Origin: Wallemia ichthyophaga EXF-994 | Lineage: Eukaryota; Fungi; Basidiomycota | Reading direction: 5' to 3' | Length of the DNA: 32,000 nucleotides | NCBI RefSeq assembly: GCF_000400465.1 | Contig: NW_008806298.1 | Coordinates: 30,001-62,000, forward strand | Part shown: positions 1-32,000 of the stretch, piece by piece | Layout of the letters: each line of letters starts with the position of its first letter | Position numbering within the stretch: the stretch's first letter is position 1 | The notes under the pieces: generated by a model | What the model was told of the DNA's origin: nothing | The model's database searches: none | Seen by the model: the letters and a program-made list of their open reading frames with translations, nothing else | Translations under genes and position numbers: made by a program

Positions 1-1113
1 GCTCTTCATAAGAGCGCTCAATGCTTCACTTCCAAATTTACCCTTAGGATAGCATATGAAGAGTGGTTGATGTTTTACATCGAATTTCTCCCTGAATGCA
101 CCGCGATTGGTGAGTCCAGCAGCCGAAACGATAGAGTTGTACATCTTGGACAACCATGCCATCCTCATACTGCTTAGATTGTGCGTCGGAATAAGCTGAT
201 CAGCGGCACTTATTCCGAAGCTACAATAGAGCACGCCTTGCGCTTGGAGTGACTCGAGGACATGATGCAACTGGTGCTCGCTCACGCCTCGAGGCGCGTT
301 AGGGAACACTATCGAGTGTTCGATTTGATGACAACTTGATGAAATTTTCGATAAAACGGTGAATCCCCATATCTAGGATGTGCGTTAGAGCGATACAAAC
401 AAGTTGAACTCCTACCCACTTTCCTAGAATCTCCATGACGCGCGTAGAAAAGACGACGATGATTAAGATCGACCCATGGTTGCAGGTCTTGAGTAGCGAT
501 CTGGATACCGGTACGCTTCTTCTTCCAATCGTGAATACCTTGTTCAACAGCCGCTTTGTCGCTGTCTGAGATTTCGTGCACCTCATCCACTACAATTCCT
601 TCTTTTATCGATCTGCGTACATTGCTACGAACATCCCTAGAACGCATGAGGTTGACAGTGGATAAGTCGACAATGTCCTAATAGAAACAGTTCAGCTGCA
701 ATACACCTATTTAACGCGCAACACACCTGTCTTATACACGATAAACTCGACCAATTGAGATCAGGCTCAGACAAAACGCGCTCAAATTCCTCCCCGACGC
801 ATGTCCACACACAAACTAGCCCATTGGACTGGCAGAAATGGATAAACTTTCTCGCGACAGTTGCCCAGCGTGATTTGTCGCAAATGGGAGATCCCCATGC
901 AATGACATAGTCCTTGTGCTTCGTGTATCCCTGTATACCTTCCCTAACGTTGCCCGTGTCATCCTCGTTATCGTCCTCGGATGAGCTGCTCTCCAGACCG
1001 TTAGCATCCATTTTGGTGAACTCCTTCCAAATTTCATAACGCTTATCCAACCACGAAGGACCGGCTGGCTGGTTGTAGCTGTTGCTGATACTATCTGCGA
1101 TATCTGACTTCAT
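1..1113 (-). CDS. Free-standing DUF2156 (aminoacyl-tRNA transferase, ErgS/ErdS-transferase-like) protein; 3' end runs off the window
   Basis: Exons 1113-727, 677-420, 372-<1; both introns phase 0 (726-678 GTGTGT..TAG; 419-373 GTGGGT..TAG). The joined 339-aa translation includes SWLDKRYEIW, IQGYTKHKDYVIAWGSPIC, WSSLSCIRQ, QDLQPWVD, FPNAPRGVSE, SFGISAAD, FREKFDVKHQPLFICYPKG, matching my recollection of fungal DUF2156 sterol aminoacyl-transferase domains. Confidence 0.8.
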
Positions 1114-1564
1114 TTGGTATCTGCGCTGTTTAATGTGAAGATACAAATTTCGGCTCCATCGAATACGTGCTAATTTTTTTGCCTATGATTCATACGTGAT
1201 ACGCAGTACCGTGCAAACGAAGAATTTCAAAGTCTTTGAAGAAATCGTATTTATTTTGCTGCTCTCTCGCACACTCAATTCCAATCCCACTCCCATAAGG
1301 ATAAATTTTCCTTTAGTTCCTCCCAATGACTTCATCTCACCTCGATCAGCACAGTGATTATCCGAAGAGCTTGGCTGTTTGGCGGACGCATTGGAATAAA
1401 TTTACTTTTGCTCATTTTCTACATGAGTTTTTCAAGTTAATTTTCCCCGTTCATTCCTGCACCAGGGTACCCATTGGAGTAATGGTAACTGGCCGGTTAG
1501 CAATTCGCAATAATGTAACCTGTGAAGTTATGTCCGCTAGCCAGCTACATGCGCCCAACTATAT

Positions 1565-1576
1565 CCCCACATATTT
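1565..1576 (-). promoter_or_regulatory. Candidate Mig1/CreA-type site (AAATATGTGGGG) upstream of the DUF2156 gene
   Basis: Matches AT-rich box + SYGGGG on the minus strand. Two TATAAA motifs lie nearby (~1574-1579 and ~1633-1638). Motif match only. Confidence 0.25.
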
Positions 1577-1797
1577 ATAATCAAGCTGCTTACGCGATTG
1601 CAGTTGGTGCCTCGCCAGGCTCAGCACCGCTATTTATAGTCATAGGATGGTAGACAGAAAAACACTTCTAATATCTTCTTATTGCTTCATAAAATTCTTT
1701 ACACTACCATATGGGAAAGCAAAAAAGCAAGAAAATTTATTTAAAACGAAGAATATTGTACTTGTGTTTAGAATGAATATCATGAGTAATAGCACCA

Positions 1798-3918
1798 CTA
1801 CTGATTACCACCAGCACCAGCCGCTTCTTTCTCCTTCTCCTCCCTCATCTCAGTTTCTTGGTCTGGCGTAGCCGGGATATCAAATCTGTCTCTGACCTTC
1901 TCGAACTCTTTAAGCATCTTTCTGCGTGCACCCACAGCTGCTACACCCTTTGCTTCCAAATCTGCTCCACACATATTCACCATTTCCTTCCAGTTCGACT
2001 CCTGGAAATTTGGAGTATACTTGTGTAATCTAAGCACTCTGAGCCAAGTAGCGACGTCATTGAGCACCCTCTCATCTACCTCCTCCTCGCTACTTATGGT
2101 ATTGTTACGCTGTCTTGATTGGGTTGATATAGACCTTTTGTTGGTGGCTGTTTGGTTAGGTGGTATACCCAGCGATTGTTGATTGAATGACTGCTTGTAT
2201 GGAGATGGCATTCTGCTCGCATTGTTCCCACCAAAAATTCCCAATCCTGGTCCCGCTCTTACGCTCTGTTGTTGCTGTTGAAGTCTACCGAGAGCGAGTT
2301 GCTGTTGCTGCAACAATTGCTGCTGTTGATGCAAGCTTTGCAACTGCATTGTTAGCAGTGGGTTGGAAGGGTTAGGCGACGTTGGCGCGCTAGTTTGTCC
2401 AGGTGATGACAAATTGTTTATTAATTGCTGCTGCTGTGCTAGCAATTGTTGTAAATTCTGATTGTTATTCACAGACGTCCCGCCTGGTGTCAATAAACCA
2501 TTGTTCAGTGCACCATTAGTGTAGTCATCTTGATTTTGCGCTGCATTGATATCATCATAATTAACTGATTGCCTAGATTGACGACGGAATTTCCTCGCAT
2601 CATCTAAACGTATGGCTGAGTTATTCGTGTTACTGTTGTTACTGTTGCTACTGTTATTGGTTACGCTCGCGTACCAATTTTGTAAATCTGCATCAAATTG
2701 ATTTTGGTTTCCATTTCCACTCCCACCCATTGGGAAGTTGCTAATCGATGGTGTGTTGACCATTGAGGACCAGTTGGCAGATTGTTGCAATGGTGATGAC
2801 ATATTAGCATTAGCTTGTGCTATTGCAATTGCTTGATCGTCTGCAAAGTCCTGCACTGAATCAGACCTAACAAATGATCCAGAATCGGATGATTTTGGTC
2901 TGACATCTGACGCAGCTGATGGCGTTGGTGAGCGTCTCTCTTGCACTTGCTCAAGCCCAGAACCTCTTTGCCAACTTGGTGATCTAAGATTATCAGTCGA
3001 TGATCCAGCACCGATAGTTCCAGGTCCAGGTAAATGTCCTGGAGCTGACGTTCTCTTGGAGTTGAATCTTTGCCTGTGTGCATTTAAAGCGTCGTCCGGC
3101 GATAAATGATGTTCACCAGCAGCCAGTGACTGACGATTAATTGCAGCCGCTGTCATATTTGGTGAATTTTTTGCTGATATACCTGATACAGCTGCCAAAT
3201 TTGGTGACTTGAATGACATTCTAGACATATCAGCTTCAAGTTGACCGTCAAGGTTTGCTCCAACGGAAGGACTGAAAAGTGCTTGTGAGACAGGATCAGA
3301 ACGGCTCATTTGTTGGAGCACGGTGATGAAGAATCTGATCTGCATCTGGAAATATGTGAGAATTGAGAAAGGCTGATGCTTATAAATACCCAAACGCACC
3401 TGAGAAGAATGCTGTAAAAGCGAGTAGAGAGCTGCGGTTCTTTCAGCCTCGCTGAGAACTCTGAACCACTGCTCAATAGCAACGAGCTCCTCTTTAAAGT
3501 TCTGGTCGAGGGAAGCAGCCGCCATTTCCTCGAGAGTTTCTTCATAGCTGCCTAGATTCTCGAACCACTGATCAAGAGCATCTGGGCTGGTCATGCCTAA
3601 ACCGGCCGAACCAGGAGGCAGCTGGGCGGAATTAAGAAGCTGTGATTGGGCTTGAGTCCAGCCACTACCGCCGCCGTGTGCCATCTCAGAGGCTGGTCTC
3701 TGTACACGTGGACTGGCAGGGGATTTAGAAGCACCAAAAGTCTGTCTGGCTGGATTATTTCTAGCATATTGAGCAGCCGATGATCTCTGATATGCAGCAG
3801 CGTTCACCGTCGTTGGGCTCGGAGAACGCGAGTGTGATCCATGTACATTTGGGGGATTTAAGCTTGAATTTGGGGGTGAGGAAGGTAAAGAGAACCTGTT
3901 CTGTGATGTACCAGACAT
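1798..3918 (-). CDS. VTS1: Vts1/Smaug-family SAM-domain RNA-binding protein
   Basis: N-terminal block LDQWFENL..YEETLEEMAAASLDQNFKEELVAIEQWFRVLSEAERTAALYSLL..QIRFFITVLQQM. C-terminal SAM domain DVATWLRVLRLHKYTPNF..DLEAKGVAAVGARRKMLK. One 54-nt intron at 3399-3346 (GTGCGT..CAG). Confidence 0.93.
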   Translation of the reverse strand: MSGTSQNRFSLPSSPPNSSLNPPNVHGSHSRSPSPTTVNAAAYQRSSAAQYARNNPARQTFGASKSPASPRVQRPASEMAHGGGSGWTQAQSQLLNSAQLPPGSAGLGMTSPDALDQWFENLGSYEETLEEMAAASLDQNFKEELVAIEQWFRVLSEAERTAALYSLLQHSSQVRLGIYKHQPFSILTYFQMQIRFFITVLQQMSRSDPVSQALFSPSVGANLDGQLEADMSRMSFKSPNLAAVSGISAKNSPNMTAAAINRQSLAAGEHHLSPDDALNAHRQRFNSKRTSAPGHLPGPGTIGAGSSTDNLRSPSWQRGSGLEQVQERRSPTPSAASDVRPKSSDSGSFVRSDSVQDFADDQAIAIAQANANMSSPLQQSANWSSMVNTPSISNFPMGGSGNGNQNQFDADLQNWYASVTNNSSNSNNSNTNNSAIRLDDARKFRRQSRQSVNYDDINAAQNQDDYTNGALNNGLLTPGGTSVNNNQNLQQLLAQQQQLINNLSSPGQTSAPTSPNPSNPLLTMQLQSLHQQQQLLQQQQLALGRLQQQQQSVRAGPGLGIFGGNNASRMPSPYKQSFNQQSLGIPPNQTATNKRSISTQSRQRNNTISSEEEVDERVLNDVATWLRVLRLHKYTPNFQESNWKEMVNMCGADLEAKGVAAVGARRKMLKEFEKVRDRFDIPATPDQETEMREEKEKEAAGAGGNQ

Positions 3919-4015
3919 TTTATTCAGTTGGTATATTTAAACGTTCAACGCAGCTGTGAAGGAGCGATTGGGCCACTGCAGTCGTGAATTCGGACATATT
4001 TCAATTTTCAAAATT

Positions 4016-5435
4016 TTAGACTTGTACAAATGCTCTATATACTTCTAGTGATGAACTTGAGCTTGATTTGATTTTTATCCCCGCGCCTGCTCCTACAAAC
4101 AACACGTCTCCTGTTTTCATTGTCTCGCTTTGACCTTGGTTTTCGACGAGGCCAGTTCCGTCAACGACCGCAAGGATGCTAGGTCCGTTTAGCGCATCGT
4201 GTTTTGTAGACTCGCCTCGAGAAAGTTGCACTCTAGCCACGCTGAACTCCTCAATCGGTGGGTCGTACACGATCGTGTGCGCCGCCCCTTTAAGGGAAGT
4301 CGTTTTCATTAACTGCGCATCGGCAGGAGCGGTCTCGTATGTCAGCATATCGACGAGCGTATTTACATCTCGCAGTTTTGGCGTTAGTCCCGCTCTAACT
4401 ACGTTGTTCGATGTCGCCATACACTCCATGATATCACCCGCGATATACGCGTGAGGGTCGTCTGCTTTGAGGAAGACGCTCTCGCCCGGCTTGAGTTGGA
4501 CTACGTTGAGAAGGAAGGTGCAGAATATTCCAATGTCTCCGGGGAATTGATCGTTCAGAGTGAGGACGAGTTGACGGACAGCATAGATGGAGTCACCGGC
4601 AATGTCTTCGTGTGTCTGGCTGGTGTATCTTGAGACAATGGCTTTGGTGAGCTCAGCGATCTTGTCTTGTGGTGCCGACATTACACCGCTAAAGACCCTT
4701 TTGAGAGCATCCTTTATTTCTTTGTCTAATGAGGCTGTTTTGAGATCCTGAACGTCTTTCTCTTCAACGAATGCTCTAAACTCCTTGACGCTATCGAGAA
4801 AGTGCACAATCTGCTCCTTTGGTCTGAATCCACAAAATCCTTTGAATTCAGTGAGTGCTATAGCCATTTCTGGCTATGGGAAGTGTGTTAGAGTGGGATA
4901 TGCGCAGACCGAGGACAAAGTACCTTATGATTTGAGTCTGAATTGACATAATCAGTGAAATACTACATCTTTTACGCTCCACCAACCTTTGTAGACATCC
5001 GGGCGATCTTTGTGCAGCTGCTCTGCAAGTCTTTTGTTCGGATGAGCCTGTACGCTCAACGCTTTCTCGATAGCGAGCACTTTAAACAGAAATGGCAGCC
5101 CGCCATCGCATGTTGTCTCTTTGAAAGCCTGCTTCACTTGATCTCCAACGAGTTGCGGGTTGCGCTGGAGATAGTGCGATAGCTTGCTTGATGGATCGTT
5201 GGCAAGATAGGCAGGCGCCTGCTCATGCGTACCCATCCACAGCTAAACCCGATCAGCATCACTTGCTCTCCCTCTCGTGAACCTACGAACCCACTTCAGC
5301 GTATGGCTTATCTTCTACCTGAAAACCCGGTATTGAGACCTCAGCGAAAGCTGCAGCTTTTGACAACTTGCCAACTTTGCCCCAATCGTAGGATTGAATG
5401 CCTGGAATAATTTTAAACACACTGCTGCTGTTCAT
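4016..5435 (-). CDS. PMI40: Mannose-6-phosphate isomerase (type I PMI)
   Basis: Exons 5435-5295, 5242-4987, 4937-4924, 4873-4016 give QSYDWGK, PYAELWMGTH, LPFLFKVL, LSVQAHP, DSNHKPEMAIALT, HAYIAGDIMECMATSNNVVRAGLTPK. Confidence 0.96.
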
Positions 5436-5667
5436 CGTCGTCGTACGGATAAGAAGCCGGTGAGCCGATGACGATGACAATTACAATGACAATGACGATG
5501 GCATGACGCACCCATAGTATTATAATTATTAGATGCATTCATTTCAAGTAGTTATAGTAATTGAGACTGAGAATATAAAGAGTGCGTCGGAGAGTTCTAC
5601 ATGTGTTTGGTCAGATGAGAGAAAGAGAGGTGTATTTGGAGTTGAGCGTTGAGTGGAACGCGTGTGC

Positions 5668-7567
5668 TTAGTGCTTCGATTTCTGCTCTTTCTTTTCATC
5701 TCCATTTTCATGCTTTATTGTCAACTTGTTTTGCAACTCAGTCTCGACTTCCTCTTGAACAAAGTCTATGGTATTCCACCTAGATGCTCTCTCCACAGCT
5801 CTGTTCCACAATCTGTAGACTCTTTGTCGTAATTTCGCATCGTCGTGTGGTGCAAAGAAGACGTTACCGGCAGTATTCACCAGATCTAATGTCTCAGGTT
5901 TGGTCACGTCCCAGCCCCACAACTTCAATGCTGATCCTGCCATAATAGCAGATCCTAATGCTGTAGACTCTCTCATCGTTGGTCGCTCGACTTCGACACC
6001 CAAGATATCCGATTGTATTTGCATCGCCAAGTCTGAATTGGTCATACCACCATCAACTCTAAGGATGTGGATGTTAACGCCTGAGTCAGCGTTCATGGCC
6101 TCGAGGATAGCTCTAGTTTGGAAGCAAGCTGCTTCTAGTGTAGCTCTAGCGACGTGAGCCTTTGTGGTATAACCTGTCATACCTAAAGGGACAATTTAGA
6201 ATAACTGATTTGAAGAAATAAATTATAACCAACCTATCAAGGTACCAGTAGCAGCACTGTCCCAGTATGGTGCGAACAGACCACCAAATGCAGTAACAAA
6301 GTAAACACCACCAGTGTCGTGCACTTGCGCAGCGAGTTCACCAATCTCGGAAGCACTGTCGATAAGCTCCATATTATCACGTAGCCAAGTAATGGCAGCA
6401 CCAGCGACAGATACTGAACCTTCTAATGCAAAATGAGTTGGGTAATCGGGTCCAGCTTTGTAAGCGACAGTACTGATCAAGCCGTTTTTGCTATATTTGA
6501 CTTCTTCACCAGTGTTAAAAAGCAAGAAAGCACCGGTACCGTACGTATTTTTAGCTTCACCTGCTCTGATGCATTTCTGACCGACAAGGGCAGCCTGTTG
6601 ATCACCAAGCATACCAGATATAGGAACACCGATGAAAGGACCGTGGTCAATGTTACCGTAGACTTCAGAAGAGGATTTGATTTGGGGAAGGATGGACGCT
6701 TTGAGTCCAAAGAAATCCAAAAGGGATTGGTCCCAGTCACAAGTCTGTAAGTTGAAAAGGAGAGTTCTTGAAGCGTTACTAATGTCGATGTAGTGGAAAC
6801 CTTTACCAGGACCACCAGTGAGGTTGTAAAGGTACCAACTATCAATAGTACCGAAGCAAAGACGGTCTTCTTCCATGGCGATTCTGACGTCATCGACGTG
6901 TTCAACGAGCCACTTCAACTTTAAACCGGAAAAGTAGGTAGTGAGGGGCATACCAGTTTTATCTTTTAAGATATCAGGGCCCTCGTCACCTGACAGCTCT
7001 TTAATCATGGTGTTTGTACGTGAATCATCCCAAACGATGGCGTTGTAGAGGGGCTGACCGGTATGGCGATCCCAGACGAGGGTAGTCTCACGCTGGTTAG
7101 TGATACCGAAAGCCTTCACAGCATCGAACGTGATTCCCGCGGCTTCCATTTTGTCTGCAATACAATCCATGACGATATAGACGGATTCGAGGAGGTCGAG
7201 TGGATCTTGTTCGTGCCAGCTGGAAAAGGGGTGAGCGGGGATGAAAGGAAGGCGGCCAACTAACCCAGGATAAGGATAATGCTGTGGATACTCAACTTGG
7301 TGCATTAGCGTTGGCGTGCCTTCAATAGGGTAAGCGGGTGATAGACTGTATACGCAGCAACCCACCAAACTTATCGAATAAGATGCAACGAGTGGAGCTG
7401 TGGGGACATTAGGCCTAGTTGATACACCACGCCAATCAACTCACGTTGTACCTGTGGAATACGTTAGATTGATAAATACATGTTGAGTTGAGAAACTCAC
7501 CCGTATCAATCGCAGCAACAAACTCAGTCATTCCGTCGGAGTTTAAGTTTGTCTGTTCTTGAGACAT
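5668..7567 (-). CDS. GUT1: Glycerol kinase (FGGY family)
   Basis: Exons 7567-7501, 7451-7445, 7397-7366, 7319-7265, 7219-6234, 6182-5668 give IDTGTTSTR, GITNQRETT, YNAIVWDD, GDQQAALVGQ, KNTYGTGAF, ALEGS, FGGLFAPYW, LRVDGGMT, ESTALGSA. A second possible start ATG is at 7531. Confidence 0.96.
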
Positions 7568-7954
7568 AAATTTAGTTTTATCAATCCTCGTTGGTGGTTG
7601 AGGAGTGCGTGGGTGAGCCTTGGGTAGCCAGCTATGATGTAGCCAATTGAAAAAATTGGATTTATTCGATTATTCCGTATGTGGCCTCTTCATTGCCTTT
7701 ATATTCCCGTAATTCCTACGTCTCGTCTGTATCCCTGCATTCGTCATTCCATACGCCGATCTGCAACCATTCCCGGGAAAAAGCACGCGGCAGGTCACCC
7801 GTATGCATACAATTAATAGGTTGTCCCATTAACCCTTTTTAGGGCTTTTTTCCTACTCTCTGAGGTGCCCCACATGGCACGTTACCCAATCAATGCTGTA
7901 GCCCAGTGTCATGTTTTTATTGTTTTATCCATTGAGAATTACATTTAAAACCAA

Positions 7955-9189
7955 CTAATCCAACACCGGCTCCAATTCTCCATAAACCTTAGTTCTAAAG
8001 TACGAATCATCAAACCAATGCACACGCACGTATCCATCCTCTCCTCCACTCGCAAACGCCTTTCCTTGTGGATGTACTGCGATCGTATTGATTGGTCCGA
8101 AATGTCCCTTCACTCTGCCCACTTCCTCCGCAAACACCTTGTGCCAGAATCTGCACTCAAAGTTTCCTGAACGGCCAGATGTTGTAACATTCATCGCTTC
8201 CTGTCCACCACCGAGGATAATATAGTGACTGCCTGGGGCTATAGATGCTGAGTTGAGAGGTGAGTCGGTGCTAAATGTTTTGATGACGTCCAAAGTCTTT
8301 GTGTCAAAGAGCTGTCAGTGTGTTAGATTGAGCACTTTACTTAAAATACCCTTATCTCACCCTCGAAATCTTGTCTTTACTCGATGTAATGAAATAGCTC
8401 TGATCTGGCGAGAGTTGCAAATCCATTATGCTGTCTTGATGTGCCTCTTCATTCTCGCCAATCTGCTTCTTCTCTTCATAGTTAAACTTGGCAATCTTAC
8501 CGCTTTCATGCGCTGTGACTATCTCGTTTGGAATAGCTGTGAATGCTGCAACGGTTACTTTGCTTCCTGCAGGCTCGAAAAAGTGCTTGGGCTCAGCCGC
8601 TTGCTGTGTTGGTTGTTCTTTGTTTATCTCAATAATACGAAGAGCTCCCTTGTACCCCATACGCTCCTCCGTGACAGCCAATATCTTGCTGTCATCGTTA
8701 GACCACTGCACGCGCTTGATAGCTGTTGGGAATTCCCAAGTGTACAGACATGCGCCTGTCTTCACAGACCAAAGTTTTAACGCATTATCCGCTGAACCAG
8801 ACACCAAGAATTCTGATTTCTTATCAACGGAGACTGTCCATACAGTACCCTTGTGGCCTTCGTAAGTGCCAAGTCTAGTGTGCGTGTAAGTTGGGAGGCG
8901 TCTTCTCGATAGTGTGTCGCATACCTCTCACCGTTATGCGAGTACCAGACGTTTATTCTGTGATCTTTGGATACGGAGAATATAAGATCACCGTCTTTGT
9001 TGTCTGGTGGTCGTTAGGCGTGCCCAGGTGTGTTTGAGTGCACTCACAGATAATCTGCGTCAAAGAACGCTCGTGTCCTGAGAGAAATTAGCCTGAGTGG
9101 ACAACAAACGGTGCTCTAGTACCTTGGAGTAATATTGGGCGCTGTAAATCCATCAGCTGCGTTCTTCTCGCTCATTTCCCACTTACCAT
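7955..9189 (-). CDS. TIF34: Translation initiation factor eIF3 subunit i (WD40)
   Basis: ATG alone (9189-9187), then exons 9141-9123, 9077-9048, 9003-8925, 8874-8361, 8311-7955. Gives [70 protein letters not shown]. Confidence 0.96.
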
Positions 9190-9517
9190 CCTCAAAGTAC
9201 AAGTTGAGCGGGTAAAAATACCATTCCGACTTGTACGCTGAACTTTTATTTGAATAAATTTGCAAATATGCTTGGGTTTATACGTGGTAGCAATTTCAAC
9301 GATATTTGGGTTTTACGCCTGCCGCCTGGCTTGGTGGTGTTGTGCATGTTGAGCTGCGAGTAAGAAAGCAGCAGCGAGATGTTACAGATCTTGAGACTCA
9401 GTACACGTGACACGGCACTATTCAATTTCGATGATATCGGCCATCTTCCCATCCGCCGCCATCACTCCAACACAACTCGTACCTTCACAACACTCTACAA
9501 CTTGAAATATATCCGTT

Positions 9518-9881
9518 ATGGGCATCACTCACATCGTTGGTTTTAAATACAAGGATTTCGTTTCGGCCCCGCTGCGCAAGGAGATAGCCCACAGGTTGCT
9601 CGCTATGAGCGATACATCTGGCGTTATTCAGTCGGTCAAAGGCGGGCGCATTGTGGACTTAGAATTACTGGCCAAGGGCTTCCACCACGCTTTTGTACTC
9701 AAGTTCAATCGCTGGGAAGACCTACAGTTCTGTGGGTAGCCTTAGCATGACAAAATACAATCCTCCACTCACAAACATCACAGACCAACAGTTTGATCAA
9801 TCTCACAATGATTTCAAAGCCCTCGTCGAAGATCTTACAGTCGACGTGCAAGTCTGGGACTTTGAGGACTTTGAATTCTAA
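9518..9881 (+). CDS. Stress-responsive alpha/beta-barrel (Dabb) domain protein
   Basis: Exons 9518-9731 and 9784-9881 (intron 9732-9783 GTGGGT..CAG). ITHIVGFKYK..SVKGG..GFHHAFVLKF..FYQQFDQSHNDFK..WDFE follows the Dabb pattern HIVxFK..kgG..thaFv.eF..Y...HxxF..vDF. Confidence 0.75.
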
Positions 9882-9932
9882 ACCTAGTCAGAGAATGAGA
9901 ATTACCCTAAATAAATCAATACAAAGCTATTA

Positions 9933-11192
9933 TTACGTTGGTCTAATGTCAGAATTACGCACTGGTTCAAAGTACGGGTGAGCCATCGCTTCTTGTGCAG
10001 TCAATCTCTCCTGGTGGTCGTATCTCAGCAGGTGGTCGAGGAAATCGATTGCTTCAGCCGAAACCCATTGCTGGTTCTCTGAGTTAATAAACTTATTCCA
10101 TGGCTTACGAGCGTATCTGCCGAGGATCCCATCGTAGTGGCTGTCGAGCTCGATGTTGTACTTGTCGAGGTACGAGTAGAGTTCGTCTGTACCCAACACC
10201 TTTGCGATCTTAACCAGCTGATCGTAGTTGTCGTGTCCATGGAAGAAAGGCTCCTTCCTGAATATCATGGACGCGAACATACAACCCAAAGACCACATGT
10301 CCAATGAGTAGTCGTACTCTTGGAAGTCAACCAACAGCTCTGGCCCCTTGAAGTATCTCGATGCGACTCTGACGTTGTACTCTGTGCCTGGATGGTAAAA
10401 CTCAGCCAAGCCCCAATCGATCAGCCTAAGCCTTCTCTTGTGGTGATCTATCATGACGTTGTGAGGCTTAACATCCCTGTGCATGATACCCTTTGAGTGA
10501 CAGAAATCGAGTGCCTGTTGAGAGGTGGGTGAGGTTAGTGAGAAGAAGCCTAAACCAACCAAAGCCCACCTTGAGCAATTCGTTGATGTAGAATCTTATA
10601 TCGAAATCTGTCAGCTTTGGGTAGAGCAGCTTGAAGTCGGTGTTGTTGATGTACTCGGATATAACTGGGGATTCTGGTTAGCTGGGTGCTTTGAGACACG
10701 CCAAACGGAAAACCCGGAAAACCCACTAGAAGGAGTCTTTGACTGTGAAAGCTGTTAGCGGCAACAACCCAAACAACGTATTCCACCCACGTTTGGATCC
10801 CTAACAACATCCAGCAAAGCGATTACATTCGGACCGCCAGCCAAATTTTGCAATATCTTGATTTCTCTCTTGATCTTCTTCTTCTTTACGGGCTTGAGGA
10901 CCTTAATAACGCACTTTTCGTCGTTGTTGATGTTTATGCCCTCAAATACCTCCGAGTACTTTCCACGGCCGACTAGAGGGGTGTGAGGGGTGTATTAGGC
11001 TGGCTACGACGACGCACCTCTTCTCACAATCTCATACGATATCTGCTCCCCCCAGGACACAGTCAAATTGTCTAGTCACTTGGTCAGCGAATCGTGCAGC
11101 AGACGTTGAAATCGAGACAAACCATAATCCCACCAAGAGCGGCTGTGCTTCTCGTTGGCATCAGCGTATACGCGACTAATGCTTGGTGGCAT
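9933..11192 (-). CDS. CKA1: Casein kinase II catalytic (alpha) subunit
   Basis: Exons 11192-11123, 11071-11018, 10972-10791, 10742-10727, 10664-10570, 10514-9933 give [74 protein letters not shown]. Confidence 0.97.
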
Positions 11193-11541
11193 CCTCGAGT
11201 CTTGATCGCTGAGATGTAAGATGGTATGCAGATGCTCAGAAATTCATCGATATAATATTATTTAGGATGTGATATTGTAGGCGCGGACAGTGATATGGAT
11301 TTCCTTCTGTTTATCTATTAATTTCCAAGCTCTCGTCTCTCTCTGTGTATTCTGGATCGTGTCGGTGTCATCGAGATGGCCAGCGAGTGAATCCTAGGCG
11401 AGGAGATGTACGACTAAGCCCACGGAATCTCCTCACTCCCATAACCACCACTGTGTATGTCCTGATACAATAAACCCCAAATCTCGTGATCGCCTCTATC
11501 ACCACAACAATCACCGATAGCGCGCTCAACTCAATCAATCC

Positions 11542-14500
11542 ATGTCAGATAACCAAGATCCTGGCGGCGCAGCTGAAGTGGAGTACAACGTACGCAGCCA
11601 TAACTTTTATTTCGGCCGTTATCTTACGCCCTGCTTAGGTTGAGAAGCTCCTCGAGGCTGAGGTCAGTTACGACGCTATCGACAACAAGAAGACGTACTT
11701 TTACTACGTCAAGTGGGAGGACTATTCTTCTGATGAGAATAGGTGGGTTATCGGTGGCAGTTGAGATACAACGACTCATATAATCACCAGCTGGGAACCT
11801 GAGTCATGTATCAGCACAGACGAGTGTATCAAAGATTTCTGGAATGCTGTTGGGATCAACAAGCCTCCTCTTAGCAGCTGCGCTCTTAAAACTCACTGGG
11901 CCCCCTACAAGAAGCCCGCCAAGAAGGAGAAGCGCTCTTCGATCACTCAGAAGAACAAATCCGCGAAGAAGCGCAAGTCTAGTCCCAGTCCTGTGCGTGA
12001 AACTCCACCCAGGAAGCGCAAGTCAGCTGAAAATGCAAAACCTGGCGAAAGCAACAAGCGTATTAAGAAGGCTGTCCCACATGTGAGCGATGGCTCCTCA
12101 ATTGAGAGCAACGGCCATGGAAACGGCAGTGACAGCGACAGCGACACCGACGTTGAAGTCAGCACCGGGAAATCACCTCCAAAGAAATCTCCGATGATAG
12201 CCTCCCCAGTCAAAGCAACCTCCAATTCAAACAAAGCCAAGAAACCTCAAAAGCGTGTCAGCTTTTCTAATCAGGAAGCTGAATTTCTGAATTCTATCAA
12301 CGATGATCTCATTCCTTCTCCACCAGAATCAAATGATGAACAAGTATCAGATGAAGAGGATCTGCAGAATCGCACTAGACAGGAAGCCCTACGTATGATG
12401 AGCAATAAAGCTAAAAACAGACCATTCAGGCCAAGGAAAAGTGATACCGTCAAAGAAACTGCTAAAGAGAGGAGGGAGAGGGTTAAGGACGAAGCTGATC
12501 AGCGTCAAGCTGAAGAAGCTAAACGTCGGGAGGACGAAAGAAGGAAACAACTTCTCGAAAGAGAGAAGGAAAAGGACAGGCAAGAGGAGGTGAAGAGGAA
12601 AGCTGTAGAGAGCCAGAAAAAGGCAGACGAAGCAATTCGTAAAGCTGAACAAGAAGAGAAGAGAAGGGAGAACGAATTAGCAATCAAGAATGGCTCTAAA
12701 GTGCCCACTATTCGCAAGAGAGATCCTCCCAAGGTGCAGTCCGTCGAAGCCCTTTGGAATACAATTGATGGTCATCAAAACGCTGCTAGATTGAGTGTGT
12801 ATGAAAAGACGACTGGCAATAAACTCCCAAAGGTTGGTGGGCATAAGGATTCTTGTGTAGGAAATGGGGCGGGTTCAGCAGAAACCACTGCACACACTCC
12901 AGCTCCCAGCTCTTCATTTAATGGAATCAGACCCCGCTCAAGCTATTCTGGTAAGGCTGATAACGCTGATAACCCAAGAATCGATCAACCACAAATGTCT
13001 CCACCTCTTCAACAGCAGAATCTTCAAAACTTACCTCTGCAGCTGCCACCACCACCACAACCAGCTCAGCAGCAACAGCCTCAGCAACAATCTAGAGTTC
13101 AGGCGAACAGAAAAGGTCAACAACCAAGCAGCCAATTCAAGCCTCCAGCAAGACAGGCACAACAACCAATGGACAACATCTACCCAGCAAGGCAGACACA
13201 AGAACCTCAGGAAATAATCCACCCAGCAAGACAACAGAACAACTTCGACTCACCTTCGAATGGTGTTTTTACAAGAGAGAAAAACATGCTTGAAGACAAT
13301 GAGGAGGATTTTGAAAAATACGATACTTCAAAATCAGCTAAGAAGCTTCAGAAACAGTCGGAACGTACTGCTAGCAATACACTCCCACTAGGCAGCAAGA
13401 GGAGTTGGGGAGGTGGACAGCAAAGTGGAGCACCAGTATCAACATCAACATCAACATCAACATCAGCATCAGCACCAGCACAAGCACTAGCACCTCGGCG
13501 TTCAACTGAAGAACCTCTTCAAGCTCGGAACCAGCCTAATAAGGATCCTCGCAAGCTGCGTCAACAGCAGCAACAAGCTGCAAAGGCCGAGAAAGAAGCA
13601 CAGGCAGCACATACGACTAAGACAAAACATGAAGCACAGGCAGCACAGACAGCACAGACAGCACAGACAGAAGAAGCGGTAAAAGCACAGGGAGAACAGG
13701 AATTAAAAGCACCACATGCACAGGCACAGGCACAGCTGCAGCTGCAACAACAACCACGACAACCACCGCAACCACCATCACTAGCTGAGTCAGTACCCGA
13801 AGCACTCTTCAGGGATGATGACAAAGAAAAAGCAAATACCCGGAAAGATAGCAAGGAGGGTGTTGTTCTTCCAAACAACTTGCGCAGAGAATCAACAACA
13901 CCGCAGCCATCGCATGACCTGCCAGTAATGTATAGCAAGAATTTACCAACCGATGCGCTCTGGAAGGGTGTGATGTTCGCTCATCAGAAGAGACTCGGCA
14001 ATGTTGGTTTTGTCGATGTGACAATAGCAAGTGAAGAGGAAAATGTTGCTCCCCCTATGAGTATGAAAGACTCCCTACAATACCTAAAGGAGTTGAAACT
14101 CGTCTGCTTCCTCGATGCTCAAAGTTTCAAGAAACATGTCAACCAAGTCAACCAGGTCGTCGAGGTGATGTCGCCTGATTTTTCCATGAGACGTTTCTTA
14201 AAAGAACTCGTCGGGTTCGACAAAGTTGGTATTTTCCAGGTTGACGGAGGTGACAATAGCGCAGAGTCAGACGAGATACGCTTTATTGCGTTCGCTCCTG
14301 CGAAGATACCAGATTTGAGAGTGTACTTCAATTTACCAAAGGAGAATCAGATCTTTGCACTCCTCGTGACGATGCCTAGAAATGTCAAATTGCAGTTCGA
14401 AAAGATCGACAAGTGGGATAGAGAAAATGCGAATAATGAGGATGAGGATGAGGATGACAAGATAAGGGTGCAGCGTGAGATTGCTGAGACGAAAAGATGC

Positions 14501-16500
14501 GAAGAAGCAAATAGGGAGAGTCTCACAGAGGCTACAGCAACTGACCAAAGAGTGACTGCAAATGGGCACTCTACGTCAATGGATGTATCTATAAACGAGG
14601 GTATTGGTGTGACTCAGCCTGCGATAGTTGTGGATGGAGAGACTGGCTCGGCTGAATTGACTGACAACGATGCTACGAATGTCAACAATGCTACCAGTGT
14701 AAATAATGCTTCCCTTGGCTCCCAAGCTGCACCTCCAACTGCGTCTCAACCGGTTCTTGTTTCTACTCCTGCTCCTGCTCCTCAAAGTGCTCAGCCTACC
14801 TCTCAACCTGTCTCTCAATCAACAAGTGCCTCTGCTGATCCACGTCTTTCTCGCCACCAAGCTGATAATAACATAGGCAAAACACCTACCCCAGAACCAT
14901 CTGGGCTGCCTCAAGAGTTAGTCGAGAAGGAGAAAGCGAAGCGGAATCTCATCGAAACGAATAAACGCGAGCAAGTCGAGAAGAAGCAGCGTGAAGAGAC
15001 GACTGCAGCGGGAAAAGGAGTAGTATCAAATAGACACTCATTTGCGACTATGCACACATCTACAAGTAAAGAATCACAGCATAGTAATGCTACGTCAAGT
15101 GATGACGCTGCCAGCAATCGCAATGCAAATACCAATGCTGCAGCCACAACAACACCTCAATCTGCTCTTACAGACCCGCGTGTTTCTCGCCGTCAAACTG
15201 AGAATAAAGGAGCTTCCGCACCTTCATCATCGACATCTGCTGGAACATCAAGAGATACTCGCCTGGCGCGCAACCAACAGACAAAGACAGTGAAGGAAGA
15301 AATGATCAAGAAAGAGGCGGGAGTAGCACCACCACTATCTATGTCCAAGACATTAGAGGAGATAGCCAAGTACAAAAAGGAATTAAATTTCTCATCTTCG
15401 AAAATGAGATCCTTGGGTATAGATGGAAAGCTGTATAGAATATCAGCTCCACCGTTTGTCAGCGAACAAAGTAACCAATTGCGCTTAATTCTTACACATC
15501 ACAAATGTAAAGAAGCTACAGGAAACTTTGAAGAGGCATCGAGGGCAGCTACGTTACGGTTTATACATCTCCAGCAGATCGACTATGTCGCGAGTATGCC
15601 TGGTATCACTGACGCTAGATGTAACAAGTCTGTTAGGTTTTTCTTGTTCGGTAAGAATGAAAAAATTCCCAAAGAGCTGTGGAAAGTGAATGAGATATAC
15701 AGATGTGGTGAGTAATTGCGATTGTGAGGGTTTGCAATAGAATCTCACTCACTCATCTGAATAGGTGGTTTAATTACATTCACCTCGAGAGTCCTATCTC
15801 AGGAGACGGAGAAAGTAATTGAGCTTCTTGAACTATTTGCAGCTGTTAGAAATCAAAATACGTACTGGCAAGCATTTGTCCTTGATGACGTCTACAAGAA
15901 GGCCATTTATACATTGAGGGAAGAGATCGCGGTGAGGTCTGAGAACCAACCGGAGGAATATCGACTGGAACTGCTTAGAAGTCTGTTCAAGCCAACAGGG
16001 AAGCTCATGTCATTTGGTCAGCTACCTGCAAACAATCCTAATCCAGTCACACGTAAGTGAAGTTGTGATTTCTAGTCATTACAGCAGCTTACTTGGACAA
16101 ACAAACAGCCACAGAAAAACAGTATATGTTATCGAGAATAAGTAGGAGAAAGGGACAGTTTAACGGAGATACTATAATGGGTACTGCTATTTCGCGTCTA
16201 CCTGAGGGACAGACAGACGCAGATACATGGCTTCTTGAAGAGATGAAACGTATACAGGTGGGTATGACGAGTGGCAAGGTGATTTATTTTCACACTCTGC
16301 AGTACCATGTTGATATTCGCGTCATTCATCGTCGATATGTTGTAATTGATGTTGACGGCGCTGACTTTGGCAGTGAGAATAACTCTGTGGGTTGCGCGCG
16401 TTGTTGAATGGTGAAGATTTCTAACGAGACGTGGCAGATTGAGAAGCACAGCTGTGATAGCTTTATTGATGAAATCAAGGGCGGTACCTTGATTACGTGA
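11542..16500 (+). CDS. Large chromodomain protein, Chp1-like (N-terminal chromodomain, coiled coil, Q-rich and S/T-rich linkers, folded central and C-terminal domains)
   Basis: Exons 11542-11589, 11639-11742, 11791-15707, 15765-16052, 16109-16257, 16303-16386, 16438-16500 form one open frame. Chromodomain EYNVEKLLE..YYVKWEDY..ENSWEPE. Central LWKG block is SPOC-like. C-terminal IYRCGGLITFTSRVL..KVIELLELF resembles fungal Chp1-type proteins (from memory). Chromodomain call is firm; family call is tentative. Confidence 0.75.
13438..13473 (+). repeat. Coding hexamer microsatellite (ATCAAC)4 then (ATCAGC)2, encoding STSTSTSTSASA
   Basis: Read directly from the sequence. Confidence 0.85.
13643..13669 (+). 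repeat. Coding 9-mer tandem repeat (GCACAGACA)3, encoding AQT x3
   Basis: Read directly from the sequence. Confidence 0.85.
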
Positions 16501-16635
16501 GTTAGGATCGCCAGACTCACAATATACATTTCAACTCCTATATATCAATTTTCACTCATGTTGTAAGATGAAATGCAAATTAGAATAAAGTAAGGATATT
16601 CATACAACACAGGTCATTTATAGTTAAGAAGGCGG

Positions 16636-18404
16636 TTAAAGATGGTCGTCTCTAGCTTTCTGACGCTTGCGAGAGTCAGCGGGAGCTTCATCGAGACCTC
16701 TCTTACTGCTTTCGTTGTTACCTTGGATGGCCTCGTTGAGGAATTGATCAACACCGAATGGGTCGACGTCCTTTTCAAATTCGACAGGACCTTCACGAGA
16801 TTGTTGCAAATCAGCGCCCTCGAAACCTTTAGTAGTTGCACCTAAACCAAATCTATCATTATCGAGTGCTTTATTTACGCCATCCTCAGTACCACCGCCG
16901 ACGATTTCATCGTCACCATCCTGATTTCTGTGCTTGTAAATTGCAGCAGCAGCGCTACTACCGTGAAAGAGGGGTTTATCATAGAGATTATAAGCCTCAT
17001 CATCGCCGAATGAAGGATTAAGAGATTCTTTGTTATAGAGACGACTATCAAACATGGCCTCTTTGGACATGGAAGGTTTGGCTAGACCTAGGGCAACTTT
17101 CTCGCTGACGTCTCTATTTTGCTCACGTGCCATTTGTTTTGCGCGCTGCTCGTGCCCCATGTGGCTAATACGCATTTCGCGTTCGCGTTCGGTGCGTTTT
17201 TCTCTTCTCATCTGCTCGCGTTGACGGAGAGCGTGGTCATCGCGAACTTTGTCGTTGTCGCCATCGTCGCCATCGGAGTCGGAGCCGGATGCCGACGCTG
17301 AAGCATCCGAGTCGCTACCGTAAGCAGCGAGGTTGGGCATAGACGATCTACCACCACCACCAACACCAGCACTACGCTCCTCGCGCGCTTTCTGCGCAAG
17401 CTGACGTAGTGATTCTTCCTTGCCGAGTTTCTCTTTCTCGGCGAGACGCTGCTGCATGACGTTACGCTGGCGGACTTCATCGCGAGCATGTCTCTCGCCT
17501 ATAAAGAGTGCTTCTGAGAACTTGGCAAAGTTATCGTTGATTTGAACATCCTGCAATCCACGCCCATCCGCTGCGAGACGCTTATCGAGGGGGATAGTAT
17601 AACCTTTGTTGTTCTTCCAGTTGGAGATACAGGGAGGGATCATCCACTCTTTCTGCTCGGCAGCGGTGGCTTTGCGAGGGGGCGAGCGGAGAATAGGTGG
17701 GGGTGGAGAAGGAGGGCCTCTTGGAACTTTTTTGTGTTTGAAGCGGGGTGGTTCGAGTGGATCTTCGACAGCGTCTCGAATTTGTACCACACGCTGCGTA
17801 CCTTCGTTGGGAGTGTAGCGGACATACTGAGCCGCATTCGCTTTTCCACCTACATCTTTGCTGTGAGCAGCTTTGATTTTGTTACCGACAATCTTCTCAA
17901 GGGCTTCTTTGGTCTTTTGTGTTGTGTCAGCGACGGCGGATTCCGAGGGACGGTCGAGGTCCGTAGAAGCACCATCCGAGCGCTTGGAGAGAGGGAGAAC
18001 GTCTTGGAAGGACGACTGGATGAGATGAGCGTGCTCACCACGGTTCTGCTTGGCAATTGCGTCGTATTTCACCTGACCAGAGCCATCGACAGTGAGAGAG
18101 AGGGTTTTGGAACTCTTTGCCTTCTTGCGGCCGAGATCAAGGGGATACTGGGCGGTGTGGCATTCGGGGTAGGCACCGCCATCAGCAAAGTCCTGGGGAG
18201 TGCTGGGTTTCCAGGAGTGGCGGTGGAGATAAGGAGGAGCAGAGAAGCGTTTGGAGAGAGTGTGGTGGGATTGCTGGGAGTGGTCGTCGTCGTCGTCGTC
18301 GTCGTTGAATCGTGGGGCGGGGAGTACGCTGGGGGAAGTTTAGTAAGTGCTATATGAATCCCAGAAACTCACTTGGACAAACCAGTGGAGAAGGCAGTCG
18401 ACAT
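16636..18404 (-). CDS. PRP45: Pre-mRNA splicing factor Prp45/SKIP/SNW1
   Basis: Exons 18404-18373 and 18328-16636 (intron 18372-18329). Motifs LPAP, DFADGGAYPECHTAQYPLDLG, DPLEPPRFKHKKVPRGPPSPPPP, IPPCISNWKNNKGYTIPLDKRLAADGRGL, NLYDKPLF. Confidence 0.96.
18283..18303 (+). repeat. (GTC)7 trinucleotide run within the poly-Asp stretch of PRP45 (minus strand)
   Basis: Read directly from the sequence. Confidence 0.8.
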
Positions 18405-18473
18405 TTTTACTAAACAATTACTTGAGAATTACTTGTGGATGGTGGTTATAATAAAACGATCAAGTGAAAATAA

Positions 18474-20382
18474 ATGTGACTAGTAATTCAATAGAGGGGT
18501 CCTTCTAATAAACCAATCAAGGTCATTCATCGCTCCAGATCCAACATCCTCGTACCTCTTAGGTGGTGAGCGTGTATCTGGGAATGAGATTCGCCAGCAG
18601 AATGGTGAGTCTGGATAGCCAGTGACACAGCCACTAACCACACACCACCAGTCAGATCAGCCTTGGCTATTGCCAATGTCGTTAAATCCTCTTTGGGTCC
18701 CGTAGGTGTGTATTCCCTTCTCAAACCTTCCAAGCCTGGCTAATTGGAATTGATGTAAAGGACTTGACAAGATGATGGTGGATAACATTGGAGTGTGTGG
18801 CTGTCTATTTCTGGCTATTCCAGCTTACTCTTGGCTTCACAGGATGTCACAATCTCAAACGACGGTGCTACCATTCTCTCCCTCATCGAGACTGAGCACC
18901 CCGCTGCCAAGATTCTCGTTGATTTAGCCCAGCAACAGGATAAAGAGGTCGGCGACGGTACCACCTCCGTCGTCATCGTCGCTGCTGAACTCCTCCGTCG
19001 CGCAAACGATCTCGTCAAGAACCGCATCCACCCAACCACTATCATTACCGGTTACAGATTGGCGTGTAAGGAGGCTTGCAAGTTCATGCAGGACAACCTT
19101 TCCTCCAACGTAGACGCTCTTGGCCGCGAATCCCTCATCAACGTCGCCAAAACTTCTATGGCTTCCAAGATCATTGGGAGGTGAGTTGTGTCAGTTGTTT
19201 ATATCCAACCCTAACAGCCACAGCGACGACGAATTCTTCGCTAACATGGCCGTCGACGCTATGCTCGCCGTCAAGACTATCAATCCACGCGGTGAAGTCA
19301 AGTACCCCGTCAAAGCTGTCAACGTCCTCAAAGCACACGGTAAGAGTACCACAGAATCACTCTTTGTCAAGGGTTATGCACTCAACTGCACCGTCGCGTC
19401 ACAAGCTATGAAGACGCGTATCGCTGGTGCTAAAATTGCTTGTCTCGATATCAATCTCCAGAAACAGCGCATGCACATGGGTGTGCACATCACCATCGAT
19501 GATCCTGCTCAGTTGGAGGAGATCAGGAAGCGTGAGTCGGAAATAACCCTCGAGCGCGTCCGCAAGATTATATCATCTGGTGCAAATGTAGTACTCACTA
19601 CGAAAGGCATTGATGATCTCTGTCTGAAGGAGTTTGTTGAGGCTGGTGTAATGGCAGTACGTCGTTGTCGCAAGGAGGATTTACGTCGTATTGCCAAAGC
19701 TACCGGAGCCAGTCTGGTGTCATCCCTCGCCAATCTCGAGGGAGAGGAGACATTTGAATCGTCTCTCCTCGGTCATGCCGAAGAAGTTGCACAGGAGCGT
19801 ATTTCTGATGACGAGCTTATTCTCGTGAAGGGCACCAAGATTGTTAGTGCTGCGTCAGTCGTCTTGCGTGGTGCGAATGATTACATGCTCGATGAGATGG
19901 AACGTGCTTTACACGACAGTCTGTGTGTCATTAAGCGCACACTCGAATCAGGTCACGTCGTACCAGGTGGTGGTTCAATCGAAGTTGCGCTCTCTATTTA
20001 TCTCGAGAACTTTGCCACTACTCTTGGATCACGTGAGCAACTCGCCATTGCGGAATTCGCTCAAGCCCTGCTGGTTATACCAAAGACATTAAGCGTTAAT
20101 GCGGCTAAAGATTCGACAGAATTGGTGAGCAAGTTGAGAGCATTCCATAATGCAGCTCAGTCTGCTCCACATGGTGACCCTAAGAAGGATTTGCAGAATT
20201 ATGGCCTCGATTTGCTTGGTGGTGATATTAGAGATAATGTTAAAGCAGGCGTACTCGAACCTACCGTATCTAAAATTAGATCTCTCAGGAGCGCCCTCGA
20301 GGCTGCCACTTCTCTGTTGCGTATCGACGACGCTATCAAGATGGCTCCAGCGGAGGCTGCTGACGATGGACATGGTCACTAG
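18474..20382 (+). CDS. TCP1: Chaperonin CCT/TRiC alpha subunit
   Basis: Exons 18474-18475 (AT), 18522-18604, 18652-18705, 18761-18792, 18843-19180, 19224-20382 give [63 protein letters not shown]. The start exon is inferred (see findings). Confidence 0.96.
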
Positions 20383-20483
20383 AGTGCTAAGTTTGTTGAA
20401 AGGCAAGACACATAATTGCAAATTAAAAGAATTTGTTACAAAAAGATTAAAAGTTTTTATATATTTCCCATTTTCTCCCTCAA

Positions 20484-21884
20484 TCAAACATAAACAAAGG
20501 AATTTGGTACAAGGGGTTTAGCGAGAGCGACATGGCGTCTAAACTCTTCAGTGAGGACGTAATTGATTTTGTACGTGTGGTACGTGTGGTACGCGTGGCA
20601 CGTATGGTTGACATAGCCCGATCTCATCTGAAAGCAGTTTGTGTTAAGTGTGATAGTACCACTAGTGAGACATTTCTCGAACAGGCCCATAATAGTAGCG
20701 AGAATGCGACGTGCACAACCACCTGGAGCGAGATTGTGACGAATGTGTTGAAGCATTTTGCGTCGATTGATCCCTATACATCGATTGCAGGGGTCGCTAC
20801 ACCCTTTCATGCCCGTGCTTGGTGAGTTACGAAGGAGAAACTGCACGAGCTGATCGAAAGCCATACCATCACCAATTTGCACTCGCCGGACAACCATCAG
20901 CTGGAGGGGGAAAGGGAGAGGGTTCGAGAGGGGCATGTAGTGGCTGTTTCCGTTGTGACTTGTGTGTCCGGTGTAGCCTGTGTATCCATAGTATCCACAG
21001 TATTCCCCGTGTCCTACCCTCCTGTTGAGCCCCTCCTGCTGGCGGAGGTAGAGCTGCGAAAACATCTCGTTGAGGTTGCGGTGGTCGCTGTGCGTGTGTT
21101 CGCGTGTGTGCGTGCTTAAGCTGCCACTCACACCTGCATCTACCACACCACGCTCACGCTCACGCTCGCTACCTGGTGCTGGCGATGTTAGTGGTACGCA
21201 AGTAAATGAGTCGCGCCGAGCGATCTGTGGACGAGTGCGGCGCGGTTGCGTTGGTTGCTCTGCTTGCTCTGCTTGCAGCTGTGCGAGGGCATCGACGCTA
21301 CCAAAGAGACCGTCGTCGCCGGTGGGAGTGCGAGCAGGAGTGTTAGTGTGTGCAGGTGCATGTCCATTAGCACGCCCACGTCCTTGAATAGCAGCAGCAG
21401 AAGCGGCAGCCTGTTGCAATTGCAAGCTGTGAAGGGGCCCTCTGCGCACAATGACGACATGTTCAGAATGCGTGTCAGACTGGCTACCAACACCAACGCC
21501 TGTACTCTCACTCCCGCCCAAAGCGTGACCTACACCGCGAGCGGAATGGCGGCCGCTCACCATCCCAGCCAACCACTTCTCCTCATCCTCCTCACCTACC
21601 CCGTCCTGGTCATCTTGGGAAGGAGAAGCGACGGTGATGTCAACGACGGGATACGACTCCAGATTGTACTGCGTAGGCGAGCGCGTTTGACACTGGCTGG
21701 GATACGTCGTATGTCCTACTCCACCCCAGTTGTGCGTGTGCGTAGGGTGGATCGTCAGGGTGTCGATCGCATCGATGGTAAGGTCCATGTAGAATGGGCG
21801 CAAGAGGTCCGCGTGCGTAGGAAAAGGCGTGGTGTGGTGCGTGTACATTGTGTCTGCGTACTCGATGTGTTGGATGTACGACAT
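20484..21884 (-). CDS. Hypothetical low-complexity protein (466-aa ORF), no family recognised
   Basis: Long ATG-initiated ORF filling the gap between TCP1 and MOG1; rich in H/T/G/R repeats, with a Cys/His-containing C-terminus. A possible in-frame intron at 21017-20901 is unresolved. Confidence 0.55.
   Translation of the reverse strand: MSYIQHIEYADTMYTHHTTPFPTHADLLRPFYMDLTIDAIDTLTIHPTHTHNWGGVGHTTYPSQCQTRSPTQYNLESYPVVDITVASPSQDDQDGVGEEDEEKWLAGMVSGRHSARGVGHALGGSESTGVGVGSQSDTHSEHVVIVRRGPLHSLQLQQAAASAAAIQGRGRANGHAPAHTNTPARTPTGDDGLFGSVDALAQLQAEQAEQPTQPRRTRPQIARRDSFTCVPLTSPAPGSERERERGVVDAGVSGSLSTHTREHTHSDHRNLNEMFSQLYLRQQEGLNRRVGHGEYCGYYGYTGYTGHTSHNGNSHYMPLSNPLPFPLQLMVVRRVQIGDGMAFDQLVQFLLRNSPSTGMKGCSDPCNRCIGINRRKMLQHIRHNLAPGGCARRILATIMGLFEKCLTSGTITLNTNCFQMRSGYVNHTCHAYHTYHTYKINYVLTEEFRRHVALAKPLVPNSFVYV
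20571..20606 (+). repeat. Degenerate 9-mer tandem repeat (GTACGTGTG)-like x4, encoding HTC-HAY-HTY-HTY in the orphan ORF
   Basis: gtacgtgtg gtacgtgtg gtacgcgtg gcacgtatg. Confidence 0.75.
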
Positions 21885-22324
21885 TTACGTGTCTTGAGTC
21901 TTGTCTTGGATAAGTTGATGTCTGAATCAAGGAGTAAAGAGGAGAGAGAAGAGGGATTAAAGAACAGAGAGTTTTGCACGCATTCAGAATTCATCTCCCA
22001 CCGCCCCTCCACCGCTTGTGGAAATTGCAAAATTTCTTACAAACCTTCTACATCGGGAATCTGGACGTTAGAATATGGAAGATGTCGGATTTGAGGTATG
22101 GGAAGAATGTAGAGTGGCTATGAAAGGAAGCAGCGGTGGCAGAGTGATTTTTAAAGAGGGAAATTATGGGTATAAAATTTTGATGGGTATATGGAGTGCT
22201 TGGGATAGTGAGATTTATTGAGATAGAGTGGAATAAAGAGAGATAGAGAGAGGAATTATACTGAGAAATAGAAGATTAGGATTATGTAAACAACTTCCCT
22301 GACCCACCACCAACCACTCGAACA

Positions 22325-22762
22325 ATGAAGACATACGAATGCTTCGATGGGGCTATATCGTTTGAATCGCCGGTGGATTTGGTGAATGGGAGTTTATTCA
22401 GGCAGGTTCCAGATACGCAAGAATTATATTTGGAGAGAAACGGCGAAGGTAGTGTGATAGTGGAGGTGCTCGAGCTGGTTCACGAGGCCAAGACGCTGGA
22501 AGAGGCTGGAGAATACCACTTTAAATCTCTAGCCCACGATAACGAGACGGAGGAATACGAAATACAGAATATTACCGTCATTAGCGATTCCAGCTGCGTC
22601 GTCAAAGGCCTTCAAACGATAGAGAAGGCGGGAGTGATTGAGAATATCCCTATAAACCTCAATGTCCTCAGAATCGCAGGGAAATACGATCTGGTCACGC
22701 AATTTAACAAATTGGCGCACACGCCAATCCACGTCAACGACTACTCGCTCTTCTACTTGTAA
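22325..22762 (+). CDS. MOG1: Ran-binding / nucleotide-release factor Mog1 (short, 145 aa)
   Basis: Intronless. FDGAI, SLFRQVPDTQELY, SVIVEVLE, YHFKSLAHDN and C-terminal VNDYSLF are typical Mog1 motifs. Confidence 0.88.
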   Translation: MKTYECFDGAISFESPVDLVNGSLFRQVPDTQELYLERNGEGSVIVEVLELVHEAKTLEEAGEYHFKSLAHDNETEEYEIQNITVISDSSCVVKGLQTIEKAGVIENIPINLNVLRIAGKYDLVTQFNKLAHTPIHVNDYSLFYL

Positions 22763-22767
22763 GCGTC

Positions 22768-24376
22768 ATGAGCAATATTTTAAATTTGAATTCGGTTATC
22801 AAGAGACTAGAGTGTACGACTGGCAGGCTGGAGGATATTCTATTGGACAGCAGCTTGTTGAAGCAGGCTGGCAGCAGTGGCAGTGGTGCTGACACCGTGG
22901 CAGGTTCAGAGCCGGCACCAGCGACAGCAACAGCACCGCCAGCAGCCCCACACACTCCACCACCAGCCATCGCAGACTTCACCAACCTCCTCAACACCCA
23001 CCTCTCCCCTTTCACCGTTCTCTCTGCTGAAATTGGCGGCGAAATCCACAGCCAATCACAGAATCTCGAGTCTCTCCTGCAGAAGACTCTGTCCATCGTC
23101 CTCACACCTGCCAGCCGCTCGAAGCCTCCGACAAACTTGTCCACCTTCCAGAACTCGCTCTCGCCAATCATCACTCACGTCAACAAGATTGTCCAATTGA
23201 GTGACTCAGCACCCAAAGCTCTCCAGTTGCCCCTCAAGGCTGTCGCTGAAGGTGTCCCTGCCTTTGGCTGGTTTACTATCGCCCCCAAGCCAGCGCCATA
23301 CATCCAAGACTTCAAAGACGCGGCTCAATTCTACGCGAATCGCGTCATCAAGGAGTTTAAAGGTGGTGACGAGAGGATGGTGCAGTGGGTGAAGCTTTTT
23401 ATGGGGCTGTTGGAGGAACTCAGGGTGTATGTCCATAAGCACCACACCACTGGCCTCAGTTGGAACGAGAAGGATGGTGTGGCGTACGAGGAGTATGTCA
23501 GTGGTGAGGGGGGTGATAAAAGCTCTGATGCTACTCCTACTAACAATTCCACTCCTCCACCTGCTCCTGCTCCACCTGCTCCTGCCCCGCCTGCTCCTCC
23601 TGCTCCCACCTCAACCTCCACACACCCTCAGTCTCCCCAACAAGGCCCCGAAGCAGTCTTTGCGCAGCTCAACAAAGGCTCCGACATCACAAAAGGGTTG
23701 CGCAAGGTGGATACTGAGCAGATGACGCACAAGAATCCGTCGCTAAGAGATGCTGGCAGCACAGAAAGCACCCCCAAAAAGCAGCAACCGCCTATCGCTG
23801 CCAAGCCAAAGTCGCTCACACGTACCACCTCGAGCCACCCTCCTAAGACACAACTCGATGGCCAGAAATGGTTTATTGTGGGTAGTGTGTCTTTATCATG
23901 AAGAAATCCTTATTGATATATACTTTCAGGAAAACCACACTAACACACCTCATATACTCATCGACGACACCAAGCTGTCGCACACGGTGAATATCTTCAA
24001 CTGCAAAAATACAGTGGTGGAAGTGAAAGGTAAGGTGAATGCGTTGAATATGGTGGGATGCCACAGAACATCCGTTTTGCTTGACAACCTCGTCTCCTCA
24101 CTGAGTATCACCACTTCACCCAATTTCACAGTACAAATACTGGGCGTGGCGCCTACTGTTACTGTTGATGCTACTGATGTCGGTCAGATATATCTTAGTA
24201 AGGGGTGTATTGAGGCGGACACTGAGATTATTACCGCTAAAACCTCGTCTGTTAATGTTAGCTTGCCTGATAATCAAGAGGACGGCGAATTCGTCGAGAA
24301 ACCGATACCTGAGCAGCTCAAGACTGTTGTCCGTGATGGAAGGCTAGTCAGTAGCGTGGTGGAGCATAGTGGGTAA
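22768..24376 (+). CDS. SRV2: Adenylyl cyclase-associated protein CAP/Srv2
   Basis: Exons 22768-23877 and 23930-24376. N-terminal IKRLECTTGRLEDI (RLE repeat), VAEGVPAFGW, FYANRVIKEFK, polyproline P1, WH2-like ITKGLRKVDTEQMTHKNPSLR, C-CAP beta-helix, terminal VVEHSG. Confidence 0.96.
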
Positions 24377-24505
24377 TATATCCGACCGAATGAAATAAAT
24401 GAATCAAATATCCAAATATCCAAATCAAAACAGCCAATACGTATCATCTACTCAAAATCAAGTCATAAAATAAAACAAAACAGCCAATAAATATCCTTGA
24501 GTATG

Positions 24506-25342
24506 CTAGAAACCATCTCTTCTCTTCCTGCCTGTGTATTTGGAGTCAAGGGGGACGCCCTGTTTACCCTTCTGTCTCTGAAGGTGTTTCTTGTGGTTGA
24601 TATGGTCTTTAGCGGAGTGTTTGATGTTAGTGCGTGGGGGACGATGTGTGGATTGTGATTGCCTGCCGACATTGCTGACAGTGCCAGTTTCAGTCTTGGC
24701 GGCTGGCATCTGCACCTCCTTTCCACTAACACCTGCGAACAAACAGAGGTAGAACTTCTTCGCTTTTCTGCTATTAGGGTAGTCTACCACCAGTCCACCG
24801 CTAAAACCAGCCTTCTGAGCGAATCCCATAATAAATCCCACCTGGTCGTCTGACTCTGGGTAAAACTGGAAGACTGCCCTGCTGCCTCTAGAGAGAGCAG
24901 CATAGAGCGAGTTAAAGAAGCGCATTAAGCGGCTTCCTGGGTTCGCAGAGGTAGAGTCTGCGTTGCAAAGCCACTGAAGGACAGATATGGATATAGCGCC
25001 GTCGAAAGAGCCCGCACGAACGTGCACTCCGCTGCCTATATCGCTGAGCATCAGGTCGCCTTCGAGGTCCCTCTCTAGGGCTATAGATAGCATGCTCGGG
25101 GAGATATCACAGCCCAACCAATAATGGCCCTCCTCGTCGAGTATTTCCCCACTCAAACCACTGCCGCAGCCAATATCCAGTAGAAATTTAGGTGTTTGTC
25201 CGTCGTTATCCCCTAGCAGCTCTAACGCACGGTATGTCATCTCCGCTTGGATTTGCTGCACACGCGTATTAGACGTGTATTTTCCAGCCTCGCTGTCATT
25301 GTAGAATATCTCAGGCGGCGCTATGTGTTCAGGACGGGACAT
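24506..25342 (-). CDS. BUD23: 18S rRNA m7G methyltransferase Bud23/WBSCR22
   Basis: MSRPEHIAPPEIFYN, LLDIGCGSGLSG, FDGAISISVLQWLCNA, GFSGGLVVDYPNS, KYTGRKRR. Intronless. Confidence 0.96.
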   Translation of the reverse strand: MSRPEHIAPPEIFYNDSEAGKYTSNTRVQQIQAEMTYRALELLGDNDGQTPKFLLDIGCGSGLSGEILDEEGHYWLGCDISPSMLSIALERDLEGDLMLSDIGSGVHVRAGSFDGAISISVLQWLCNADSTSANPGSRLMRFFNSLYAALSRGSRAVFQFYPESDDQVGFIMGFAQKAGFSGGLVVDYPNSRKAKKFYLCLFAGVSGKEVQMPAAKTETGTVSNVGRQSQSTHRPPRTNIKHSAKDHINHKKHLQRQKGKQGVPLDSKYTGRKRRDGF

Positions 25343-25629
25343 GTTGCTTCAGCTGTTGGTGGTGGTTGATTACTCTTGCTATCGATGCTAATCACTCGTG
25401 GTGCTGCTGTTGCCGGGATTGTAAAGTTGATTGGTATTCTACTCGGCTTTTTTATACTCTTGCGTGAGTTGCGGAAGCCGGAAGATTTTCACGGAAAGAG
25501 AAGTCAGTAAGAGAGTAAAGGTAGTATGACACACGCTGCGCACTCTGTATAATCTACAGACCACACACCGCCACACTCCCGCACTCCCCCGAATATCGCC
25601 GCTTCTCCCGCCATCTCCCACCGCCAAAA

Positions 25630-25671
25630 ATGGATACGCACCCAACTCAAAACGGTCATCAGCTAATTTAA
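25630..25671 (+). other. Candidate uORF (13 codons, MDTHPTQNGHQLI*) whose TAA abuts the IDH1 ATG
   Basis: AAAAATGG start context; in frame with IDH1; junction TAA|ATG. Whether it lies inside the transcript is unknown. Confidence 0.35.
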
Positions 25672-26817
25672 ATGTTACGCAACGCCGCTTCCCAGACAAG
25701 CAGAGTGGGTTGCGCGTAGATTACAGACGACGTCCATCTCATACGACTCCAGCTCGCCCGTGGATACGCCAGCACTGCTACGACCACCGCCCGCGAACCT
25801 AGCAGATTCGGTGGTATTTACAATGTTACGCTGATCCCTGGTGATGGTGTAGGCAGGGAGTTAACCCAGTCTGTCAAGGAAGTCTTCGAGTCTCTCAACG
25901 CACCCGTCCAGTGGTCTGAGTACGATGTTAGCGGGGAGACCAACGCGAGTGAGCCACAGTTCCTCGAAGCCGTTGAATCGATCAAGCGCAACAAAGTCGG
26001 TCTCAAAGGTATTCTCTACACTCCTCTCGAGGCCAACGCGCACAACAGCTGGAACGTAGCTATGCGCCAATCCCTTGACATTTACGCTTCCGTCGTTCAC
26101 TGCAAATCCCTCCCAGGTTTCCCTACTCGTCACGCTGACGTCGATTTCGCAATCATTCGCGAGAATACTGAGGGAGAGTACTCCGGTCTCGAGCACCAGT
26201 CGTACCCAGGCGTTGTAGAGTCTCTTAAGGTCAGCACTGTCGCCAAAGCAGAGCGCATCGCTCGCTTTGCCTTTGACTTTGCTATCAAGAACGGCAGAAA
26301 GAGAGTGACAGCAGTGCACAAAGCCAACATCATGAAATTGGGTGACGGTCTGTTCCTCAACACTTGCAGACGCGTAGCGAAGGAGTACGAGGGTTCTGGT
26401 GTCACTTTCAACGACATGATCGTAGATAACACTGCGATGCAACTCGTCGCTAAACCTCAGCAATTCGATGTTATGGTCATGCCTAATCTTTATGGTAACA
26501 TCGTGTCCAATATCGGCGCTGCGTTGGTCGGTGGACCAGGTATCGTGCCGGGTGTTAACATTGGCGCTGATTACGCTCTCTTCGAACCTGGTTGTAGACA
26601 CGTCGGAATGGATATCATGAACACTAACAAGGCTAACCCTGCCGCTATGCTCTTCTCAGCTGCTATGATGCTCAGACACCTTGGTGTGTCTAACCACGCT
26701 GATAAAATTGCTGGCTCCGTTTATCAAGTCGTCCGCGATGGTAAGGTTAGAACAGCCGATATGGGAGGTAACTCCAACACGACGGATTTCACCCACGCCG
26801 TTATCAAGAACCTTTAA
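25672..26817 (+). CDS. IDH1: Mitochondrial NAD-dependent isocitrate dehydrogenase subunit 1 (regulatory)
   Basis: Exons 25672-25704 and 25753-26817. Presequence-like MLRNAASQTSRLARGYAS, FGGIYNVTLIPGDGVG, IIRENTEGEYSGLEHQSYPGVVESLK, KANIMKLGDGLF, MPNLYGNI, FEPGCRHVG. Confidence 0.95.
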
Positions 26818-26962
26818 AGGAGTAGAAATTTATAGAAGTCAGTTCACTTAACACACTCAGTACACACAACACACACCCTACACACAAAACTTAATGTAAT
26901 TATTTCAATTCCAATTCAATTCACTTTCTTGCGTTATTTTTGCATTCTTCTCGTGAGAATTC

Positions 26963-28004
26963 TCACTTGTTAGCCCTGCGTCTGCGAGTGTTTCTCAGCT
27001 TTTCTGACGCTTTGAGAGGTTTCTGTGGGGGTTTGGGGATGTCGTTGTGTACTTGATGACCCTTTTCATCAATCTCATCACTCTCATCACCCTCCTCGCC
27101 AAGCACCGGCTCAGTAGCCACATGAAGGGCGTCTCCAGAGGTGTTACAAAGGCGCATAATGGGTGCTGCGATGGCCAGAGTGAGCGTTACAGGCCAGAGG
27201 CTGTACAGAGAAGGCTTCTGAACATCTTCTTCGGTTATGAGGTGGGTGCTGCCGTCCCTATCGAGCTGTGATTGTGTGTGAGTTTGCATAATAGGAGAAA
27301 GTATCCATCCACCCACAATAGACACCTCCTCTCCATCCACCACACAATCGATGAATATATCGCCATCGTCACGCAGAGGTACGCGACATCTGCGCTTGCC
27401 TGAAGAGAGAGCAATATTGCGCACACGCGCAATCCTTTTGACGTCTTTAGTCGCGTTCATGCGTTGCACCGTGGCTTGCAAGAGTGCGGTGAGAAGGGCG
27501 AGGAAGGTGATAGCCGTGAAAAGACCAGGTCTGAAGCGAGCGAACAGGTAAGCGCCGCCTGTATAGATTTGTTAGAAAGATCACTGGAAAAGTGACACAC
27601 ACACCCTTCCAATATGGTACACCACGCTTCAGCCAGAAATCATACCTCTTGCGTGCTTCCTTGTTGCGCAGTATGCTGCCAATAGTAGTGAGACGCGTGT
27701 GTCGCTCTGCTATAGCCTTGTTGCCGGGATTCTTGTCGGGGTGGTTGGCGAGCATGGTGGAACGGTACGCTTTTGTTATCTCGGATGTGCTGGCTGAGGG
27801 TGATACATTGAGAAACGAGTAAAATGTAACCCCTTTGCCTGTATCGTTCGCGTGAGCTGGCCGGATTCATTAAACGGCATCGTCCAACCCACCTTCTCCC
27901 CGCTCGAGCTCAGCCACTATGTCAAATATCTCATAATCTTCTTTGTCCCATGCTAATACTGCTGCGAGGAGCGCACAGAGGAATACTAGCCATGTCAGCC
28001 TCAT
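26963..28004 (-). CDS. ERJ5: ER membrane J-domain co-chaperone, Erj5-like
   Basis: Exons 28004-27893, 27838-27605, 27558-27317, 27265-26963. Signal peptide MRLTWLVFLCALLAAVLA, WDKEDYEIFD, J-domain with HPDKNP, RYDFWLKRGVPYWKG, TM segment LFTAITFLALLTALLQ, basic C-terminus. Confidence 0.85.
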
Positions 28005-28165
28005 TGGGTGTTGGGTGTGCGTGGACAAGAGAGAGAAAGAAGACCATCAAAGTGTGGTATATTAGAGCTGTTTGTGATATGTGTTATTTTCTATGAAAAG
28101 ATATTTATTCATTTCTATTGTTCCTGACGCGACTGAAGGACACTGACAACACTGAGCTTTGTTTA

Positions 28166-29044
28166 TCACATTCGCTCCGAATCTGTGACTGTATCTGTGG
28201 CTTTTGCAGCTTTTTCATTGGCTTCCTCTTTGGCTTCCTTTGTGACCGTGTCACATTCTTTGCCCACCTCAGACTCCCCCTCTACCGCCGTATCCAGCTT
28301 ACGCTGCGGGATTACACTAAAGAAGGCCTTCTGCCAGTCATTCTGCTTAATATACTCTGTTAGAATCTCATACACCTGGTTTACTGTAAGCACACGTCTG
28401 GTTGAGAGACGTATGTACTTTGAGATTGGCAGCGCAGCCACAGCCATTCCCAGACTCTTTGCCTTATCAACTGTGATGTTCTTGAGTCTATTGTGATCAA
28501 CCATAGCGCCGAGAATGTAATGCTTGGAGGTGTCCAGTTCATCGAGCACGTTGTCTGTATCCGCTGTAAGATAAACGCAGTCACTGGGCTTATAAACCTC
28601 CTCCACGGCGCTATCTGTAAACGTTATTTTATCATCATCCCAGCCAGACTTGAGTGGATCGAGGCGCTGCTTTAGTCTGCCATTGTAAGATGTTACTTGG
28701 AGGTGTGTGGGTGATACTGTGTGCTTGTTGTGCGCGTAACACGTCGTGAGCTGATTAGACAGGCTAACAACCTCACGCTCCCCTTGTAGCTCATCAAACG
28801 CGCAATCTAACACCACGCTAACATTTGAGTGCTTTAATTGCGCTTTACTTGGGGCTTTTCTATTCGCCTGCTTCTTCTTGAGCTGCTGGAGATACTCTAC
28901 GTCATTCTCCTCCCGAGCTTTCGCGATACGCTGCTTCTTGCGCTCTCTATCCTGGGCTCTACGTAGTGGCTTCTGCTCCGATATGCGCTGCTGCTTCGCT
29001 TGCTTTTTTCGCTGCGATTTCGATATTTGCTCTCCTTCAATCAT
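28166..29044 (-). CDS. TRM10: tRNA m1G9 methyltransferase Trm10 (SPOUT)
   Basis: SKSQRKKQ, VVLDCAFDELQ, SLSNQL, VYLTADTDNVL, YILGAMVDHNR, LPISKYI, RVLTVNQVYEIL, WQKAFFSVIPQRK. The true ATG is at 29044; the ORF-track start is GTG. Confidence 0.94.
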   Translation of the reverse strand: MIEGEQISKSQRKKQAKQQRISEQKPLRRAQDRERKKQRIAKAREENDVEYLQQLKKKQANRKAPSKAQLKHSNVSVVLDCAFDELQGEREVVSLSNQLTTCYAHNKHTVSPTHLQVTSYNGRLKQRLDPLKSGWDDDKITFTDSAVEEVYKPSDCVYLTADTDNVLDELDTSKHYILGAMVDHNRLKNITVDKAKSLGMAVAALPISKYIRLSTRRVLTVNQVYEILTEYIKQNDWQKAFFSVIPQRKLDTAVEGESEVGKECDTVTKEAKEEANEKAAKATDTVTDSERM

Positions 29045-29064
29045 CACAGCGAGGAAGCGAGGAG

Positions 29065-32000
29065 ATGAGAGAAGATGTGGAGATGGGCTCGTCGAGCTCG
29101 CAGAAATCTTTCTTTAGCAGATTTATCTCCCCTAATCGTCTCGGCAGGCAGCCGTCGCATGCGCAGATCCCCTCATCGCCGTCATCCCACTCGCCGCCAA
29201 TCAACATGAGCGAGGCGATCGATCTATTTGTTCAAGAGCCTTCATCGAGTCTGCTGTGGTCGCTGGTCAGTGCTTTAGATCCACAGGGCATGGATTACGC
29301 TCTCAGCAAATCAAATTTCAACTCAATCATCTCAATTAAGCAGTTGCTAATCAGCGATACAACTCCAACGAATATCAGAATTCCTGGTTTTCATCTCCTA
29401 GCCACTGCTCTACTTAAACACGACCCAGAGCCTAATATTCGTGTCAGCCTCTTTGTCGACATCGTCAGCTTCCCCTTACCTAACATGGACATTCCAGAGC
29501 TCGCTGCGAGACTTAATGCCCTCTACAACCTCACTAAATTTGGTAAAGAAGGCGGCCTGTACCCTTCCTTCTCCCATATTCTCCGCAGGTGGCTTCGCAA
29601 ATCATGCCAAGCTTTATCACTCGACAGAGCCCAGTACCAGTCAATTCACACCAAATTCAACTCCATCGACAACGCAACCCTCATCCAGCGCGTTCATATA
29701 CGCTTAATCACTCTCATTGAGGGCTACATCAAGTCAAATATCTCCCAAATCCGCTCGTCGAACCTCACCAAACTCGTTCTTGGCTCGCTCAACACTATCA
29801 ACCCAATGAACCCAAACCCCGTTGAGACTCCCTGCGTTTTGCGCCTCCTCCAGTCTGTCCTTTCGTATGCCTATGTACCCAACAGTACCGTCGAGAGGGT
29901 CGTTTTCGCCCTATGCGCTGTTATCGGCTCACAGGCTCAGTCGCTACCATACCACAACAGCGAAGAAACGTGGGATGAGGCTGGTTGGTCTGTTTTGAGG
30001 AATTTGCTGCGTAGTCAGTGTGCCAATATTGCTGCCAAGGCTGTTCGCGATATTCCAAGATCCCAACCCTATCCTCCAATACAGGCTCATTTAGGCGCCC
30101 TCAAAGCTATCAGATTCTGCCTCCAGAAGGCTAAAGAGAAGGCTCACGATAAACAAGTCCGCACTGAATCTGGCGCTCCCAAATCTGCTCCTTCTTTTAC
30201 AGGCGAAGAAGACTCTGTTAATGTCTTCACCCCTGTATTCGTTTATCCTGTTTATCAAGCTGCCCTTAAACGCAACTCGCCGCTTATCGATCAGGAGATC
30301 TGGAAGTTCGCAAAAGATTGGCTCGACCATCTCGACCAGTTTGAGATTGATGAGACAGTTGAGAATATGGAGAATAGTACAGGCTCGTTGCAGAAATTGT
30401 CTCAGGATTCGTCTGAAGAGGAGATTGCAATGGGAAGACAACTACTAGTGTCTTTATTGGAGGCTGGTGGAGATCGTGTGCATAAGTTTAGGTGAGACTG
30501 CAGATTTTACTCTACAAATTCCCCTCACACACCCCTCAGATACCCAGATCAAAGTATATTCAAGCTCTATCCGCCCCATCCCTCACCGCAATCGCTCAAT
30601 GCACACGACTTTTCTGTCCCCCCACAACTCACACTCTACGCTACAATACTATCAAGGATTCAATACATTGCATTCAAAAAACGTCAAATGCCTCACGGTT
30701 TAGCATCGTTATTACTTGATCTATCATCACATCTCGATCCATCATCTGCACTATCGTTGATCGATTATCAGAAGGCGGCAGGTCGTTGCGATCCATCAGA
30801 CGAGAGATGGCTGCACCATCTGTTCGATCTCGTACAGAGATTCTACCTACCCATCCCATCATCTACAAGCTCGATCGTATCTCCTCATCAACCTTTACCT
30901 GCAAGTGCCACTGTCCGTCAAGCTGTCGCGCATCTTCTGTTTGGAGTCACGTTCGAGTTGCTCAGAGATGTTGAGCGTTTCAGAGGACCTTTTTTGGAAA
31001 GATTGGCTGTGCCTCTTTTGGAGCAGACTATGGCATTCGAAACGGACACTGAAGTTGAGAGCATGGCTTGGGACTTTTTGTGTACGGTCGCTGTCATCGA
31101 GGCTGTCGAAGAGGATGAAGAGGAGAAGGAAAAGCGCGATGGCGAGGAGGATGGCAGGAGTGAGAGGAGCGAGAGGAGTGAGAGGGGTGAGGCTGACAGT
31201 GGTAATGAAACAGAAAAAAATGCCGAGAGCCAGAGCAGTGAAAGCAGTGATATATATCCACCTGTAATTGGTCATGTGGCACTCCTACCTGTCGATTTCT
31301 CCAGAATCAGCACACTACTCCGCTCGCTCGCGACTCTACCAGAGAGTGAGCCAGTAGGGGGTATTCGCAACTTACCTCAAAGCAAATCGCATCGCAGTTC
31401 AATCTCATCGCAATCAACCGTGCTGACAATCTCACCAGGCGAGATTCGGCTACCGACGGATGCGCCACGTACTATGATGAGCTTGGTGAGTGCACCAGCA
31501 GTACCGTCCTCCAACACGACATCACCGCATCGTCGCGCATCCGTCATGCACTCCACTTCGAGAGAAAGGAGCACGGTGAGGGAGCGCAATTCGATATCCT
31601 CCTCAGCAAGAGACATGTCAACTGGTCGACAAACGCAACCAACTAGCGCATCTGCATCTACATCATCATCACCTAAATCTGGACATGCTCAACTATCTGC
31701 AACATCTCCAATACGTGGTGTCGGAGCTGGAGGCGAGGAGCACCACTTTATCTTTCCTCCAACTCAATACCTCTCAACCAATCAAATTCGTTCTAAGGCT
31801 GTTGGTGCGGTTATCACCCTCATTCACATATTCGACAAACTCGCCTTTTCGCCACCACACTCACTCACTACTAATAAACTAGCGCGAGCACCCGCATCGA
31901 GACGGTGCATATTGATAATTAGGGAGCTGCTCAACTTACTCACACCACCAACCGAGGAGAGTTTAGATGGTGTTACGAAAGTCGTACCTAAGCTGAACGA
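29065..32000 (+). CDS. TSC2: Tuberin/TSC2-like protein, N-terminal part (runs off the window)
   Basis: Exon to 30491, intron 30492-30539, then an open frame to 32000. LNALYNLTKFGK, LLQSVLSYAYVP..VFALCAVIG, WSVLRNLLRSQ and AVITLIHIFDKLAF..PASRRCI resemble fungal tuberin N-terminal regions. The GAP domain is not in the window. Start could be 29065, 29083 or 29206. Confidence 0.72.
31156..31191 (+). repeat. Coding 9-mer tandem repeat (AGGAGTGAG)-like x4, encoding RSE-RSE-RSE-RGE
   Basis: Read directly; lies in an acidic low-complexity insert of TSC2. Confidence 0.8.

Follow-up and report, generated by a model that had tools for sequence, protein, structure and literature searches.

The TCP1 start codon of Wallemia ichthyophaga is probably split by a short intron

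From which codon is the TCP1 gene of Wallemia ichthyophaga translated, given that its genomic DNA holds no intact in-frame ATG in front of the conserved coding sequence? The window analysed here is a stretch of 32,000 nucleotides from strain EXF-994 (contig NW_008806298.1, positions 30,001 to 62,000 of the forward strand), and all positions below refer to it unless a contig is named. Reading back from 18523, the TCP1 frame meets its first in-frame stop at TAA 18484 with no ATG in between, which agrees with the statement of an earlier note on this DNA. Only three ATGs lie within 18300-18530 (18354, 18439, and 18474). The last of them opens the hexamer ATGTGA (18474-18479), so unspliced RNA reads ATG TGA, and an in-frame TAA (18471-18473) stands directly 5' of its first two bases. 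When these two bases are joined to 18522 onward, the sequence becomes ATG TCA TTC and the product begins with MSFIAPD.

The segment between the two parts (18476-18521) has GT at its 5' end and AG at its 3' end, as expected of a short fungal spliceosomal intron, and its removal would create the in-frame ATG. The ATG-TGA and the 46-nt intron GTGACT..CTAAT..AAG that the earlier note had described are thus present in the letters. The CTAAT motif is also used in intron 3 of the same gene, and 18521 closes the first AG downstream of the branch point. A CAG acceptor 17 nt 3' of the AAG is a possible competitor, and the context of the split-start ATG is poor in W. ichthyophaga, with T at -3. On sequence evidence, it is very likely that the TCP1 start codon is split AT/G by this short spliceosomal intron and that the product is MSFIAPD... 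with 555 aa. The features of the locus are collected in Table 1.

Table 1. Features of the TCP1 start region and its neighbourhood (a slash marks a proposed splice boundary)
Feature	Position	Strand	Remarks
TCP1 exon 1, coding part	18474-18475	+	AT, first 2 bases of the initiation codon; same AT before the donor in L001, L002, and L018
TCP1 intron 1, predicted	18476-18521	+	46 nt, phase 2 in codon 1, donor GTGACT, acceptor AAG; read from sequence
TCP1 intron 1, probable branch point	18504-18508	+	CTAAT, branch A 14 nt 5' of the 3' splice site; from sequence
TCP1 exon 2	18522-18604	+	G completing ATG, then 27 residues and first base of Val
TCP1 remaining introns	18605-18651, 18706-18760, 18793-18842, 19181-19223	+
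TCP1 remaining exons	18652-18705, 18761-18792, 18843-19180, 19224-20382	+	TAG stop at 20380-20382
Start-codon intron, W. ichthyophaga	window		AT/GTGACT..46 nt..AAG/G
Start-codon intron, W. mellicola	L001		AT/GTGAGT..53 nt..AAG/G TCT
Start-codon intron, W. hederae	L002		AT/GTAAAA..45 nt..CAG/G
Start-codon intron, Wallemia sp. 'sp5' (Logan SRR25399871)	L018		AT/GTGAGC..43 nt..CAG/G
Downstream AG (CCAG/), acceptor of the public model	18537-18538	+	inside conserved coding sequence; use removes SFIAPD
Upstream ATG, start of the 561-aa model	18439-18441	+	strong context (GTGGATGG); W. ichthyophaga-specific
GATCAAGT motif	18459-18466	+	conserved block in the short leader/first exon of TCP1
PRP45 (SKIP/SNW), divergent neighbour	16636-18404	-	574 aa; 99% identity to W. 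ichthyophaga E3P78_00292
PRP45 exon 1 (MSTAFSTGLS-)	18373-18404	-
PRP45 intron after exon 1	18329-18372	-	44 nt

Spliced with five introns, the gene reads through to its TAG stop as a 555-aa product that is 94% identical to W. mellicola XP_006957705 over the full length, with equal length and N-terminus, and by this identity the protein is CCT-alpha/TCP1. Introns 2-5 agree in codon and phase with their counterparts in W. mellicola and W. hederae. Compared with the W. ichthyophaga assembly GCA_004918065.1, 5 of the 1944 bases of the gene are different. Together with the PRP45 match (Table 1), this identifies the window as W. ichthyophaga, and its G+C content agrees (PMC3849046).

Conservation in relatives, which the earlier note had named as a check, bears the arrangement out. 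The layout AT/GT...AG/G is common to four Wallemia lineages (W. ichthyophaga, W. mellicola, W. hederae, and sp5), with introns of 43-53 nt. Every model made of an ATG and one GT-AG intron between the PRP45 start and TCP1 exon 2 was enumerated, and exactly one of them, AT/G, is common to the four lineages; in W. hederae it is the sole possible model of this kind. The chance of an ATGT 40-60 nt 5' of a fixed acceptor is ~0.08 per lineage by a rough estimate, not a shuffle test. The AT/G layout is more than chance. Intron 1 and the spacer upstream are unalignable between Wallemia species, and branch-like motifs (CTGAC, CTGAA, CTAAA, and CTAAT) are found at the equivalent intron position in the other lineages.

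Exon 2 carries a clear coding signature in five lineages, the fifth being the AT-rich lineage sp4 described below. Variation is synonymous only in 22 of its 27 codons, a single amino-acid change is found, and the variable sites fall 4, 1, and 23 on the first, second, and third codon positions. The signature begins at the first codon after AG/G. Outside the genus, TCP1 of Mrakia, Cryptococcus, and Microbotryum (proteins mapped) has no start-codon intron, the first intron being at codon 12/13 or none occurring before codon 54, and because of this the split start is regarded as specific to Wallemia. Another intron of the gene, an ancient one in phase 1 near codon 231, has a different distribution. 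W. mellicola, sp4, Mrakia, Cryptococcus, and Microbotryum all have it, and it is absent in W. ichthyophaga (where the window has the uninterrupted exon 19224-20382), W. hederae, and sp5. This absence suggests a shared intron loss that marks a W. ichthyophaga/W. hederae/sp5 clade.

The lineage sp4 is an AT-rich (33% G+C) Wallemia-like lineage represented by ENA/Logan metagenome contigs (L008-L017), and it recurs in many metagenome samples. Its TCP1 reads ...CATTCTAATTGGTTGATTACAG/ATA ATG AGT TTC ATT GCA CCT GAT, where MSFIAPD is read from an uninterrupted ATG and a TGA stands in frame four codons 5' of it. Because the sp4 codon is contiguous, this support for the Met-Ser-Phe-Ile start needs no splice model. 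Just 5' of this ATG, sp4 has a CTAAT as branch motif and an ACAG as acceptor at the acceptor position of the other species, with a GTTAGC donor 53 nt upstream. The same intron therefore appears to be kept in sp4 as a 53-nt 5'UTR intron (L008 2071-2123), the start codon standing three bases inside exon 2. The serine codon beside the shifted start is TCN in the split lineages and AGT in sp4. In the neighbour-joining tree of TCP1, sp4 is placed next to W. mellicola, in the PRP45 tree it is basal, and outgroup-polarised shared substitutions divide 7 to 5 on whether the split or the intact state is ancestral. Elsewhere in the sp4 gene, the intron at codon 170 is lost and the intron at codon 231 is kept.

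The sp4 sequence also bears on the possibility that W. ichthyophaga has no start-codon intron at all and uses a non-AUG start within 18487-18522, or an overlooked exon further upstream. A near-cognate ATA does lie in frame at 18508. However, the in-frame stretch 5' of the Ser codon shows no conservation and cannot be aligned, sp4 has a canonical ATG directly 5' of Ser-Phe-Ile, and the PRP45 start codon is only 60-79 bp off, which leaves hardly any room for an upstream exon. This explanation is extremely improbable. In contrast, the earlier proposal that splicing creates the AT+G initiation codon gains from the conservation in four lineages, from the coding signature right after AG/G, and from the intact ATG of sp4. 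Given the usual action of methionine aminopeptidase and NatA, a Met before Ser is normally removed. The peptide expected from the split start is therefore (Ac-)SFIAPD..., not the MSFIAPD that the earlier note had named as the proteomics target.

The public annotation of W. ichthyophaga gives another start. The deposited TCP1 protein has 561 aa (EOQ98879.1 and TIA... entries) and begins with MVVIIK..., and it is rebuilt exactly from ATG 18439, the donor at 18476, and the acceptor at 18538. The earlier note had found ATG 18439 out of frame with the acceptors tried there; it missed that the frame is open with donor 18476 and acceptor 18538. If transcription began upstream of 18439, this ATG would open an out-of-frame uORF of 25 codons overlapping the real TCP1 start. 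The 561-aa model has in its favour that its frame is open and internally consistent, that it begins at a normal ATG in strong context, and that its acceptor is CAG; besides EOQ98879.1 it is deposited in many strain annotations. Its origin is ab initio prediction by GeneMark-ES, not transcripts, and it was propagated afterwards by MAKER with that proteome as evidence. The model drops 16 nt whose evolution in five lineages is that of coding sequence, and it passes over the first AG after the branch point. Moreover, its N-terminal peptide has no counterpart in relatives, as W. hederae has no upstream ATG and W. mellicola and sp5 have no equivalent model. That the public model (intron 18476-18538) represents the true main product is very unlikely. 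It could be a minor alternative 3' splice-site isoform, but most likely it is an artefact of gene finders that are unable to model a split start codon, and the public N-terminus is probably wrong.

Related models in the genus vary in the same region. The JGI model of W. mellicola CBS 633.66 (XP_006957705.1 / EIM22465.1) can be placed on its genome only if codon 1 contains a phase-2 intron. Discordant models are found in other W. mellicola strains (562 aa, MTADTVIR..., and 505 aa, MMVDN...) and in W. hederae (554 aa, 'partial'), because gene finders handle split start codons badly. Three further starts were considered and set aside. ATG 18439 with the donor GTGAAA at 18464 and the acceptor at 18496 would need a 33-nt intron, which is too short, and this model is not conserved; the MTADTVIR model of W. 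mellicola has no branch-point motif and is absent in other species; and ATG 18354 lies inside the PRP45 intron. The exact 555-aa product of the split-start model is absent from the protein collection, and a search of the same collection with the spliced 85-aa N-terminus returned no transcript-derived Wallemia fragments (best match 71% identity, none from Wallemia). A 164-aa metagenomic fragment represents the cluster to which the full-length W. ichthyophaga TCP1 proteins belong, so that these are hidden from a full-length homology search; clustering under fragment representatives could hide other proteins likewise.

The anatomy of the TCP1 start, its conservation, and its coding signature are direct observations, and we infer that splicing takes place at exactly these sites and that the intron is constitutive. 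Under the split-start reading, exon 1 would supply only a short leader and AT. The phase-2 GT-AG intron in codon 1 would then be removed so that the G at 18522 finishes the AUG, and translation from the AT/G junction would yield the 555-aa CCT-alpha. The arrangement would be inherited, being common to W. ichthyophaga, W. hederae, W. mellicola, and sp5, and the start codon and the intron boundary would have moved relative to each other inside the genus Wallemia. Unspliced TCP1 RNA would be non-productive and presumably a target of nonsense-mediated decay, like that of most 5' introns.

The leader of TCP1 is confined by its divergent neighbour. The distance from the PRP45 ATG to the TCP1 AT/G is 69 bp in the window (18405-18473). 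This spacer measures 60-79 bp in the four split-start lineages (L001 3941-4000, L002 2887-2952, and L018 3245-3323) and 202 bp in sp4. Either both genes have extremely short 5' leaders or their transcripts overlap. Conservation within the spacer is limited to two blocks, GATCAAGT and a more upstream CTTGTGG, which reads CTTGTCA in W. hederae. GATCAAGT is located 8-12 nt 5' of AT/GT in W. ichthyophaga, sp5, and W. mellicola and is degenerate in W. hederae and sp4. It may be the transcription start, the position of which we infer, or a core promoter element; if it is the start site, ATG 18439 would be excluded from the transcript.

The spacer also contains a 12-bp unit (GAATTACTTGAG-like), with two copies in the window (18414-18437) and three in GCA_004918065.1 (L007 3961-3995). 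On the PRP45 side, the JGI model of W. mellicola CBS 633.66 (530 aa, L001 2201-3940) starts at an internal ATG. In W. mellicola the gene has a conserved exon further upstream (MSTAFSTGLT-), which differs synonymously between species and is followed by a short intron; other annotations use this exon (563-574 aa).

The splice signals of intron 1 were compared with those of 15-16 other Wallemia introns mapped from annotated TCP1 and PRP45 proteins, which is a small sample. An ORF-joining intron finder run on the window was discarded, as its output was mostly false positives (one of them inside a TCP1 exon) and it missed known short-exon introns. Intron 1, with 46 nt, is of ordinary length for the genus, as 16 other mapped introns measure 42-55 nt; the genome mean for W. 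ichthyophaga introns is 61 nt (PMC3849046). The spacing of the branch point is also usual for Wallemia and lies inside the 7-30 nt expected between a CTRAY-like motif and the 3' splice site, and an AAG acceptor is frequent (5/16 introns). The donor departs from the consensus at +5, which is G in 15/15 other introns and C in W. ichthyophaga TCP1 intron 1. In W. hederae the start-codon donor GTAAAA has A at +5. On the other hand, the donors of W. mellicola (GTGAGT) and sp5 (GTGAGC) have G at +5 and are consensus-like. The weak donor reported earlier is therefore real in W. ichthyophaga and W. hederae but does not extend to W. mellicola and sp5. At +4, all four start-codon introns have A, which leads to an immediate stop, while only about half of the other donors would do so.

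These features raise the question of whether the intron acts as a regulated gate, in which stress causes its retention, ribosomes meet AUG-UGA, and CCT-alpha synthesis is turned off. Such regulated retention of TCP1 intron 1 is speculation. Two features are in line with it: the donors of W. ichthyophaga and W. hederae lack the +5 G found in 15/15 other introns, and all four start-codon introns have A at +4 with its immediate stop. In W. ichthyophaga, intron retention is the commonest class of alternative splicing, and of the genes spliced alternatively, about half showed retention at only one of two tested salinities (PMC3849046). However, donors are consensus-like in W. mellicola and sp5, and the four lineages are non-independent samples. 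The earlier note had inferred that retention of this weak-donor intron would switch off CCT-alpha translation, and this functional reading is not supported: ATG-TGA (ATG-TAA in W. hederae) appears in unspliced RNA because the donor of the phase-2 intron begins with GTGA or GTAA, so the stop is automatic (PMC2911113), and almost any retained 5' intron would abolish the protein, which makes this no special property. In addition, the start-codon introns of Yarrowia are the most efficiently spliced class and belong to highly and stably expressed genes (PMC13309789), and on/off control would be unlikely for an essential housekeeping chaperonin. Taken with these points, a stress-regulated gate is improbable.

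A selected form of such control can be imagined as well. The immediate-stop donor would be kept (+4 A, 4/4), loss of the otherwise invariant +5 G would be tolerated, and splicing efficiency, perhaps responsive to salt or temperature in this extreme halophile, would set CCT-alpha output; ATG 18439 with the acceptor at 18538 could then add a second isoform with a different N-terminus. We hold this scenario to be decidedly improbable, and a new regulatory mechanism is not established. The intron-split start itself, by contrast with the gate, is a known kind of gene structure, and an orthologous W. mellicola model already exists.

The closest known case is that W. mellicola JGI ortholog, which shares the AT/GT...AG/G layout (phase 2, codon 1), the MSFIAPD start, and the length of 555 aa. 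It differs from W. ichthyophaga in its intron, which has 53 nt and a consensus GTGAGT donor and is not alignable, and its split was never highlighted. Outside the genus, Yarrowia lipolytica likewise has spliceosomal introns inside or immediately after the ATG. In this species, 47 genes have a first coding exon consisting of one base of the start codon (Mekouar et al. 2010, PMC2911113), and 42 start-codon introns were reported with the 5' splice site right after A, T, or G (NAR 2026, PMC13309789). A phase-2 GTGAGT donor there also gives an immediate in-frame stop in unspliced RNA (PMC2911113). Unlike Wallemia, Yarrowia belongs to the ascomycete yeasts; its introns are longer, and their branch point abuts the 3' splice site. 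Its commonest reported split is A/TG, whereas the basidiomycete Wallemia has AT/G, and no orthology is implied by the likeness.

The 5'UTR introns of Yarrowia often end directly 5' of the start codon (PMC13309789). Among the lineages studied here, sp4 appears to carry such a form, GTTAGC..CTAAT..ACAG/ATA ATG. The window differs from it in that the boundary falls after the second base of the codon, which leaves no intact in-frame ATG in the genomic DNA.

The adjacent AUG and UGA also recall the AUG-stop minimal uORFs, such as the AUGUAA of Arabidopsis NIP5;1, which belong to the mature 5' leader, precede an intact main ORF, and modulate that ORF. The resemblance to TCP1 is in letters only. The ATG-TGA of TCP1 occurs only in intron-retained RNA, which has no downstream TCP1 start codon.

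Two things are new at this locus: a probable correction to how the gene is annotated in W. ichthyophaga, and a start codon that appears to have moved across an intron boundary within one genus. The deposited 561-aa CCT-alpha has been copied into ~20 strain annotations and very likely carries a wrong N-terminus. Across Wallemia, four different TCP1 models are wrong or incomplete, because gene finders handle split start codons badly, and users of these proteomes (orthology, BUSCO-type scoring, and N-terminal analysis) inherit the error. Moreover, the genus offers a clean comparative case, with the AT/G split in four lineages and, in sp4, an intact codon three bases past the putative acceptor beside a serine codon changed from TCN to AGT.

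Just 3' of TCP1, an imperfect tandem repeat (GTACGTGTG-like, about 4 copies) is found at 20571-20607. It is located inside or at the end of a convergent minus-strand ORF (20484-21884).

What the first reader, a model, noticed from the sequence alone, without database searches (positions are those of the whole stretch)
22741..22810. MOG1 and SRV2/CAP are 5 nt apart on the same strand (operon-like packing)
Seen: ..TAC TTG TAA gcgtc ATG AGC.. Both proteins look complete at the junction (Mog1 ends VNDYSLFYL; CAP starts with its RLE motif), and they are in different frames. There is no room for a terminator or promoter. Inference: either a dicistronic mRNA with re-initiation or leaky scanning, or dual-use coding DNA where the pyrimidine-rich MOG1 tail is the CAP TSS and the AT-rich CAP start (AATATTTTAAATTTGAA) is the MOG1 poly(A) signal. 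The stop also overlaps a donor-like GTAAGC (22759), which could splice into CAP; a GAG at 22805 would give an in-frame fusion, but no good branch point is visible.
Basis: partly seen in the sequence, partly recalled or inferred. Interest (0 to 1): 0.75.

Follow-up and report, generated by a model that had tools for sequence, protein, structure and literature searches.

The report
Two fungal genes five bases apart
In the salt-loving fungus Wallemia ichthyophaga the small Ran-binding gene MOG1 ends five bases before the actin regulator CAP/SRV2 begins; this abutment is real, kept across the genus and wrongly merged into one protein in public annotations, but it is most likely an extreme case of overlapping transcription units in a very compact genome rather than a new mechanism.

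Summary
Mog1 (22325..22762) stops at TAA 22760-62, then gcgtc, then the CAP/Srv2 ATG at 22768. Both proteins are complete right up to the junction. The 140 nt around it are identical in seven independent assemblies.

The window is Wallemia ichthyophaga. The abutment is conserved:
- 1 nt and 7 nt in other Wallemia lineages.
- 73 nt in a deep-branching lineage.
- In W. hederae an inversion of the CAP-Bud23 block placed Bud23 11 nt behind the Mog1 stop, and CAP took over the old Bud23 5' flank.

These models come from ab initio or protein-guided prediction. The supposed intron is conserved CAP coding sequence, lacks a branch site, and has no counterpart in relatives, so the fusion is very probably a misannotation.

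Leaky scanning is not supported, because ATGs are not depleted in Mog1. No conserved RNA structure is present.

The most likely mechanism (about 0.5) is overlapping transcription units, with the CAP start site inside the Mog1 tail. A truly dicistronic mRNA with reinitiation (about 0.15) cannot be excluded. No transcript data were reachable.

The parts
21885..22324 (+). Divergent intergenic region between a 466-aa ORF (minus strand) and Mog1. It is the presumed Mog1 promoter and leader, is purine-rich, and holds an ATG-TAA mini-uORF at 22284-22289.
   Evidence: the role is inferred from position only
22325..22762 (+). MOG1 (Ran-binding Mog1/RANGRF family). Single exon, 145 aa, stop TAA 22760-22762.
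   Evidence: Pfam PF04603 E=4e-22; PDB Mog1p and RANGRF hits; C-terminal family motif; orthologues at 52-74% identity in other Wallemia
22665..22767 (+). ATG-free, G-poor tail of the Mog1 CDS plus the spacer. Candidate start-site and leader zone of the CAP mRNA (inferred, not shown).
   Evidence: The last upstream ATG is at 22662. G is 0.15 here against 0.28 in the rest of the CDS. The composition resembles the 73-nt true spacer of lineage L065.
22763..22767 (+). 5-nt spacer gcgtc between the Mog1 stop and the CAP start.
   Evidence: identical in 7 assemblies; 1, 7, 7, 11 and 73 nt in other lineages
22759..22826 (+). Pseudo-intron used by GenBank fusion models. Donor GTAAGC at 22759. The acceptor ends at 22805 (47 nt, the 650-aa strain models) or at 22826 (68 nt, the 643-aa EXF-994 model). 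Judged not to be a real intron.
   Evidence: models; no YTRAY branch motif; the removed codons are conserved coding sequence; PMC3849046 and PMC6738226 (models made without transcript evidence)
22768..23877 (+). CAP/SRV2 exon 1: RLE-RLE N-terminal motif, helical folded domain, proline-rich and WH2-like middle.
   Evidence: Pfam CAP_N-CM and CAP_N; homologues
23878..23929 (+). CAP intron, 52 nt, GTGGGT...TTGAT...CAG.
   Evidence: the joined exons give a 518-aa CAP colinear with homologues
23930..24376 (+). CAP/SRV2 exon 2 (CARP/beta-helix C-terminal domain), stop TAA 24374-24376.
   Evidence: Pfam CAP_C E=2e-52
24506..25342 (-). BUD23/WBSCR22 18S rRNA methyltransferase, convergent with CAP (129-nt gap). 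In W. hederae this gene, not CAP, follows Mog1.
   Evidence: Pfam; W. hederae arrangement
25343..25671 (.). Bud23-IDH divergent intergenic region. Its homologue lies in front of CAP in W. hederae.

Best explanation
Two separate, functional genes are packed head-to-tail in a very compact basidiomycete genome and are expressed as overlapping transcription units.

Shown:
- Both ORFs are complete and conserved.
- The spacer is 5 nt here and 1-11 nt in four further lineages.
- The GenBank fusion intron is not credible.

Inferred:
- The CAP mRNA starts inside the last ~50-100 nt of the Mog1 coding sequence, with its upstream promoter elements further inside Mog1. This gives an ordinary short, ATG-free, G-poor leader.
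- The Mog1 mRNA ends either a few tens of bases into the CAP region or reads on to the CAP terminator at 24377-24505. Such an RNA would be physically bicistronic but serve only Mog1.

The Mog1 tail therefore does double duty as coding sequence and as 5' flank of whatever gene lies downstream.
For: (1) The genome is compact. Coding sequence covers about three quarters of it, at 514 genes/Mb (PMC3849046). Other same-strand spacers are 39-232 nt and convergent gaps are 86-147 nt, so overlapping UTRs must be common. Annotators also fuse other neighbours.

(2) Every species has an ATG-free stretch of 52-156 nt before the downstream ATG. The nearer in-frame ATGs end at the Mog1 stop.

(3) In a deep-branching lineage the same gene pair is separated by a 73-nt spacer that is ATG-free, 4% G and 66% pyrimidine, and looks like a normal fungal leader. 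The Mog1 tails of the tight species share the G-poor composition: 0.10-0.15 against 0.20-0.31.

(4) There is a natural flank swap. In W. hederae the CAP-Bud23 block is inverted. Bud23 now starts 11 nt after the Mog1 stop. CAP sits behind the former Bud23 leader; the motif CCACCAACAGC lies 9-15 nt before the ATG in both species. So the position right behind Mog1 supports expression of an unrelated housekeeping gene, and CAP does not need Mog1.

(5) Translation from a Mog1-capped RNA looks inefficient. Mog1 has 145 codons, A at -3 of its ATG, and 4-10 internal ATGs. From general knowledge, CAP is normally far more abundant than Mog1.
Against: No transcript, cap or poly(A) data could be reached. 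No recognisable promoter element was identified.

The ATG-free stretches are not significantly longer than expected from the ATG density (my estimate, combined p about 0.1). The G-poverty is not significant at third codon positions (14/80 against 129/505) and may simply follow from the amino acids.

The model does not explain why the spacer stays at or below 11 nt in four lineages and again after the inversion.

The W. hederae evidence rests on one reference-guided assembly (PMC6738226).
Confidence: 0.5

Rival explanations
1. A truly dicistronic mRNA. One capped transcript carries Mog1 and CAP, and ribosomes that terminate at the Mog1 stop reinitiate at the CAP ATG a few bases downstream.
For: Stop-to-start distance is kept at 1, 5, 7, 7 and 11 nt in five lineages. 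It is short again after the downstream gene was exchanged in W. hederae. Reinitiation is the only model that needs this proximity.

Polycistronic transcripts are documented in Agaricomycetes (PMC4503453). In green algae, spacers of 6-14 nt support expression of two ORFs (PMC7896298, PMC11291117).
Against: Reinitiation efficiency falls steeply with the length of the upstream ORF (stated in PMC11291117), and Mog1 has 145 codons.

No conserved sequence or RNA structure lies upstream of the stop. The alignment fold gave 0 pairs, the single-sequence fold gave z=+0.62, and synonymous sites vary freely.

A lineage with a 73-nt spacer exists. In W. hederae, CAP works from an ordinary 440-nt intergenic region.

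The downstream proteins (CAP, Bud23) are expected to be needed in larger amounts than Mog1 (general knowledge).
Confidence: 0.15
2. A dicistronic mRNA translated by leaky scanning past the Mog1 ATG, as in green-algal bicistronic loci.
For: The inter-ORF distance is short. W. ichthyophaga and W. mellicola Mog1 have no internal methionine.
Against: Internal ATGs in all frames are not depleted. Observed counts are 4, 7, 10 and 6, against synonymous-shuffle means of 4.0, 6.7, 8.8 and 6.2.

In the window, one ATG (22662) opens a 76-codon out-of-frame ORF that overlaps the CAP start. The Mog1 ATG has A at -3.
Confidence: 0.03
3. One gene encoding a Mog1-CAP fusion protein, made by splicing from GTAAGC (22759) to an acceptor at 22805 or 22826, as annotated in all GenBank W. 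ichthyophaga genomes.
For: The models have canonical GT-AG boundaries, are in frame, and have an intron size typical of Wallemia (47 or 68 nt against real introns of 42-53 nt).

Eleven cluster members from more than 10 strains carry the fusion.
Against: The models come from GeneMark-ES ab initio prediction, and from MAKER using that proteome as evidence, not from transcripts. The two pipelines chose different acceptors.

The 'intron' contains the CAP ATG and 13-20 codons of the conserved N-terminal motif L-N/S-S/T-V-I/L-K/R-R-L-E-x-T-T-x-R-L-E. Between species, 5 of the 6 pairwise comparisons over these 16 codons show 6-11 synonymous codon differences and the sixth shows 1.

There is no YTRAY branch motif, while all checked real introns have one.

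W. mellicola has no GT donor at the stop. In W. hederae, CAP has the same N-terminus with no Mog1 upstream.

A G-ending last codon followed by TAA yields GTAA automatically, and in-frame AGs within 80 nt are expected by chance.
Confidence: 0.05
4. An artefact: a misassembly at the junction, or Mog1 is a decaying pseudogene whose 3' signals no longer matter.
For: None found.
Against: The junction is identical in 7 independent assemblies. The Mog1 ORF is intact, with family motifs, in six lineages at 52-75% identity.
Confidence: 0.01

Closest known systems
Polycistronic / read-through transcription units of mushroom-forming basidiomycetes (Gordon et al. 2015, PMC4503453)
   Same: Same phylum. 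Same-strand neighbouring genes with complete ORFs. The genes there are also transcribed independently, which matches the favoured model here of a nested CAP mRNA plus a possible read-through Mog1 RNA.
   Different: That study reported the phenomenon as characteristic of Agaricomycetes and did not include Wallemiomycetes. No transcripts are available here. The spacing here (1-11 nt) leaves no intergenic DNA at all. The pair is conserved across a genus, and the downstream partner was exchanged once.
Overlapping transcription in compacted eukaryotic genomes (microsporidia such as Encephalitozoon; the concept is from my own knowledge of Williams et al. 2005, and the E. cuniculi transcriptome paper PMC3629993 was listed but not read)
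   Same: Genome compaction removes intergenic DNA, so start sites and poly(A) sites fall inside neighbouring genes.
   Different: Wallemia is a free-living basidiomycete of 9.6 Mb with normal introns, much less reduced than microsporidia. Overlap is inferred here, not observed.
Green-algal bicistronic loci translated by leaky scanning (PMC7896298, PMC11291117)
   Same: Two unrelated ORFs lie on one strand with an inter-ORF distance down to a few bases, in different frames.
   Different: The defining signatures (weak start context of ORF 1, depletion of ATGs before ORF 2, short ORF 1) were tested here and are not met.
Termination-reinitiation with adjacent or overlapping stop and start codons, as known from several RNA viruses including fungal ones (from my own knowledge; no sequences compared)
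   Same: The stop of ORF 1 and the start of ORF 2 lie within a few nucleotides.
   Different: Those systems rely on a dedicated upstream RNA element. No conserved sequence or structure was found here. This is also a cellular gene pair.
Merged gene models in compact fungal genomes (annotation artefact)
   Same: Ab initio predictors bridge a tiny intergenic gap with a chance GT-AG pair. In the same genomes ERG2+AKR+EMC4 (627 aa) and TRM10+DnaJ (599 aa) are merged likewise.
   Different: This concerns only the public annotation, not the biology of the locus.

Membership tests
Mog1/RANGRF (Pfam PF04603) | Match to the Mog1 domain model above the curated cut-off | tested here: met
   79.5 bits against a cut-off of 27.4; model positions 3-137 of 139. 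PDB hits 1eq6, 1jhs and 5yfg.
Mog1/RANGRF (Pfam PF04603) | Family-wide C-terminal strand motif [IV]xD[YFW][SG]LF close to the stop, showing that the protein is complete at the junction | tested here: met
   IHVNDYSLFYL aligns with the C-terminal ends of 14 of 15 distant relatives. The protein is shorter than usual (145 aa against about 180-200 aa) because the segment before this strand is reduced.
Mog1/RANGRF (Pfam PF04603) | Binding to Ran GTPase | not testable with these tools
   Biochemical property.
CAP/Srv2 adenylyl cyclase-associated protein | N-terminal conserved RLE motif, helical CAP_N domain, C-terminal CAP_C domain, in that order | tested here: met
   CAP_N-CM 19.5 bits (cut-off 19; residues 10-59), CAP_N 166 bits, CAP_C 178 bits. 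The joined exons are colinear with 500-530-aa fungal CAPs.
CAP/Srv2 adenylyl cyclase-associated protein | Start codon immediately before the N-terminal motif, independent of the upstream gene | tested here: met
   In four lineages an ATG lies 12-28 codons before the first RLE. In W. hederae the same N-terminus follows a 440-nt intergenic region.
Leaky-scanning bicistronic locus (green-algal type) | Under-representation of ATGs between the ORF 1 start and the ORF 2 start | tested here: not met
   4, 7, 10 and 6 internal ATGs against shuffle means of 4.0, 6.7, 8.8 and 6.2.
Leaky-scanning bicistronic locus (green-algal type) | Weak initiation context of ORF 1 | tested here: inconclusive
   The Mog1 ATG has A at -3 in the window (aacaATGA), which is usually favourable. 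The Wallemia consensus context was not derived.
Leaky-scanning bicistronic locus (green-algal type) | Both ORFs present only on one shared transcript | not testable with these tools
   No transcript data. Metagenome scans for spliced cDNA found nothing.
Polycistronic transcription unit (Agaricomycete type) | Same-strand adjacent complete ORFs, with the configuration conserved in relatives | tested here: met
Polycistronic transcription unit (Agaricomycete type) | Long-read transcript spanning both ORFs | not testable with these tools
   No long-read or assembled cDNA of Wallemia was found in the collections searched.
Termination-reinitiation cassette | Stop and restart codons within a few nucleotides | tested here: met
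   1-11 nt in five lineages, but 73 nt in a sixth.
Termination-reinitiation cassette | Short upstream ORF, or a conserved RNA element upstream of the stop | tested here: not met
   The upstream ORF has 145 codons. There is no conserved structure or nucleotide conservation beyond what coding explains. Complementarity to 18S rRNA was not tested.
Spliced fusion gene (GenBank model) | Intron with donor, branch site and acceptor like the organism's real introns | tested here: not met
   GT-AG is present, but there is no YTRAY motif in either candidate. Real introns have TTGAT, TTGAC, CTAAC or CTGAC 8-18 nt before a YAG acceptor. One candidate acceptor is GAG.
Spliced fusion gene (GenBank model) | Splice signals conserved in relatives, and intron free of coding constraint | tested here: not met
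   There is no GT at the W. mellicola stop. The 'intron' codons are conserved, with mostly synonymous changes.

The most novel reading that the evidence does not exclude
The Mog1 gene of Wallemia heads a genuine cellular dicistron. A single capped mRNA yields Mog1 and then, by termination-coupled reinitiation after a 145-codon ORF, the downstream protein. This would explain why the stop-to-start distance is held at 1-11 nt across the genus. It would also explain why an inversion in W. hederae could put Bud23 into the same slot at 11 nt. Efficient reinitiation after a long ORF without any recognisable RNA element would be new for fungi.
Probability: 0.15. Interest if true: 0.8.

Novelty: new member of a known kind. 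Interest (0 to 1): 0.42.

Why it matters
(1) Annotation. Every public W. ichthyophaga genome, including the reference EXF-994 protein listed as 'Adenylyl cyclase-associated protein', carries a 643-660-aa Mog1-CAP chimera. The evidence here says this is two proteins.
- Mog1 is mis-ended in W. mellicola and missing in W. hederae.
- Other neighbouring genes are merged in the same way.
- Orthology tables, BUSCO scores and domain-architecture counts for this class of fungi inherit these errors.

(2) Biology. The locus is a clean, conserved test case of how far a free-living eukaryote can delete intergenic DNA. The promoter or leader of one housekeeping gene has to lie inside the coding sequence of another. 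The W. hederae inversion is a natural exchange of 5' flanks between two housekeeping genes.

(3) If the minority reading (reinitiation on a dicistronic mRNA) were true, it would be a rare cellular example in fungi, and one directly testable with existing strains.

Tried and rejected
Transcript evidence.
- I looked for spliced (intron-less) CAP among cluster members. Only genomic ORF pieces and the NCBI fusion models exist.
- I scanned JGI metagenome and metatranscriptome contigs for the W. mellicola spliced CAP exon junction: 0 hits.
- I scanned the same collection for a degenerate Mog1-tail pattern: 46 hits, none encoding Mog1 or CAP by tblastn.
- The supplements of the W. ichthyophaga transcriptome paper hold only per-gene expression for the fused model, so I did not pursue them.

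RNA elements.
- Rfam found nothing in the window.
- The junction folds no better than shuffles (z=+0.62).
- There is no consensus structure across four species.
- A 7-bp hairpin at 22711-22728 is specific to this species.

Nucleotide conservation of the Mog1 tail beyond coding needs: none is obvious.

ATG-free leader and G-poor tail as statistical signals: both point in the expected direction but are not significant.

Older synteny: CAP is not next to Mog1 in Gloeophyllum trabeum or Rhodotorula toruloides.

Read-through or frameshift fusion: the frame offset between the two ORFs differs among species, with stop plus spacer lengths of 8, 10, 4 and 14 nt, so there is no conserved recoding route.

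Not run: structure prediction, because sequence evidence already fixed both protein ends.
Full report
1. WHAT IS IN THE SEQUENCE

The + strand reads ...TAC TTG TAA gcgtc ATG AGC....
- TAA lies at 22760-22762, the spacer at 22763-22767 and the ATG at 22768.
- The upstream ORF (22325..22762, 145 aa) matches Pfam Mog1 over nearly the whole model: E=4e-22, positions 3-137 of 139. It also hits the solved Mog1p and RANGRF structures.
- The downstream gene has two exons, 22768..23877 and 23930..24376, separated by a 52-nt GTGGGT...CAG intron. The exons carry CAP_N-CM, CAP_N and CAP_C.
- The joined exons give a 518-aa protein colinear with fungal CAP/Srv2 proteins.

2. BOTH PROTEINS ARE COMPLETE AT THE JUNCTION

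I ran an exhaustive HMMER search with Mog1 and aligned 15 distant relatives.
- The family ends with a conserved strand, [IV]xD[YFW][SG]LF, followed by 1-3 residues.
- The window's ...IHVNDYSLFYL-stop is exactly this end.

On the CAP side:
- No start codon lies upstream in frame.
- The next in-frame ATG is about 200 codons downstream.
- The residues right after the ATG belong to the conserved RLE-RLE motif.

There is no slack on either side.

3. THE JUNCTION IS NOT AN ARTEFACT

The 140 nt around the junction are identical in seven assemblies:
- four independent Logan assemblies (SRR25393946, SRR25393947, SRR25393958, SRR25394054);
- three GenBank strain assemblies.

4. ORGANISM AND GENOMIC SETTING

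The closest named proteins are from Wallemia ichthyophaga, at 98-100% identity. The window matches the EXF-994 variant residues.

This basidiomycete has a 9.6-Mb genome. About three quarters of it is coding, at 514 genes/Mb (PMC3849046).

Other same-strand spacers I could measure:
- about 232 nt (glycerol kinase to PMI);
- 97 nt (PMI to Vts1);
- about 140-160 nt (TRM10 to DnaJ);
- 61 and 39 nt (ERG2 to AKR to EMC4 in W. mellicola).

Convergent gaps behind CAP are 86-147 nt. Five bases is therefore the extreme of a generally tight genome, not an isolated oddity.

5. THE ABUTMENT IS CONSERVED

- W. mellicola CBS 633.66: the real Mog1 ORF runs on to ...VIKDYSLFYL TAA, then tacgtca (7 nt), then the CAP ATG. 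The GenBank Mog1 model ends too early, through a doubtful second intron.
- Two further members of that species complex have the same 7-nt junction.
- An unnamed Wallemia from SRR25399871 (L009)...DYSLFYL TAA a ATG, a spacer of 1 nt.
- A deep-branching Wallemia-like lineage from ENA metagenomes (L065, L066, L069): the same gene order, but a 73-nt spacer that is ATG-free, 4% G and 66% pyrimidine. Its Mog1 also has a less reduced C-terminal region.
- Outside Wallemia, CAP is not next to Mog1 in Gloeophyllum trabeum or Rhodotorula toruloides.

6. A NATURAL FLANK SWAP IN W. HEDERAE

W. hederae is the sister species of W. ichthyophaga (PMC6738226). Its two-gene convergent block CAP-Bud23 is inverted relative to all other lineages.
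- Mog1 there ends ...DYSLFVL TAA, followed by cgccatcacaa (11 nt) and the ATG of Bud23.
- CAP starts with its usual N-terminus, 440 nt from the divergent IDH gene.
- The IDH-proximal part of that 440 nt aligns with the IDH-Bud23 intergenic region of W. ichthyophaga.
- The last bases before the CAP ATG (...CCACCAACAGCgacatcactcATG) match the Bud23 leader of W. ichthyophaga (...CCACCAACAGCtgaagcaacATG).

Both breakpoints therefore lie within about a dozen bases of the two start codons, and the two genes exchanged their 5' flanks.

Two things follow:
- CAP does not need Mog1 upstream.
- The position directly behind the Mog1 stop can express an unrelated housekeeping gene.

Caveat: this rests on a single reference-guided assembly.

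7. THE SPLICE-FUSION READING

- The EXF-994 reference protein (643 aa) splices to 22827, a 68-nt 'intron'.
- The strain genomes (646-660 aa) splice to 22806, a 47-nt 'intron'.

The models have no transcript support:
- The reference was annotated ab initio with GeneMark-ES.
- The strains were annotated with MAKER, using that proteome as evidence.

Arguments against a real intron:
- The two pipelines disagree on the acceptor.
- The removed segment contains the CAP ATG and 13-20 codons of the conserved motif L-N/S-S/T-V-I/L-K/R-R-L-E-x-T-T-x-R-L-E. In 5 of the 6 species pairs, 6-11 of these 16 codons differ synonymously; the sixth pair has 1.
- Neither candidate has a YTRAY branch motif. Every real Wallemia intron I examined has one.
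- W. mellicola has no GT at its stop.
- W. hederae CAP has the same N-terminus without Mog1 upstream.
- A G-ending codon followed by TAA creates GTAA automatically, and an in-frame AG within 80 nt is expected by chance.

I conclude that the fusion is a misannotation. A rare spliced isoform cannot be excluded without reads.

8. A DICISTRONIC mRNA

Leaky scanning, the mechanism shown for green-algal bicistrons, predicts a weak first start and depletion of ATGs before the second ORF (PMC11291117).
- The mature Mog1 CDS holds 4, 7, 10 and 6 internal ATGs in the four tight species. Synonymous-codon shuffles give means of 4.0, 6.7, 8.8 and 6.2.
- The ATG at 22662 opens an out-of-frame ORF running past the CAP start.
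- The Mog1 ATG has A at -3.

Leaky scanning is therefore not supported.

Termination-reinitiation is the one model that needs stop and start to be close. That would fit the persistence of 1-11 nt, including after the inversion.

Against it:
- The upstream ORF is long (145 codons).
- No conserved sequence or structure precedes the stop.
- A lineage with a 73-nt spacer exists.
- The downstream proteins are expected to be more abundant than Mog1.

9. THE FAVOURED MECHANISM

The favoured reading is overlapping transcription units: the CAP mRNA starts within the Mog1 tail.

Support:
- An ATG-free stretch of 106, 156, 52 and 62 nt precedes the downstream ATG in the four tight species. The nearer ATGs are in the Mog1 frame and end at its stop.
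- The last 60 nt of Mog1 are G-poor (0.10-0.15 against 0.20-0.31). In W. ichthyophaga and W. hederae they are also C-rich, like the genuine 73-nt leader of the L065 lineage.
- The flank exchange in W. hederae.
- The general compaction of the genome.

Neither the ATG-free length nor third-position G content is statistically significant on its own. No promoter motif was identified.

Where the Mog1 mRNA ends is unknown. It may end just inside CAP, or it may read through to the CAP terminator. In the second case a physically bicistronic RNA would coexist with a nested CAP mRNA, as described for Agaricomycetes, where co-transcribed genes are also transcribed independently (PMC4503453).

10. VERDICT

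It belongs to a known kind, namely overlapping or polycistronic tandem genes in compact eukaryotic genomes, and is an extreme and well-defined member of it.

The practical result is that the public Mog1-CAP fusion proteins of W. ichthyophaga are very probably wrong.

The open question is whether CAP has a nested promoter or is translated by reinitiation on a dicistron. It needs cap mapping, long-read cDNA, ribosome footprints or peptides. None of these was reachable here.

Noticed in passing
L008 (W. hederae SPNW01000047.1) 5242-7894, compared with window 22768-25342: The convergent CAP-Bud23 block is inverted in W. hederae, with both breakpoints within about a dozen bases of the two start codons. 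A CATCAC hexamer sits 2-3 nt before both ATGs, forming a short inverted repeat at the ends of the inverted block.
   Followed up: yes
window 22325-22762, compared with L007 5189-5240, L009 4708-4749, L008 8197-8156: The Mog1 intron after ...EEAGE/AAK (42-52 nt) is present in W. mellicola, W. hederae and the L009 species. It is absent in W. ichthyophaga, whose Mog1 is a single exon: an intron loss.
   Followed up: partly
L007 5001-5511; L008 7906-8382 and 5001-5241: There are public annotation errors around the locus. The W. mellicola Mog1 model (127 aa) ends early through a doubtful intron. W. hederae Mog1 is not annotated at all. The W. hederae CAP model (571 aa) carries doubtful extra 5' exons upstream of the conserved ATG at 5242.
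   Followed up: partly
L005/L006/L013 (W. mellicola strains) about 8320 onward; L008 1359-3523: Other neighbouring same-strand genes are merged in public models: ERG2 + aldo-keto reductase + EMC4 (627 aa; spacers 61 and 39 nt in the CBS 633.66 models) and TRM10 + DnaJ (599 aa). Merged models are probably frequent in Wallemia annotations.
   Followed up: no
L065 6535-6607 (also L066, L069; ENA metagenome assemblies ERZ28597369, ERZ27248804, ERZ28599689): This is a deep-branching Wallemia-like lineage: Bud23 is 70-78% and CAP exon 1 is 46-54% identical to the named species. It keeps Mog1-CAP-Bud23 synteny, with a 73-nt pyrimidine-rich spacer and a longer Mog1 C-terminal region. Its species identity is unknown.
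   Followed up: partly
window 22284-22289: A minimal upstream ORF (ATG directly followed by TAA) lies 35 nt before the Mog1 start codon, in a purine-rich leader region.
   Followed up: no
window 22711-22728: A perfect 7-bp hairpin with a 4-nt loop (ATTGGCG CACA CGCCAAT) sits inside the Mog1 tail, 40 nt before the CAP ATG. It is not conserved in the other species, and the region as a whole folds no better than shuffles.
   Followed up: yes
window 23545-23600 (CAP proline-rich tract): The PPAPAPPAP tract length varies among W. ichthyophaga strains. One strain has 10 extra residues. Another lacks 4 residues in the alanine/threonine/proline stretch near the N-terminus.
   Followed up: no
window 20484-21884 (-) and 11993-15715 (+): Two large ORFs (466 aa, rich in His/Thr/Tyr repeats; and 1240 aa) have no Pfam match. 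The 466-aa ORF has a 398-aa counterpart at the same position in L009, so it is probably a real, fast-evolving gene.
   Followed up: no
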